Below are positions 1 to 64,000 of a DNA stretch of 64,000 nt, in pieces (positions within the stretch are counted from its first letter, which is position 1; each line of letters begins with the position of its first letter). Where the stretch lies: the IMG/VR virus record IMGVR_UViG_3300027780_001580, positions 32,001-96,000 of that record; one strand, written 5' to 3'. The notes under the pieces were generated by a model. That model had not been told where the DNA came from. It worked only from the letters and a program-made list of their open reading frames with translations, and searched no databases. The position numbers were made by a program, and so were the translations under genes. Origin of the DNA: a virus (Duplodnaviria > Caudoviricetes).

Positions 1-602
1 TGTGGAGCAAATGCTTCCTCAGCCTCTTCCTCATCACCTTCGTCTCCAGCATCCATTGGCATTTCCATGTCATCTTCGCCTTCGTCGTCACCTTCTTTGT
101 CGTCACTCATCATGGCGTCAAATTCAGCTTTTAGGTCATCGAAAGTATCTTCTAAATCAGTAACGCGGTCTTCAATGTCCTCGTCATCTGACTCTTCACC
201 TTCTTCGCCGTCTGTATCAGCGGCAATGTCAGCCATCATATCATCAGCGGCATCGCCACCCATGTCATCATCAGCTTCTGGTGTAATTTGATCTACAAAG
301 TTTTCTTCAACTTCTTCGTCTGTAGCTTCGTCAACTTCTTCATCAGTAGATTCATCTAAGTCTTCGTCTGACTCATCTACTTCTTCATCGTTTGCTTCAT
401 CTACTTCTTCATCAGTTGTTTCATCAACTTCTTCGTCTGTTGCTTCGTCTACTTCAACTTCTTCAACATCGTCTTTTAGTAAATTTTCGTATATATCGCG
501 TGATTTTTCAACCACAATCTCGTGAAACAGGTCTTCTGCACCCGCTCTGTCTTCAGCAATTAGCTTTTCAAGCATTGCTTCAAATTTATTCGTATTAGCC
601 AT
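1..602 (-). CDS. Highly acidic prohead core/scaffold-like protein (runs off the left end of the window)
   Basis: Not in the ORF track. Read manually as MANTNKFEAMLEKLIAEDRAGAEDLFHEIVVEKSRDIYENLL then D/E-rich repeats. Strong SD AGGAGGAG and a CATAAATA late promoter lie upstream. It sits downstream of the portal, like T4 gp67/gp22 core proteins (inference). Confidence 0.7.
   Translation of the reverse strand, partial: MANTNKFEAMLEKLIAEDRAGAEDLFHEIVVEKSRDIYENLLKDDVEEVEVDEATDEEVDETTDEEVDEANDEEVDESDEDLDESTDEEVDEATDEEVEENFVDQITPEADDDMGGDAADDMMADIAADTDGEEGEESDDEDIEDRVTDLEDTFDDLKAEFDAMMSDDKEGDDEGEDDMEMPMDAGDEGDEEEAEEAFAP
311..455 (-). repeat. Imperfect ~24-bp tandem repeat encoding (T/N/S)DEEVDE(A/S/T) units
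   Basis: About six units such as cttcttcgtctgtagcttcgtcaa, cttcttcatcagttgtttcatcaa and cttcttcgtctgttgcttcgtcta are seen directly. Confidence 0.8.
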
Positions 603-647
603 TTTATTATCTCCTCCTGTTGTTTAGATATGATAAGCTGTCAATTG

Positions 648-655
648 TATTTATG
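648..655 (-). promoter_or_regulatory. T4-type late promoter (CATAAATA)
   Basis: Plus-strand tatttatg in the intergenic gap upstream of the gene starting at 602; matches the gp55 consensus TATAAATA. Confidence 0.7.
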
Positions 656-677
656 GTTTTTGATTAAAAGGGGGGTT

Positions 678-701
678 AAACCGGACAAAACGAGCCGGTT
701 T
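678..701 (-). terminator. Possible terminator or processing hairpin
   Basis: Inverted repeat AAACCGG-N10-CCGGTTT just after the stop of 712..1308. The U-tract is weak. Confidence 0.3.
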
Positions 702-711
702 TACATTAAGA

Positions 712-1308
712 TTATAAATCCATGAACTTTTCCATGAATTCCTTGGTTGTCATATGCGACAAGTTACCTAATGGGCGTAAGTTGTCTGGACAGTAGTCAT
801 CTTTGTTCTCAACTACTCTTATATATCTCTTTTGCACGTTTTTTTGAATTATGATACCTGTTTGTCTAGACCAATTCCCATGGTATGTTGCAACTTCTGT
901 ACTTCTTTTATAATTTTCAGTGTCTGCGTACAAGTTATTAATCTTTCCTTCTGTACCTTCAAAATCAAACCCTAGTATGTATATCTGATCATGTGTATGT
1001 TCTGTAGTGTTTGTAGCTAACCATAATGCAGTTGGTCCGCTTGACCAGCCTAATGGAGTTGCAAAGTAGTTAAATTTATGAAATTTCTCGAATAATTTGT
1101 TTGGATTAGTCCATACGCTATTATCTATTTGGTACTGTGATCTGTTTATCTCTGTAACCATCTTAGTATCTACTGCAACTAGATAGTCAGGATTTACGCC
1201 TTCTCTATAAACTGCGTTACAAGCGTATAGTAATCCGTGTTGTTTGAGTTTTGTTAAATTTACAGGTTTTCTAGAGGTACCGTTACCTACTACAAACGCT
1301 ATTGACAT
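712..1308 (-). CDS. DUF115/MptE-like protein related to Maf/GT42 sialyltransferases
   Basis: Motifs VVGNGTS, ACNAVY, DYLVAVD, SSGPTALWLA and IYILGFDF match the GNGPS...SG..A...IYL.G.D pattern of this fold. Confidence 0.6.
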   Translation of the reverse strand: MSIAFVVGNGTSRKPVNLTKLKQHGLLYACNAVYREGVNPDYLVAVDTKMVTEINRSQYQIDNSVWTNPNKLFEKFHKFNYFATPLGWSSGPTALWLATNTTEHTHDQIYILGFDFEGTEGKINNLYADTENYKRSTEVATYHGNWSRQTGIIIQKNVQKRYIRVVENKDDYCPDNLRPLGNLSHMTTKEFMEKFMDL

Positions 1309-1310
1309 TC

Positions 1311-1556
1311 TTAGACACCTACTTCTGCATTAGCTGAAAGTCCATACATTTGTCTTACAAAATGTAATTCCTTCTCGCTCTCCTCTTTATGTAGTTCAGA
1401 TGCTTGTCTCATTTTATTAATCTGGCGTAGGGTTAGTCGCGTCTTACGTGTGTCATCTTTCTTAAGAATCGAGTCGTCATACGAGGGATCATAAGAGGTG
1501 TTTTCAACAGGCTCTAATGTTTCTTTATCAAAATAAAATAGTTCACGTAGTATCAT
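1311..1556 (-). CDS. Small head-associated hypothetical protein
   Basis: 81-aa ORF immediately after the portal gene with its own TATAAATA promoter; starts MILRELF. Confidence 0.7.
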   Translation of the reverse strand: MILRELFYFDKETLEPVENTSYDPSYDDSILKKDDTRKTRLTLRQINKMRQASELHKEESEKELHFVRQMYGLSANAEVGV

Positions 1557-1561
1557 GCTAG

Positions 1562-1569
1562 TATTTATA
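1562..1569 (-). promoter_or_regulatory. Perfect T4 late promoter TATAAATA
   Basis: Plus-strand tatttata overlaps the portal stop codon and lies 5 nt before the ATG at 1556. Confidence 0.75.
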
Positions 1570-3298
1570 CCTCTCCGCCCGGTAGCGGGGTTTCACCTGT
1601 TACTGTTTCTGGAGGAGTACCATCTCCACCATCTTCTGGTGCTGGTGCGTCCGGATCAACAGCTTCGTCTTCCATACCTGACATGTCAGCAGTCATGCCT
1701 GCGGCACTTACTCCTGCTCCACGCATTTCGCCTGCGGCGTCTGTTGGAATTGGTTCTATGTTTTCATCGTTCTCTTCACGCCATAACTTTTCGTTGTCTG
1801 CAACTTCTTCTGCACTTAGGCCTAAGAAACGTTTTAGTGCAAATCTATTTGAAACATAAGGTACTGCACTCATTTGTGTAAATGTACCAACTCTTGCATT
1901 ATCAAGTTCACTCTGTCTGTAACTTGCAAAGTTTTGTGGTGGTTGCATTCTAAGGTCAAACATTGCTGTGTCAATGTTAATACCTTTTTCTAATAGGTAA
2001 CGTTTAAAATCTTGGTTAAAACTTTCTGTTAAAAGCCCTTGTAGTCTTTCACAGTAGGTATTGAATCGTAACTCTTGTATGTATGCTGTACCCACTCGCC
2101 CATCTTGGAATGCACTAGCACCATCGTCAGGCCCTGTAGGAAGATAAGAACTAGGAATACGCAAGCCGCGTACCAGCTTATTAGTAAAATATCTAAGATC
2201 ATCAATCTCTCCTAGGTTAGTACCGCCTGGTAGTGTTTCAACTTTAGAACCTCTACCTTCAGCAGTTTGTGGGAAGAAGTAATCTTCATTAATACTTAAT
2301 GGGTTATAACTACTATCAATAACATTATTTCCACCGCCTGTAGCACTTGGAATACGTCTTTGATGAATGTCTGTTTTTACACGTTCAACAAACTGCATTG
2401 CTAAGTGACTTGGCATATTACCTACGTCAACGTAAAATACTCTACGCTCAGGTGCTCTTTGCACTCTGTAAATAATAATAGCATCTTCAAGTAATTCTTT
2501 TTGTTTGTATACTTTAAATATTGATTCAAGTAAACTGTTACCAAACGGAAAGTTGTTGTCTAAGCCTTCGCTTAAACTTAAATGCACCATATGCTCTGCA
2601 TCAATTGCAAATTCTGATTCGCCTTTAGCAAAACGTCCACCTTGTAATGCTTGGTTAGGTGCGCCTGTCATTCCTCTTGCACCGCCAGTCATATAACCAT
2701 CACCGCCACCAGTAACGTTTCCGTTAGTCTGTAATGGTGTAGTTGCTACGCCGTCAACAAAGTTTAAATTAACATTCTTAACAACATATTGTTCAGGGGT
2801 TTTGCCTTCGCTTTCGTTAACAATAATCTTTGTAACGTTTGCCGGATCAATGAAGTGCCATTTTTTAGTTTCTGGATCTCTAATAAAAAATGCATCACCA
2901 TACTTAAACACATTACGTAAAATACGAAACATGCGTGTTTCAAACTTCTGTAACTTACACCATTGTTGTAGATATAATTTAAGTGTTGTTACTTCTGTGT
3001 TAGTTGCGTCTTGATTAAAGTCCATCATAAACGGACTTCTATTTGATGTATTCTTTTGGGTTGTAAATTCTGCTAAGATATCTAATGCGGCATTGACTTC
3101 ACTGTCATTGTCCATTGTATTATACTGACCATACCGTTCAACACGATTTGGCGAACCAACATACACATCTGGTAGGTAACTTGAATAGTTTGCTTGGGCT
3201 GGGCCCATGCCGCCGTCTCCGCGACCGCCTAGTGGGGAATAACTTCCATTTTGTGCAGTACCAGTAGGAACTGGCGTAAAATAACGTTTCCAACTCAT
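1565..3298 (-). CDS. gp20: Portal vertex protein (T4 gp20 family)
   Basis: Signature motifs LLEDAIIIYRVQRAPERRVFYVDVGNMP, EDYFFP and GRGSKVETLPGGTNLGEIDDLRYF. Confidence 0.95.
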   Translation of the reverse strand: MSWKRYFTPVPTGTAQNGSYSPLGGRGDGGMGPAQANYSSYLPDVYVGSPNRVERYGQYNTMDNDSEVNAALDILAEFTTQKNTSNRSPFMMDFNQDATNTEVTTLKLYLQQWCKLQKFETRMFRILRNVFKYGDAFFIRDPETKKWHFIDPANVTKIIVNESEGKTPEQYVVKNVNLNFVDGVATTPLQTNGNVTGGGDGYMTGGARGMTGAPNQALQGGRFAKGESEFAIDAEHMVHLSLSEGLDNNFPFGNSLLESIFKVYKQKELLEDAIIIYRVQRAPERRVFYVDVGNMPSHLAMQFVERVKTDIHQRRIPSATGGGNNVIDSSYNPLSINEDYFFPQTAEGRGSKVETLPGGTNLGEIDDLRYFTNKLVRGLRIPSSYLPTGPDDGASAFQDGRVGTAYIQELRFNTYCERLQGLLTESFNQDFKRYLLEKGINIDTAMFDLRMQPPQNFASYRQSELDNARVGTFTQMSAVPYVSNRFALKRFLGLSAEEVADNEKLWREENDENIEPIPTDAAGEMRGAGVSAAGMTADMSGMEDEAVDPDAPAPEDGGDGTPPETVTGETPLPGGEV

Positions 3299-3299
3299 A

Positions 3300-5939
3300 T
3301 TATGCCGCTCCTGATAGTGCTCGTGTCATGTTTTTTCCACCTTTAGTTTGTTTTTTCAACTCTTCAAGTATCAAGTTGTTAACACTATTTAACGAAGTTA
3401 GCATGGAAGAAGACTTATCTTGACTCTCGTTATTAACATTTAGTACTTTGGTAAACGATGCTTTGGTTTCTGCATCCATTGTTTTATACACTTCGTTGTA
3501 TTCTTTAATCTGTTTAATTAATTCTTTTATGTTTTTAGATACAGATTTTAAATTGGCATCGTCCATAGCTTCAACATATGCCGCAATGCCTTGTAATCCG
3601 TCTCCAATATTTTTTAATCCTGCGGCATCAATGTCAGCAAAAGATTCAAGATCTTTAGCCATTTTTGTCATGCCACCATCATTGCCAAATAACCCACCTA
3701 AGAATTTACTAAAGCTATCCATTAAGCCGTCACCAGTAAATGCTGAGATACCTTTTTGTAAACTAGTTAATGCAGGTCCCATCTCTTTCATTGATTTTGA
3801 ATCAATGCCTTCAAAGGATTTAACACCTGCTGATATCTTTTCTAAGGCTCCGTCACCTACAAACGATGCAACAATACCACCTTTGGCCAAGCCCATAATA
3901 TTAGATGTTAACGGACCTAATGATTTACCAACGTCAAGTAACTTCTTAGAATCCATGTCTTCAAACTTCTTAACACCGCCTGCTAGTTTATCAATGCTAC
4001 TAAAAATAGAATCAATTACTGCCGCAATTCCAAACATCGCAACACCAACTCCGGCAAATGCTAAACCAAGCGCCGCAATGCCTGGCGATGCAATTAGTAG
4101 TGGAATTGCCATAGCCTTAATTGCTAAGGTAAATCCAATTAATACTGCCGCGGCACCTATGCCGCCCCACATTAATGCTTTGCCAAATGTTTCAAACTTT
4201 TCAATTATTGGTCCTAAGGCCGCAAACATAGTTCCAAACAGTCCTGCACCTTTTTCACCACTTGCTCCACCTTTGTTACTCTCTGGATGACCAGGTGGTG
4301 GTTTGCTCTCTCCAGTAAACATTCTTTTGATTGGTTCAAAAATATACTTAGATACTAACTCGCCAATCTTCATTGTTTTAAAATCTTTAGTAAAGTTTGC
4401 AATATATGTACCTATACTATCAATAGCTACTCCTAGCCTATCAATAAATCCTTGGATCATTGTTTGCGTTTCAGCTTTGCCAAACCATGCTGTTAACCCT
4501 GATAATGCAGTTTGCATTTTATCAAAGATGCCAGAAGTAATCAGTTTATCCATAATATTACTACGTACTGTTTGGATCACTTTATCAAAGTTGGTCAGTA
4601 TTTTTTCTTTAGCGGCCACAGCATCTAGTTGTTTTTGGTCTGCATCAGAAATTTTACCACCGATTGTTGCCATTCTAGACATTGCTAGTACAGCATCATA
4701 TGTTGTATTCCCTAATACTTGGGAGGTTGAGATCATAGCCGCGTTTTCTTTAACGTACTTTTTTGCCTCTGCAATTTGTTCGTTTGTCTGAGTTGCAAAT
4801 TGTTCTGCTGTTAGAGTTCCATTTCTTAGTCCTATAGCCATCTCGGCAAACTGTGGATTAGTACGTATTAAACTTTTACCAAACTCACTTAGTGGAACAC
4901 CGTTAGTTGCAACCAATTCTTTTAGTGCGTTTTCCATCTCTGGACTTGCACCTTTGATCATTGTTAAACTGGAATTAAGCTGTTGCTTCATTTTGTCATC
5001 CATGTTCATGATCAACGCTGAAATTCTGCCGTCCATACTTTGGCTTTTCATTTCGTCAGCAATCTGCTTTCTACTCATACCAGTAACTTTAGAAAGTTGA
5101 TCAAGTTGCATGACATATTCTGTTGTACCTTTAGCTAAGGATTTTGCAGATCGTCCTTCCATTCTACCTTGTATCATTTGTAGATCAATGTAGTCTGCGG
5201 TAAACTCAGTAACATCTTCCATTGTCATACCTAGTGCAGAAAATTGTTGCTGTGACTGTTGTACAATTTTTGTAATCTTAGAAAATTCATTAGCACCCTT
5301 AGTTGCGCCGCCAAATGCTTGAGCAAATAGTTGTGAGTTCTCGCCGAGCACTCCTGCTAAGGTTTCCATTTTTATACCAGCTTGTGCCGCTTTTGATTGC
5401 ATTTCAAATAAGCTATTACCAAAGTCAATACCACCGTTGGATAATGTACGATAGGTGTCTATCTGACTGTCCATCATATTAAGCATAGTTTGACCAAATT
5501 GTCCTACTACGCCTCCAACTATTGGAAATTTTGAAACTAATCCAGTAACATGCTGACCAAAGTCACTGATTCTGTCACCACCACTAAGTAACTCATTACC
5601 TAGCCCACCAATAGCATTAACAGTATTGCCTATTCCGCTGAATAGACCCATAGTATATCTATCTAGAGCTTTGCCAGCGTTTGCTATCTTTTGAGTAAGT
5701 TTTACTTGTGCTTTAGTTTGGTCTTTTGTACTTTCTGTGCTTTCTTGAGTGGCTTTGTTATCCTCAGTTTGTATCTTAACACCTTTAGATTGGACATCAC
5801 CTGCCATTTTTGACACAGCTCCGCCATTACCGCCCTTTTTTTCCATAAGAGCAACTAATCGTGCTAGTGTAGCTTCTGATGCGGCATTACTAGTAACGCC
5901 ATCCATGCCACCGCCTCTGTATGTAACTTCAACTGCCAT
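3300..5939 (-). CDS. Probable tape measure protein (gp29-like)
   Basis: 879 aa, Ala/Gly/Met-rich helical composition with hydrophobic segments (ALMWGGIGAAAVLIGFTLAI). It is next to the chaperone-like frameshift gene. Confidence 0.6.
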   Translation of the reverse strand: MAVEVTYRGGGMDGVTSNAASEATLARLVALMEKKGGNGGAVSKMAGDVQSKGVKIQTEDNKATQESTESTKDQTKAQVKLTQKIANAGKALDRYTMGLFSGIGNTVNAIGGLGNELLSGGDRISDFGQHVTGLVSKFPIVGGVVGQFGQTMLNMMDSQIDTYRTLSNGGIDFGNSLFEMQSKAAQAGIKMETLAGVLGENSQLFAQAFGGATKGANEFSKITKIVQQSQQQFSALGMTMEDVTEFTADYIDLQMIQGRMEGRSAKSLAKGTTEYVMQLDQLSKVTGMSRKQIADEMKSQSMDGRISALIMNMDDKMKQQLNSSLTMIKGASPEMENALKELVATNGVPLSEFGKSLIRTNPQFAEMAIGLRNGTLTAEQFATQTNEQIAEAKKYVKENAAMISTSQVLGNTTYDAVLAMSRMATIGGKISDADQKQLDAVAAKEKILTNFDKVIQTVRSNIMDKLITSGIFDKMQTALSGLTAWFGKAETQTMIQGFIDRLGVAIDSIGTYIANFTKDFKTMKIGELVSKYIFEPIKRMFTGESKPPPGHPESNKGGASGEKGAGLFGTMFAALGPIIEKFETFGKALMWGGIGAAAVLIGFTLAIKAMAIPLLIASPGIAALGLAFAGVGVAMFGIAAVIDSIFSSIDKLAGGVKKFEDMDSKKLLDVGKSLGPLTSNIMGLAKGGIVASFVGDGALEKISAGVKSFEGIDSKSMKEMGPALTSLQKGISAFTGDGLMDSFSKFLGGLFGNDGGMTKMAKDLESFADIDAAGLKNIGDGLQGIAAYVEAMDDANLKSVSKNIKELIKQIKEYNEVYKTMDAETKASFTKVLNVNNESQDKSSSMLTSLNSVNNLILEELKKQTKGGKNMTRALSGAA

Positions 5940-5966
5940 TTATTAAGTACCTATATAAGTCCTGAT

Positions 5967-6002
5967 CATAAATATGTATATGAACAACACTTATTATTTA
6001 TC
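5967..6002. promoter_or_regulatory. Face-to-face pair of late promoters
   Basis: CATAAATA on + at 5967-5974 (towards 6015) and GATAAATA on - at 5995-6002 (towards 5939). Confidence 0.65.
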
Positions 6003-6014
6003 CGGAGAAAAACA

Positions 6015-6884
6015 ATGCCAGAAATAGAAAGAAGCGGATCCAATCCGTTACAGAAATATTTTAGGCAACCAAAAATATATATCGGCTTACCTAGCAAAGG
6101 TAACTGGTATCCAGATGGAAGTATAGAAAAAACAGAAACAGGCGAATATCCAATTTATGCAATGACAGCAAGAGATGAACTTATGTTTAAAACTCCTGAT
6201 GCATTACTTAATGGACAAGCAACTGTAGACGTTATTCATAGTTGTGTCCCTAACATTAAAAACGCTTGGGACGTTCCTACTATTGATTTAGATACTCTAT
6301 TGGTTGCTATAAGAATTGCCACATACGGCGAAAAATTAGAACTATCAACTAAAGTACCAGGAAATTCGGATCTAGAGAGAAAATTTGATTTAGATCTTAG
6401 AGTAGTATTGGACAAGTTTACAGGCGTTGATTACAACAGTATTATTACAGTTGATGATTTAACACTTACACTTAGACCTCAAACCTACCGAGAGTTTACT
6501 AAAGTTGCAACAAAAACATTCGAAGAGCAACGTATTGCTAGTGCAGTTCAAGATAACGATATGACTGATGATGAGAAGTTAGTAGTCTTTAACAAAGCGT
6601 TTACTGCATTAACATCAATTACTATTGACATGGTAATGGACGGGGTTGCTACTATTCAAACAGCCGAAGGTGATGTTGTTACTGATAAAAATCATATTGC
6701 ACAGTTTATATCAAATGCAGACAAAAAGTTTTATACATCTGTAACTGATAATATGGAAGCAAATAGATCTAAGTTTAGTTTGAAGCCAATCACAATAGAA
6801 TCTACTGAAGAAGAGCTTGAAGCAGGTGCTCCTAAAACATGGGAAATGCCTATTACATTTGATCAAGCAAATTTTTTCGGATAA
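6015..6884 (+). CDS. gp26: Baseplate hub assembly chaperone, T4 gp26-like
   Basis: Motifs LPSKG.WY, MTARDEL, DLDTLLVAIRIATYGE and a C-terminal FDQANFFG typical of gp26 relatives. GGAG SD upstream. Confidence 0.75.
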   Translation: MPEIERSGSNPLQKYFRQPKIYIGLPSKGNWYPDGSIEKTETGEYPIYAMTARDELMFKTPDALLNGQATVDVIHSCVPNIKNAWDVPTIDLDTLLVAIRIATYGEKLELSTKVPGNSDLERKFDLDLRVVLDKFTGVDYNSIITVDDLTLTLRPQTYREFTKVATKTFEEQRIASAVQDNDMTDDEKLVVFNKAFTALTSITIDMVMDGVATIQTAEGDVVTDKNHIAQFISNADKKFYTSVTDNMEANRSKFSLKPITIESTEEELEAGAPKTWEMPITFDQANFFG

Positions 6885-6915
6885 GGATATCAGCTCTGGC
6901 TCTGCCTGATATCCT
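6872..6915 (+). other. -1 programmed ribosomal frameshift signal
   Basis: In-frame slippery heptamer T_TTT_TTC at 6872-6878, a 5-nt spacer, then a perfect 10-bp hairpin AGGATATCAG (6884-6893) / CTGATATCCT (6906-6915). Confidence 0.7.
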
Positions 6916-7108
6916 AAAAATTGTTGACGACTTAGAAAATGAGACCAAGAACTTTAAAATGGAACTAATGCGTACAGTATGGTACATGAGAGGTTCAGTG
7001 AGTCTTGAAGAAATTTATCAAGTAGGTCCTGAAGATAGAGAAATTATGTCTAAGTTAATTAAAGAAAATCTAGAAACTACTAAAAAATCCGGACAACCGT
7101 TCTTTTAG
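6878..7108 (+). CDS. gp51-like ORF in the -1 frame (frameshift extension of the gp26-like gene)
   Basis: Not in the ORF track. Open from the slip site as RIRISALALPDILKIVDDLENETKNFKMELMRTVWYMRGSVSLEEIYQVGPEDREIMSKLIKENLETTKKSGQPFF*. Occupies the position of T4 gene 51. Confidence 0.65.
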   Translation, partial: RIRISALALPDILKIVDDLENETKNFKMELMRTVWYMRGSVSLEEIYQVGPEDREIMSKLIKENLETTKKSGQPFF

Positions 7109-7269
7109 AGTATACAAAGTTTCAAAAGGATAAATGATATGATTAATCCTTTTGCAAACGCTATCCACATCATTTGATAATTAGTAAGTTTTGTGCATTT
7201 CTGAAATGCAATTAAATGTGCTCTATGCCATCTAGTAAATGCGTATAATGGCGTTGTTAAGTACTTCAT
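7105..7269 (-). CDS. Small membrane protein (54 aa)
   Basis: Not in the ORF track. MKYLTTPLYAFTRWHRAHLIAFQKCTKLTNYQMMWIAFAKGLIISFILLKLCIL. ATGA overlap with the upstream stop and a C-terminal hydrophobic helix. Confidence 0.6.
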   Translation of the reverse strand: MKYLTTPLYAFTRWHRAHLIAFQKCTKLTNYQMMWIAFAKGLIISFILLKLCIL

Positions 7270-9944
7270 CCCCGAACCAGCATTGCTCTTACTTGTTTTT
7301 GCACACCTGCATTAGCAATCTTAGTTGCCAAGTCTGGTAAACTAACTTCACTACCTTGTTGTGTTCCACCTTGTTGTGTTCCACCTTGTTGTGTTCCACC
7401 TGTATTACCAAGCATTTTTTTAACTTGTGCTTCTACGCCTGCTTTTTTAATCTTTTGTGCTAAACTTGGAATTGCATTTGGTTGCGATGCTGTTGCACTA
7501 GTTGGTTCAGCACCTGCTTTAGCACCACCTGGAACTTTTGGTTTCTTAGCATTATTTCCAACTAACCCACCACCTGTTGCTTTAGGAGTTTCACCTGGAG
7601 CAGTTGTGCTAGATGGCTCTTGTTTGTCATTTTTAGTTGTTGCTTGTGCTTGTGTAGCTTTAGTGTTATCACCTGCTGTTGGCGCTTGTGTTGCGTCTAC
7701 GGCACCATCTGTCGCTTGTCCGCTGGCGTTTGGATCTTTCTCAAGTGGTTGTCCTGTATCTGTAGCAACTGTACCAATCTGTTCATCGCTTAACCCTTGT
7801 GCTGAAAGTATATTAGTAATAGATCCAGTGTCTGTAGGTTCACCTGCTTTTGTCCAAGCCTTGTTAAGTTTACGTGTTGTAACTTTCTGTCCTAATTCTT
7901 TACCTGCTTTTTTTGCTGTACCTGCAACTGCGCCTACAGCCTTGCCAAGGCCTTTGTTTGCTACTGCACCTGCTTTGTCTAAGCCAGAGCCTACTGCTTT
8001 ACCTGCACCTTTAGCCGCCGCTTTACCTATGTTAGCCGCACCTGCCGCGGCTTTCTTGGCCATTTGTTTAATGTCTATTTCATTAAGAATGTAATCTTCT
8101 AATTCGTAAAAGTATTGTTCTTCTAACTGTTCAGCATTTTTATAAACTTTTGATTCTTTCTTTGCACCTTTTTCTACATATTCTGATTTGGCTAATGCAC
8201 CACCAAGTGCAACTGCCGCCGCACCTTGCATAACTTTTTCTGCAACATCTTGAGCAAAGGTATCTCTAAGTGTATCCATACTTGCTTCTGAGTTGGACAT
8301 TATAACCTTGTCCATAAATTCTTTTACTAATGGGTTGTCTGGATCTGATTCTGCAAGTGCATCAATTGCGGCAAACATTTTATCGTTGAATATTTCTGGT
8401 GCAACTGATAAATTTTTAATTGCATAAACAATATCACCGTTTGCATCTACACCTTCAATTTGCACATCAACTTGAGCCATCCAAGGTTTCTCAGTTCCAG
8501 GCAATTTAGTTTCAACTTTACTTGTAAATGTTTCACCTGCTTCGTATTCACCTTCTATACCACCAATTACTTGTGGCTCACTGCCCATGAAACTGTTTAA
8601 TTCATCACTTGCACTAATTCTAACGCCTTCACGGAAGTTTGATTGATCAACTGCTCTTTGTAATTGTGTAGCCGCTTGTAAATCTTCAAACTCTTGATCA
8701 GACATTCCTGCTTTTAATAAGGCATCTTTATTTTCATCTAACCAACCATTACGTGGAAATTCGCTTGAATCAATATTAAATTTGTCGTTAAGTTCATCTG
8801 CACCGTATTGTGCTTTAACTGTACCTACTTCGTCACCTGATAATTTATCTGCATCTGGTGCACCATCGCCTGCAGGCTCACCGTACTCACCATCTTCGCC
8901 TGGTAGTGGTTCTGCAGTAGTACTTGTTGAAACATCATTAGCAGAAACTTTTACATCAACGCCTCGACCTTCAATACCAAACTCGTCTTGAATTGCGTCA
9001 ATAGATCCTTTGAGGTTATCACCAGCACCAAGTGTGTTAATTTTATCATTTAATTGATCTAACTGTTGCTGTAACACTTCACTTTCTTCAGCACCTAATT
9101 TTGGAATCATTTCTTCCATTGCTGAACGTGCTTGAATTAATTCTTTAGCCGCTGTGGCATCAATATCAGTAAGTGATGTTGCATCCATTGCATCAAGTTG
9201 ACTTATGTCAATAGCACCATCTTGGTTTACAAAGATATTTGTAACATCTGCTGGGAACATATCTTCTGCTGTTCCTGATATAGCATCTCCCAGTCCACCT
9301 GCAATAGCACCAAGTGCCGCGCCTTTAACACCTTTAGCAACTGCCGTTGATAGTTTATCGCCTTTAATAGTGTTGTTTGCTAACTTTAAAAAGAAACCAA
9401 TTGCGGCACCACTTAAAATACCACCACTTGCAAATGCAAGTACTGATGTCATAGCACCAATAATAAATGCACTCTTGGCTGGATTGTCTTTTGCAAATCC
9501 GCCCCACTTATCAACTCCTGCAAGAATCTTTTGTCCTGCTGGGTTTCCTTGTAGTTTAGTTTTTAATTGTGCTTTTAATTTTTCAAATTGTGCATCAAAG
9601 TTTTTAACAGGTCCGCTGTTTGCCGCAACATCCATTAACTTGTTAATTTCAGTTTTCATCTTGCCTGAAACTTCAGAAGTTACTTTACCTGCTTTACCTA
9701 ATGCTGTTAAATTCTCACCGCCTTCAATTGATACTTTTTCAGCCTGTGTAAATATTTTTTGTATTTCGTCTGGTGTAATGTCAGCTTCCATTAAGTTGCT
9801 GTACTGCTCAACTAATGGCCAAACATTCTTTTCCCATGAACCTACATAAAGTCTTTGATGCTCAGTTAACATTTCCCATGACTGAGATTCTGTCAATATT
9901 GCTTCTGACTTAAGGTTGTATGCTATTACTTCTTGTAGTTTCAT
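7266..9944 (-). CDS. Large hypothetical protein, possible internal head or ejection protein
   Basis: 892-aa ORF with AGGA SD. Contains a hydrophobic hairpin and Gly-zipper segments, an acidic middle and a low-complexity C-terminus. Confidence 0.75.
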   Translation of the reverse strand: MKLQEVIAYNLKSEAILTESQSWEMLTEHQRLYVGSWEKNVWPLVEQYSNLMEADITPDEIQKIFTQAEKVSIEGGENLTALGKAGKVTSEVSGKMKTEINKLMDVAANSGPVKNFDAQFEKLKAQLKTKLQGNPAGQKILAGVDKWGGFAKDNPAKSAFIIGAMTSVLAFASGGILSGAAIGFFLKLANNTIKGDKLSTAVAKGVKGAALGAIAGGLGDAISGTAEDMFPADVTNIFVNQDGAIDISQLDAMDATSLTDIDATAAKELIQARSAMEEMIPKLGAEESEVLQQQLDQLNDKINTLGAGDNLKGSIDAIQDEFGIEGRGVDVKVSANDVSTSTTAEPLPGEDGEYGEPAGDGAPDADKLSGDEVGTVKAQYGADELNDKFNIDSSEFPRNGWLDENKDALLKAGMSDQEFEDLQAATQLQRAVDQSNFREGVRISASDELNSFMGSEPQVIGGIEGEYEAGETFTSKVETKLPGTEKPWMAQVDVQIEGVDANGDIVYAIKNLSVAPEIFNDKMFAAIDALAESDPDNPLVKEFMDKVIMSNSEASMDTLRDTFAQDVAEKVMQGAAAVALGGALAKSEYVEKGAKKESKVYKNAEQLEEQYFYELEDYILNEIDIKQMAKKAAAGAANIGKAAAKGAGKAVGSGLDKAGAVANKGLGKAVGAVAGTAKKAGKELGQKVTTRKLNKAWTKAGEPTDTGSITNILSAQGLSDEQIGTVATDTGQPLEKDPNASGQATDGAVDATQAPTAGDNTKATQAQATTKNDKQEPSSTTAPGETPKATGGGLVGNNAKKPKVPGGAKAGAEPTSATASQPNAIPSLAQKIKKAGVEAQVKKMLGNTGGTQQGGTQQGGTQQGSEVSLPDLATKIANAGVQKQVRAMLVRG
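7354..7401 (-). repeat. 15-bp tandem repeat x3 encoding GGTQQ
   Basis: (ccttgttgtgttcca)x3 is seen directly. Confidence 0.9.
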
Positions 9945-9954
9945 GTTATAATCC

Positions 9955-10500
9955 TTATAGTAATTTCGCTAGTTCTGCTTTGTCCTGAGGACTAAGTGCG
10001 TCGATTGCTTTTTGGATATCTGCTGGTATACCACCTGGAGCACCACCTGGAGCACTACCGCCTGCGGCACCTCCTCCAAACTTATCACCTAAACTTGCTG
10101 GAGCCGCTTTTTGACCCACTGCCGCTTGACCTGCTTGTCCTTTAAATGAATCTTGCGAAACACCTTGTAGAATAGTGTCAACTTCTTTAGGAGTTATTGG
10201 ACCTGTCTTACCTGCTAATTGTTTTGTTGGAAGTTTTTGTTTTTGTAAAAAGTCTATAACTTCTTCTGCATTTGGCTTCTTATGGTTAGCACCTGTTTGA
10301 CCCATAAATGATCTGTACTGCGTAAATATTTCCTTTGCCCTAGCGTTAGCATCTAATCCACCTTGGATACCAGCCGCTGTTGCTTTTGCACCAACTGCGC
10401 CTGCTACTTTAGCACCTGCTTTTTTAGCTAAGTTACCAAGTACGTTGCCGCCAGGAGCCTCAGAAATAGTTGTTTCTGTTACTATCTGATTTATTTTCAT
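9955..10500 (-). CDS. Hypothetical Ala/Gly-rich late protein, possibly capsid-internal
   Basis: 181-aa ORF with AGGAG SD and a TATAAATA promoter; starts MKINQIVTETTISEAP. Confidence 0.75.
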   Translation of the reverse strand: MKINQIVTETTISEAPGGNVLGNLAKKAGAKVAGAVGAKATAAGIQGGLDANARAKEIFTQYRSFMGQTGANHKKPNAEEVIDFLQKQKLPTKQLAGKTGPITPKEVDTILQGVSQDSFKGQAGQAAVGQKAAPASLGDKFGGGAAGGSAPGGAPGGIPADIQKAIDALSPQDKAELAKLL

Positions 10501-10523
10501 AGCTTAAACTCCTTTATATAATA

Positions 10524-10531
10524 TATTTATA
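10524..10531 (-). promoter_or_regulatory. Perfect T4 late promoter TATAAATA
   Basis: Plus-strand tatttata upstream of the ATG at 10500. Confidence 0.75.
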
Positions 10532-10567
10532 CTTAATTAGTCTCAAACTAACCGTAAATACTCGACT

Positions 10568-10753
10568 ATGGTTACACATTATATTGTAATGGATGGAAAC
10601 AACACCGAAGTAGCACAAGTATACAGCTATGAAGAAGCCCTCCTAACACAGCAACAGTTAAATGTCATGAATCCCCAAGAAGAATACACTATTGTTGAAA
10701 AACAACATAGTTATATCAAAGCTGGATTCGGTCGTGATCCTGATCTACATTAA
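10568..10753 (+). CDS. Small hypothetical protein
   Basis: 61-aa ORF with GTAAATA (10554-10560) 7 nt before the ATG; ends GFGRDPDLH. Confidence 0.65.
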   Translation: MVTHYIVMDGNNTEVAQVYSYEEALLTQQQLNVMNPQEEYTIVEKQHSYIKAGFGRDPDLH

Positions 10754-10919
10754 TCGCGAGTGTCCATTAAGAATTGTATGTTAATGTATATTATTGTATT
10801 TGTGAGTGTATTGTATTGTTTGGAACAAGTACTACGTACTTGTTGTTTATCGCTATCGCTCAAACACTTCTATCTTTTATATAACAAGTGTTTATATATG
10901 AATAATATAAGTGCGAAGC

Positions 10920-11320
10920 ACTTTAGCATTATCTAGATAGTTAAGCCACAATTCGCCCGTTGCCGGACGAATTAAAAAAAGTGGAAACTCCTACATTATC
11001 TGAGTGAGCATCGCCACAACATGTTAAAGAAGATTTGTATGATATACAATGCATTCAACAATTTTAATAGTTAAATGTATAATATATAGTACAACGGAGG
11101 CGGCGTACCGCATACCCCCTACTTCAGCATTCGCAAATATACGCGGAAAGCAGTTGATCCCTAACAGTCGAAATCACTTACTCAGTGGTTGCTTTTTCTC
11201 AGAGCCACGATCTTTTATACCTAAGTTAGTATTGTCCTTGCAACTCGCTACACCCATCGACAGTATTTCATGCAGAATCTTAGCGGATCGAGCAACCCCG
11301 ATCAATCAATGTTGCTATGT
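10920..11320 (-). ncRNA. Putative large structured non-coding RNA of unknown family
   Basis: Gene-free, locally GC-richer region. Nested stems have mismatches that mostly become G-U pairs on the minus strand, with a GCAA (GNRA) loop, a UACG (UNCG) loop and two long-range helices. Boundaries are approximate. Confidence 0.6.
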
Positions 11321-11325
11321 TGTGC

Positions 11326-11748
11326 CTATATGTTTTTTAATGCTTCGATTAAGATTTTAGAACTGCCAACTCGTACATTAATGATACCGTTGTAATATTC
11401 ATCGGTCTCAAGTACTCTACGATCAAACTGTTCTTTTGCCTCTATGTAACTTAAAACGCCTCTGCTAGGACAAAAATGCAAAATTTCTCTTGTAAATTTA
11501 TCTTCGCCTAATGTTGCAACGTCTGCTAATAGCTTGTCACTAGATCCCCAATAAGTTTTCCAGTCACTTTCCTTAGTTCCACGTCTTTTATTTTTTCTGC
11601 CTTTTAGCGGCGGTTTAGTTGTTTTAAATCGGGCTAATTTTTTGCCTATGTACTTGCGGTCGTTAGTTAAGTTTGTTATCAAATATACAAAACCTTCGCA
11701 GTCTGTTGGAAGATCCTCTATTTTCTTGTTTTGATAAGTCCACTGCAT
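11326..11748 (-). CDS. Stand-alone GIY-YIG family nuclease (Seg-like catalytic domain)
   Basis: Motifs GFVYLITNLTNDRKYIGKK, YWGSS, FTREIL, catalytic-type E in SYIEAKEQF and YYN. There is no C-terminal DNA-binding domain. Confidence 0.8.
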   Translation of the reverse strand: MQWTYQNKKIEDLPTDCEGFVYLITNLTNDRKYIGKKLARFKTTKPPLKGRKNKRRGTKESDWKTYWGSSDKLLADVATLGEDKFTREILHFCPSRGVLSYIEAKEQFDRRVLETDEYYNGIINVRVGSSKILIEALKNI

Positions 11749-11772
11749 GAACTTACTTACTGTTGCCTGTGA

Positions 11773-11979
11773 TTATTGTTCTTGATTGTGGTTTGTCTTG
11801 TTAGATGTAAAGTCGTCCATGATCTCTACTCGTCGAGCAGAGCATAGTCGTCTAATTTCACTGAGCCACTTACGAGCTTCACGCTTAGTACGTTCGCTTT
11901 TACGAATTTCAAATGATTCGTTAGCTTTATAGTACCGCATGTACGCCTTTGTAAGTAGATCATGTGTATCGTCTTGCAT
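11773..11979 (-). CDS. Small basic protein, histone H1-like Hc1-related
   Basis: Motif REARKWLSEIRRLCSARRVEI resembles the phage Hc1-like R.RK.L.EI..L...RR.EI pattern. Confidence 0.5.
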   Translation of the reverse strand: MQDDTHDLLTKAYMRYYKANESFEIRKSERTKREARKWLSEIRRLCSARRVEIMDDFTSNKTNHNQEQ

Positions 11980-13748
11980 TACTGAATCTCAATATCGTTA
12001 TCGTAGCTAGTAAATCCGTTCTCTTTAATAACTTTAAGCACGTTAGTAACACGCCCAATTAATTCATCTTTGTGTGAAATTAGATATACGTTCTTATTAC
12101 GTTCTCTAGCCATCTTCTTTAAAATACTAATTGAACATTCAACACCAGCAGTATCCATACCACTATCAATAAGCTCATCGATAAACAATAAGTTAATATT
12201 CTGGTACAAACTTTCCCATACGTCACGGAATGACCAACTCATACCAAGTATAAGTCTATTACGCTCTCCTCTTGACAAGTTATCAAAGTCTAAGTCTTGT
12301 CCTAGCTGTTGTATCTCAACAGTAAGATCGTTTTTAAATACAACTGTATGCGGAAGACCGATCTTATCAAGATAGTATGTAAGTCTGTTGTTTAAGTATG
12401 CTAAGTTTTGTTCAATAATCTTTTTACGAATAAAACTATCTTTATTTGTTAACAACTTGTACAAGAAGTCTTGATGTTCTTTTTCACTAGTTAGGTCGTT
12501 AACAACTTCCCAATTAAGTTCTTGAATAGCAGTTTCATTCAAATCATCAATCTGTTCTTGATAAGGATCAAGTTCTTCTTGCTTTGCTGTTAATGCACTC
12601 TTCAAATTATCAACATTACTTCTATGCTCGTATGCTTCTTTAGCATTTTCATAAAATGTATTAGGTTTACTTTCAATATCACCTAGTTCAGAAATCTTTG
12701 TAACAACTTTATCAAACTTATCAGCAATTTCAATTAGGTATGTGTGTGCATCACCGTAATCTTTTTGTAATTTTTCTACAAGTTCTTCTAATTTGTCGTC
12801 ATGTAAGTCTTGCCCACAAGCATAACACTTTGCGTGTTCTAAATCGTCTAGTTCTTTACCAGACTTCTTCATATTCTTGTCAGCTTGTTCTAATGCACGT
12901 TCAACTGTTGATCGTTCTTTGATTAAATTGTTACTCTTGGTAGTTTTTTCTGACCAAGTACTAAGAAGATCGTGAGCTTCTAGCTCAGAGTCAATGTCTA
13001 GCTTTTCTAAATCTTTAATTGCTTTATCTAACTTGTCACAGTCTTGTTTATTTTGAGAAATCCAAGCCTTGCGCCTAGTATGCAATCGATCAATGTTTTC
13101 TTTAATTTTTTCGTTGCTTGTTGTAACTGCTTGTAGTCTAGCAGTTTCTTCTGTAAGCTGATCTTTAGTTTTTTTAGATTCTTCTCTAAGTCTGTCAGCT
13201 TTTTTAGATAATATAGTAATACCTAGTAACTGTTCAATGATCTCTCGTTGATCATTACTCTTTAATGATAGAAAGGGTTCTGTATATGTGTTTAATGCAA
13301 GTATATGCTTAAACATAGTATGACTCATGCCAAGAAGTGTGTTGATATCTTCTTGAGTCTTACGACTATCACCTTGACTTTCGTCAGTAATCTCTTGATC
13401 CTGATCATCAATACTAAATTTTAACAAATTAGGTTTACGTCCACGTTCGATATGATATTTTCTACCATCTTTTTCAAACGTAAGTGTTACCAACATCGCT
13501 TTGTTATTAGTTTTATTAACTAAATTGTCCTTGCGTATGTTAGTTAGTGCTTGGCCGTACAGAGCATATGACAACGCATTAATAATTGTTGTCTTTCCTG
13601 TACCGTTACGGCTCCCAGAATCGTCACCTCCTTGATCTAAGTTTTCACCAAGCACTAACGTCAGTTGTTCGCGGTCAAAATCAACACCTTGTGTAGAATT
13701 ACCTACACTCATAAAGTTTTTAACTGTTAATTCTTTTATCTTAATCAT
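11979..13748 (-). CDS. gp46: Recombination ATPase subunit gp46 (Rad50/SbcC-like)
   Basis: KNFMSVGN, Walker A NGTGKTT, zinc-hook CYACGQ, signature LSRGE and Walker B LLFIDE. ATG 13748 is preferred over TTG 13757. Confidence 0.95.
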   Translation of the reverse strand: MIKIKELTVKNFMSVGNSTQGVDFDREQLTLVLGENLDQGGDDSGSRNGTGKTTIINALSYALYGQALTNIRKDNLVNKTNNKAMLVTLTFEKDGRKYHIERGRKPNLLKFSIDDQDQEITDESQGDSRKTQEDINTLLGMSHTMFKHILALNTYTEPFLSLKSNDQREIIEQLLGITILSKKADRLREESKKTKDQLTEETARLQAVTTSNEKIKENIDRLHTRRKAWISQNKQDCDKLDKAIKDLEKLDIDSELEAHDLLSTWSEKTTKSNNLIKERSTVERALEQADKNMKKSGKELDDLEHAKCYACGQDLHDDKLEELVEKLQKDYGDAHTYLIEIADKFDKVVTKISELGDIESKPNTFYENAKEAYEHRSNVDNLKSALTAKQEELDPYQEQIDDLNETAIQELNWEVVNDLTSEKEHQDFLYKLLTNKDSFIRKKIIEQNLAYLNNRLTYYLDKIGLPHTVVFKNDLTVEIQQLGQDLDFDNLSRGERNRLILGMSWSFRDVWESLYQNINLLFIDELIDSGMDTAGVECSISILKKMARERNKNVYLISHKDELIGRVTNVLKVIKENGFTSYDNDIEIQ

Positions 13749-14757
13749 CTCTACCAAGCTCCCGGTATATATCTAACAGCTTTTTCTTGTCAAAGTTGTC
13801 TGATTCAATTGCTTCAATCTCTTTAGATACAATCTCGTCAACACTTTCAAACTGTGCAATGTCAATTTCACTGTTCATAGCTTCGTCTTGTGTACTTGGA
13901 ATCAGTGTAATCTCTCTGCATTCATATTCTTGAATAAATGTTTCTTTAATAAAACTTGCTTCTTCGTAACTAATAGGTAAGTCTAATGAAACTCGCAAAT
14001 ACATCTTAGGTTTAATAAGTGTATCTTTCTCATCTAATAGTCGACTTAGTTTTACAGTACGATACTTAGGGCAGTTCCACCAGTTAATATACTCAGGTTC
14101 ACCATCGTGTTCTAAAATCATCATGCCACGTTCGTCATCCCATGCATCTGCATAGTTGTGTGGCAATGCATTTCCAATATAGTGTACAGGTCCTTTAACT
14201 TGACGCTTATGAAAGTGTCCACTAAACACATATTCTTGGTGTTGGAAATGTTCTGCTCTAAGTTCTCCGTGGTCTGGCATCTGTACCATAGCATTCATAT
14301 AGAAACTAGGCAGTTCAAAGTGTCCAAATATATACTTGCTTTTAATTTTACTAATCTTTTTCCACTCATCTCCTACTAACCAAGGAACAAGTGTGCTATC
14401 ACCAATGGTCATAATTTCATTAACCATTGTAATGCCGTCAATATGTTTACCAAATGCAACAGAGTTTAAATCTCTTTTGTCTTTGTAGTATAAATCGTGG
14501 TTTCCAGGAAAGAAGTAAAAGTTTTCAAACGCTTTACCCAACTTTTCTAAAGAACGCAGAGTAGCATCAAGTGTTGTAATGTTCAAACTGTTTCTATTAT
14601 GATGCCAATCGCCCATAAAGATACCAGTCTCACAGCCAGCGGCTTGAGCTTGTTCAATGTACCAATCTATGAATTCTTCACAGTCGTCATTGTGCGTTTT
14701 TGAATTGGACTTTAGTCCAAAGTGTATGTCTGTAAAGACAGCGGCCTTTTTAAACAA
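13741..14757 (-). CDS. gp47: Recombination nuclease subunit gp47 (Mre11/SbcD-like)
   Basis: Metallophosphoesterase motifs TDIHFG, GDWHH, GNHD, GHFE and SGHFH. TTG start with GAGG SD. Confidence 0.95.
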   Translation of the reverse strand: MFKKAAVFTDIHFGLKSNSKTHNDDCEEFIDWYIEQAQAAGCETGIFMGDWHHNRNSLNITTLDATLRSLEKLGKAFENFYFFPGNHDLYYKDKRDLNSVAFGKHIDGITMVNEIMTIGDSTLVPWLVGDEWKKISKIKSKYIFGHFELPSFYMNAMVQMPDHGELRAEHFQHQEYVFSGHFHKRQVKGPVHYIGNALPHNYADAWDDERGMMILEHDGEPEYINWWNCPKYRTVKLSRLLDEKDTLIKPKMYLRVSLDLPISYEEASFIKETFIQEYECREITLIPSTQDEAMNSEIDIAQFESVDEIVSKEIEAIESDNFDKKKLLDIYRELGRDD

Positions 14758-14783
14758 ATCATTTACCTCACGAATTATACTTT

Positions 14784-14812
14784 ATTGTACAACATATAGA
14801 TTCAAGTGTCAA
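14784..14812 (-). promoter_or_regulatory. Sigma70-type promoter for gp47-gp46
   Basis: TTGACA-N17-TACAAT on the minus strand. Confidence 0.8.
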
Positions 14813-14813
14813 C

Positions 14814-15644
14814 CTATTTCTTTTCAGTTGCTTTTTTATGCTTTTCAAGTTCAGCTTCCCACTGACCTTGGTTCTGTCTAGTAAAGGAAGGATTCATATT
14901 GTTCATCTCAAGAATATCATCTCTAATATTTTGATTACGTTTTTCAATATTAATAATTCTTACAAAACTATTTGTAACAGCCGCAGTATAATATGCAAAC
15001 GGATTATTAGACTTTGATTCGTCAAATTGTAGACCAATCTGCGTTAGCTGGAGAATTGCTTGTCCACGCATTTCGTCATTGTATGTATATCCACGTACAT
15101 TACCTCGGGTAGCATAGCGTTCGCACAACTTCATCCACATCAGTGCAAGTTTGTTAGTTGCTTGTCCGCCACTTAAACTAAAGTAACCATTTTCCATACC
15201 ACCTTCCCAATGACTTTTACCTACAAGTTCAAGTTCATCGTTAGCATTAAACCTATAATGCACGTATGGAGGAAAATTTAACTTAACTTTAGTATCAGCT
15301 ATAGTTTTAGGGTTTTTCTTACGACCCGGTTGTTCTGGAACATGATCATATGTCATGACCCTAAATACCACGTCTTGTTTGGTTATTGTTTTATAGTCAA
15401 CTTCGGTTTCAGCTTGTTTAACCTTCTCACCAGCCAGCTTCCTTCGTTCGTATTCTGCATGACCAATACGTTTAGCTTGGGCTCGTTTAGCTTCTGCTAT
15501 AGTTCTAATGTTAATTTTATCAACACTTGGTAATATTAAGTCAAATTGTGCATCCGCAGGGTCCATAAAACTGCTGAACGTGCTCTTTGATTTATGTATC
15601 TCAGACAACAAGTCTCGATTGTTTAAGTAATTCACTTTTCTCAT
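14814..15644 (-). CDS. gp55: Late-transcription sigma factor gp55
   Basis: NYLNNRDLL, N.RGYTY.DEM and FDESKSNNPFAYYT motifs; T4-like synteny 55-47-46. Confidence 0.9.
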   Translation of the reverse strand: MRKVNYLNNRDLLSEIHKSKSTFSSFMDPADAQFDLILPSVDKINIRTIAEAKRAQAKRIGHAEYERRKLAGEKVKQAETEVDYKTITKQDVVFRVMTYDHVPEQPGRKKNPKTIADTKVKLNFPPYVHYRFNANDELELVGKSHWEGGMENGYFSLSGGQATNKLALMWMKLCERYATRGNVRGYTYNDEMRGQAILQLTQIGLQFDESKSNNPFAYYTAAVTNSFVRIINIEKRNQNIRDDILEMNNMNPSFTRQNQGQWEAELEKHKKATEKK

Positions 15645-15669
15645 TTAAGTTTTCTCCAGGTTATACTCT

Positions 15670-15698
15670 ATTATAAACTACATACTTAATAAAGTCAA
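15670..15698 (-). promoter_or_regulatory. Sigma70-type promoter for gp55
   Basis: TTGACT-N17-TATAAT on the minus strand. Confidence 0.85.
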
Positions 15699-15705
15699 CT
15701 AAATA
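15699..15705 (+). promoter_or_regulatory. Late promoter (CTAAATA) for the baseplate operon
   Basis: TAAATA core followed by AAGGAG SD and the ATG at 15725. Confidence 0.6.
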
Positions 15706-15724
15706 ACGTAAAGGAGTTCGCCAA

Positions 15725-16600
15725 ATGTCAGACTTTGATATAGCTAAATTAGGTAATACAATTAAAAAGGGTGTCACAGAGGGTGCATCTGCGTTAGCGG
15801 CCGGCGTACAAAGTGCGGCACAAGATATCTCAGATTTTGTTAATGTAGATGGATTTGCTAAAAATAATCGTTCTAAGAATTTACCAATTGATGGTAATCC
15901 TCTTGCATCTGCTGATGGTAAAGTTGAATTTAAAAGACCAACTGCTAGGGATTGGCGTGTTAGGTTAAGTGTTCCGAATGTTGCTAGTTTCAAATCATCT
16001 CCACTGTTAAAGCCTTTAAGTGATACTAACGGATTAGTATTTCCGTTTACTCCTACTATTATTGTTGCACACTCTGCCAACTATAGTGCAATAGCCCCTA
16101 CACATACTAATTACCCCTATTTTGCTTATCAGAACTCACAAGTGGATCAACTTGTTATTACTGGAGACTTTTTTGTACAGAACGGAATAGAAGCACAGTA
16201 CTGGGTAGCGGCACTACATTATTTGCGTTCAGTAACTAAAATGTTTTACGGAGGGGACTCAGAAACGCTTGGAGCACCGCCTCCAATTGTTAAATTAAAC
16301 GGGTACGGTGACTTTATTTTTAACAATATTCCATGTGTGGTTACTAACTTTACAGTTGACCTTCCACAAGATGTTGATTATATTGCAACAGGACTTGACG
16401 ATATAACGATTGAAAAAACTACAGAATTATCACCAGGCAAACCTGTTACATCATCACGAAACGGGGTAAGCTGGGCACCAACACAGAGTTTAATTACAGT
16501 AACAGTACAACCTATATACAGTAGAAGAGAAATTGAACAGTTTAGTTTACAGAAATATGTAAACGGTGACTATATTAAAAACGGAAAAGGATTTATTTAA
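15725..16600 (+). CDS. Baseplate/tail-tube junction protein (gp48/gp54-like)
   Basis: Tube-initiator-like motifs LVFPFTPTI and GAPPPIVKLNGYGDFIFNNIPCVVTNF; first gene of the baseplate block. Confidence 0.6.
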   Translation: MSDFDIAKLGNTIKKGVTEGASALAAGVQSAAQDISDFVNVDGFAKNNRSKNLPIDGNPLASADGKVEFKRPTARDWRVRLSVPNVASFKSSPLLKPLSDTNGLVFPFTPTIIVAHSANYSAIAPTHTNYPYFAYQNSQVDQLVITGDFFVQNGIEAQYWVAALHYLRSVTKMFYGGDSETLGAPPPIVKLNGYGDFIFNNIPCVVTNFTVDLPQDVDYIATGLDDITIEKTTELSPGKPVTSSRNGVSWAPTQSLITVTVQPIYSRREIEQFSLQKYVNGDYIKNGKGFI

Positions 16601-16908
16601 TGGCAACTAATTACGGTTCATCAAGTCCTTGGTTTAACACACCTGATAACCAAAGCGGCGAATATTTAGACTTAATGAGAATTCGCACTATACCTGCATC
16701 ACCAGATGATGTATTATATGAAATAGAACCGCAATACAATTATCGACCAGACTTGTTAGCATATGATATGTATGGAAGTCCTAAACTATGGTGGGTATTT
16801 GCACAACGTAACATGGACACTATTAAAGATCCAATATACGATTTAAAAGTAGGCACTAAAATCTATCTACCAAAAGCATCAGCTATTGCAGATAGACTAG
16901 GGGTATAA
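16600..16908 (+). CDS. gp53: Baseplate wedge protein gp53-like (LysM-type)
   Basis: YRPDLLAYDMYGSPKLWWVFAQRN followed by GTKIYLP. Confidence 0.8.
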   Translation: MATNYGSSSPWFNTPDNQSGEYLDLMRIRTIPASPDDVLYEIEPQYNYRPDLLAYDMYGSPKLWWVFAQRNMDTIKDPIYDLKVGTKIYLPKASAIADRLGV

Positions 16909-16909
16909 G

Positions 16910-19324
16910 ATGACAACTGAAGGTGAAAAAACCGGCGGCATTGATGCAGAAAAAGACTTTACTACACAAACAGTTGAGCTAGGTGCTACAGCCGTTGACG
17001 ACTTTAACGAATTTAGAAATAACTCAGGGTCCGGTATAAGCATAGGCCAGGGTAGGTTTGGCTTTAGCCCAGGACGATCACAGGCACAGTTTGGTACTCC
17101 AACTAATAAACAATCGTCTGCAACAGTAGAACCAACTGGCACAGGTAAAACTGAAACTAGAAAAGGTGACGGCAAAATTAGAGAAAGTGTTCAGTCTAAT
17201 GAGCTCGAACAGTTCACTTCAATGAACTACATGTTTGGTCTTTACTGTTTAACTACTGAAGAAATATTAGATCCTGACAACACCTATATGAATGGTAATA
17301 GCGAACCAGAAGTTGTTATTATTAAAAGTGGCGGAGGAACTAGAAACCTCGGTGCAAGAAAAGCAATGACGTCTTTGGAAAAAGAAGGCGGCAGAGTTGA
17401 ATATTATATTGACGGCTTGGATATAGACTCAATAATTGGATATAACTCTACTACTCGTGCTGTACAACTGCACAGAGGCAGTTTTAAAGTAATTGAACCT
17501 TATAGTATGGGACAGTTTTTAGAAGCGTTACAAGTTGCGGCAAATATGGCAGGTCATCATACCTACACACAAGCAACGTTTTTGATATCAGTTGAATTTG
17601 TAGGCTATACTGGCGATAACCAAACGGTAAGAGCCGCCAAACGTATGATGCCGGTACAGTTAACAGAAGCAGGTATGACAGTTGACGGTAGCGGAACAAC
17701 ATATGAACTTACATTTTTATCAGCAGGAGCATCTGCTAATAAAAATTCAGTACAACAACTTCAAACTGATGTGCAACTTGTTGGGAATGATCTGCAAGAA
17801 GTATTACAAAGTGGAGAACAAAGTTTAACAGCAATTCTTAATAGCACTCTTATGAAAAGAGAAGAAGGTAATGATAATGAGTATGCTGATCAATATATTA
17901 TATTATTTCCACCTAAGAATGCACTACAAAGTGCTAAGGCACGTAGGGCAAGCGAAATACAAATTAACGAATTAAACTCTGACAATGAAGCCGTAGACGA
18001 TATGTCTGGGTTCTTAGAAAAAATTTCCGGAGTCGAAACTATTAAAATACAATCCGGTAAAGGTGTACAAGCACAATTAGCACAGAGTCTAAAAGAAGAT
18101 GAAATGAATGCAATTGGTAGGTCGAAATTAGTTTCTACGGCATTACAATCAGGTGAAGTACAACCGTTACCAATGGACCAAATGTATGATCCAATTAAAA
18201 AGACATATGAACTAAAACTAAACACTATCCCTGCAGACAAACGTGCATTTAAATTTGAAAAAGGTACTAAGATCAATAACATTATTGAAGAACTAGTATT
18301 AATGAGCGAATACGGAAAACAGATGCTTGAGTCAAAGCAGGTTGCAGGATACCGTGATTGGTTTAGTATTTCAACAATGGTATTTCAAGTTCCAATTGAT
18401 GGAATTGAACAACGCAAAGGTCGCCCACCGTTTATATACATTTTTAAAGTGATACCTTATGCTGTACATGCTAGTACTTGGATGGCTCCAGGAGATATTG
18501 CTCCAGAGGCTCCGATAAATGATATTGCAAGAGAATACAATTATTTGTACACAGGCAAAAACAAAAATGTTTTAAACTTTGATTTAACATTTAACGCAAG
18601 ATTTTTAACACCAATTCCAAGAGATCAAGCGGGAGACACAAGTACAGCACAAAATGCTGGTGATTCGGCAACTGCCAATGAAGAAGATACATCAAAAAAA
18701 ATAGTGGCTGATGCAGGCAAGGAAGAAAAACCAATAGTACCACTTAAATCAACTCTTGAATCTGATATTGAAATTATTACATCAGGTATGCGAGCAGTAC
18801 CTTCGGACACTAAAGAAGTAATTGCAAGAACATTTCATAAAGCACTTGTTAACAGCGGATTAGACTTGGTTGAAGTACAATTAGAAATTATGGGAGATCC
18901 GTATTTCTTAAGTGATAGCGGAACAGGCAATTACCAATCAGCAGAAGGATCAACTTGGTACCAAGACGCAGATGGTCAAATAGATCATGTACGTTCTCAA
19001 CAGTTTGTACGATTGAATTTTAAAACACCATACGATTATAGTTCTAGTAGTTCAACTATAGAATTTCCAACAGTACAATCAGAAACTGATGGAGTGACAG
19101 TTAGACAGTTTAGTGGATTATATAAAGTTAATGAAGTAAAACATACATTTGATAGCGGGAAATTTACACAAATGCTAACGTTACTAAGAATGAACAATCA
19201 AGCAGAGCTTGACTACAAAAACAAACAAGCTGGAGAAAAGGTTGGTGCAAGTTTGGAAGGTGGTGCAGATAAAACTACTACACTTACTAACAGTTCAAAC
19301 TCCAGTAGAGGAATGCAGAGATAA
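16910..19324 (+). CDS. Baseplate hub protein (gp27/GPD-like)
   Basis: C-terminal LEIMGDPY and FSGLYKVNEVKHTFDSGKFTQMLTL are typical of hub proteins; lies between gp53 and gp5. Confidence 0.7.
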   Translation: MTTEGEKTGGIDAEKDFTTQTVELGATAVDDFNEFRNNSGSGISIGQGRFGFSPGRSQAQFGTPTNKQSSATVEPTGTGKTETRKGDGKIRESVQSNELEQFTSMNYMFGLYCLTTEEILDPDNTYMNGNSEPEVVIIKSGGGTRNLGARKAMTSLEKEGGRVEYYIDGLDIDSIIGYNSTTRAVQLHRGSFKVIEPYSMGQFLEALQVAANMAGHHTYTQATFLISVEFVGYTGDNQTVRAAKRMMPVQLTEAGMTVDGSGTTYELTFLSAGASANKNSVQQLQTDVQLVGNDLQEVLQSGEQSLTAILNSTLMKREEGNDNEYADQYIILFPPKNALQSAKARRASEIQINELNSDNEAVDDMSGFLEKISGVETIKIQSGKGVQAQLAQSLKEDEMNAIGRSKLVSTALQSGEVQPLPMDQMYDPIKKTYELKLNTIPADKRAFKFEKGTKINNIIEELVLMSEYGKQMLESKQVAGYRDWFSISTMVFQVPIDGIEQRKGRPPFIYIFKVIPYAVHASTWMAPGDIAPEAPINDIAREYNYLYTGKNKNVLNFDLTFNARFLTPIPRDQAGDTSTAQNAGDSATANEEDTSKKIVADAGKEEKPIVPLKSTLESDIEIITSGMRAVPSDTKEVIARTFHKALVNSGLDLVEVQLEIMGDPYFLSDSGTGNYQSAEGSTWYQDADGQIDHVRSQQFVRLNFKTPYDYSSSSSTIEFPTVQSETDGVTVRQFSGLYKVNEVKHTFDSGKFTQMLTLLRMNNQAELDYKNKQAGEKVGASLEGGADKTTTLTNSSNSSRGMQR

Positions 19325-20877
19325 TGTATAGTCCATTAATAGATCAAGTATCAGTTCACAAAGTTCCGGTAATGTTCCCTGGACCATATCTTGCTAAGGT
19401 TGTTAGTTTTGTTGATTCTGAATATATGGGAACTTTACAAGTTCAGTTATTAAAAACTACAACAACAGGTAACTCAAACTTTGCAAACGGCTCAATGTAT
19501 CAAGCAAGATATTTGTCACCATTTACAGGGCAAACTCCAAGAGCAGGAGTAACAAAAAATGACGGGTACCGAGATTCACAACAAAGTTATGGCATGTGGA
19601 TGATTCCGCCTGATATTGGAACACAGGTTCTTATAATTTTTGCAGAAGGTAATCCCAACCAATGTTATTGGTTAGGGTGTGTACAAGATAGATATTCAAA
19701 TTTTGCAGTTCCGGGAAATGCCGCAACATCACACACTACAAAAACTGAACCTGAAAAAATGCAGGGTGCAAAATTACCTGTAACAGAGTATAACAAAGAA
19801 ACTGAATCAGGTTTAGGTCAAGACCCAACTAAGTTTAAAAAACCGTTCCAAGAAGATTTTACAAATGGTCTTATTGAGCAAGGTCTAATTTTTGACGAAG
19901 CAAGAGGCATTACAACATCAAGTGCTAGACGAGAAGTTCCTAGTGCAGTTTTTGGATTTAATACTCCAGGTCCGATTGACAAACGCCCAGGTGCTCCAAA
20001 AACAAAAATAGGAACATTAGAAGGAAATGCCGATGTCTTTAAATCAAGACTTGGCGGCACATCACTTGTAGCAGATGATGGCGATGATAAATTTTTAAGA
20101 AAAACTACAGCCGAAGATGGTCCTCCAGAGTATGCTGATGTAATGGCTAATGAAACTGATGGTAAGCCAGACCTTCCACACAACGAATTATTCCGTGTGC
20201 GTACTAGAACAGGGCATCAAATACTTTTACATAATAGTGAAGATTTAATTTATGTGGGTAATGCTAGAGGAACAAGTTGGATTGAACTTACAAGCGATGG
20301 CAAAGTTGATATATATGCCGGCGATAGTATTAGTATGCACACTAAGAATGATTTTAACTTTACAGCAGACCGTAATGTTACAATTGAAGCTGGTGCTAAC
20401 TTGTACTTAAAAGCAAGTGGAAATTACACAGGAACAAAAGCTGGCAAAGGAAAAATACAAATAGAGTCAAGTGCTGACACAAACATATTAATCGGTGCAA
20501 ACGGAAAAATTACAACATCAACTAACTTTGATTTAAACACAGGTAGTGCAAACAAGTTCACAGCAGGAACAACGTCAGACTTTAATAGTGGTGGAAATCA
20601 TACAGAAACAGCATCAAACATTCATATGAATGGTCCAACAGCCGCAACAGCTGATCCAGTTAGTGCATTGAATACACATACTGTTCCAGGAGAAGAATCA
20701 CCGGTACTAGTACAGCGTGTTCCACAACATGAACCATGGGGTTGGCATGAAAATTTAAATCCTACAGCACACAAGCCGTTTGCTACAGATAGAGACAATA
20801 ATTTTACAACTAAGAATGATAAACCAACGCCTAGAATTCCTGATACGTTTAATAAAGACAGTAAAACCAATGGATAA
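19324..20877 (+). CDS. gp5: Central spike gp5/VgrG-like (OB fold plus beta-helix, no lysozyme domain seen)
   Basis: OB-fold motif GMWMIPPDIGTQVLIIFAEG, then RTRTGHQILLHNSE and WIELTSDGKVDIY with beta-helix repeats. Confidence 0.8.
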   Translation: MYSPLIDQVSVHKVPVMFPGPYLAKVVSFVDSEYMGTLQVQLLKTTTTGNSNFANGSMYQARYLSPFTGQTPRAGVTKNDGYRDSQQSYGMWMIPPDIGTQVLIIFAEGNPNQCYWLGCVQDRYSNFAVPGNAATSHTTKTEPEKMQGAKLPVTEYNKETESGLGQDPTKFKKPFQEDFTNGLIEQGLIFDEARGITTSSARREVPSAVFGFNTPGPIDKRPGAPKTKIGTLEGNADVFKSRLGGTSLVADDGDDKFLRKTTAEDGPPEYADVMANETDGKPDLPHNELFRVRTRTGHQILLHNSEDLIYVGNARGTSWIELTSDGKVDIYAGDSISMHTKNDFNFTADRNVTIEAGANLYLKASGNYTGTKAGKGKIQIESSADTNILIGANGKITTSTNFDLNTGSANKFTAGTTSDFNSGGNHTETASNIHMNGPTAATADPVSALNTHTVPGEESPVLVQRVPQHEPWGWHENLNPTAHKPFATDRDNNFTTKNDKPTPRIPDTFNKDSKTNG

Positions 20878-20899
20878 AAATTAAGGTAAATATAGTACT

Positions 20900-21337
20900 A
20901 TGGCAAGCGAATTATATAAAAATATTACAGTTACATCATCTAGTAGCCCGGGTAACCCGGCAACTGCTAATCGTGCCTATAGAGGGCTTAGTACTGTTAA
21001 CCCAGAAAACGTAAGTAAGACGTTATATGACATTGGGTTAATTAAACAAGATTTATTAAATCATTTTCATATCAGACAAGGGGAAAAACTAGAAAATCCT
21101 GAGTTTGGTACAATTATATGGGACGCTATCTTTGAACCAATGACACCGTCAATGGAAGAAGCAATAGCTGAAAATGTTAAACAGATTGTAAATTCAGATC
21201 CAAGAATAGTTGTTAACAAAATTGTTATTGATTCATACGAGAGTGGTATTATTATCGACTGTGATCTAACATATTTGCCTTACAATATCAGTGAAAAGAT
21301 GCGTCTAACATTTGACGAGAGTGCGGGAGTGAATTAA
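20900..21337 (+). CDS. gp25: Baseplate wedge subunit gp25 (sheath initiator)
   Basis: LIKQDLLNHFHIRQGEKLENPEFGTIIWDAIFEP and DPRI. GGTAAATA at 20885-20892 lies upstream. Confidence 0.9.
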   Translation: MASELYKNITVTSSSSPGNPATANRAYRGLSTVNPENVSKTLYDIGLIKQDLLNHFHIRQGEKLENPEFGTIIWDAIFEPMTPSMEEAIAENVKQIVNSDPRIVVNKIVIDSYESGIIIDCDLTYLPYNISEKMRLTFDESAGVN

Positions 21338-21390
21338 GTACACACTTAACGCAATACAATAAATAGTACTATACTAAGGAAAGCAAACAA

Positions 21391-24300
21391 ATGGCGTCAA
21401 CAGATAGACAGAACAGATTACTAATAGCGGAGGATTGGGCCAAGGTCTATCAGTCTTTCCGTAATGCTGAATTTAAATCATACGATTTTGATAATTTACG
21501 CAGAACTATGATTAATTACCTCAGAGAAAATTATCCTGAGGACTTTAACGATTACATTGAATCAAGTGAATACTTGGCACTTATTGACCTTATTGCTTTC
21601 CTAGGACAAAACGTTGCTTTCCGTGTTGACTTAAATGCTAGAGAAAACTTTTTAGAACTTGCATCTCGTAGAGAAAGCGTACTAAGACTAGCACGTTTAC
21701 TTTCTTATAATCCTAAGCGTAATAAACCAGCTAACGGATTGCTTAAAATGGAAAGTGTTTCAACTACAGAAGATGTAATTGATAGCAACGGAACAAATGT
21801 AGCTAGCCAATCAGTTATTTGGAACGACCCAAGTAACGCTACTTGGAGAGAGCAGTTTGAAAGAGTACTAAATGCCGCATTGCCTTTAAATTCGCAGTTT
21901 GGTAAACCAATTAAAAAAGACTCAGTAGAAGGTGTACCTACAGACCAATACAGATTTAACGCTTCCAATACTGATGTTCCTGTTTATACTTTTAGTAAAA
22001 ACGTTGATGGTAGAAGTTTACAGTTTCAGATTGTTTCTACAGATGTTAGTAACGGTGTAATTTCAGAAGAAGCACCATTACCAGGAAACAGTTTAGGATT
22101 TCTTTTTAGAGATGATGGCAGAGGACCAGGATCAACTAACGCAGGATTTTTTGCACACTTCCGTCAGGGAGTTATTGATACAGGGGCATTTAACATTGAC
22201 ACGCCTAGCACTAACCAAGTTGTAAGTATTGATTCAATAGATGTCAACAACGATGATGTTTGGCTTTATAAGTTAAATTCAATTGGTGCAGAGGACGAGT
22301 TATGGACTAAAGTTGATGCTGTTGAAGGTAATAACATTGTTTACAATAGTACAAGAAAAAATCAAAGAAACATTTTTGCTGTATTAACAAAAACACAAGA
22401 TGCAATTGATATGATCTTTAGTGACGGAGTATTTGGTAATCTTCCTAAAGGGGCATTTAGAGCATACTATAGAAGTAGTGCTAATGATTCGTTTAATATT
22501 GTTCCTAAAGACTTAACAAATATTTCTGTAGCAGTTCCGTACATATCTAAAGCAGGAAATTCTGAAACACTAAATTTAGCATTTTCTTTGAAGTACACAG
22601 TTGACAATGCAAGTAGAAGCGAAACTAACGCAAGTATTAGAGCAAACGCTCCGTCAACTTATTATACACAAAATAGAATGGTAACTGGTGAAGACTACCA
22701 AGTAGCACCACTAGGTATTAGCCAAGAAATTATTAAAGTTAAAACTGTTAATAGATCCGCAAGTGGAATTAGTAGGTATTACGACTTATTAGATTCTACA
22801 GGAAAATATTCAAATACTAGTTTGTTTGGAACAGACGGTCTTCTTTACAAAGAATTAACAGAAAGTAAAGAACAGTTTACATTTAGTACTAGAACAGATG
22901 TTGAAGGAACTATTGAAAATATAATTACACCACTGTTGTCAAAAACATCTGTAATTAACTATTACCTTGATAAGTTTCCAAAGGTCCTAGTTGCAGATTT
23001 ACAAGCAAAATGGTCACAACTATCTACAGCAACAAATTATAGTACGGGTAAGTTTTTAGACTCACAAGATGCTACATATCAAGTTGGAACATTTACTGGT
23101 AGTGGACTACGATTTATTGAACCAGGAAGTTTAATTAAATTTGTAGCACCAACAGGCCAATACTTTAATAGCAACGGAACACTAGGAACGGGTAGTATAT
23201 TACCAACCAATGCAACAGATTACGTTTGGACAAAAGTAGTAAGTGTTGCAGGTGACGGCAGAACAAACAATATTGACGGTACTGGACCAATTGCATTTAA
23301 TGATATTATTCCAGCTAACGCAGTACTAGCGGAAATTAGACCAAAGTTTAGTAAGGCATTAGTAACTGACATTAAGACCCAGTTAATTGATCAAGTGTTT
23401 GCATACAGAACATTTGGGTTAAGATACGATGCTAATTTAAGACAGTGGCGTTTAGTTACAGAAAATAATTTAGATATTACAAGTAATTTTAGTACAGGTA
23501 AAACAGGTGATATTACAAACCAACAACTTGATGCAAGTTGGTTATTATTGTTTGAAACTGACGGAGCAACATATACTATTAGTTATAGAGGACTAAGATA
23601 CGTATTTGAAAGCAATGAAGAAATTAGATTCTTCTACGATAGCGAACAGAAAATTTACGATAATAAAACAGGGCAAATTGTTAAAGATAAAATTAGCGTA
23701 TTATCTATTAATACTTTACCAGACGGTACTGCACCATTTAGTAGTGATTATCCTTGGCAAATTGTTAAAGAATACAGAGACCCAGAAGGGTACATTGATA
23801 GTAAAAAGATTGAAGTTGGATTCTTTGATACTGATGATGATTCGGTAGTTGATGATCCTGATACATTTAACGTATTAATTTCTCCAACAACTAATGTTAA
23901 CTCAAAGTTTATTTTCTTAAAGAAATATATAACATCTGATAACATTGAAGATTTTAAATATTGTGACAATGCTGATGAAAATATTACAGTAGTTACTAAC
24001 GATGGGTTTATACAGCTATCAGGTATGCCAACTGGAAAAGTATTTTATGTTGTAAGCACAGAAGTGTTTAAGAAGTATAATGCAACTACAGGATTGTTAA
24101 CACAAACAACAGACTATAAAGCCTACGTAGGCAGAGACAAATTAAAGTTCCATTATGTGCATACAGCAGATGATGATAATCGTATTGATCCAAGTAGTAC
24201 AAACATTAATGATTGTTACTTATTAACAAAGAAATATGATGCATCGTTTAGACAGTATTTGAGAGGAGTAACACCAGCGTTACCTTTACCTCCAAGTAGT

Positions 24301-24828
24301 GATAATTTGTTTAATAGCTACGGAGCAGAGATTAATAAAATTAAGTCAATTAGTGACGAAGTTATATATCACCCAGTTAAATACAAAGTACTATTTGGTG
24401 CAAAAGCAGAAACAAACATGCAGGCAACATTTAAAATTGTAAAAAATTCAGAACAAGTTGTAAATGACAATGATATTAAATCAAAGGTTATTACAGCAAT
24501 TAACGAATTCTTTGCACTTGAGAATTGGGACTTTGGAGATACATTTTACTTCACTGAACTAAGCACATATGTAATGAATCAAGTTTCACCAGATTTAGTA
24601 AGTTTAATCATTGTACCAAGGCAGACTGAACAGTCGTTTGGTAGTTTATTTGAAATAAGAAGTGAAGCAGACGAAATTTTTATTAGCGGAGCAACAGTTG
24701 ATGACATTACAGTTATTGATGCTATTACCGCAAGTAGAATACAAGCATCAGGAACTGTTGTTACTGCATCAGGCACGACAACAAGCAACGGAATTACAAG
24801 TGGCACTACATACAGTAGTGGCTATTAA
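21391..24828 (+). CDS. gp6: Baseplate wedge subunit gp6-like
   Basis: DFDNLRRTMINYL, ENFLELASRRESVLRLARLLSYNP, FSDGVFGNLP and QNRMVTGEDY. AATAAATA promoter at 21358-21365. Confidence 0.88.
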   Translation: MASTDRQNRLLIAEDWAKVYQSFRNAEFKSYDFDNLRRTMINYLRENYPEDFNDYIESSEYLALIDLIAFLGQNVAFRVDLNARENFLELASRRESVLRLARLLSYNPKRNKPANGLLKMESVSTTEDVIDSNGTNVASQSVIWNDPSNATWREQFERVLNAALPLNSQFGKPIKKDSVEGVPTDQYRFNASNTDVPVYTFSKNVDGRSLQFQIVSTDVSNGVISEEAPLPGNSLGFLFRDDGRGPGSTNAGFFAHFRQGVIDTGAFNIDTPSTNQVVSIDSIDVNNDDVWLYKLNSIGAEDELWTKVDAVEGNNIVYNSTRKNQRNIFAVLTKTQDAIDMIFSDGVFGNLPKGAFRAYYRSSANDSFNIVPKDLTNISVAVPYISKAGNSETLNLAFSLKYTVDNASRSETNASIRANAPSTYYTQNRMVTGEDYQVAPLGISQEIIKVKTVNRSASGISRYYDLLDSTGKYSNTSLFGTDGLLYKELTESKEQFTFSTRTDVEGTIENIITPLLSKTSVINYYLDKFPKVLVADLQAKWSQLSTATNYSTGKFLDSQDATYQVGTFTGSGLRFIEPGSLIKFVAPTGQYFNSNGTLGTGSILPTNATDYVWTKVVSVAGDGRTNNIDGTGPIAFNDIIPANAVLAEIRPKFSKALVTDIKTQLIDQVFAYRTFGLRYDANLRQWRLVTENNLDITSNFSTGKTGDITNQQLDASWLLLFETDGATYTISYRGLRYVFESNEEIRFFYDSEQKIYDNKTGQIVKDKISVLSINTLPDGTAPFSSDYPWQIVKEYRDPEGYIDSKKIEVGFFDTDDDSVVDDPDTFNVLISPTTNVNSKFIFLKKYITSDNIEDFKYCDNADENITVVTNDGFIQLSGMPTGKVFYVVSTEVFKKYNATTGLLTQTTDYKAYVGRDKLKFHYVHTADDDNRIDPSSTNINDCYLLTKKYDASFRQYLRGVTPALPLPPSSDNLFNSYGAEINKIKSISDEVIYHPVKYKVLFGAKAETNMQATFKIVKNSEQVVNDNDIKSKVITAINEFFALENWDFGDTFYFTELSTYVMNQVSPDLVSLIIVPRQTEQSFGSLFEIRSEADEIFISGATVDDITVIDAITASRIQASGTVVTASGTTTSNGITSGTTYSSGY

Positions 24829-24843
24829 TGGGGAATAGTCTAA

Positions 24844-27800
24844 ATGGCTTTTAATGATAATCAATCTGATAACGCTCTTCCAGTAGGTGCAAATCAGTCG
24901 AAGCGAACTAGTGCAGACCATCTTCCTAAGTATTTTAGAACAGATTCTAATAAGAAGTTTCTAAGTGCTACATTAGATCAGCTTTTAAATCCAGGCGTTG
25001 CTGAAAAAATATCAGCATACTACGGTAGACGAATTGCCAAGGCTAGAACAGCCAGTGATAACTATGTTTCAGATGTAAATGCTGATAGAGAAAATTATCA
25101 ATTTGAACCTGCTACAGTTATTCAAGATGAATTAGACAACGTTACGTTTTATAAAGACTACAACGATTATAAAAATCAGATTAAAGCGTTCAACGGCACA
25201 GTTTCAAACGATAGTGTATTAAACAGACAAGAGTACTATGCTTGGAACCCACATGTTAATTGGGACAAGTTTACAAACTTTAGAGAATACTATTGGTTAC
25301 CAAATGGTCCAATAGGTATTGGTGTTGCTGGCCAAGCCAAAGACATTGATAGTACATTTACAGTTACAAGTGAAGACAATCTTGATAACACAGCGTATGT
25401 ATTTTCACCAGATGGCAAAACACAGAATCCGTCATTAAAATTATTTAGAGGACAAACATATACGTTTATTCTTAATACTCCTGGTATGCCTTTAACTTTT
25501 AGAACGCAAAGAAGTTTAGATTCAGAAGTACTGTATACTGACGGTATTGACGACAGTACACAAACAACAGACATTGGAACAATTACTTTTAGAGTAGATA
25601 TTAATGCTCCGGATACATTATACTATATTAACGGAAACGATATTAATACCAGTGGACTAATTAAAATTTACGATGTTGTAGAAAATAGTTCAATTGATGT
25701 TGATGCAGAAATCATTGGCAAACAAGAATATACAATGTCAAATGGATATAAACTATCCAATGGAATGAAGCTATATTTCCAAGGTACAGTTACTCCTGCA
25801 AAGTATGCACAGGGCGAGTGGTATGTTGAAGGTGTTGGCGAAAAGATTAAATTAGTATCAGACGAAAATGTTATGATACCAGGAACTTATGCTACAGATA
25901 AACCTGTACCATTTGATTCAGACGCATTTGATAGACTTCCTTTTAGTAATGCAAACAGCTTTGCAGGATCTAAAGATTATGTTTGTATGAACAAGTCAAG
26001 TAATGATTTAAATCCGTGGGCAAGGTATAACAGATGGACACATAAAACTGTTATTGAAGCTACTGCAACTATTAATGGTATTATACCTGAAATTGATCAA
26101 GCAAATAGAGCTAAACGTCCTATTATTGAATTTAATGAAAACATTAAACTTTACAAGTTTGGTACATATGCAAAAACAAATGTAGACTTAATTGATACTT
26201 ATACTACTGATGTATTTTCAACAGTTGAAGGTGCGTTAGGTTACAACATTGACGATGTTGAAGTTGCAGACGACATGCGTGTATTGTTTACTGCTGATCC
26301 AGATTCCTTTGTGTCAGGCAAGATTTTCAAAATAAAATATATTACACACAACAATGTTAGACAGATTAGTTTAATTGAAGAAACTGATACAACACCATTA
26401 TTAAATGAAGTAGTGTTAGTTGAATCTGGTACTACTAACAAAGGTAAAATGTGGTATTACGATGGAACTAAATGGTGTCTAGCACAAGAAAAGACAGCAA
26501 TTAACCAAACTCCTATGTTTGATTTGTTTGATAGCAATGGTGTTACGTATTCTAACGCAACAACATATAAAAGCACAACCTTTACTGGTAACAAACTTTT
26601 TAGCTATAAACAAGGAACAGGCACTAACGATGTAGAACTAGGATTTCCAATAAGTTATAGAGCGTTACAAAACACTGGCGATATTGAATTTGATTTTAAC
26701 TTACTAAACAGTACGTTTACGTATCAAGAAAACAATGCAGTAGTAAGTGTTAATTCTGACAAGGGTGTACTAAGACAATATTCTGATAGAGAAACATTTG
26801 CATATGTAAGTGGATGGACTAAAGGTAGTGCTGAAAGTAAACAGCTTGTTAATAGGCAGTATATTGTAACTACACAGTTTAATGATTTTGCTATTGATGT
26901 TTATGACAGAAGCGGCGACCTAAACGATTTATGGGTAAGAGCATATGTTAACGACAAACGTAAACTTGAACTTACAGACTTTGTTATTAATAGAATTAAT
27001 GGTGTAGCATATGTTACATTTACAAAGGATCTAAAAGAACACGACAACGTAGTAATTAAAACTAATAGTGCTACAACAAAAAATAGTAACGGTGTTTATG
27101 AATTTCCAATTAACTTTGAACGTAATCCTAAAAACGAAAATATTGCTTCTTTTACACTAGGCGAAGTTAACGACCATGTTGAAAGCATCACTGAATACAG
27201 AGATGACTGGACAGGAACTTTTCCAGGAACAAGTAATTTACGAGATCTAGGAAACTTATCAGCGTACGGTCATAGATTTACACAGCACAGTGGATTAACC
27301 AACCTTGCACTATATCATATAACTGATAAGAATGCAAATATTATTAAAGCACTTAAATTTGGAAGAAAAGAATACGGCAAGTTTAGAAGAACATTTTTAC
27401 AAACTGCTGAAACTTTAGGGTTTGACGGGCAAACAAGAGTACACTTTGATAAAGTATTATCAGCATTAAATCTTAATAAGACTAATGACATGCCATTTTA
27501 CTTTAGTGATATGATTGGTCATGGAATTAGTAATGTTATTACACACAAAGTTTATGATGCTGATCAAGCATATTATAGTTTAACATCAGACTTCAGCCTA
27601 ACAACTCCAACTAATACAGCAATTAGTGTATACCGCAACGATGCGTTATTGACTCACGGGGACGACTACGAATTTGAAGTAGGCTTTGAAGGATTTATAA
27701 AATTCTTAAAAGTGTTAACTGTTAATGATGTTATTACAGTATACGAATATGAAAATACTGATGGTTCATTTATTCCTGAAACTCCAACTAAGTTAGGATT

Positions 27801-30800
27801 GTATCCAGCATATGCTCCTAGTAAGTTTATTGATAACACATACCAAACACCAACAGAAGTTATCCAAGGACATGACGGTAGTATTTTTGTAGCATATGGT
27901 GATTTTAGAGATGAGTTATTACTTGAATTAGAAAAAAGAATTTATAATAACTTAAAAGTAAAATACGACCCAGCATTATTTGACTTGCACGATTTTGTAG
28001 GTGGCGCCAATAGAAATACAGGTATTCCTAAATCGGCTTTAGACAAGGGTATGATTGCAGAGTTTATTGATTGGCTTGCAGTTGTAGGTAACGCAGACTA
28101 TACAGACTATTCATTCTACGACACAACAAACAGTTTTACTTTTAATTACAGTTCTACTAACAATAACATAGGTAACACTAACCCTGGTTTTTGGAGAGCA
28201 GTATATAAACAAGCATTTGATACAGATCGCCCTCATACACATCCATGGGAAATGTTAGGTATAAGTGTTAAGCCAACTTGGTGGGACGCTGAATACGGAT
28301 TAGCACCATACACAAGTGAAAACAAAATACTATGGAAAGACATCGAAGATGGTCTGTTAAGAACTCCAGGTGCACCTCCAAAATACTTAAAGCATTATAA
28401 GAGACCTGCCCTTACTAAATGGATACCTGTTGATGAAGGTGGAAATTTAATAAGTCCTGTAGATTCTAACTATGCACAAGAGTTTGTGCTAGGCTCAACA
28501 AAAAATGCTTTTAAATTTGGAGATGAATCCCCAACAGAAACTGCTTGGAGAAGAAGTTCAGAGTACCCATTTGCATTAATAATTTCCTTAATCTTAAATC
28601 AACCTAGTAAAGTTATAGGGCTTGGTTGGGATAGAAGTAGAATTATTAGAGATAGTGCAGGAACTGTTGTTTACAAGCCAACTGGAAAACGTTTAAGATT
28701 AGAAGATTTAGTATTTCCAAATACTACTTCAGATGCAACTAGAGTAAACACATGTGGACTTGTAAACGTAATTGCAAACTATTTAAACAGTAGAGATGTT
28801 AATGTTTATTCTGCTTATCAAACAAACTTAAAATCTATTGATAACAAACTAGGAATTAAAATAGGCGGCTTTACTGAAAAGAGTAAGTTTAAGTTAATCC
28901 TTGATTCAAGAACTCCTTACAATGAAGGCAATGTTTTTGTACCAGATGAAAATTATCAGATATTTTTAAACACAAGTTCGCTAACAGAGTTAGTAACTTA
29001 CAGTGGTGTAATTATTGAGAAGAAAGCTGAAGGATTTATTATTAGAGGCTATGATAATGTTAATCCTTACTTTAAATGGTTTACGCCAACACCTAAAGCA
29101 GATGATCCGTTTGTAACAATCGGCGGAATTAGTGACGATTTTGTAGTATGGGCAGAGAAACAACGATATGTTGAAGGTGCAATTATACAGTTTAGCAATA
29201 ACTTTTATGTTGCTAAAGAAAATCACACAACTGATGCAACAGGATTTAATCAAGAGTTGTATCAAAGACTACCAGACCTTCCGTTAAGAGGCGGCCGTTC
29301 AGCGTTCTTTAGACGCTCATTCAATACTGAATTAGTTAAAGAGCCAGCAGAATTAGCGTATGGTACTATGTACAAGACTGAGCAAGAAGTTGTTGACTTT
29401 TTACTAGGGTATAGTAAGTATTTAGAAAGCATTGGCTTTACATTTAACAATTACAATGATAATATTAAAGAAGTAGAAAATTGGAGAGTAAGTGCTAAAG
29501 AATTCTTATTCTGGACAACGCAGAACTGGGCAGAAAATAGTGTTATTGCACTTAGCCCTGGTGCTAACCAATTAAACTTTTACAGAACGCACAATGTAGC
29601 AGATAATATCTTTGATACATTTTATGACTACAGTTTGTTAAAAGCAGACGGTAAGAAATTAATTCAGGAATATGCAAGAGTAGCTAGAAACGACGATAAC
29701 GAATTTGAATTAAAAACTAGAAATACAGGTGATGGAATTTACAACATTAATATTCCGTTAGTGCAAAAAGAACACGTTGTAATACTTGATAATACTACAG
29801 TATTCAAAGATGTAATTTATGATCAAGCACCGGGTTACCGTCAAGCAAGATTAAAAGTTATGGGATATAGAACTGATGCTTGGACAGGCGGATTTAATAT
29901 TCCAGGATTTATATATGACTCTGCTAAAACAACAGTATGGGAAACATGGAATGATTATGCAGTAGGCGACACAGTTAAGTACAAAGAATTTTATTACGTT
30001 GCAAAGGTAAAAATTCCTGGAACAAATATATTTGATAATAAAGACTGGGAGAAACTAGAAGTTCGTCCTGAAGCAGGGTTAAAAGCAAACTTAGATTATA
30101 AAGCAAAACAGTTTGGCGACTTTTATGACCTTGATACAGATAACTTTGATAGTGAGCAACAGCGCCTGGCACAGCATTTAATTGGATATCAAAAGCGTAA
30201 GTATTTAGAAAACATTATTAATGATGATGTTTCACAGTACAAATTTTATCAAGGCTTTATTCAAGATAAAGGTACAAAGAATAGTTTAACTAAATTGTTT
30301 GATGCATTGTCTAATACAGATGCAGATAGCTTAGACTTTTATGAAGAATGGGCATTTAGATTAGGACAGTATGGATCATCAACAGCGTTTGACGAAGTTG
30401 AATATACACTAGACGAAGCAAATTTTAGACTAAGTCCACAACCTATTGAACTAGTAGACACAGTATCAGGAACTGAAACTGATCTAATATATAGAATTAG
30501 ACCTTTTGAAACTTATTTAAAACCTCAACAGTATAATCATAAGCCGTTTCCAACCAGAAACATTCAGAAAAATGCATTACCAACAGCAGGATATGTTAAT
30601 CCGCAAGATGTAAAACTTTCTGTAGCAACATATGACGACATATTAACACAAACAGTATCAGCACTTAATGTTGGTGATTATGTTTGGATTGGTAAACGTG
30701 GTATTACATGGGACGTTGTAAAGTATAATAGAACTGATGATAGAGTGTTAGCTGTACAGACAACTACTAATGCTGGAATAACTGAATTTGTATTAACGTT

Positions 30801-33800
30801 ATCAAAACAATCAAACTATATAATTGACGAAATTATTGGTATTGTTGATGTTGAAGGTGCTGAAAAGTTTTACAAAGTTAAGCGTAACGAACTAGATACA
30901 TTAATTTGTTATCCAAACGGTGAAACTGAAGATGCTGAATTAACAAACGGATTTGTTACTAGATTTACTTCTAATAGAATCTCTGGATTTAATTCTGCAA
31001 ACTTGTTATTGTCAAATTATAATAACGATTTACAAGTTGGAGAAACTATTTGGATTGATACTGATATTAACAACGAATGGTTAGTATTGAAAAACGATCC
31101 AGTACATGTTCAGCAACAAGTTATTTCCAATATTAAAACTAGTGACTCGTCAGTAGAGTTTGGAACAGTTATTGCCGCTGACTCAAGAAATACAACACTT
31201 GCAATTGGTGCGTATGGAAACAACGCAGTATACCTATTTGGTAGAAATACTGATACAGTTGAGTTTACACATCTTCAAACAATTGAAGCACCTGGAACAT
31301 CGTACTATGCAGGCAACGGAAACTTTGGTAAGGCAGTTGCTATATCAGAAGATGCTGAGTTTTTAGTAATTGGCGCTCCACAAGCAAGTAATGTTAAGAC
31401 ATTGTACGAAGGAGAGTTTTCAGACGCTACTAATTACACAGCAAAAGATATTGTATCATACCAACAAGCAATATGGTCAGCTAACTATGACATTGGATCA
31501 GCATCTGGTGTGTTTAATTTTCCTAGTTATTATACTTCACATGATATTGCAGTTGCAAGTTATGCAGACGGAGCATATCCAGAAACAGTATATGCAATTA
31601 GAGGACGCTACAGTTTTGACGGTGCAACAGATCACATATTAGTTAGAGCACCAGTAAACCCATATGAAGGCTCAGCTGTTAATGACACAATTAGCTTACA
31701 ATGGAATCAGTATTCGCAAAACTATCCAAATGGTGTTTTACCGTTTGGTGTTAACGGCCCAGGCACAGCAAGTTTTGAAGGCACAAAAACTATTGTTGCA
31801 AAAATTGATGCTATTCTTTATGTTGAAAACTTATTAAGAATTCCAACAGTTGGCGATATTATTTCAACTAGTACTGGTATTGGTACAGTTCAAGATATTC
31901 TTATTGACAATGTTAGCACAGGAATGATATATGTATCAGATGTTAATGGAGCGTTTGAAGCTTCAGGAACACTAGTTACAAATAGTGTTAGTATGGGAAC
32001 ATACACAACTATTGAATTTAATAACACTAATAACACATTTGGCGGCTGGTGGAGAATTAACGGCATTACTAGTTTTACTACTACTGAAAGATCAATTACT
32101 ATTCCAAATTTAGTTATTGCTGATTATATTACAAGTACTGAAAGTAGAACACCAGAAGTTTATGCAAACACAATGGATGACGTATATGCGTTCAACCAAG
32201 ATCTTAACAACCCAACAAGGGGCGGCAAGATTGGAATACTAAGTCATTACAATAAGCAAGGACTTCCAGTAACAGAACCATATTGGTTTATCAGAGCTCC
32301 TAAGTCTATTACTAATACACTTAGTGAAGGTGATACTTTTACAATGGGTATTAACCAAGTTAAAGATAGTTTGAACACAATATATGATCCAATGGTTTTA
32401 GGACTAGAAACAATATACTTAAATCAACCACAGACAGTTTATGCTCTATGGGATGGTCAAATTGAAATTACGTTTACTAACTTTACTCCTCCACCAAACC
32501 AAGTTCCATATGTTCCTGTTGAAGGCGACATTATAGTAGAACCGTATACAGGAGCAAACGCTGAAGTTGTATATGTTCAAGAGGGCTTACTAGGTGCAAC
32601 ACTATTTGTTAAAAACTTAGCTGGTACATTTAGCTACGGTAACATGCATGCCGCAACAGGCGACTTGTATATTCAAAATTGGCAAGGTCAAGGATTTAAC
32701 AGACTTACTGGACGTATTGAATCAACTGACTTAACATCATCTTATTCAGGAAAGTATATTGTTGTTAAAAACAATGATAGTTCATTGTTACAAGTAGCAG
32801 TACCGTCATACAAAAACGAAATTGAATTCCAGTTCTACACAACTAGAACAGTTACTGGTGTACCACGTCAAGCAAATACACCAACACCGTTAAACAAAGA
32901 CTGGACACAAATATATAACTTACCAATTGATCCAGCTAATGGTGTAGCAAGTGCATACTCCAATGAAGGTGCGTACTTTGTTTATAACAAAACTGGTAGT
33001 GGTGAATATTCTTTACAACACGGGTATACTAATTTAGAACGTGGCAATGATAAAAACTTAGGAACACAGCTAGTATTAACTAAACATACTAACTTGTATA
33101 CATTATTTGTAAGTGCTCCAGGTGCAGGCAACGGTACTAATCCAGGTAGAATACATTTTGTTAAAACAGGATATGATAGTAACGGAACTTATGATTGGCG
33201 TGTAACAAGAGATCCGTATTATAAAGGAATATTTAGTGAGGCAACACCTTACTATACTGATGACATTGTTCTTTATAGTAATAACTTTTATCAGAGTACA
33301 ACGAATCAAGCGGCAGGTGTGTTTTCAAATAGTTGGACGTTACTACCAAAGCAGACAGATTTCTTAGGCTATGTTCCAAACGATACTGGAGTACAACCAG
33401 ATGGTGATTCAACATTCGACGATGAAAGTAATACATTATATAATTTTGCACACCCGTTTACTGTAAGTAAGAACGGACAAGTATTAGCTACTGTTGCAGA
33501 CTTTGAAAATGCAGATCCTAAAATTGCAGTTTACAGATTCAACAATGGACATTATGAATTTACACAGTCTATTATAACTCCGTTAACGTCTACAAAATAT
33601 GCAAGTGCAATTACTTTATCAGATGATGGAGAGTTATTAGCAGTAGGTGCACCGTTAGACGATAGCATTGCTAATGATAACGGCAAAGTTTATGTGTATA
33701 AAAATACTGAAGGAACATTTAACGTATTCCAAGAACTTACTAGCCCAGATAGTTCAGTAGCTGAACGCTTCGGCCAAACAGTTGACTTTGCAGGAAACGA

Positions 33801-36800
33801 ATTAATGGTTTCATCACAAGGCGGTAACCTAGTTAACAATACTTCCTTTGATAGATACGAATTGCCAGCAGATCCGCAACCTCAAACATACTTAGATGAT
33901 AGCACACTAGTTACTGCACAATATGTTAATAATAAAGAGTCGGACTTAGCTGTTGAAACTAGCTTTGATAACAACCTAACGCAGTTTAGTAAAGAAAATT
34001 TAGACTCAGGTGAAGTGTTTGTTTATCAGTTTGTTGGTGGATACTTATTGTACGGAGAAAAATTAGCCTTTAATAACAGTGATGTTGAAAGGTTTGGAGA
34101 ATTTGTCCACGCATCATTAAATCACATTTATGTGTCAATGCCAGAGCTAAGTGCATCAACTACAGGTAACAACTTTATTGGAACTGTTGTTGATTATAAG
34201 AGACAGCGTAATAAACTTCCGTGGATAGAATACAGAACTCCAACTAAACAAGTTGACCTAAGCAAATTTAAAGGCGTGTTTATTTACGCTAAAGACGGTA
34301 GTGGAACTGCAACACAGCTAGACTACATTGATCCAATACAAGGTAAAATTGCTGGACCAGCTGAAGAAGAATTAGCATTTTCAACACCATTTGATCCTGC
34401 AACTTATACAGAAAGTGATCAATCAACTGTAAACGTTGACCAAGAAAATTACTGGGCTGAAGAACATGTAGGTAAACTATGGTGGGATATTAGTACAGTA
34501 CAATGGGTTGAACCATATCAGAATAATATCATTTATAATACAGCAAACTTTAACCAGTTGATGGTTGGCGCATCTGTAGATGTGTATGAATGGGTTGAAT
34601 CTACATTAACTCCAACAAGATGGTTAGAACTAGCTGATACAGAAGATGGACTTAGTAGAGGAATTAGTGGAACACCTAAATACGGTACTGCTACATTTGT
34701 AACTAAAAGATTATACAATAATGTAAGCGGAGCGTTCTACAACAGATATTACTATTGGGTTAAAAATACTAAGATTATTCCTAACTTAGAGAATAGAAGT
34801 GCAAGTGCATTTGATGTTGCACAATTAATTCAAGATCCGGTAGCACAAGGATATAAGTTTGTTGCAATCTACGCTAATAATAGATTTGGATTATATAACT
34901 GTGGAAGTTTAGTTGAAGATGATAAAAAAGCAATTAACTTCCGTTACTGGACTATTGAAAATCAAGACATTAATACACATAGTCAGTATCAGCTTATTAC
35001 AGATGGATTGTCAACAAGTAAGCCAAACAAAGATTTAGAAGAAAAATGGATTGATAGTTTAATTGGTGTTGATGTTTATAACAGACCAGTACCAGATCCA
35101 GCGTTATCCTTTAAACAGAAATACGGAATTCTTAATAGACCTAGACAATCAATGTTTAGAAATAACATTGAAGCACTTAAACAAGTTGTTGAACGTGTTA
35201 ATAGAGTGCTAGTAAAAGAATTAATTGTAGATGAATTTAGCTTTGTTAATTTGCTTTCTAAAGATCCACAACCGGATCTTATTAGTGCAAAATATGACAT
35301 AGCAGTTGATACACATTCTGAACTAGGCTTTGTTAGTATTTCTAAAGTTAAGCCGGCAACATTAACTCCAATTTTTGAAGAAGGAAAATTAATTAGAGTT
35401 GATATTACTAACCCTGGCGCAGGGTATCTTACAGTTCCGATATACAAGTTTGAACAAGTTGGTGATGGCGAAAAAGCACAAATTAAAATAACATTAAATG
35501 CTTCAGGCGGTATTGCTACAGTAACAGTTAGAAATCCAGGCAAGAACTATGCTTCATCTACAAACTTAGCACTAAGATTGTTTAGTGTACTTGTTAAGAG
35601 TGACGAAAACGTAAACAACAAATGGTCAATATTTGCATACAATACTATAACAGGATTGTATGAGAGAACATCAACACAGTCATATGATTGTAGTGCTTGG
35701 TGGGATTACATTGATTGGTACTCTGCAGGATACAGTAAATTTACAGAAGTTGATTTTACAATAGATCAAAGTTACTTACTAACATCATTAGATGATAGCA
35801 TTGGCGATATTATTAAAATTAATAATGTTGGAGCAGGCGGTTGGTTACTATTAGAAAAAATTAGTAACGAAGAAGCGGCTGATTATACAACTAACTATCA
35901 AACAATTGGTAGACAAAACGGAACAATAGCGTTTAAAGAAACATTGTATAACTTTGCAAAGAGTTATGTTGGATTTGATGGACTAAGTTATGATACTAGT
36001 TTTTATGATAACCAACCTACACTAGAGTTACGTATTTTATTAAAAGCACTTAAAGAAGATTTATTTGTCGACAACTTAGAAGTTGAATACAATCAGTTAT
36101 TCCTTGCAAGTATTAGATATGCATTTGCAGAGCAACCGTTTGTTGACTGGGCATTTAAATCTAGTTTCATTAAAGCAAAACACAACGCAGGCGACTTGCA
36201 ACAAAAAGTTACATTCCAAAATGATAGCTTGCCTAGTTACGAAGAGTTTGTTAAAGAAACTAAACCTTTTAAAACAAAAATTAGAGAATATCTAAGTAGC
36301 TATACTAAAACAGACGAAACTGAAAGTAGTATTAGTGATTTTGATTTTGCACCACAGTATAACGAAGATACACAGCGTATTGAACCAGCATCACTTAAAG
36401 TTAAAGACAATTTAATTTACGGACAAGATGCAAATCTTAATGTATATCCAAACAAGCATTGGTTAGATAATGTTGGCTTTGAAGTTGTAAGTTGTAATAT
36501 TAGTGACCCAGGTGTTGGATATACAGAAATACCAGTAATTAAATTTGTTGGCGGTGGCGGCACAGGTGCTAAAGGACTTGCTAAATTAGGATCAGGCGGA
36601 AGTGTTGTAAGCATCGAAGTTACAAATCCAGGTTCAGGATATTTGTCAGCACCAACAGTTGAAGTTGAAGGAAGTTTGTCAACTACAATTACTAGTAGGA
36701 CTGCTAAAATATCTGCACAACTAGGTAACAGTAAAGTTAGAAGTTTACATTTACGTAGCAAGTTTGATAGAGTAACTGGAACATTCTTAATTACTACATT

Positions 36801-39660
36801 GTCAGAAACACAAACATTTACAGGAAACAATAGTTTAACTATATTTGATGTTAAATGGCCAATGGATGTTAGAACTAATCAAATTACTATTAGTGTTAAC
36901 GGTATTGAAGAACTTCAAGGTAACTATTCTGTTAGTAATAAAGAATATACTGATAAGTCTTATGCAAGATACAAAGGTCGTATAATTTTTGAAACACCTC
37001 CAGCAAACAACGCATCTATTATTGTTAGCTATAAGAAAGATGTTTCAATGTTACAAGCACAGGATAGAATTAACTTATTCTACAATCCAACTACAGGACA
37101 GCTTGGTAACGATGTGTCGCAACTTATGGATGGTATTGATTACGGCGGAGTTCAAGTTAAGAGTTTTGCGTTTAATACAGGAACAGGTTGGAGTAATGAG
37201 CCTTACTATACAACTACTTGGGATTCATATGATGCAACATACGAAGATGAAATTTTCCAACTAGATGGATCAACTATTGCATTAACATTGTCAGCACCAT
37301 TAGCTAATGGCGTAACATATAACGTATACAAAAACGGCATCAGAATTGATGATCCAGAATATGACGGATCTACTGTACCAGGAAATCCAAATGCAGTAAT
37401 GTTATCACTACTAGGTGATGGAGAAACAGATACATTTATTATTGACAACGATAAAATATCAACACAACTTAATGATGTAATTGTTATTAGGAAATCAACA
37501 TCGGACGGAAGTTTCTTACCAGATGCTGATGCATACGATACAATGCTACAAGGTGGTAACATGGCTTACCAAACAGCAAGAGGTATTGAAGCAGAAGATA
37601 TTGTTATTGACGGTGACGGATTTGTAACACCATTAACATCGAAAGGTCCAGAGGAACTAGTTCCAGGACAACTTCTTGATAGTGTGAATATTAAAGTATA
37701 CGATAGAATTAATGACGGGTCAAGCATTATTAATAATTACAATTATGTGTTTGACGGAAACTATACATATGCTCTTACAGTAGTACCAGCAAGTAATAAA
37801 GATATATTTGTTAAGGTTAACGGAACTATTTTAGATTACTCTAAGTTTACTGTTAACTATCAAGATAATACTTTAACATTAGATGCTTCAGTTGCACCTG
37901 CTATTGGTAATAGCGTTAACATTATTACAATGTCAGCAAATGGTGAAAACATTCTTGATGCAGATACGTTTACAGGTGACGGGTCAACATCAGTATTTGT
38001 TACACCAGTAGAATTTAAACAAGGACTATCGTTGTTCATTACACAAGATGGTGAACCTATAGATGCTGTATTGGCAGAAACTGATGCATCATACGATAAA
38101 GCAGGGCAAGTATTACTTAGACTATCAGTTGCTCCGCTACCAGGCAAACTATTACAGTATGTTATCTACGATAGTACAGCTAAGTCATTCTCCCAAGTAT
38201 CAACAGATTCGTTTACGGGGTCAGGATCACTACAGACATTTAATTTAGCAAACGCACCGTTTACACAACGTCCGTTGGCAAATAGTGTAGTTGTTAAAGT
38301 AGGAAACAAAATACTTAAACCAGGATACAATCAACAGTATACAGTTTCAGCAGTTAGAGAATATAAGTTGCGTGATTGGCAAGTTGGACTTGCACAAATA
38401 CCAGCAGAAAAAATTAAAGTATTCCTAAACGGTGTAGCACAAATATTGTCAACACACTATATGTGGAACAGATACAATTCAAGCGTTGAACTATTCAACG
38501 GTGTTGGAGTTGCAGGTGATATTTTAGATATTTACTTACTAGGTGATGGCGAGTACGACTTTGGTACTTTTGATGCTAGTGGCTACTGGAATGAAACACC
38601 AAATCAAGTACAGTTAACAACTGCTCCACAGAATGGAGAGTCAATCACAGTTTATCAATTTAGTAATCACGATGTTGCAAAAATTGAAAGAATAAACTTT
38701 GATGTTGTTGCAAGAGCTTCAGTAACACAAGGAACTGCTGAGTATTCAGAGTACCATCAATTAACAAACGGATTTATTAAGTTAAGAACTCCGGCTATTG
38801 ATACAAGTTATGTGTGGCTAACTAGAAACGGTGATTTGCTATCACCTAATATTGAATATGCATTATTAGAAGATAAAGTAACTATTAAGATTGCAATTGA
38901 TATTGATGCTGGTGATGAACTAGAACTTATTCACTTTAGTAATAACACAATGCTTCCTAAGTTTGGATTCAGTCAGTTTAAAGATATATTAAACAGAACA
39001 CACTTTAAGCGTTTAGGTGATGAAAATAGATACTTCCTAGCAGAAAACTTAAACTATTACGACACAAGCATTAAAGTTAGTAACGTAGATACGTTACCAC
39101 AACCAAATAAAGAGCGTAGTATTCCAGGAATTGTGTTTATTAACGGTGAACGCATAGAATATTATCTAAAAGAAGGTGGAGTACTTAGACAATTACGTAG
39201 AGGTACATTAGGAACTGGTATTCCAACAGTACATATTGCAGGAACTGAGCTATTAGATCAGAGTAATAAGCAAACTGTACCATACCAGGACAGAACACTT
39301 ACAGAAACATTTACCGCAGACGGCTCTACAAGTAGCATTGTAGTAGACTTTATTCCAGGATCAGTTAATGATTTTGAAATATTTGTTGCAGGACGCCGCC
39401 TACGCAAAAATGCAATAAATATATACGATCCAACAGTTGATCTAGATAGCCCAGAAGGCGATATTACATCACCAGCTGAGTTTAGTGTGGATGGAACCAC
39501 ATCAACTGTCGTATTAGCAGAAACACCACTTATTAATACCAAGATAGTGGTGGTTAGACGCATTGGTAGACCTTGGACTGATACTGGAATTCCACTGCAT
39601 AGGCAAGAAAATGACATTGCACGGTTCTTAAGGAACACAGAGGTGGCGTTACCTAAATAA
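24844..39660 (+). CDS. Giant (4938 aa) baseplate wedge/receptor-binding structural protein in the gp7 position
   Basis: Uninterrupted ORF after gp6. N-terminal LPKYFRTD..KKFL, FG-GAP-like propeller repeats, CBM5/12-like W..Y..GD.V.Y repeats, ITNPG.GY repeats and FTGDGS Ig-like repeats. Confidence 0.8.
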   Translation: MAFNDNQSDNALPVGANQSKRTSADHLPKYFRTDSNKKFLSATLDQLLNPGVAEKISAYYGRRIAKARTASDNYVSDVNADRENYQFEPATVIQDELDNVTFYKDYNDYKNQIKAFNGTVSNDSVLNRQEYYAWNPHVNWDKFTNFREYYWLPNGPIGIGVAGQAKDIDSTFTVTSEDNLDNTAYVFSPDGKTQNPSLKLFRGQTYTFILNTPGMPLTFRTQRSLDSEVLYTDGIDDSTQTTDIGTITFRVDINAPDTLYYINGNDINTSGLIKIYDVVENSSIDVDAEIIGKQEYTMSNGYKLSNGMKLYFQGTVTPAKYAQGEWYVEGVGEKIKLVSDENVMIPGTYATDKPVPFDSDAFDRLPFSNANSFAGSKDYVCMNKSSNDLNPWARYNRWTHKTVIEATATINGIIPEIDQANRAKRPIIEFNENIKLYKFGTYAKTNVDLIDTYTTDVFSTVEGALGYNIDDVEVADDMRVLFTADPDSFVSGKIFKIKYITHNNVRQISLIEETDTTPLLNEVVLVESGTTNKGKMWYYDGTKWCLAQEKTAINQTPMFDLFDSNGVTYSNATTYKSTTFTGNKLFSYKQGTGTNDVELGFPISYRALQNTGDIEFDFNLLNSTFTYQENNAVVSVNSDKGVLRQYSDRETFAYVSGWTKGSAESKQLVNRQYIVTTQFNDFAIDVYDRSGDLNDLWVRAYVNDKRKLELTDFVINRINGVAYVTFTKDLKEHDNVVIKTNSATTKNSNGVYEFPINFERNPKNENIASFTLGEVNDHVESITEYRDDWTGTFPGTSNLRDLGNLSAYGHRFTQHSGLTNLALYHITDKNANIIKALKFGRKEYGKFRRTFLQTAETLGFDGQTRVHFDKVLSALNLNKTNDMPFYFSDMIGHGISNVITHKVYDADQAYYSLTSDFSLTTPTNTAISVYRNDALLTHGDDYEFEVGFEGFIKFLKVLTVNDVITVYEYENTDGSFIPETPTKLGLYPAYAPSKFIDNTYQTPTEVIQGHDGSIFVAYGDFRDELLLELEKRIYNNLKVKYDPALFDLHDFVGGANRNTGIPKSALDKGMIAEFIDWLAVVGNADYTDYSFYDTTNSFTFNYSSTNNNIGNTNPGFWRAVYKQAFDTDRPHTHPWEMLGISVKPTWWDAEYGLAPYTSENKILWKDIEDGLLRTPGAPPKYLKHYKRPALTKWIPVDEGGNLISPVDSNYAQEFVLGSTKNAFKFGDESPTETAWRRSSEYPFALIISLILNQPSKVIGLGWDRSRIIRDSAGTVVYKPTGKRLRLEDLVFPNTTSDATRVNTCGLVNVIANYLNSRDVNVYSAYQTNLKSIDNKLGIKIGGFTEKSKFKLILDSRTPYNEGNVFVPDENYQIFLNTSSLTELVTYSGVIIEKKAEGFIIRGYDNVNPYFKWFTPTPKADDPFVTIGGISDDFVVWAEKQRYVEGAIIQFSNNFYVAKENHTTDATGFNQELYQRLPDLPLRGGRSAFFRRSFNTELVKEPAELAYGTMYKTEQEVVDFLLGYSKYLESIGFTFNNYNDNIKEVENWRVSAKEFLFWTTQNWAENSVIALSPGANQLNFYRTHNVADNIFDTFYDYSLLKADGKKLIQEYARVARNDDNEFELKTRNTGDGIYNINIPLVQKEHVVILDNTTVFKDVIYDQAPGYRQARLKVMGYRTDAWTGGFNIPGFIYDSAKTTVWETWNDYAVGDTVKYKEFYYVAKVKIPGTNIFDNKDWEKLEVRPEAGLKANLDYKAKQFGDFYDLDTDNFDSEQQRLAQHLIGYQKRKYLENIINDDVSQYKFYQGFIQDKGTKNSLTKLFDALSNTDADSLDFYEEWAFRLGQYGSSTAFDEVEYTLDEANFRLSPQPIELVDTVSGTETDLIYRIRPFETYLKPQQYNHKPFPTRNIQKNALPTAGYVNPQDVKLSVATYDDILTQTVSALNVGDYVWIGKRGITWDVVKYNRTDDRVLAVQTTTNAGITEFVLTLSKQSNYIIDEIIGIVDVEGAEKFYKVKRNELDTLICYPNGETEDAELTNGFVTRFTSNRISGFNSANLLLSNYNNDLQVGETIWIDTDINNEWLVLKNDPVHVQQQVISNIKTSDSSVEFGTVIAADSRNTTLAIGAYGNNAVYLFGRNTDTVEFTHLQTIEAPGTSYYAGNGNFGKAVAISEDAEFLVIGAPQASNVKTLYEGEFSDATNYTAKDIVSYQQAIWSANYDIGSASGVFNFPSYYTSHDIAVASYADGAYPETVYAIRGRYSFDGATDHILVRAPVNPYEGSAVNDTISLQWNQYSQNYPNGVLPFGVNGPGTASFEGTKTIVAKIDAILYVENLLRIPTVGDIISTSTGIGTVQDILIDNVSTGMIYVSDVNGAFEASGTLVTNSVSMGTYTTIEFNNTNNTFGGWWRINGITSFTTTERSITIPNLVIADYITSTESRTPEVYANTMDDVYAFNQDLNNPTRGGKIGILSHYNKQGLPVTEPYWFIRAPKSITNTLSEGDTFTMGINQVKDSLNTIYDPMVLGLETIYLNQPQTVYALWDGQIEITFTNFTPPPNQVPYVPVEGDIIVEPYTGANAEVVYVQEGLLGATLFVKNLAGTFSYGNMHAATGDLYIQNWQGQGFNRLTGRIESTDLTSSYSGKYIVVKNNDSSLLQVAVPSYKNEIEFQFYTTRTVTGVPRQANTPTPLNKDWTQIYNLPIDPANGVASAYSNEGAYFVYNKTGSGEYSLQHGYTNLERGNDKNLGTQLVLTKHTNLYTLFVSAPGAGNGTNPGRIHFVKTGYDSNGTYDWRVTRDPYYKGIFSEATPYYTDDIVLYSNNFYQSTTNQAAGVFSNSWTLLPKQTDFLGYVPNDTGVQPDGDSTFDDESNTLYNFAHPFTVSKNGQVLATVADFENADPKIAVYRFNNGHYEFTQSIITPLTSTKYASAITLSDDGELLAVGAPLDDSIANDNGKVYVYKNTEGTFNVFQELTSPDSSVAERFGQTVDFAGNELMVSSQGGNLVNNTSFDRYELPADPQPQTYLDDSTLVTAQYVNNKESDLAVETSFDNNLTQFSKENLDSGEVFVYQFVGGYLLYGEKLAFNNSDVERFGEFVHASLNHIYVSMPELSASTTGNNFIGTVVDYKRQRNKLPWIEYRTPTKQVDLSKFKGVFIYAKDGSGTATQLDYIDPIQGKIAGPAEEELAFSTPFDPATYTESDQSTVNVDQENYWAEEHVGKLWWDISTVQWVEPYQNNIIYNTANFNQLMVGASVDVYEWVESTLTPTRWLELADTEDGLSRGISGTPKYGTATFVTKRLYNNVSGAFYNRYYYWVKNTKIIPNLENRSASAFDVAQLIQDPVAQGYKFVAIYANNRFGLYNCGSLVEDDKKAINFRYWTIENQDINTHSQYQLITDGLSTSKPNKDLEEKWIDSLIGVDVYNRPVPDPALSFKQKYGILNRPRQSMFRNNIEALKQVVERVNRVLVKELIVDEFSFVNLLSKDPQPDLISAKYDIAVDTHSELGFVSISKVKPATLTPIFEEGKLIRVDITNPGAGYLTVPIYKFEQVGDGEKAQIKITLNASGGIATVTVRNPGKNYASSTNLALRLFSVLVKSDENVNNKWSIFAYNTITGLYERTSTQSYDCSAWWDYIDWYSAGYSKFTEVDFTIDQSYLLTSLDDSIGDIIKINNVGAGGWLLLEKISNEEAADYTTNYQTIGRQNGTIAFKETLYNFAKSYVGFDGLSYDTSFYDNQPTLELRILLKALKEDLFVDNLEVEYNQLFLASIRYAFAEQPFVDWAFKSSFIKAKHNAGDLQQKVTFQNDSLPSYEEFVKETKPFKTKIREYLSSYTKTDETESSISDFDFAPQYNEDTQRIEPASLKVKDNLIYGQDANLNVYPNKHWLDNVGFEVVSCNISDPGVGYTEIPVIKFVGGGGTGAKGLAKLGSGGSVVSIEVTNPGSGYLSAPTVEVEGSLSTTITSRTAKISAQLGNSKVRSLHLRSKFDRVTGTFLITTLSETQTFTGNNSLTIFDVKWPMDVRTNQITISVNGIEELQGNYSVSNKEYTDKSYARYKGRIIFETPPANNASIIVSYKKDVSMLQAQDRINLFYNPTTGQLGNDVSQLMDGIDYGGVQVKSFAFNTGTGWSNEPYYTTTWDSYDATYEDEIFQLDGSTIALTLSAPLANGVTYNVYKNGIRIDDPEYDGSTVPGNPNAVMLSLLGDGETDTFIIDNDKISTQLNDVIVIRKSTSDGSFLPDADAYDTMLQGGNMAYQTARGIEAEDIVIDGDGFVTPLTSKGPEELVPGQLLDSVNIKVYDRINDGSSIINNYNYVFDGNYTYALTVVPASNKDIFVKVNGTILDYSKFTVNYQDNTLTLDASVAPAIGNSVNIITMSANGENILDADTFTGDGSTSVFVTPVEFKQGLSLFITQDGEPIDAVLAETDASYDKAGQVLLRLSVAPLPGKLLQYVIYDSTAKSFSQVSTDSFTGSGSLQTFNLANAPFTQRPLANSVVVKVGNKILKPGYNQQYTVSAVREYKLRDWQVGLAQIPAEKIKVFLNGVAQILSTHYMWNRYNSSVELFNGVGVAGDILDIYLLGDGEYDFGTFDASGYWNETPNQVQLTTAPQNGESITVYQFSNHDVAKIERINFDVVARASVTQGTAEYSEYHQLTNGFIKLRTPAIDTSYVWLTRNGDLLSPNIEYALLEDKVTIKIAIDIDAGDELELIHFSNNTMLPKFGFSQFKDILNRTHFKRLGDENRYFLAENLNYYDTSIKVSNVDTLPQPNKERSIPGIVFINGERIEYYLKEGGVLRQLRRGTLGTGIPTVHIAGTELLDQSNKQTVPYQDRTLTETFTADGSTSSIVVDFIPGSVNDFEIFVAGRRLRKNAINIYDPTVDLDSPEGDITSPAEFSVDGTTSTVVLAETPLINTKIVVVRRIGRPWTDTGIPLHRQENDIARFLRNTEVALPK

Positions 39661-39679
39661 ATACACTTGTAGGAAACAT

Positions 39680-40297
39680 ATGATGACAGATAAATTTAAT
39701 GATAAACAAGGTGTTCTTTTACAAGGGCACATCAAGATACACAATCCAGAGACTGGTGAAATCTTGGTGGACAAGCGTAATGCTATTCACTACGAAAACA
39801 TGAGTATCTCATTAGCGGAGAGTCTATCTAACCAAGGACAAGGAATGGTATACCAAATGGCATTTGGTAACGGCGGTACAAATGTTGACCCAACAGGCAT
39901 CATTACGTACTTGTCACCAAACTCCACTGGAACTAATGCTAGTTTGTATAACCAAACATATGCTAAAGTTATTGACAATAATAACGTTAATAACGTAGAT
40001 CCTACTAGAAACAAATTAGAGACTAGACACGTAAGTGGCACAAACTACACAGATATTGTAGCAACATGTTTACTTGATTACGGTGAGCCTAGTGGACAAG
40101 ATGCATTAGACAATGCAACAGCTAATGATAGCTTATACGTGTTTGACGAATTAGGTCTTGTAAGTTACGCAAGTAGCGGCACAGGCAGATTACTAACGCA
40201 TGTAATTTTCCACCCTGTACAAAAATCACTAAACAGATTAATCCAAATTGATTATACTGTTAGAGTACAGAGTTTAACAGGTTTTAACGAGGTTTAA
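39680..40297 (+). CDS. Baseplate/tail-fibre attachment structural protein
   Basis: GHIKI...GEILVDKRNAI, MAFGNGG, FDELGL and LLTHVIFHPVQKS. Tandem TAAATA at 39653-39663 upstream. Confidence 0.6.
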   Translation: MMTDKFNDKQGVLLQGHIKIHNPETGEILVDKRNAIHYENMSISLAESLSNQGQGMVYQMAFGNGGTNVDPTGIITYLSPNSTGTNASLYNQTYAKVIDNNNVNNVDPTRNKLETRHVSGTNYTDIVATCLLDYGEPSGQDALDNATANDSLYVFDELGLVSYASSGTGRLLTHVIFHPVQKSLNRLIQIDYTVRVQSLTGFNEV

Positions 40298-40300
40298 TAA

Positions 40301-42331
40301 ATGGCATATACCGTAAACTATACTGACTTATCCCAAAAAGGTAGCATTGTTGTAGAAGACAATACTGTCAATCAACAAACATCGTTAGATTTGCCAGGCA
40401 GAAATACAACTGCTTACGGTACAGCTATTGCCGAAAACTTTTTACACTTACTAGAAAACTTTGCTTTTAACACAGCACCGACAAATCCAGTAGAAGGTCA
40501 GCTATGGTATGATACAACACCAGGCATTGATCAACTAAAATTGTATGACGGAACTAATTGGGTTAGTGCAAGTGGACTTAAAAAAGCAACCACACAACCA
40601 GAAGCAAACCAATCAGTAGTTGGCGACTTATGGGTTGATACTGACAACCAACAATTATACTTGTTTACAGGTTCGGGTTGGATCTTAGTTGGACCAACAT
40701 TTAGTGATGGTCTTTCAACTGGAGTTAAGCCTGATACTATTATTGGTACAGACAATATTACATACACAGTTCTAATTGTTGAAGTTAAAGCAAAAACTTT
40801 AGCAATTATGGCCACTGATGCATTTACACCAAAGACTACGTTGCAAGGTTTTACAACTATTAGTCCAGGGTACAATTTAAGTACATTTGATATTACTGGT
40901 TCAGGTGTTGGAAAATATCGCGGCACAGCAGAAAAAGCAGAAGCATTAGTAGTTGGAGCAGAAAATGTTCCAGCGGCAAACTTCTTAAGAGCTGATAAAG
41001 AAACTAACAGTCTTGTTCCAATAAAGATTAAAAACAATTCAGGACTTACAGTTGGTGCAGATAGTGCATTGAATATCGGCATTGAAGGACAAGCAGGAAT
41101 TATTGGTCACCAAACAAGTGGATCAAACATTGATATTAGAGTTAACAATGAAGGCACAACTACTACAGTATTGCGTGTTGACTCAACAAGTAAAATTGGT
41201 ATTAACAATTTAGCACCAGTTGAAGCATTAGATGTTATTGGTAATATTCAAACAAATAGTCAAATACTAGTTAACGGTACAACAGACTCTGCAACAATTA
41301 ATACAGGTAGCGCCATTATTAAAGGTGGTGTTGGTATTGCTAAGAAGTTATTTGTAGGTAGTGACACAAACATTGCAGGGTTATTAACCACAGGCAACAT
41401 TGTTCCAAACATTACAACAACACGAAATATTGGTACTGCAAACGAACAGTTCTTAAATGTATTTTCGCAAAACTTTATAGGTAATGTTACAGGTAACGTT
41501 ACAGGATCAATTAGTGGTAGATCAGGATCTACTGATAAGTTAGCAAGTGCAACAACATTTAGAATGACAGGTGACGTTAGTGCTTCTGAGTTTACATTTA
41601 ACGGACAAGACGAAAGTGTTAAAACTTTTATTACGTCAATTGATAACACGTTTATTGCAAATAAAACAGAACAAGCATTAAGTAACTCCACTGATGAAAT
41701 TATGTTCAACAGAGTAACTGGTGATACTGGTGTATATAAGATATCAAGAACTAACTTGTTTAAAGCAATTCCGCAACTTCCAGTTGGAATGGTTACGGCA
41801 TTTGCCGCAGGCGTTCTACCAGCTGATTGGTTAATTTGTGATGGTAGAGAAGTTACTATTGCTGAATACCAAAACTTGTTTAATGTAATCTTATACAACT
41901 ATAAAGCACAATCACTTGTAACAGCAGGTAAATTTGCTTTACCAGACTTACGTGGTAGATTTATGCTAGGCCTAGATAACATGGGTGGCGAAAGTGCTAA
42001 CGTTGTAACAAGTGCCGCGGCAGATACAATAGGTAATGTTGAAGGACAACAAACACAATCCGTTGGACTTACTAACTTACCAGAACACGAACATGATCAA
42101 CGTGGCCCAAGTGGAGATCAGTACTACATATCAAGAGATATTACAGGTACACCAAACGATCCACAAGGTATACAATATGATGCACCAACAGGAACAGGAG
42201 CGGCCCAGGCTTATCCATCATCAGGTGGCATCTTAACAAATAGTGCAATTGGACAACCAATAGACATTATGAACCCATATATGTCGATGAACTTTATCAT
42301 ATATGCTGGTGCTAATACGGGAGCAGTATAA
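40301..42331 (+). CDS. Tail fibre with tail-collar domain (gp10/gp12-like)
   Basis: Collar motif PVGMVTAFA...WLICDG...FALPDLRGRF and tip NLPEHEH...MNPYMSMNFII. Confidence 0.8.
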   Translation: MAYTVNYTDLSQKGSIVVEDNTVNQQTSLDLPGRNTTAYGTAIAENFLHLLENFAFNTAPTNPVEGQLWYDTTPGIDQLKLYDGTNWVSASGLKKATTQPEANQSVVGDLWVDTDNQQLYLFTGSGWILVGPTFSDGLSTGVKPDTIIGTDNITYTVLIVEVKAKTLAIMATDAFTPKTTLQGFTTISPGYNLSTFDITGSGVGKYRGTAEKAEALVVGAENVPAANFLRADKETNSLVPIKIKNNSGLTVGADSALNIGIEGQAGIIGHQTSGSNIDIRVNNEGTTTTVLRVDSTSKIGINNLAPVEALDVIGNIQTNSQILVNGTTDSATINTGSAIIKGGVGIAKKLFVGSDTNIAGLLTTGNIVPNITTTRNIGTANEQFLNVFSQNFIGNVTGNVTGSISGRSGSTDKLASATTFRMTGDVSASEFTFNGQDESVKTFITSIDNTFIANKTEQALSNSTDEIMFNRVTGDTGVYKISRTNLFKAIPQLPVGMVTAFAAGVLPADWLICDGREVTIAEYQNLFNVILYNYKAQSLVTAGKFALPDLRGRFMLGLDNMGGESANVVTSAAADTIGNVEGQQTQSVGLTNLPEHEHDQRGPSGDQYYISRDITGTPNDPQGIQYDAPTGTGAAQAYPSSGGILTNSAIGQPIDIMNPYMSMNFIIYAGANTGAV

Positions 42332-44142
42332 TGAGTTATAAATTAAATAAAACAGACGGCTCGTTACTTGTAGATCTAGTAGATGGTAAATTAGATACTA
42401 CAACTACTGATATTTCATTAATTGGTAAAAACTATTCAGGATTCGGCGAAAGCATTAACGAAAACTTTATTAAGATTTTAGAAAACTTTGCAAATACTTC
42501 TGCACCAAGTCTTCCGTTAAAAGGACAGCTATGGTACGATTCACAAGAAGCAAGATTAAAAGTTTATGACGGATCAAACTTTAGAACCAGTGGCGGTCCT
42601 ATTGTACAAAATTCACAACCAGGTGTTGGCGTAGTTGCAGGTGATCTTTGGATTAATAATGCAACAAAGCAATTACACTTTTATGACGGAACACAATTTA
42701 ACCTAGCAGGCCCTGTTTATACAAGTGATCAAGGCAAGTCAGGTTTTGAAACTGTAACAATTTTAGATAACCAAAACAATAGTAAAACTGTTGTAAGGTT
42801 TTCAATTGCCGGAACACTAATTGGAATATTTTCAAACAACGAATTTACGCCATCAGCGGCATATGCTATTACAGGGTTAGCTAGTATTAAGAAAGGCTTT
42901 AATATTATTTCAACTGTCACTGACTTTGTATTTAGAGGGTCAGCTGATAGTGCATCAGCACTAGTTGATGCGGCTGGAGTTGCAAAGAGTGCATCACAGT
43001 TTTTATCAGCAGATACAAACGCTACTACTATTGGAACACTAACAGTTGCTAACAGCGGCGGAATTACAATTGGTACAGCACAAAATAATATTCAAAAGGT
43101 AGTTGGAACTAGTGTTGTTAACGAAAACCAATTGTCAAATCATGATTACAAAATTAGAGTTAGAAAAGCAACAGGCTTTGTTGATGCAGTAACTATTGAC
43201 ACATCAGAATCATTCTTAGGTATATTTAAAGATGCACCACAGCATACACTACATGTTGGTGGAGATATGCGTGTTGACGGAAATTTATATTTGACGTCAC
43301 CAGCTGTTGCTATTGAAACACAAGATTTAAGAGTTGAAGATAAGAATATTGAACTAGGTATTACTAGTGATAGTACATTATTAAATAATGCCGGAGTTGA
43401 TAGCGGTGGAGTTATTCTTAAATCAAGTGATCTTGATAAAGAATGGCTTTGGAAAAATGCTACAGGAGCGTGGACATCAAGTGAAAATATTGATGTTGTT
43501 GCAACTAAGTGGTATAAAGCAGAAGGTGTTAATGTATTAAACAAAACAGAACTAGGATCAAGTGTAACACAAGCACTTGGACTTACTGATATTGGTACAC
43601 TAAATCAACTTAATGTAGACCAAACTAACATTCAGGGTGCGAAGATTTCAACTAGCACACCTTTACAGTTAGAAAGTACTGGTTCTATTACAATTACTAA
43701 TAACCAAAAAATTACAGGACTAGCGGAACCAACAACTAACACGGATGCCGCTACAAAGTATTATGTTGACGATCAAATTAATCTAGAACCGGTTACTTTA
43801 AGTTTAGACGTCACAGGATTAACTAACACGAATATTGCTACAATTATTGAAGACATATATCCTGCTAGTAATAAGAAAACAGGCACATATGCGTATGTTG
43901 CAACATCAACTATTTCAGGTGCTACGGTTACTGGTATTGACGTTGATGCGGCTAAAAACATATCATACATTGCTGTAGACGCTAATGGTGTATTAAACCA
44001 GAGTGTGGTACAGGATGTTGCGTTTGCATCAGCGGCAGGTGTAGTTAACGTTACTGTAGGACGTGGGTTAAAACGCTTTATAGTAGCCGCAGGTGCGTGG
44101 ACATTTGATAACGATCTTGGATCAAGCGGCGGCTTGTGGTAA
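42331..44142 (+). CDS. Tail fibre/structural protein
   Basis: Shares the N-terminal GKNY.G.GE..NENF...LENF...GQLWYD domain with its neighbours; DAATKYYVD motif. Confidence 0.75.
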   Translation: MSYKLNKTDGSLLVDLVDGKLDTTTTDISLIGKNYSGFGESINENFIKILENFANTSAPSLPLKGQLWYDSQEARLKVYDGSNFRTSGGPIVQNSQPGVGVVAGDLWINNATKQLHFYDGTQFNLAGPVYTSDQGKSGFETVTILDNQNNSKTVVRFSIAGTLIGIFSNNEFTPSAAYAITGLASIKKGFNIISTVTDFVFRGSADSASALVDAAGVAKSASQFLSADTNATTIGTLTVANSGGITIGTAQNNIQKVVGTSVVNENQLSNHDYKIRVRKATGFVDAVTIDTSESFLGIFKDAPQHTLHVGGDMRVDGNLYLTSPAVAIETQDLRVEDKNIELGITSDSTLLNNAGVDSGGVILKSSDLDKEWLWKNATGAWTSSENIDVVATKWYKAEGVNVLNKTELGSSVTQALGLTDIGTLNQLNVDQTNIQGAKISTSTPLQLESTGSITITNNQKITGLAEPTTNTDAATKYYVDDQINLEPVTLSLDVTGLTNTNIATIIEDIYPASNKKTGTYAYVATSTISGATVTGIDVDAAKNISYIAVDANGVLNQSVVQDVAFASAAGVVNVTVGRGLKRFIVAAGAWTFDNDLGSSGGLW

Positions 44143-44171
44143 AAGATAAATAGTAACATAGAGGAAAAGAA

Positions 44172-45662
44172 ATGGCATATACTATTGACAGATATAACGG
44201 AACTACTTTAACAGTTGTTGAAGATGGTACCGTCGATCAAACTACTGATATTAAATTAGTAGGTAAGAATTACGCCGGTTACGGTGAGATCCAAAACGAG
44301 AACTTTTTACACTTACTAGAAAACTTTAGTGGTGCTAACCAGCCTCCGAAGGCCATTTCAGGACAGGTTTGGTACGATTCGGGTGCTAATAAACTAAAAT
44401 TCTATGATGGATCCAAATTTAGAACAACAGGCGGCGCTGAAGTTGCCGCAACTGCACCAGCTGGTTTAGCTACTGGCGATTTATGGTGGGATTCGACAAA
44501 CGAACAACTATATGCATACAGCGGATCAGGATATGTACTAATTGGCCCACAAGGTGCAGGTACAACTGTAACACAGATGGTTTCAGCTAATGTAAGAGAT
44601 ACAACTAATGTAAACAGATTAGTTATCAAAGCCGTTGTTAACGATGAAACAATCTATATTATTAGTGGTGCAACGTTTACTATTGATAATACAGATCCGT
44701 CAAACGCTATTACAGGCTTTGATGTTGTTAAAAAGGGTCTAACACTAAGAAATACTATGAATGCCGCAGGCGGTGTTACAAGTACACAAGACTATTTTTG
44801 GGGTACAGCTAGTAACTCATTAAAACTAGGTGGATATACTGCTACTGATTTTGCGTTAGCAGGTTCAGGATCATTTACATCACTTGTTAGTTTTGCAGAT
44901 GCAGGTATTTCAATTGGTAACTCCAGCGATTTAAAAATCTTTATTGAAAATGACAATGAAGCAGTTATTAAAAATGATGTTGGAACAAAAATTAAACTTA
45001 AAGTTGATACCTCAGGCGGTGTTGAACAGCATGTAGCAACAGTTACAGATACAGGAATTGTACCAGGATCACATAACACATATGATATTGGCGCAACAAG
45101 CAATGTATTCAAAGATATCCATGCAACTAACTTTAAAGGGTTAGCAGAAAATGCACAGAAATTACAAGTTGGTGCAAACTACCGTAGTGCAGATACAGCG
45201 GCTACTAACAATACAGTAGCAGTTAGAGATGCAAGTGGTAACCTAGTAGCAAACAAATTTACAGGTACAGCAACATCAGCAGAATATGCGGATTTAGCGG
45301 AAAAGTACACAACAGCAGAAGAACTTCCAACAGGAACTATTGTTTCAGTAGTTAAATTTGACGAAGATATTGACGCAGAAGTTAGACCAATAGAACCAAC
45401 AGAAATTCCAATTGGTGTAATTAGTGCTCAACCAGCGTTCTTAATGAACAGTACTATTGAAGGTCAAGCAGTTGCACTTAAAGGACGGGTACCAGTAAGA
45501 GTTAAAGGACCTGTAAATAAAGGCGAAGCAATTTATGCAGACATGGACGGCATTGGTCAAACGATTAGACCAGAAGGCCATTTCTTAGTAGGTATTAGCT
45601 TAGAATCATGGGAACCAGAAGAAGACGAAGAAGGCTTAGTAGAAGCCGTATTAAAGGTATAA
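44172..45662 (+). CDS. Tail fibre/spike with C-terminal intramolecular chaperone (autocleavage-type)
   Basis: Same N-terminal domain. C-terminal YADLAEKY...GVIS..PAFLMN...VALKGRVPVRV. GATAAATA promoter at 44144-44151. Confidence 0.75.
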   Translation: MAYTIDRYNGTTLTVVEDGTVDQTTDIKLVGKNYAGYGEIQNENFLHLLENFSGANQPPKAISGQVWYDSGANKLKFYDGSKFRTTGGAEVAATAPAGLATGDLWWDSTNEQLYAYSGSGYVLIGPQGAGTTVTQMVSANVRDTTNVNRLVIKAVVNDETIYIISGATFTIDNTDPSNAITGFDVVKKGLTLRNTMNAAGGVTSTQDYFWGTASNSLKLGGYTATDFALAGSGSFTSLVSFADAGISIGNSSDLKIFIENDNEAVIKNDVGTKIKLKVDTSGGVEQHVATVTDTGIVPGSHNTYDIGATSNVFKDIHATNFKGLAENAQKLQVGANYRSADTAATNNTVAVRDASGNLVANKFTGTATSAEYADLAEKYTTAEELPTGTIVSVVKFDEDIDAEVRPIEPTEIPIGVISAQPAFLMNSTIEGQAVALKGRVPVRVKGPVNKGEAIYADMDGIGQTIRPEGHFLVGISLESWEPEEDEEGLVEAVLKV

Positions 45663-45666
45663 AATT

Positions 45667-46560
45667 ATGGCAGTCGGCGATATAATCACAGCGGCAAGGT
45701 ACAACAACTTACAATCAAGAGTAGCAACGGTGATGGGAGTAGGGTCAGGAGATGACGGCTACGGACAGAACTTAAATAGTGCCCAAGTTGGAGTTGCTGA
45801 TACAGTACAAGCAATTGATATTAATCAGTTGTATCAAGATATGAGTGCTGGTCGTATTCACCAAACAGGTGCAGTACCATCAGAAATTAACCTTGTTACG
45901 CAAAACGTTGACGTTGTGCTTGACAGTGATACAATTAACAAAAAAGGTATTGTACAATTTGAAAATCTTGCTACAACACTTGAAAATGATAAATTTGTAG
46001 CACATGCAACTCAAGTAACAACAGAAGCGGCCATTGCTGGTACTAGAACAACCGCCTGGAACGGAACATTATCACATATTATTGATATTGCATTTACTGA
46101 TGCAGGCCATCAAAGACACTTTTTTAATGCAGGTGGAGAAGTCCGCTTTGCTTCCAACATTACATATGTTGGCTCTGACTCAAAAACAATTGACTGGATG
46201 ACTATGTTAGTTAACATGGGCACAGTTACTATGAATTATACTAACACAGTTGCGTCAGGCTCGGGTTCAGGCTCAGCAATTGGTTATCACGACCTAACTT
46301 CTAGTTACCAACAACTTTTTGAAAAAACAGGCTCAGGCTTATATGCCGCAAACGACTACAAGATCGAAGGATCAAAAGTAAGTAGCACAATTTTACGTTT
46401 CAAAGTTACGTTTAATGACGATAACACAGGTAATCCAAATACTGATGAAAACGTACAAGGTGTTCTTAACAGTACAATCACGCAAACAAGACCAACTGGA
46501 GCGGCAGTTTCATTGGTATCCCCTACGTACTCCACTAACGGCAGTTCAAATCTAACTTAA
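45667..46560 (+). CDS. Virion structural protein
   Basis: Thr/Gly-rich ORF at the end of the fibre block; motifs GDIITAARYN, GYGQ and RHFFNAGGEVRF. Confidence 0.6.
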   Translation: MAVGDIITAARYNNLQSRVATVMGVGSGDDGYGQNLNSAQVGVADTVQAIDINQLYQDMSAGRIHQTGAVPSEINLVTQNVDVVLDSDTINKKGIVQFENLATTLENDKFVAHATQVTTEAAIAGTRTTAWNGTLSHIIDIAFTDAGHQRHFFNAGGEVRFASNITYVGSDSKTIDWMTMLVNMGTVTMNYTNTVASGSGSGSAIGYHDLTSSYQQLFEKTGSGLYAANDYKIEGSKVSSTILRFKVTFNDDNTGNPNTDENVQGVLNSTITQTRPTGAAVSLVSPTYSTNGSSNLT

Positions 46561-46563
46561 AAC

Positions 46564-46592
46564 TTGACTTTCTCCTTTAAATAGTGTATAAT
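46564..46592 (+). promoter_or_regulatory. Sigma70 promoter with a nested late motif
   Basis: TTGACT(46564)-N17-TATAAT(46587), with TTAAATA at 46577-46583 inside the spacer and AAGGAG SD downstream. Confidence 0.8.
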
Positions 46593-46611
46593 ACACTTAA
46601 AGGAGATCCTT

Positions 46612-46965
46612 ATGGACGAACGTCTTGAAAAAGCATTAGATTTTGCTAATTACATGACTACTCTTAATAACCAAAAAAGAGTAATAAAAGAGAAGTTTTA
46701 CGAAAGTGCAATTCATTATCATAACGGTGGACAATTCTCCGTAAGCAAAGACCTAATGAACTTCTGTAATATGTTAGTACAAACAGGTCAAGAGTCTGTG
46801 GTGTTAATTGACGACAATGATATACCTGTAAAGGTCGAAAACGTAGAAGACTTTCTTAGCGATGTATTAGATATCTACTTTACAGCATCAAACGAATACC
46901 TAACTGCATACGAAAAAATTAGAAGTCAGCGTAAGGTATCTGGACTTGTAGAATATGAGGAGTAA
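46612..46965 (+). CDS. Hypothetical protein
   Basis: 117-aa ORF with strong SD; first gene of the modification cluster. Confidence 0.75.
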   Translation: MDERLEKALDFANYMTTLNNQKRVIKEKFYESAIHYHNGGQFSVSKDLMNFCNMLVQTGQESVVLIDDNDIPVKVENVEDFLSDVLDIYFTASNEYLTAYEKIRSQRKVSGLVEYEE

Positions 46966-47803
46966 AGGCGCATTAATCTTTGCTAGGAATAATGCCCAAG
47001 TTGATTATATTAAACAAGCTCATTATCTAGCAAAACGTATTACTAAATATCTCGGCATTCCAACGACTATTGTTACAGATAGTATCGAGTATATGAAAGA
47101 AACATATACTGACTATGATACTGTATTTGATCAAGTAATTGAAGTTCCATTTGCTAGAGCTCTTAGCGAAAAGAGATACTTTGATGGATCAGGTGTGTAC
47201 AAACAACTTGAATTTAAAAACGACCTCCGAACACAAGCATACGAACTAAGCCCATATGATGAAACTATCTTATTAGACAGTGATTACATTATTGCAAATG
47301 ATGTGTTAACGCATTGTTTTGAGCAAGACAGTAATTTTTTAATTTACAAAGATGCAAGTGACTTAACAGGGTTTAGAGATAATACAGAATTCCTTAAAAT
47401 TAGTGAAACTAGTGTAGACTTCTATTGGGCTACTGTTGTATTTTTTAGAAAAACAAAAGACAATAAAGTGTTCTTTGATCTAACTAAACATATACAAGAA
47501 AACTGGCAACACTACAATAGTATTTTTCAAATTAACAAACCAACGTTTCGTAATGACTGGGTGTTTAGTATTGCTATACATATTATGAATGGTTACCAAG
47601 ATGGTGATTTTGCAAATAAGTTACCAGGTAAAAAATACTACACAGCAGACAGAGATATACTATGGAAATTAGAAGATGATAATTTTCTATTCTTAGTTGA
47701 GAAAGAACAACACCTTGGAGAATATACCCCATTGCGTATTAAAGGTAGTAGTGTACATGTAATGAATAAATTTAGTTTGAATAGGGTCATTGATAATGCT
47801 TAA
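46955..47803 (+). CDS. GT-A fold glycosyltransferase-like protein (GT8-like)
   Basis: SPYDETILLDSDY (DxD motif) and YWATVVFF. Confidence 0.65.
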   Translation: MRSKGALIFARNNAQVDYIKQAHYLAKRITKYLGIPTTIVTDSIEYMKETYTDYDTVFDQVIEVPFARALSEKRYFDGSGVYKQLEFKNDLRTQAYELSPYDETILLDSDYIIANDVLTHCFEQDSNFLIYKDASDLTGFRDNTEFLKISETSVDFYWATVVFFRKTKDNKVFFDLTKHIQENWQHYNSIFQINKPTFRNDWVFSIAIHIMNGYQDGDFANKLPGKKYYTADRDILWKLEDDNFLFLVEKEQHLGEYTPLRIKGSSVHVMNKFSLNRVIDNA

Positions 47804-48638
47804 TGGCTCTAAAGGCATCGTTTTACTGGCGCAAAACAGCACACACGACTACGTAAAGCAGGCCTGTGTGCTGGCAATGAGCATCAGGGCTACTAATGAC
47901 ACTAACGTCTGCTTGTTAACCGACGATAAAGTACCATCTAGGTATTTACACCTGTTTGATTGCATCAAACCTATACCATGGAACGATGATGCAACTGATA
48001 CAGAGTGGAAAGTAAACAACCGTTGGAAGTTATACCATGCAAGTCCGTATGATGAAACTATCGTAATGGACACTGATATGCTTGTATTACAAAACATTGA
48101 TACATGGTGGGACTTTTTAGGCAACTATGAAATGTTCTATGTTAGCAAAGTATACACATACCGAGGTACTGTAGTAAATGATACTTACTATCGTAAGACA
48201 TTTAAAGCAAATGACTTACCTAACTTGTATGCTGGCTTACATTACTTTAAAAAGTGTGATTTTGCAAAGGAGTTTTATACTTGGTTAGAACTAGTTATGA
48301 ACAACTGGCAACTATTTTATGGAAAGTATGCACCTAAGCAATACCAAAACTGGTTAAGTGTTGATACTAGTACTGCAATCGTAGCAAAGATACTAGACTG
48401 CGAAGATAAGATAACAAACAAGAAAGTTTCCTTTCCAAGTTTTACACATATGAAGCCTAAGATACAAGGTTGGTATAACCCTAGCGAAACATGGCGTAGT
48501 AGAGTAGGCAGTTATCTAACAGATGACCTAGCATTAAAAATAGGCAATCATCAACAGCAAGGCATTTTTCATTATACTGAAAAAGAGTTCTTAACAGATG
48601 ACAAAGTTGCAAAATATGAAAAGGGTATTGGGATATGA
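47796..48638 (+). CDS. GT-A fold glycosyltransferase-like protein, paralog of the previous gene
   Basis: SPYDETIVMDTDM (DxD), NLYAGLHYF and FHY..K. ATG 47796 is preferred over TTG 47790. Confidence 0.65.
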   Translation: MLNGSKGIVLLAQNSTHDYVKQACVLAMSIRATNDTNVCLLTDDKVPSRYLHLFDCIKPIPWNDDATDTEWKVNNRWKLYHASPYDETIVMDTDMLVLQNIDTWWDFLGNYEMFYVSKVYTYRGTVVNDTYYRKTFKANDLPNLYAGLHYFKKCDFAKEFYTWLELVMNNWQLFYGKYAPKQYQNWLSVDTSTAIVAKILDCEDKITNKKVSFPSFTHMKPKIQGWYNPSETWRSRVGSYLTDDLALKIGNHQQQGIFHYTEKEFLTDDKVAKYEKGIGI

Positions 48639-49225
48639 AACTAAGTTACACACAACCAATACACCAACGTTATGTAATATTTAATCCGTCAAATGGTGAC
48701 GTTCTTTCTTTGCCTAACTACAAACCAGAAGAAGGTAGTTATATTCCTGTAGAAGAAACGCAAGTTACAGGGTTACTTTCAGGCGCCGAACCATTAAGCT
48801 ATTACTATGTACACTACATTAAAAAAACTAAGACATATGAACTTAGACTACGAACTAATACTAGTATAGACAGCTATTTTGTTGACGACTTAATATATGA
48901 AGTTCCAATGACTTCAGAAGATAGTCCTGATATACATATTATACAAAACATTAACGATACTTGTTGGAAAATTACAATAGGTGGTGATCTAAAAGCAAAC
49001 ATATTAGCACAACGGGTTAGCTTTAAAAATACTTTGTATTTTAGTATAACTGAAAAGTCAGACCCAAATATATTACTAAAAACAATTTCATTTAATTTCT
49101 CAGAACTACATGATACCAAATACGTTATTGTTCCATTTGACAGTAAATTTGAATTTGAAGCAAAACCAGTTAGTGTGTATACCATCAAAAACTTTGATAG
49201 ATACATGTATGAGGTACACCAATGA
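48635..49225 (+). CDS. Hypothetical protein
   Basis: 196-aa ORF coupled to both neighbours by 4-nt overlaps. Confidence 0.7.
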   Translation: MKLSYTQPIHQRYVIFNPSNGDVLSLPNYKPEEGSYIPVEETQVTGLLSGAEPLSYYYVHYIKKTKTYELRLRTNTSIDSYFVDDLIYEVPMTSEDSPDIHIIQNINDTCWKITIGGDLKANILAQRVSFKNTLYFSITEKSDPNILLKTISFNFSELHDTKYVIVPFDSKFEFEAKPVSVYTIKNFDRYMYEVHQ

Positions 49226-50106
49226 AAATTAATATAGCTGAACAAGACATTATCTTCTTATCGTACGATGAACCAAATTGCGAAAAGAACTATGTTGATT
49301 TAATCAATAAAGTGCCCTGGGCCAAACGTGTACATGGTGTAGATGGCAGTGATGCCGCACACAAAGCGTGTGCAGAACTTAGTGAAACCAAACACTTTGT
49401 TACAGTTGATGGTGATACAGTTATTGATCCAGCATTTTTAAATGTAGTATTAGACTTAGATGCACTAGGAGTTGATGATGACTACCAATTTAGTTGGTGC
49501 GGTAACATTAATGTTAACGGATTAAAGTACGGCAACGGCAGTTTAAAAATGTGGACTAAAGATTTTGTAAAAAATATGAAAACACATGAGAACACAGATG
49601 GTGGCGCAGACACTAGTATTGAATTTTGTTACTTTGATAATTATTATCAACTAAATGACAATTACAGTACTAGTATTATTAGTGCTACTCCACATCAAGC
49701 ATGGAGAGCAGGGTTCCGTGAAGGTGTAAAGATGAGTTTGAATAGAGGAGCCAAAGTTAAAGACGTTGCAAGTGAAACTTGGTGGCAAAACTATCAACGT
49801 TTGTTAATATGGATGCAAGTTGGTGCTGATGTAGACAACGGTATATGGAGTGTAGCAGGAGCCAGACAAGGGTGCTACATGACAACGTGTACTGATTGGG
49901 ATCACGTACAAACAAGAGACTTTAAATACTTAAACGAGTTATGGCTTTCTACAAAAGACAAGGATCCAATGGAACTTGCTCAGCACTATGGTAAGACACT
50001 TAACAGCGAACAAGGCTTACCAATCTCAACTAACCCATTTGACGAAGAACAAAGTCATTTTTTTAAAGAAGTGTATGTTAACACAGACAGGGTATTACGC
50101 AAATGA
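49222..50106 (+). CDS. Glycosyltransferase-like protein (GT-A)
   Basis: DIIFLSYDEPN, RVHGVDG..AAH and VTVDGD (DxD), plus AWRAGFREGVK. Confidence 0.6.
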   Translation: MKINIAEQDIIFLSYDEPNCEKNYVDLINKVPWAKRVHGVDGSDAAHKACAELSETKHFVTVDGDTVIDPAFLNVVLDLDALGVDDDYQFSWCGNINVNGLKYGNGSLKMWTKDFVKNMKTHENTDGGADTSIEFCYFDNYYQLNDNYSTSIISATPHQAWRAGFREGVKMSLNRGAKVKDVASETWWQNYQRLLIWMQVGADVDNGIWSVAGARQGCYMTTCTDWDHVQTRDFKYLNELWLSTKDKDPMELAQHYGKTLNSEQGLPISTNPFDEEQSHFFKEVYVNTDRVLRK

Positions 50107-50270
50107 GTAAATTAGAAGAAACTTGCGAAAATTGTCGTATAGCAATAAGCACAGACAGCATTGAAGTAGACAGTAGTACAGGAAACTTATACTTAGAGGC
50201 AGGAATCTTAGTAGCAGTGATAGCAGTATTGTACATTGGCAAGAAATTAGTGGACAAGTATATTAAATGA
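50103..50270 (+). CDS. Small CxxC-containing membrane protein (55 aa)
   Basis: Not in the ORF track. MSKLEETCENCRIAISTDSIEVDSSTGNLYLEAGILVAVIAVLYIGKKLVDKYIK, with ATGA overlaps at both ends. Confidence 0.65.
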   Translation: MSKLEETCENCRIAISTDSIEVDSSTGNLYLEAGILVAVIAVLYIGKKLVDKYIK

Positions 50271-51640
50271 GCGAACTAGAAAAAATTAAAACAGTAATGC
50301 CTATTGTTGAGGCTGAAACTTCGCCAACATTTTGTTTAGCAAAGTGGCATCACACAACTATCTATCTTGCAACAGGTGAAACACATAGTTGTTATCATCC
50401 TGCTCCTCATAAAATTCCTTTAGAAGAATTAAAAGATAATCCTAGTGCATTACACAACACAAAGCAAAAGAAAGCTGAACGTAGTGCAATGATGTGCGGA
50501 GATAAACCAGACGGTTGTAGTTACTGTTGGAAAATTGAAGCAATGGGTAAAGATTTTGTTAGTGATAGACATATTAAAACTACTAGTATCTATACTGAGG
50601 AAAGAGTAGCGGAAATAAAACAAAAAGGGGCGGATTTTAACGTAAATCCTGAGTACATTGAAATTAGTTTTAGTAACGAGTGTAATTTTAAGTGCGGATA
50701 TTGTCACCCTAAAGCTTCTAGTAGGTACTATAACGAAATAAAACAGCACGGACCATACAACATGTCAAGCACACACAGGCAAGACATTGATTGGTTTGAA
50801 ATACAGAAGGACGAGGATACTAATCCATATGTAAAAGCGTTCTGGGAATGGTGGCCAGAGCTTAGTAAGACATTAAATATTTTACGTATCACAGGCGGTG
50901 AGCCATTAATGCATAAAAGTTTTTGGAACTTGTTAGAAAAATTAGACAACGATCCTAAACCTCATATCCAAATTGAAGTTAACAGTAACATGGGCGTTAA
51001 GCCTAAGCTAGTTGAAAGATTAACTACAACTGTGAAGCGTCTTAAAGCAGAAGGCAAAATTAAAAGTTTTAAACTATACACTAGTATTGATACTTGGGGA
51101 CCAAGAGCTGAATATGCACGTACAGGGTTAGACATTAAGTTATGGGAACAAAACTTAGATTACTATCTAACTGAAACAAATTGGCCTGTGACATTTATGA
51201 TTACATTTAATATATTTGGAGTAACTAGTTTTAATCAGTTACTAGAAAAAATATTAGAATGGCGTGAAAAATATAATAGCGATGATAATGCTACACAATG
51301 GCAACGTATTAGGTTTGATACACCTCACCTAAAAGAGCCTAGTATATATGATATGAACATATTGCCCAAGGACGAATTTATACCATACATGGAAAAACAT
51401 TTACAGTACATGCGTGATAATCAAGACGACCAAAGCAGATCTAAATTTACAGAACTAGAAGTAGAAAAGTTTAAACGTGTTGTTGAGTACATGCGTACAA
51501 CACATTACGAGCCACGTAAGTTAGAACAAGCACGTAAAGATTTCCATAACTGGTTTAAAGAATTTGATCGCAGGCGTGATTGTAGCTTAGTAGAAACATT
51601 TCCTGAACTAGAGGAGTTTTACAATGACTGCGGAAAGTAG
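50267..51640 (+). CDS. Radical SAM protein with N-terminal twitch-like Fe-S domain
   Basis: CNFKCGYC and TGGEP; N-terminal FCLAKW...SCYH...CSYCW. Confidence 0.9.
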   Translation: MSELEKIKTVMPIVEAETSPTFCLAKWHHTTIYLATGETHSCYHPAPHKIPLEELKDNPSALHNTKQKKAERSAMMCGDKPDGCSYCWKIEAMGKDFVSDRHIKTTSIYTEERVAEIKQKGADFNVNPEYIEISFSNECNFKCGYCHPKASSRYYNEIKQHGPYNMSSTHRQDIDWFEIQKDEDTNPYVKAFWEWWPELSKTLNILRITGGEPLMHKSFWNLLEKLDNDPKPHIQIEVNSNMGVKPKLVERLTTTVKRLKAEGKIKSFKLYTSIDTWGPRAEYARTGLDIKLWEQNLDYYLTETNWPVTFMITFNIFGVTSFNQLLEKILEWREKYNSDDNATQWQRIRFDTPHLKEPSIYDMNILPKDEFIPYMEKHLQYMRDNQDDQSRSKFTELEVEKFKRVVEYMRTTHYEPRKLEQARKDFHNWFKEFDRRRDCSLVETFPELEEFYNDCGK

Positions 51641-52817
51641 CACTTTTTGTATTCTTCCGTGGATCCATTTCTACGCAAATCCAGACGGTAATGTACTCCC
51701 TTGTTGCATTGGAGATTGGCGTCAACCTCTTGGAAATACTCGTAACAACACTATTCAAGAAATTTGGAATAGTGAAGAATATAAAAAGTTACGACTAGCA
51801 TTATTAAATAACGAAAAGCCTAGTACGTGTACACAATGTTGGAAGCATGAAGAAGCAGGTTTAGAAAGTAATAGGATTGCACAAAACAATCGCTTCATAA
51901 AGCATATTAATATAAAAGACGAAACCAAAATTGACGGTTCGTTGGACTTAATGAAGTTGTTATACTTTGATGTGCGTTGGAGTAATATTTGTAATTTTAA
52001 ATGTAGAACGTGTAGTAGCACATATAGTTCAAGTTGGGCATTAGAAGATAATAAGAACGGCGAAAAGAAACCTGTATATATTTTTGCAGGCGGAGACAGT
52101 AACGAAGATTTATTTAATCAATTCAAACCTTATCTTAAAGATATACAAGATTATTATTTTGCAGGAGGCGAGCCTCTAATTACAGATAAGCATTATGATA
52201 TTTTAGATTACTTAATTGAAAATAAAAAGACTGATGCTATACTACAATACAATAGTAATTTAAGTAACTTATTCTTTAAAAAGAAAAGCATTACAGAGTA
52301 TTGGAATAATTTTAAGCATGTTGAAGTACGTGCAAGTATTGACGGCTATGGAAATAGAGGCGAATACATTAGAGAAGGCACTGACTGGCCTACAATTGAA
52401 CAAAACTTAAAAATTATTAAAGAAGAAAGCCCACATGTAATTATTAGTTTTAATTGTGTAGTAAGTGCATTTAATGTATTAACACTTGTAGACTTTTTAG
52501 AATATATGACAAACAAAGGCTTTGATGTAAACAACAGTACGCTTTATAATATAGTTGAACCTAATTATTATAGCTTTAATGTATTAACAGACAATCAACG
52601 ACAAACAGCTATAGACAAGCTACAAGCGTATATAAACACAATAACACATACTGAGCATAAAAGACATGTACAAGGTGTTATTGATTATTTGCATAAGTCA
52701 ACATTTGATCAAAGTGCAAGTGACTTGTTTAAGTCTAAGAATATGTACTTTGATAAAATACGAAATCGATCGTTTGACGAAACGTTTCCAGAACTTAGTG
52801 ATGTATTAACGGATTAA
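51624..52817 (+). CDS. Radical SAM protein with N-terminal twitch domain
   Basis: CNFKCRTC and AGGEP; N-terminal FCILPW...PCC...CTQCW. Confidence 0.9.
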   Translation: MTAESSTFCILPWIHFYANPDGNVLPCCIGDWRQPLGNTRNNTIQEIWNSEEYKKLRLALLNNEKPSTCTQCWKHEEAGLESNRIAQNNRFIKHINIKDETKIDGSLDLMKLLYFDVRWSNICNFKCRTCSSTYSSSWALEDNKNGEKKPVYIFAGGDSNEDLFNQFKPYLKDIQDYYFAGGEPLITDKHYDILDYLIENKKTDAILQYNSNLSNLFFKKKSITEYWNNFKHVEVRASIDGYGNRGEYIREGTDWPTIEQNLKIIKEESPHVIISFNCVVSAFNVLTLVDFLEYMTNKGFDVNNSTLYNIVEPNYYSFNVLTDNQRQTAIDKLQAYINTITHTEHKRHVQGVIDYLHKSTFDQSASDLFKSKNMYFDKIRNRSFDETFPELSDVLTD

Positions 52818-53661
52818 TTTGGTCGCTTTGTCGCATAACAGTTTCATACGTTAGCATATCCAACCAACGCTTTTTCATTTCATAAAGACTAAAGCCATCA
52901 GTTTGACTGTTTACAGCAGACTTCATTAACTTAACCCATTTAGTTTGAGCTTCCCCAACTATTTTGTCAGTTTCATCTTTCCACTCATGTTTAAATATTT
53001 GCTTTAGATAATCGTAATGTTCAATTGGTGTTGGATGCCCGTCTTGGAATCTTTTATCAACAATTTTTCTATCTTTTACAAACTTAGCTTCTAGATTGTT
53101 AGCCCATAGTGTTTGATAAATGCTAGGAAGTATTGGATCTATACTTTCGTTGTATAACTCAATAAGAGTTTTTAGTTTTAATTCTACATTTCTTGCAAGA
53201 TTCCATTGATTAGGAAATTCAAAATCTAACATTTGTATCATGTGATGTTGTGTACGATGTTTAAGTAACTGATGAGCACTTTTAATTAGTGCAAAGTCTC
53301 TAACGTATGCACCGTACTCACTAAAAAAGTTTTGAATAAAGTCTTGAGGATACTCACTCTGTGAATATATGTTACCTGGAACTAGCCACCCGTCTTTCTC
53401 TGGCAGATATCTATCTTCTCTACATACATTAGTCCATTGCACAATAACTAAATCGTTGTGATCAAAGTTATAAACATTATCAGTCTGCATAATCATATTA
53501 TGAATATACTGATTACCTGCTCCACTACGGCCAAAGTTTCTAAACTCAGCATCAGGGAACTCAGCACCTAGTATGTTTGCCCATGTACCCCATAGATACC
53601 CAGTAAAGCTACAGCCAAATGTAAAAATCCTTTTAGGATGATTATGTATTAGTTTTTTCAT
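52795..53661 (-). CDS. SGNH/GDSL-like protein
   Basis: FGCSFT block I variant, NFGRSGAGN and DGHP block V. Confidence 0.6.
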   Translation of the reverse strand: MKKLIHNHPKRIFTFGCSFTGYLWGTWANILGAEFPDAEFRNFGRSGAGNQYIHNMIMQTDNVYNFDHNDLVIVQWTNVCREDRYLPEKDGWLVPGNIYSQSEYPQDFIQNFFSEYGAYVRDFALIKSAHQLLKHRTQHHMIQMLDFEFPNQWNLARNVELKLKTLIELYNESIDPILPSIYQTLWANNLEAKFVKDRKIVDKRFQDGHPTPIEHYDYLKQIFKHEWKDETDKIVGEAQTKWVKLMKSAVNSQTDGFSLYEMKKRWLDMLTYETVMRQSDQINPLIHH

Positions 53662-54925
53662 TCTTTTTCTCTTTTAAATATTTAACCAAATCAAACATAA
53701 CGTTTTTAGTATGCTTTTCTTGTATCATAGTTTTAAGGTTGTGTACAGATATATCTGCAAATCTAAACTTCCACTTGATTGCTTTTTTAGGATCTAACTG
53801 TTGTAAGTGGTTTACTTGTTTAACTATTTGTGCTTTAAGTTTAACCCAACGCTTGTATGTATCTCTTTCATCATCAAAGCTATAATCAAATATTCCATCA
53901 TATAGTTTATAGCCGTAGTCTTGTAATTTTTGATTACACTGATGCTGACCAAATATAACAAATGGTTGTAAATGGTATATGCTTCTAAATGTTTTTTCGC
54001 TCCAGAACAAACTAGTACCGTTCCAGTTTTCTGCAAATGTTTCGTTTACAACTTGAAATAATGTTTGCTGATGCAAGTAGCTGTTTAGACTCATAGCATG
54101 ATTAGTTACAAAATCATCTGTATCAACTGTAAGGGGGAGAATAGTTTTGTTCCAAGTTTTTAAATCAGATCGACTAATGGGTGAACCTACCGGTAACTGA
54201 TAACTTTCCATATGCTTGATAGTTTTTTTATCAAATCTGTTATGACTTACTAATCCGTGATCGTATAAGTTACTATGAAAAATTTCAAATGCACTTAACG
54301 TCCGATGCGGTCTGTTAACACGACTTAGGCTTAAAAATGATTTACCTGTGTAACGTTTTTTTGTTTGTGCTATTTCATGTTCTAGTCGTTCTTGCAAAAT
54401 AACTTCAACAGGTTTCTTTTCAATTTGTTGTCCAATAGCATCACCAGGCTTCGTAGCACCTGCTATTCCAAATATCATACTTTCAAAATTATTAAATGTA
54501 ACAACTTTAATTGAGTGTTCAATCTTGTGTTCCATATTATAACGTATGATGTTATCGTTGTCGTACATGTTTGAACTAAAGAAAATAATCTTTTCAGGAT
54601 CTATTCTTGCTTGTTTACAGCTATAATATAGTACATCAAAGAACGGGGCATCGTGTATTGTGCTAAAGCCTTCGGTACTAGCATCAAAAAAGAAAAAACA
54701 TTTTGGATCTTTTCTTAATTGCGACTGAGCTCGATGTTTAACAAACTGAAAAAGATTAACATCTTTCTGCCATTTGGGATAACTGATTAACGCATGTACA
54801 ATAGACACATCATCAAAACCTTCTTGACTTAGTACTAATTGATCTTTTAACTTTTCAATCGACAGCGTAGTTTTTGGCTGTTGAATAAATTCGTTAAAGA
54901 TGATAGAGTCTTTAATTAACTTCAT
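53642..54925 (-). CDS. Hypothetical protein, possible GT-B glycosyltransferase
   Basis: FLSLSRVNRPHR and VVNET...SEKTFRSI...QPFVIFG resemble the E.....TEK motif of GT10-like folds (inference). Confidence 0.5.
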   Translation of the reverse strand: MKLIKDSIIFNEFIQQPKTTLSIEKLKDQLVLSQEGFDDVSIVHALISYPKWQKDVNLFQFVKHRAQSQLRKDPKCFFFFDASTEGFSTIHDAPFFDVLYYSCKQARIDPEKIIFFSSNMYDNDNIIRYNMEHKIEHSIKVVTFNNFESMIFGIAGATKPGDAIGQQIEKKPVEVILQERLEHEIAQTKKRYTGKSFLSLSRVNRPHRTLSAFEIFHSNLYDHGLVSHNRFDKKTIKHMESYQLPVGSPISRSDLKTWNKTILPLTVDTDDFVTNHAMSLNSYLHQQTLFQVVNETFAENWNGTSLFWSEKTFRSIYHLQPFVIFGQHQCNQKLQDYGYKLYDGIFDYSFDDERDTYKRWVKLKAQIVKQVNHLQQLDPKKAIKWKFRFADISVHNLKTMIQEKHTKNVMFDLVKYLKEKKNEKTNT

Positions 54926-54938
54926 AAGGTATACTTTC

Positions 54939-54960
54939 CATAAATACTACTATATTTATG
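54939..54960. promoter_or_regulatory. Palindromic pair of face-to-face late promoters
   Basis: Perfect inverted repeat CATAAATA-CTACTA-TATTTATG between divergent genes. Confidence 0.7.
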
Positions 54961-54986
54961 TACGCATATAATGATTGGAGAACAGA

Positions 54987-56159
54987 GTGAAGATTGGATT
55001 TATTGGATTAGGAAAATTAGGATTACCTTGTGCAGAAGTTGTTGCAATTAAAGGACATGACGTAACAGGTTATGATATTGTTGAAACAGTTAATGATAAT
55101 GTAACAGTTTGTCCTACTATACAAGAAGCAGTCCAAAATAGAGATATTGTGTTTATTGCAGTACCCACTCCGCATCACCCTGACTATGATGGTAAAGCAC
55201 CCACAGCTCATTTAGAACCTAAAGACTTTGGGTACGACATTGTGATTGATTGCATACGTGAAGCAAATGCGTGGATGAACACAGGTCAATTACTTGTATT
55301 AATTAGTACAGTATTACCAGGCACAGTACGTAGAGAATTTGCACCACTAGTAACTAATACTAGATTTGTTTACAATCCGTATTTAATTGCAATGGGTACA
55401 GTTGCATGGGATATGGTCAATCCTGAAATGATTATGATCGGCACAGACGATGGTAGCGAAACAGGTGATGCAAAACAGCTTGTTGAATTTTATAAAACTA
55501 TAATGGAAAACAATCCACGTTATGAAATTGGTACATGGGACGAGTGTGAATGTATCAAAGTATTTTATAACACATTTATTAGTGCAAAAATTGGATTAGT
55601 TAACATGATTCAAGATGTAGCAGAGAAGCAAGGACATATTAATGTCGATGTAGTAACTACTGCACTTGCTAAGAGCGATCAACGTATAATGGGTCCTAGT
55701 TATATGAAAGCAGGAATGGGAGATGGCGGTGCATGTCACCCACGTGATAATATTGCGTTACGATACATGGCTCAAAATTTAGGCTTGCAATATGACATAT
55801 TTGATGCTATAATGAATGCAAGAGAAGTGCAGGCTAAGAACATGGCAAACTATTTGGTTAAGATTGCAGAGAAGCGAAACTTACCAATTTTGTTAAACGG
55901 CATTGCATATAAACCAGGAGTACCTTATACTGACGGAAGTTATAGTTTGTTAGTAGGACATTATTGTAAAGAAGCAGGATATCATTGTATTGAAGTTGAT
56001 CCAATGGCTAGTCCACAAAAAGGTCCGTTTACGGCTGTAGCACTATTAGCACACCCGGAACTTTATTGTTATCTCTCAGAAGGAAGTGTTGTAGTTGATC
56101 CTTGGAGAGACTTTAAGTCAGATAAATTTGAAGTATTCCATTATGGAAACACACGATGA
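54987..56159 (+). CDS. ugd: UDP-glucose/GDP-mannose 6-dehydrogenase family protein
   Basis: GFIGLGKLG Rossmann motif, IAVPTP, STVLPGT, K.FYNTFISAKI, catalytic GGACHPRD and GIAYKP. GTG start 54987 follows GGAG (the track uses TTG 54975). Confidence 0.9.
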   Translation: MKIGFIGLGKLGLPCAEVVAIKGHDVTGYDIVETVNDNVTVCPTIQEAVQNRDIVFIAVPTPHHPDYDGKAPTAHLEPKDFGYDIVIDCIREANAWMNTGQLLVLISTVLPGTVRREFAPLVTNTRFVYNPYLIAMGTVAWDMVNPEMIMIGTDDGSETGDAKQLVEFYKTIMENNPRYEIGTWDECECIKVFYNTFISAKIGLVNMIQDVAEKQGHINVDVVTTALAKSDQRIMGPSYMKAGMGDGGACHPRDNIALRYMAQNLGLQYDIFDAIMNAREVQAKNMANYLVKIAEKRNLPILLNGIAYKPGVPYTDGSYSLLVGHYCKEAGYHCIEVDPMASPQKGPFTAVALLAHPELYCYLSEGSVVVDPWRDFKSDKFEVFHYGNTR

Positions 56160-57067
56160 AAAAAATATTAATTGTAGGTGATAGTAATGCACTAGGTGAA
56201 TGGGGTACTATTATTCCAGGGCCTGCTTGTGCTAACCCTAAACACCCAGAACTGTTTGAGCCGTGGAACAAAGACAAATACTTAGAAGGGTCTGCACCTA
56301 AGCCTTTTCAAGTTGTATGGCCAGGCTTTGGTTATAACTTAGATCTAATGGGCCACGCTACTGCTAACTATGCATTTGGTGGATCAGGTAACTTTGAAGC
56401 AATTTTTAAAGTAGAAGAAGCACTAGGACTTGCACCTTGTTTTACTAGTCCTGTATTTTATAAACCTAATTTAATTATATGGATGCTCACTGAACCTTGC
56501 AGAGATTTGAAAAGAAGTCTATGGCCAGACGAAGCAGGACTGTATGACTTACAAAAGTATTATGATGCAAGTGAAGCTAAAGTTAAAAATGCTACAAGCA
56601 TTAAAGAGATAAGTGACGAACTACTTACAATAGCATTAGACGGCGCACAAGCAATTTACGAGCAAACAGGTATACCTTGGTTAGTAATTGAAGGTTGGGG
56701 CAAACTGCCTAAAGATATTAGCAAGTATACTTTTATAAAATATGTACACCGTGATTGGATGGATAAAATACTTGGAAGACCTGTACCATTAATTAGTAGT
56801 TGGGGTACAGCAGAAAATGTACGTAGACGTAGACCAGACCTAACAGAAAATGCCGCAGAAAGTTTGCGTATGTTCGCTAGGCAAAGACCAGAACTTAATA
56901 TTCCTAACCTACCGGAAGAAAGTGAAGAAACAGAATTTAAACGTATAGTAGATGAATACGAAGACGTGATTAATATTATGACAAAAAGCGATAGGTTCCC
57001 GGATAACTGTCATGCAGATAGAACAATACAAGAGGAACTAGCTAACGAGATAGCACCGCATGTATGA
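56156..57067 (+). CDS. SGNH/GDSL-like hydrolase or acyltransferase
   Basis: ILIVGDS, NYAFGGSGN and a C-terminal DNCH. Confidence 0.55.
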   Translation: MKKILIVGDSNALGEWGTIIPGPACANPKHPELFEPWNKDKYLEGSAPKPFQVVWPGFGYNLDLMGHATANYAFGGSGNFEAIFKVEEALGLAPCFTSPVFYKPNLIIWMLTEPCRDLKRSLWPDEAGLYDLQKYYDASEAKVKNATSIKEISDELLTIALDGAQAIYEQTGIPWLVIEGWGKLPKDISKYTFIKYVHRDWMDKILGRPVPLISSWGTAENVRRRRPDLTENAAESLRMFARQRPELNIPNLPEESEETEFKRIVDEYEDVINIMTKSDRFPDNCHADRTIQEELANEIAPHV

Positions 57068-57731
57068 TATTGTTTTTATAAGTTACGGAGAAGCAAACGC
57101 TGATAGTAATTGGGATAAACTTAAACAACAATATCCAATGGCAAAGCGTGTTAAAGATGTTAAAGGAATACATCAAGCACACATTGCAGGAGCAAAGAAA
57201 TGCTTTACAAAAATGTTTTGGGTAGTTGATGGCGATGCACGAATAGTTGACGAGTTTAAATTTGATCACGAAGTTAGTAGCTACGACCTAGAGTGTGTGC
57301 ATGTATGGAGAGCTAAGAACCCTGTTAACGGATTAGAATACGGATATGGCGGAGTTAAACTGTTACCACGTATGCTTACACTAAAGATGGATACAAATGT
57401 AACAGATATGACAACTAGTATTAGTGATAAATTTAAAGCAATGACAGAAGTTAGTAATGTTACGGCATTTAATACAGATCCACTTAGTACGTGGCGCGGT
57501 GCGTTTAGAGAATGTGCTAAGTTGGCAAGTAAAACAATACAAGGACAACTGGAGGAAGAAACAAATGATAGACTTAAAACTTGGACTACTTATGCTGAAG
57601 GAGTACATAGCAGAGATGCGTTACGAGGTGCTATGGCTGGCATGCGTTTTGGTAATAGCAGTAGCAGTGATCTTAACTTAATAAATAATTTTGATTGGCT
57701 CAAGGAACAATTCGATAATGATACCATTTAA
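57060..57731 (+). CDS. Glycosyltransferase-like protein, paralog of 49222..50106
   Basis: YDIVFISYGE.NA, GIHQAH, WVVDGD, YGYGGVKL and WRGAFRECAKL. Confidence 0.6.
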   Translation: MYDIVFISYGEANADSNWDKLKQQYPMAKRVKDVKGIHQAHIAGAKKCFTKMFWVVDGDARIVDEFKFDHEVSSYDLECVHVWRAKNPVNGLEYGYGGVKLLPRMLTLKMDTNVTDMTTSISDKFKAMTEVSNVTAFNTDPLSTWRGAFRECAKLASKTIQGQLEEETNDRLKTWTTYAEGVHSRDALRGAMAGMRFGNSSSSDLNLINNFDWLKEQFDNDTI

Positions 57732-58686
57732 AGAAATAGCATCATTTGGCCAACAAACAATGTTAGACAAACCGTTGTTTAATGTTAGTTGGATTCTTGG
57801 TCGCTTCTGTAATTACAGTTGTAGTTACTGCTGGCCGTACGCTAATTCTAATAAACCTGATCATCAAGCATTTGAACTTTATACAAATACCATTGACGAA
57901 ATAAAACGCCAAGCAAGAGCAAACGGATTTACAGAGTTTCATTTTAGTTTTAGTGGTGGCGAGCCAACTGCTTACAAATTGTTTAGCGAGCTAGTAGCAT
58001 ATTACGCTGACGATGCAGATGCTAAGTATCAAAGCGTACACATGACAACTAACCTAAGTCCAGGAAGCAAATGGTGGAACAAATGGTTAGAAACTACAAG
58101 TAGTCTACAACGTAGAAGTATTACAGCAAGTTACCATGCAGAGTTTGCTAAAGAGCAAGAGTTTGGTGACAAGTGTTTACAATTAATGAAAGGTGGAGTA
58201 TATGTTACGATCAATCAAGTTATGGTTCCTGAAATGTTTGAAGAACTTTACGAACGCTTACAACGATTTGCCACCAGAGGCATTAATGTTACTCTCAAAC
58301 CCCAATCTGATCCTACCGCCTCGTTTATCATCGATGGATATACTACCGACCAAATCGAAAAAATGCAAAAAGGGTTCCCGCAAGAATGGAACGGAGAAGA
58401 AGTTTATCAAATTAGATTGACTGATGTTAGTGGCTCTACGTATTTTATAGATCAAGCAGAGCGATTAAATGCATACGGGTTTAATAAATTTGAAGGGTGG
58501 AAATGCAATGCAGGCTATCAGAGTTGTATCATACGTGGCAATGAAGTTAAGAGAGCATATAGTTGTAGCGATGAACCACTAGGTACGCTACAAGACGGTT
58601 TTACGCTGTTTAAGACACCATCTAAATGTGTAACTGCTACATGTGTAAGTAGTGCAGATAGTAAAATACCAAAGGTAGTAGCATGA
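57718..58686 (+). CDS. Radical SAM protein with C-terminal Cys-rich auxiliary domain
   Basis: CNYSCSYC and SGGEP; C-terminal WKCNAG...C...C...CVSSAD. ATG 57718 is preferred. Confidence 0.88.
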   Translation: MIPFKEIASFGQQTMLDKPLFNVSWILGRFCNYSCSYCWPYANSNKPDHQAFELYTNTIDEIKRQARANGFTEFHFSFSGGEPTAYKLFSELVAYYADDADAKYQSVHMTTNLSPGSKWWNKWLETTSSLQRRSITASYHAEFAKEQEFGDKCLQLMKGGVYVTINQVMVPEMFEELYERLQRFATRGINVTLKPQSDPTASFIIDGYTTDQIEKMQKGFPQEWNGEEVYQIRLTDVSGSTYFIDQAERLNAYGFNKFEGWKCNAGYQSCIIRGNEVKRAYSCSDEPLGTLQDGFTLFKTPSKCVTATCVSSADSKIPKVVA

Positions 58687-58916
58687 CTAATTTAAGCATC
58701 AAAGACCTAGCAACACTAGCAATGGAGTCTGAAAGTATTGACCCTATAGATTGGGGCGAACTTAATATTAATGAAGAACAAGCGTTTTTATTAATGGCTA
58801 GTTACGTATTGGAAATACATCAAAGAACGCCAGAGCCTGAGATAATGATGGCAACTGTGACTAAACTATTAGTAGAGAACTTTTCGCTTAATTTAAAATT
58901 ACAAGGAAAACGATGA
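58683..58916 (+). CDS. Hypothetical protein
   Basis: 77-aa ORF coupled to both neighbours by 4-nt overlaps. Confidence 0.7.
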   Translation: MTNLSIKDLATLAMESESIDPIDWGELNINEEQAFLLMASYVLEIHQRTPEPEIMMATVTKLLVENFSLNLKLQGKR

Positions 58917-59515
58917 AGATTGATATTCAAGACATAAAGTTTTGGGCAGATGCTATTCGCAATAGTGCAGACAGAGATCGTACCTTAGAAAGTTTATGGG
59001 GAGGCCAACTCCAATCCAAGTCTTGGCTAATTGAAAAAATGGAAAACAGAGCCCATATTGCTAACGCTGATATAGTTATCTTTGGAGGCTGGAATGGTAT
59101 ACTTGCTAGTATGATGTTTAACAGCGACCTAGGAACTAAACATATTACTAGTATCGATATTGACCCCGCCTGTGAAAAAATTGCATCAACAGTTAACAAG
59201 CGTCAAGAGATGGCAGGACGTTTTAAAGCAGTAACAGAAGATATGTGCAAGTACGAGTACACAACTGATCCGTATTTTGTTATTAACACAAGTTGCGAAC
59301 ACGTTACACCTACACAATATAAAACTTGGTTAGACAGAGTTCCTAAAGGAACAAAGATTATATTGCAAAGTAATAACTATTATGAGTTAGACGAACATGT
59401 TAATTGTGTAAGCTCGTTAGAAGAATTTAAAAAAACATGTAATATAGATATTGATGCGGCACATGAATTAGAGTTATCAAAGTATAAGAGATTTATGATT
59501 ATAGGAAATGTATAA
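58913..59515 (+). CDS. Class I SAM-dependent methyltransferase
   Basis: VIFGGWNG motif I, SIDID motif II and INTSCEH. Confidence 0.75.
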   Translation: MKIDIQDIKFWADAIRNSADRDRTLESLWGGQLQSKSWLIEKMENRAHIANADIVIFGGWNGILASMMFNSDLGTKHITSIDIDPACEKIASTVNKRQEMAGRFKAVTEDMCKYEYTTDPYFVINTSCEHVTPTQYKTWLDRVPKGTKIILQSNNYYELDEHVNCVSSLEEFKKTCNIDIDAAHELELSKYKRFMIIGNV

Positions 59516-60513
59516 TGTATAACTACGAAGACATAACGTCAATACATTTAGAAGTTACAACTAGGTGTCAAGCACGTTGTCCTATGTGTCCAAGAAGAGT
59601 CAACGGAGGCCCAGAACTTGACGGATTAGATCTTACAGAAATTAGTTACGCTACTTTTATAGAGTGGTTTCCTATAAGTTTTGTACAGCAACTAAAGTTT
59701 TTAAATATGTGTGGCAACTTAGGCGATCCTATTATGGCCAAAGATACTCTAGGCATAATGCAATACTTACGTAAGCATAATCCTGAAATGACTTTACAAA
59801 TGCACACTAACGGAAGTGCTAGAACTTCAAGTTGGTTCAAAGGACTTGCAGAAGCAGGAGTAAAGATTGTATTTGGTATTGATGGCTTAGGAGATACTCA
59901 TTCACTATACAGAATTAATACAGACTTTAATAAGATTCTAAAAAATGCACAAACATTTATACAGGCAGGCGGAGATGCAAGATGGGATATGCTAGTATTT
60001 GCACACAACGAACATCAAGTAGATGCATGTGAGCAACTAAGTAAAGACATGGGCTTTAAAGGATTTAGTATTAAACACACTACTAGATTTAAAGACGGAC
60101 AGTTTGAAGTTATTGATGACAATTATAATGTAACACACATATTATTACCATCGCAAAAAAGTTTAGAAATGATAGCACCAGCAGAAAAAGCTAGGAAAGA
60201 AACATTACCAACTATTAATTGTAAGGCAGTTGAAGATAAACAAATGTATATTGCCGCTAATGGAAATGTTAGTCCATGTTGTTGGCTAGATTTAGAATGG
60301 TTACCACAACACTCCCATTCAAGAATAGATTATATGATAAAAATTAAAGAATACCCTAATTTACATAAGTATTCATTTGCAGAGATCTTTAACAACGGCT
60401 TCTTTAACAAGATTAGTAGTTGTTGGAATTCCACTGGACTTAAAGAATGTTCGAAACAATGTGGAAGTTTTGATAAACTAAATGCACAATTTGAAAGGCA
60501 CGAACATGAGTAA
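59515..60513 (+). CDS. Radical SAM/SPASM-type protein
   Basis: CQARCPMC, CGNLGDP and HTNG; C-terminal C...YI...GNVSPCCW...CSKQC. Confidence 0.9.
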   Translation: MYNYEDITSIHLEVTTRCQARCPMCPRRVNGGPELDGLDLTEISYATFIEWFPISFVQQLKFLNMCGNLGDPIMAKDTLGIMQYLRKHNPEMTLQMHTNGSARTSSWFKGLAEAGVKIVFGIDGLGDTHSLYRINTDFNKILKNAQTFIQAGGDARWDMLVFAHNEHQVDACEQLSKDMGFKGFSIKHTTRFKDGQFEVIDDNYNVTHILLPSQKSLEMIAPAEKARKETLPTINCKAVEDKQMYIAANGNVSPCCWLDLEWLPQHSHSRIDYMIKIKEYPNLHKYSFAEIFNNGFFNKISSCWNSTGLKECSKQCGSFDKLNAQFERHEHE

Positions 60514-61807
60514 GACATTTTGCCCTTTACCGTGGATACACTTAGCAACTCGACCTAATGGTGACGTTAGAGTTTGTTGTACGGCTAATGCATCAGGTGC
60601 AGGACTTGAAGACGATAAAACAGTAGGCCTTGTTAAAAAGGACGGCATTGCTATGAACATGCGTAACCATACTATTGAAGAAGTATGGAACAGTGAACAT
60701 ATGCGTACTACACGATTACAAATGCTTAATGAAGAAGTTCCGGCAAGTTGTCGTAAATGCTTTGCAGAAGAAGAACGTGGCATTGTGAGTAAGCGTCAGT
60801 GGGAAACTAAAGTATGGAATAAACGGTTAGACATTGAAAGTATTGTAGCAAAAACAGATGATCAAGGTAACATACCTGTTAACATTCCTTACTTTGACCT
60901 ACGACTTGGAAATCTATGTCAACTAAAGTGCGTTATGTGTAGTCCACATGATTCAAGCAGTTGGATTAAAGAATGGAAACTGCAAAAGCCCAAATACAGA
61001 GACAAGAATTTAATTGCAGACACAAGTTGGGACGAAGACTTTGATTATACTTGGTATAAGAAAGGTTCTTTTATAGAATCAATGAAAGGCCAATCACAGC
61101 ATATCAAAGAATTATACTTTGCTGGTGGCGAACCATTGCTAATACCAGAGCATTATGCTATACTACAGTTTATGGTTGATAATAATTATGCTAAAGATAT
61201 TTGTATACGTTATAACAGTAACGGATTAGAGTTGCCTGACAAATTATTTGTACTATGGCAACACTTTAAAGAAATTACATTTAATTTTAGTATAGATGCA
61301 TATGGTGACAGGAATGATTATATACGTTATCCAAGTAAGTGGGCTGATATTCAAAAAAACTTGCATAAACTTGATTCAAGTTTAGATAATATTATAATAA
61401 ACGTTGCGGCCGCAGTACAATTATTAAATGTTGCATACATACATGAACTAGCTGAGTGGAAAATAGATCAAGGCTTTAGTAAAGTTAATGTATTACCGTT
61501 TGGTGGCGGACTAATTAATACGCATTTAGTTTATTTTCCTAGTTACTTAAATGTTAGAACATTACCTAGAGAGCTTAAAGAGTTTGCTAAAGGTAATATT
61601 GAAAGTTTTATTCAAAGACAGAAGTTTAATACAGATTGGAACAATCATGCAATGGGCAAACCACGCTGGGACGGAATTGTTAACTATATGATGTCAGAAG
61701 ATTGGTCTGATAAGTTACCACAGCTACAAGACTACCTACGAGTATTAGACGAACGCCGCGGAACGGACTTTAGAAAAACGTTTCCGGAATTAGGAAAACA
61801 TATATAA
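60506..61807 (+). CDS. Radical SAM protein with N-terminal twitch domain
   Basis: MSKTFCPLPW...VCC...CRKC, then CQLKCVMC and AGGEP. ATG 60506 is preferred. Confidence 0.9.
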   Translation: MSKTFCPLPWIHLATRPNGDVRVCCTANASGAGLEDDKTVGLVKKDGIAMNMRNHTIEEVWNSEHMRTTRLQMLNEEVPASCRKCFAEEERGIVSKRQWETKVWNKRLDIESIVAKTDDQGNIPVNIPYFDLRLGNLCQLKCVMCSPHDSSSWIKEWKLQKPKYRDKNLIADTSWDEDFDYTWYKKGSFIESMKGQSQHIKELYFAGGEPLLIPEHYAILQFMVDNNYAKDICIRYNSNGLELPDKLFVLWQHFKEITFNFSIDAYGDRNDYIRYPSKWADIQKNLHKLDSSLDNIIINVAAAVQLLNVAYIHELAEWKIDQGFSKVNVLPFGGGLINTHLVYFPSYLNVRTLPRELKEFAKGNIESFIQRQKFNTDWNNHAMGKPRWDGIVNYMMSEDWSDKLPQLQDYLRVLDERRGTDFRKTFPELGKHI

Positions 61808-62385
61808 TGGACGTAGGATATAAGGTTGTTTGCCATGATGTAGATCCTATAGAACTACATGAACAAACTGTTATTGGTACAGAAGAAAAGAATGCAAATC
61901 TTATTGTGCGTTCTACTGCTAACGAACAGTTGTTATATATTGACGGAGCCACAGGTGGCAATGAACCTATTTTTCTTGGAATAACTAAATCAAGAGGAAC
62001 ACAGCAGAATAAGTTACCAGTTGAACCAGGAGATAACTTAGGTGGTGTTCAAATTTATGGAAGAACTAAGCCAGGCAGTAGTTTAGGGTATTGTCATGAT
62101 GAAACACCGTTGAATGGTGCTATACAATTTTTTGTATCTAAGGATTATAATAAACAAGGTGCAGTTGCTAATGAGATGGTTATAGCATTGTCTAATAATA
62201 CAGACATGTCTATTAAATTAAAACTTGATAGTAATGGTAACTTAATTACACAAGGTAATATAACTAGTGGTAATTTAAAAATAACAGACACAGTAGTTAA
62301 CGAAGTAGGACCAATAGAGAAATATGTTCAAGTTGAATTAGATGGCAACAAATATGCTATGCCATTGTACAGGATATCAACATGA
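61807..62385 (+). CDS. Hypothetical protein resembling a tail-fibre segment
   Basis: SRGT...PV..GDNLG, LKLDSNGNL and a C-terminal YVQVELDGNKYAMPLY. Confidence 0.5.
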   Translation: MDVGYKVVCHDVDPIELHEQTVIGTEEKNANLIVRSTANEQLLYIDGATGGNEPIFLGITKSRGTQQNKLPVEPGDNLGGVQIYGRTKPGSSLGYCHDETPLNGAIQFFVSKDYNKQGAVANEMVIALSNNTDMSIKLKLDSNGNLITQGNITSGNLKITDTVVNEVGPIEKYVQVELDGNKYAMPLYRIST

Positions 62386-63071
62386 ACAAAATAACTTGGA
62401 AACATATTGACTATAACAACGACAGTCTTAATAGTATAGCAAGAAATATTGCTGAGTATCATACTGCTCATGCACTAAAAGTTAAGTACTCTACAACTAA
62501 AGGAGTACCGCTAGGAACTATCTTCTTAGATGACAAACATACAGTTGAAAATATCAGTGTGTTGAATAGTATTTTAAATTATAATGTATATTTTAAAGAG
62601 AATACTGAAGTACCGTTAAAAACAATAATTGATCCTGATTGTGTTGTTGCGTTAGCAAGTGGTGACACTCCAAGTCAGTTACTAGCCAAACATACATATG
62701 TTATTGATATTAGTCCAATGGCATTAGAAAAAACAAGAGAAAAATATAATATAGATGTAACTAAGAGCTACAATTACAACCAAGTTGATTTATTTGATAT
62801 ACGAGCTGTAGAACAGTTTTTAACAAAATGCCAAGGTAATGTAGGATTATTTTGTTTAAGTAATGTATTTTTATACTTTCCTAATTGCATAATGTTTGAT
62901 GCAAAGGCAAGACTTAAAAAACAAAACGAATTAATTAGTTTATTAGCACAAGATAAAATTAAATGGTATGTTGATATGGTAACAGTCAATGGAACATATA
63001 TTCAAACACTAGCAAGTGAATTAGTAGACATGACGTTAGACGATAAATTTAAAGAATTGCCATGGATCTAG
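62382..63071 (+). CDS. Hypothetical protein, possible degenerate methyltransferase fold
   Basis: 229-aa coupled ORF; ALASG, VIDIS and LSNVF give a weak Rossmann-like pattern. Confidence 0.55.
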   Translation: MNKITWKHIDYNNDSLNSIARNIAEYHTAHALKVKYSTTKGVPLGTIFLDDKHTVENISVLNSILNYNVYFKENTEVPLKTIIDPDCVVALASGDTPSQLLAKHTYVIDISPMALEKTREKYNIDVTKSYNYNQVDLFDIRAVEQFLTKCQGNVGLFCLSNVFLYFPNCIMFDAKARLKKQNELISLLAQDKIKWYVDMVTVNGTYIQTLASELVDMTLDDKFKELPWI

Positions 63072-63706
63072 TAGAAAAGTTTAACTGGATTAGACACAAC
63101 AGCGGCCTTGCTACACTTCTGTTAGATATTCCAAAGCCTTCAAATGATATTAGAGATGAAATATTAAAAAGTGTTGACATTGCTGTTCCCCATAGGGATA
63201 CTGATGGCAAAGGTTGGCGCAGTTTAACACTTCACGGACACAGTTCTATAATGACTGACAGTGATGATGCTTACAAAGAAAAAGGATTCACATTAGGTAC
63301 TAAAGAATGGACTGATATAGCAAAGCACTTTCCGTTAACTAAACAATGGATTACTAAAAATATACCTTTTGAAAAGTATGGAAGAATTAGAATAATGATA
63401 GTTGACCCAGGCGGGTATGTTAGTCCACACAAAGACTTTTTACATGGACAATTATTAGGCGGAATCAATATTGCTATTACACACCCCAAAGAAGTAGTGT
63501 TTAACATTGAAAATTATGGTAATGTAGAATGGCAAGAAGGTGAATCGAGACTAATTGATCTAGGAAGTATACATCAAATTACAAACAACAGTAGCAAATC
63601 TAGGATACATATAATTGTACACAGTGAACCAATTGATCAGTGGAATGAAACAATTATGCAATTAGTCTGCAACAGTTACAACAAGGAATATAATGGAACA
63701 AAATAA
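63062..63706 (+). CDS. AspH-like 2OG-Fe(II) oxygenase
   Basis: RIRIMIVDPGGYVSPHKD (HxD), then IHQITN (distal His) and RIHIIV. Confidence 0.8.
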   Translation: MDLVEKFNWIRHNSGLATLLLDIPKPSNDIRDEILKSVDIAVPHRDTDGKGWRSLTLHGHSSIMTDSDDAYKEKGFTLGTKEWTDIAKHFPLTKQWITKNIPFEKYGRIRIMIVDPGGYVSPHKDFLHGQLLGGINIAITHPKEVVFNIENYGNVEWQEGESRLIDLGSIHQITNNSSKSRIHIIVHSEPIDQWNETIMQLVCNSYNKEYNGTK

Positions 63707-64000
63707 TATTGAAAGAGCCTTACTATGGAATAGCCTGTGTAACATGGGAGACATGGTTAAACTAAAGTTAAAAGTTGACGGACACAACCTTGTACAGGAA
63801 CTAGAGCAATTTAAAGATAACTGGTGTCCTTATAACCAAAAGAAAGATGCCCATAACAATCGTTGGGGATTACCTGTTACAAGTCACACAGGTGATGTAA
63901 TGGACAACTATCATTTAAACAGCTTTGGTCACATGCAACGTTATCACGATGTTGAAATGAAAGAAGAAAACTTTACAACACCAACAGAAGTGTATAAGAA
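63693..64000 (+). CDS. Partial ORF, probably another AspH-like oxygenase
   Basis: Not in the ORF track. MEQNNIERALLWNSLCNMGD...WCPYNQKK...RWGLPVTS is open to the window end; catalytic motifs are not visible. Confidence 0.5.
   Translation, partial: MEQNNIERALLWNSLCNMGDMVKLKLKVDGHNLVQELEQFKDNWCPYNQKKDAHNNRWGLPVTSHTGDVMDNYHLNSFGHMQRYHDVEMKEENFTTPTEVYK

What the first reader, a model, noticed from the sequence alone, without database searches (positions are those of the whole stretch)
10920..11748. Large structured RNA directly downstream of a minimal GIY-YIG nuclease: candidate nuclease-ncRNA system
Seen: the region after the nuclease stop (11326) folds on the same minus strand into nested domains. 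GCAAC/GTTGC (11311-15 with 11240-44) encloses GATCGGG-GTTG-CTCGATC (11286-11303) and CGCTA/TAGCG. There is a GTGG..CCAC hairpin (11185-11208) and two long-range helices: CTGAGTAAGT/GCTCACTCAG (11176-85 with 11000-09) and TGTTAGGGA/TCTTTAACA (11158-66 with 11022-30, two G-U). Also present are GCGG-UACG-CCGC (11100-11) inside GGGG/CTCC and AATTCGTCCG-GCAA-CGGGCGAATT (10950-73). Most mismatches become G-U wobbles and the loops become GNRA/UNCG only on the minus strand, which points to RNA-level structure. An AT-rich, insert-like hairpin region (11035-11093) sits inside the fold. The 140-aa nuclease has no DNA-binding domain but carries a K/R-rich insertion (KTTKPPLKGRKNKRRGTK). Known: HNH/IscB nucleases pair with HEARO/omega RNAs; I know of no GIY-YIG equivalent. 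Inference: this could be an RNP or RNA-guided nuclease, or an unrelated phage RNA such as an R-loop replication primer.
Basis: partly seen in the sequence, partly recalled or inferred. Interest (0 to 1): 0.85.

Follow-up and report, generated by a model that had tools for sequence, protein, structure and literature searches.

The report
Large phage RNA beside mobile nuclease
Just after a small DNA-cutting enzyme gene, this marine T4-like phage carries a roughly 500-base, intricately folded RNA gene from a large and mostly undescribed phage RNA family, and the enzyme looks like a mobile neighbour of that gene, not an RNA-guided partner.

Summary
Window 10823-11325 (minus strand) is a ~500-nt structured RNA with at least 15 helices and two pseudoknots. 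On 36 related sequences, 77% of cells pair against 63% in shuffles (0/500), and 468 cells carry double changes against 174. Rfam has no match in the window. Five relatives carry the orphan motif Polynucleobacter-1 (RF01718) at the same spot, and they share the window's 3' half (E 6e-22).

The nuclease is a SegE-type GIY-YIG catalytic domain with no DNA-binding domain. It lies directly upstream of the RNA in 87 of 102 evaluable loci. Each still occurs without the other. Phage Melnitz has an 80%-identical nuclease, a gp46 only 27% identical, and no such RNA. Eight loci have the RNA but no nuclease. Nuclease clades and RNA subtypes are reshuffled.

Best reading (0.55): an autonomous phage RNA gene flanked by a mobile Seg-type nuclease, as SegB sits among T4 tRNA genes. 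An RNA-guided nuclease is unlikely (about 0.1). The RNA's function is unknown.

The parts
11326..11748 (-). 140-aa SegE-type GIY-YIG nuclease: catalytic domain only, with a basic beta-hairpin insertion at residues ~38-59
   Evidence: Pfam PF19835 at E 1.2e-34. The AlphaFold2 model has pLDDT 91.5 and is nearest to the I-TevI catalytic domain. The GIY, YIG, R, E and N motif residues (motif labels recalled) are conserved in 145 distinct homologues.
10823..11325 (-). Structured non-coding RNA gene, ~500 nt ('W type')
   Evidence: Covariation on A3 and A5. nhmmer profiles and model R1 find a single copy. RNA-library contigs bridge the nuclease gene into this stretch.
11240..11315 (-). 5' domain: three-way junction made of H1 (11315-11311:11244-11240), H2 (11303-11297:11292-11286) and H3 (11285-11281:11250-11246). 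It varies among RNA subtypes.
   Evidence: helices 1-3: 68-76% of cells paired, with double changes in 3, 5 and 3 pairs.
11185..11232 (-). H4 hairpin (11232-11229:11220-11217) and H5 hairpin (11208-11205:11188-11185), which carries a 16-nt loop, CUCUGAGAAAAAGCAA
   Evidence: H5 is 99.3% paired with 5 pair types. The loop's invariance comes partly from ascertainment, because it served as the search pattern.
11096..11183 (-). Central pseudoknotted core: H6 (11183-11173:11158-11148), helix X (11144-11139:11108-11103), and helix Y (11119-11116:11099-11096), which crosses X
   Evidence: X is 97.6% paired, Y 97.9% and H6 79.2%. X also stood out in an unbiased scan of column pairs, with 13-14 extra pair types.
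11022..11166 (-). Long-range helices H7 (11166-11160:11028-11022, loop of H6 to downstream strand) and H8 (11125-11122:11032-11029)
   Evidence: H7 is 87.3% paired and H8 98.6%, with double changes in 5 of 7 and 4 of 4 pairs.
11036..11093 (-).
   Evidence: The closing stem is 96% paired with 4 pair types per position. Loop length is 1-50 nt, median 5. There is no second match in the 125.8-kb record.
10823..11021 (-). 3' domain shared by the W, II and Polynucleobacter-1-type RNAs. It holds two ~25-nt direct repeats (about 11019-10994 and 10950-10927), H10 (11017-11014:10984-10981, mostly gapped in A3 and left unscored), H11 with a GCAA loop (10973-10964:10959-10950), H12 with a UUCG-type loop (10923-10919:10913-10909), H14 (10865-10862:10848-10845) with the loop GAGCGAUAGCGA, and the terminal hairpin H15 (10843-10836:10832-10825).
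   Evidence: Model R1 scores it at E 5e-24. On A5, H11 is 91.8% paired and H15 94.7%, and the covariation score is 0.534 against 0.158. The P-type profile hits 11110-10847 at E 6e-22.
11773..11979 (-). orf68, a small conserved ORF between gp46 and the nuclease, covered by the same RNA-library contig
   Evidence: Synteny in most gp46-context loci. The X1 contig spans 12167-11115.
11979..13757 (-). gp46-like Rad50/SbcC ATPase, the upstream anchor of the conserved locus
   Evidence: Pfam AAA_23, SMC_N and Rad50 zinc hook. Synteny.

Best explanation
Window 10823-11325 (minus strand) is a real gene for a ~500-nt, multi-domain, pseudoknotted non-coding RNA. It belongs to a large family found at this locus in uncultured aquatic T4-like phages. 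The Rfam motif Polynucleobacter-1 corresponds to the 5' half of one subtype of that family.

The RNA stretch lies in the same RNA-library contigs as the upstream orf68 and nuclease genes. I read it as acting on its own, as an RNA or RNP machine of unknown role.

The 140-aa GIY-YIG protein is a horizontally mobile Seg-type nuclease gene that has settled next to this conserved RNA gene, as SegB sits among the T4 tRNA genes. Such a nuclease would cut alleles that lack it or differ from it, and so favour inheritance, and possibly amplification, of itself together with the adjacent RNA locus.

Shown: the RNA structure, the family, the linkage, the independence of RNA and nuclease, and the mobility of the nuclease gene. 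Inferred: homing activity, co-transcription and the RNA's autonomy. Unknown: the RNA's molecular function.
For: Structure. See for the covariation counts. G-U pairs read correctly only on the minus strand; for example, the U-G pair in H11 would be C-A on the plus strand.

Family. The 19-nt H5 motif gave at least 119 IMG/VR loci, and 116 of the 119 fetched are real RNA loci. In 596 Gb of bacterial and archaeal genomes the same motif gave 69 hits, about the chance expectation by my own arithmetic, and only 1 of the 69 is real. RF01718 scores 59-108 bits right after the nuclease in 5 loci, and these share the window's 3' half.

Linkage. 87 of 102 evaluable loci have the nuclease directly upstream on the same strand. 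That includes 8 loci where the nuclease-RNA unit is inverted relative to gp46.

Independence and mobility.
- The Melnitz nuclease is 80% identical while its gp46 is 27% identical. There the nuclease sits after nrdB, and the complete genome gives no RNA hit.
- Syn9 has a homologue after nrdB and next to a tRNA gene.
- The RNA occurs without the nuclease in 8 loci. One of these carries a PDDEXK endonuclease instead.
- Metabolic genes are inserted between nuclease and RNA in 5 loci.
- The 25 nearest relatives of the window's nuclease carry other RNA subtypes.

Precedent. T4 SegB lies in the tRNA cluster and drives preferred inheritance of that region (PMC2330249, abstract start in the search listing). 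SegB homologues co-localise with tRNA genes and amplify the neighbouring segment (PMC13096335, abstract and section 10).

Expression. 14 metatranscriptome runs from 7 studies hold part of the stretch. Contigs bridge gp46's 3' end, orf68, the nuclease and the RNA (X1, 12167-11115). A second contig bridges the nuclease and the RNA (X6, 11648-11082) and carries an A-rich tail after 11082 on the minus strand.
Against: The nuclease is present in nearly every gp46-context locus: 70 with gp46 upstream, and only L145 lacks it. It is under strong purifying selection, with 80% amino-acid but 71% nucleotide identity to Melnitz. That is less patchy than a typical selfish homing gene.

It has no DNA-binding domain, so site-specific homing is unproven.

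Adjacency is kept in three different arrangements, which also fits a functional pair.

No allele with the RNA directly after orf68 and no nuclease was found.

The RNA-only records are fragments, 4-14% complete, so a nuclease elsewhere in those genomes is not excluded.

The RNA libraries may contain DNA, and the contigs cannot show strand or ends, apart from the single tailed contig.
Confidence: 0.55

Rival explanations
1. The nuclease and the RNA form a functional ribonucleoprotein. The RNA would scaffold, guide or regulate a GIY-YIG domain that has no DNA-binding domain of its own, and the basic beta-hairpin insertion would bind the RNA.
For: Tight same-strand adjacency in 87 of 102 loci. Adjacency survives inversion relative to gp46 and a swap of gene order. 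The protein is a bare catalytic domain with a conserved K/R-rich insertion that T4 SegE lacks. The RNA has conserved loops that could bind a protein. One RNA-library contig covers both genes.
Against: The complete Melnitz genome has the nuclease at 80% identity but no RNA. Syn9 and FelixO1-like homologues stand without it. Eight RNA loci have no nuclease. RNA subtypes are reshuffled against nuclease clades. No variable guide-like segment was found: the only hypervariable part is a hairpin extension with no target match. I recall no RNA-guided GIY-YIG enzyme, and searches found none.
Confidence: 0.1
2. The RNA is a cis-acting part of the early or middle transcript that ends here. It would be a 3' UTR that stabilises, terminates or tunes the orf68-nuclease mRNA, or that insulates it from the converging late genes.
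For: The RNA starts within a few bases of the nuclease stop codon and is bridged to the ORFs by RNA-library contigs. It lies where the minus-strand unit meets a plus-strand ORF (10568-10753). One contig has an A-rich tail after 11082. Weinberg et al. rated Polynucleobacter-1 as likely cis-regulatory (PMC2864571, table passage).
Against: Five hundred nucleotides with two pseudoknots and long-range helices is far more than a terminator or stabiliser needs. The same RNA follows unrelated genes (a 369-aa ORF, a methyltransferase, IMPDH/GMP reductase). In some loci its 3' domain precedes the nuclease. No canonical terminator lies at its end.
Confidence: 0.15
3. The RNA serves DNA replication, for example as an origin transcript or primer like ColE1 RNA II or the T4 oriF/oriG R-loop RNAs.
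For: It lies next to the recombination and replication genes gp46 and gp47. It has two direct repeats that change in concert, which resembles iterons. An RNA 3' end maps inside an AT-rich stretch.
Against: The AT-rich stretch is a lineage-specific hairpin expansion that most relatives lack. The repeats lie inside covarying RNA helices with GNRA and UUCG loops. Nothing here ties the RNA to replication.
Confidence: 0.05

Closest known systems
Polynucleobacter-1 RNA motif (Rfam RF01718; Weinberg et al. 2010, PMC2864571)
   Same: It occupies the same genomic slot, immediately after the same nuclease, in 5 related loci. Those RNAs share the window's 3' half (E 6e-22; R1 hits). By eye, the junction loops look similar (CACUA...CGAAG against CUCUGAGAAAAAG).
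   Different: The window does not match RF01718 at E<=10. The Rfam model covers 141 nt, whereas this RNA is about 500 nt with an extra conserved 3' domain. Rfam lists the motif for Burkholderiales and fresh water as a possible cis-regulator; here it is phage-borne.
T4 SegB endonuclease within the tRNA gene cluster (PMC2330249; PMC13096335)
   Same: A Seg-type GIY-YIG gene sits beside structured-RNA genes in a T4-like phage. The nuclease is horizontally mobile. Linkage to RNA genes is statistically strong.
   Different: SegB carries a DNA-binding part and its cleavage has been demonstrated. This protein is a 140-aa bare catalytic domain of the SegE Pfam family and is untested. Its neighbour is a large RNA of unknown function, not a set of tRNAs.
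IscB/TnpB with omega RNA (HEARO)
   Same: A large structured RNA is encoded next to a small nuclease gene on the same strand.
   Different: The nuclease fold differs (GIY-YIG, not RuvC/HNH). There are no transposon ends, no guide segment and no Rfam HEARO match. The RNA and the nuclease occur independently.
Large ornate phage-associated RNAs GOLLD and ROOL (bioRxiv 10.1101/2024.12.08.627333, search listing only)
   Same: Several hundred nucleotides, many helices and pseudoknots, phage-borne, function unknown.
   Different: No Rfam match to either. It lies next to a nuclease and gp46, not in the tRNA-rich neighbourhood that I recall for those RNAs.
I-TevI / T4 SegE GIY-YIG homing endonucleases
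   Same: The catalytic domain is the same (Pfam SegE_GIY-YIG). The best fold matches are 1LN0 and 1MK0.
   Different: It lacks the linker and the C-terminal DNA-binding domain. It has a 20-residue basic insertion relative to SegE. It is not intron-encoded.

Membership tests
Rfam RF01718 Polynucleobacter-1 | Covariance-model score at or above the gathering score (37 bits) | tested here: not met
   No RF01718 match in the window at gathering or at E<=10 on 10500-12000. Five related loci score 59-108 bits.
Rfam RF01718 Polynucleobacter-1 | Homology to loci that do carry the motif | tested here: met
   An nhmmer profile built from the 5 P-type loci hits window 11110-10847 at E 6e-22. Model R1 finds the shared 3' domain in all 5.
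Structured non-coding RNA (general) | Helices kept through compensatory changes above controls | tested here: met
   0 of 500 shuffles reach the observed pairing, double-change count or covariation score, and slid partners score 3-5 times lower.
Structured non-coding RNA (general) | Transcript on the predicted strand with defined ends | tested here: inconclusive
   Contigs from 4 RNA libraries cover the region, and one carries an A-rich tail after 11082 on the minus strand. Contigs cannot show strand, ends or level, and DNA carry-over is possible.
Free-standing GIY-YIG homing endonuclease (Seg family) | GIY-YIG catalytic domain with conserved catalytic residues | tested here: met
   Pfam SegE_GIY-YIG at E 1.2e-34. 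Motif residues are conserved in 145 sequences. The fold is nearest to I-TevI.
Free-standing GIY-YIG homing endonuclease (Seg family) | Separate DNA-binding domain that gives site specificity | tested here: not met
   The protein is 140 aa and the Pfam domain covers residues 3-123. T4 SegE has about 120 further residues.
Free-standing GIY-YIG homing endonuclease (Seg family) | Horizontal mobility: the gene is far more similar than its genomic background, and it sits in different contexts | tested here: met
   Nuclease 80% against gp46 27% identity to Melnitz. Contexts include after gp46, after nrdB, and inverted.
Free-standing GIY-YIG homing endonuclease (Seg family) | Cleavage of the nuclease-free allele and gene conversion | not testable with these tools
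   Needs purified protein and mixed infections.
RNA-guided nuclease systems (IscB/TnpB-omega RNA type) | Obligate co-occurrence of nuclease and RNA | tested here: not met
   Melnitz has the nuclease but no RNA. Eight RNA loci have no nuclease.
RNA-guided nuclease systems (IscB/TnpB-omega RNA type) | Variable guide segment matching targets | tested here: not met
   The only hypervariable segment is the H9 hairpin loop, which has no other match in the record. The complement of the H5 loop has no target above chance in the window.
Group I intron with GIY-YIG ORF | Intron core and flanking exons | tested here: not met
   No Rfam intron match at E<=10. No split host gene: orf68 and the downstream ORFs are complete.

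The most novel reading that the evidence does not exclude
The bare GIY-YIG domain works with this RNA. The conserved 3' domain or the invariant loops would dock on the basic beta-hairpin, and the RNA would supply target recognition or allosteric control. That would be the first RNA-dependent GIY-YIG nuclease. Melnitz-type copies would then be a secondarily RNA-free branch.
Probability: 0.08. Interest if true: 0.95.

Novelty: new variant of a known kind. Interest (0 to 1): 0.58.

Why it matters
RNAs of about 500 nt with pseudoknots and long-range helices are rare. In earlier cases they turned out to be ribozymes, guide RNAs or unusual RNA assemblies.

This family is abundant: hundreds of phage contigs carry it, and metatranscriptome libraries from 7 studies hold part of the stretch. 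It looks phage-specific. It also gives the orphan Rfam motif Polynucleobacter-1 a genomic home (T4-like phages), a fuller architecture and a fixed neighbour.

It extends the recently described link between Seg endonucleases and tRNA genes to a different kind of RNA gene. That yields a testable idea: the nuclease promotes inheritance or amplification of a beneficial RNA locus.

Tried and rejected
- Single-sequence folding gives z-scores too weak to discriminate the strands or to prove structure.
- tRNA/tmRNA scan: none found.
- blastn of the window RNA and of a type-II RNA against 50,697 cultured phage records: no match.
- RF01718 in the window's whole record, Melnitz and three other records: none.
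- Search for a target complementary to the H5 loop in the window: 1 non-self hit with 3 mismatches, within chance.
- Search for a second copy or target of the AT-rich insert: only itself.
- Sigma-70 promoter and terminator scans: not above shuffles, and no canonical terminator at the RNA's end.
- Two RNA contigs stop at 12167. The upstream sequence shows no convincing promoter, and the stop may be an assembly branch point, so I make no claim from it.
- Contig depths (for example 252 for X1 12167-11115, against 3-5 for contigs over the 3' domain) cannot rank parts of a transcript. Parts without cover are not evidence. I set both aside.
- T4 DenA (EndoII) as the nuclease's homologue: no sequence similarity. 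Only the shared position after nrdB in Melnitz, Syn9 and T4 remains as a lead.
- Nuclease search in five RNA-only records: none found, but the records are 4-14% complete, so this is uninformative.
- RNAalifold on long MAFFT alignments missed most helices. mafft-qinsi is not installed.
- H13 (10940-10935:10875-10870) is only 50% paired, so I dropped it as unsupported. H15 scored 29.5% on A3 through misalignment but 94.7% on the model-fitted A5.
- Literature searches for a described nuclease-RNA pair or for this motif found nothing specific. One paper predicts 8,495 candidate structured RNAs in IMG/VR (PMC10690425, passages) and may list this family in supplements I could not see.
Full report
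WHAT IS THERE

The window comes from a 125.8-kb IMG/VR virus record of a marine T4-like myophage. On the minus strand the gene order is:
- a gp47-like gene, 13741-14757 (named by gene order and its Melnitz counterpart; I did not scan it)
- gp46-like Rad50/SbcC, 11979-13757
- orf68, 11773-11979
- a 140-aa ORF, 11326-11748
- about 570 nt with no conserved ORF

After that come a conserved plus-strand 61-aa ORF (10568-10753) and further minus-strand genes, the next of which has a T4-type late-promoter-like box (consensus recalled) and a ribosome-binding site just upstream.

The 140-aa protein matches Pfam SegE_GIY-YIG over the whole profile (E 1.2e-34). Its motif residues are conserved in 145 distinct homologues. 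It folds with pLDDT 91.5, and its best PDB matches are the I-TevI catalytic domain (Foldseek E 0.3, TMt 0.65, so weak). It has no DNA-binding domain. Relative to T4 SegE it carries a 20-residue K/R-rich insertion, which is modelled as a beta-hairpin. That insertion is typical of the whole short subfamily, including cyanophage Syn9 gp202.

IS THE RNA REAL?

A single-sequence fold is unconvincing, with z of -1.86 on the minus strand and -1.56 on the plus strand. Rfam gives nothing: 0 matches at gathering in the window, and three chance-level matches at E<=10.

Comparison settles it. A search with the nuclease found at least 596 IMG/VR loci, of which the best 80 were kept. The non-coding stretch downstream is nearly identical in the closest relatives, except for a 45-nt AT-rich piece that only the window has. 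In more distant relatives it is recognisably homologous, with compensatory changes.

A 19-nt pattern from one hairpin loop then gave at least 119 further loci without reference to the nuclease. Three of the 119 are chance hits inside coding sequence.

I aligned the window with 35 of these. They were chosen as the distinct sequences with at least 320 profile positions covered and a full 510 nt available. The rest were dropped for lower coverage, duplication or contig ends. On this alignment a 17-helix model pairs 77.1% of 3224 cells against 63.4% in shuffles (0/500). It has 468 double-change cells against 174, and a covariation score of 0.360 against 0.155. Partners slid by 1-3 columns score 0.076-0.125.

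The strongest helices are:
- H5, 99.3% paired
- X, 97.6%
- H8, 98.6%
- Y, 97.9%
- H9, 96.0%
- H7, 87.3%
- H11, 88.8%

X crosses Y, and H7 crosses H6, so the RNA has two pseudoknots. The invariance of the H5 loop is partly an artefact of using it as the search pattern.

A covariance model of the 3' domain was built from the window plus 38 of 45 thinned seed sequences spanning three subtypes. Its own alignment of 44 matches is 88.0% paired against 62.7%, with a covariation score of 0.534 against 0.158. That alignment is fitted to the model and leans towards it.

G-U pairs and the GNRA and UUCG loops read correctly only on the minus strand.

Six of eight are supported. The proposed long helix 11185-11176 with 11009-11000 pairs in only 49% of cells. 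The inner GCGG-UACG-CCGC hairpin pairs in 69% of cells with no double changes. Those bases belong instead to H6 and to pseudoknot helix X.

The RNA ends near 10823, not 10920.

The 'AT-rich insert' is the loop of hairpin H9. It is 50 nt here, with a median of 5 nt and often a GNRA tetraloop in relatives. It has no other match in the record.

WHAT FAMILY?

There are several subtypes at the same locus:
- the window's 'W' type
- a 'type II'
- a type in more distant gp46 contexts
- a type whose 5' half is the Rfam motif Polynucleobacter-1 (RF01718), scoring 59-108 bits in L006, L020, L027, L028 and L071. Seven other loci tested give no match.

All four share the 3' domain. Model R1 hits 44 of 80 nuclease-first loci at E<=0.01. 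A profile made only from the five Polynucleobacter-1-type loci hits window 11110-10847 at E 6e-22.

Weinberg et al. 2010 list Polynucleobacter-1 as a likely RNA, possibly cis-regulatory, from Burkholderiales and fresh water (PMC2864571, table passage). No function is known.

The family looks phage-specific. The same 19-nt pattern gave 69 hits in 596 Gb of bacterial and archaeal genomes, about the number I calculate for chance. Only one of the 69 (L245, which also carries the nuclease) is real. No cultured phage matches by blastn.

RELATION TO THE NUCLEASE

Among the 119 motif-first loci, 3 are chance hits and 14 lie too near a contig end. Of the 102 evaluable loci:
- 87 have the nuclease ending 111-227 nt upstream of the motif on the same strand. 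Of these, 70 have gp46 upstream, 8 have the unit inverted relative to gp46, and 9 have no gp46 in the locus.
- 5 have it 400-2500 nt upstream with other genes inserted in between, such as IMPDH/GMP reductase and a methyltransferase.
- 2 have it on the opposite strand.
- 8 have none. One of these carries a PDDEXK endonuclease instead.

In another group of loci the RNA's 3' domain lies immediately upstream of the nuclease. Six hits pass E<=0.01, and nine weaker ones sit at the same place.

Conversely, phage Melnitz has the nuclease at 80% identity but a gp46 only 27% identical. There the nuclease sits after nrdB. Its complete 141.5-kb genome gives no hit with R1 or with six nhmmer profiles that all but one find the window. 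Syn9 has a homologue after nrdB and next to a tRNA gene, and no R1 hit.

On a tree of 177 nucleases, the RNA subtype changes 18 times. The five shuffles I printed gave 66-69 changes. The window's 25 nearest nucleases carry other subtypes, none of them W. The sample is biased by how the loci were collected.

The two genes are therefore strongly linked, but separable and recombining. The nuclease gene moves between distantly related phages.

EXPRESSION

Fourteen metatranscriptome runs from 7 studies hold 23-56% of the sampled words of 10400-12400. Four runs were laid as contigs:
- X1 has one contig that covers exactly 12167-11115: the gp46 3' end, orf68, the nuclease and 210 nt of the RNA.
- X6 has a contig covering 11648-11082. 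It ends in an A-rich tail on the minus strand after 11082, inside the H9 loop.
- X5 and X8 have contigs over the 3' domain (10803-11090 and 10766-11111).

Contigs cannot give strand, ends or level, and DNA may be present in these libraries. This is a hint of a minus-strand transcript, and of a 3' end or processing site in the H9 loop, and no more than that.

MOST LIKELY MECHANISM

An autonomous, large structured RNA gene of unknown function sits at the end of the replication-and-recombination gene block. The RNA-library contigs suggest it is transcribed together with the genes upstream. Beside it lies a mobile Seg-type GIY-YIG gene.

The closest precedent is T4 SegB, which lies within the tRNA cluster and secures preferred inheritance of that region (PMC2330249, abstract start in the listing). 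Its homologues co-localise with tRNA genes and can amplify the adjacent segment (PMC13096335, abstract and section 10).

I put this reading at 0.55. The near-universal presence of the nuclease at this locus, its strong conservation and its lack of a DNA-binding domain keep an RNP reading alive at about 0.1. A cis-acting 3' UTR role gets 0.15 and a replication role 0.05. The rest is unassigned.

NOVELTY

The 5' half of one subtype is a known orphan motif. I did not find the following in print in searches:
- the full ~500-nt architecture
- the W subtype
- the phage origin
- the fixed nuclease neighbour

Supplements of PMC10690425, which predicts 8,495 candidate RNAs in IMG/VR, could not be read and may list it.

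Noticed in passing
window 10568-10753 (+): A 61-aa ORF on the opposite strand, converging on the RNA, is conserved at 34-48% identity in many related loci and shows a codon-like substitution pattern. It has no Pfam or PHROG match.
   Followed up: partly
window ~10505-10535 (-): A TATAAATA box, which I recall as the T4 late-promoter consensus, followed by AAGGAG and the ATG of the 181-aa ORF, is invariant among the closest relatives. The gene after the RNA therefore has its own late-promoter-like signal.
   Followed up: no
L003-L082 (IMG/VR contigs): 15 of the 80 nuclease-first contigs end 0-450 nt after the nuclease stop, that is, inside the RNA gene. This looks like an assembly breakpoint where conserved and hypervariable segments meet.
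   Followed up: no
window 11019-10994 and 10950-10927 (-): Two ~25-nt direct repeats in the 3' domain (UUGUGGC...CU.AGAUAAUG) change in concert between lineages: AGAUAAUG, ACAUGAAG, GAAUAAUG, ACAUGAUG. No pairing partner that would explain this was found.
   Followed up: partly
L105, L106, L152, L182, L192, L199 (5' of the RNA): In RNA loci that lack the nuclease, the RNA is preceded by three or four AGGCA repeats about 9 nt apart. In the window a single AUAGGCA overlaps the nuclease stop codon. This could be a processing or binding site.
   Followed up: no
L101, L107, L145: The slot between gp46/nuclease and the RNA takes up other genes: IMPDH/GMP reductase and a 142-aa ORF (L101), a SAM methyltransferase (L107), or a PDDEXK endonuclease and DUF5856 in place of the GIY-YIG gene (L145).
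   Followed up: partly
L023, L025, L031-L033, L035, L043 (about 300-460 nt after the nuclease): In loci where the nuclease faces gp46, a small opposite-strand ORF follows the nuclease. After it comes a second conserved structured-looking non-coding block containing GGUACGUUAAGGUCUAACCCACC, which recalls the window's pseudoknot region.
   Followed up: no
L001 (Melnitz), L202 (Syn9), L203 (T4): The SegE-type short nuclease sits just after nrdB in Melnitz and near nrdB in Syn9. That is the position T4 gives to denA (EndoII), which is an unrelated GIY-YIG sequence of similar size (BLASTP E 1.1).
   Followed up: partly
PHROG 447 and GenBank records: This nuclease family is widely annotated as 'NAD synthetase' in cyanophage and FelixO1-like genomes. 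That looks like a propagated mis-annotation, given the SegE_GIY-YIG match.
   Followed up: no
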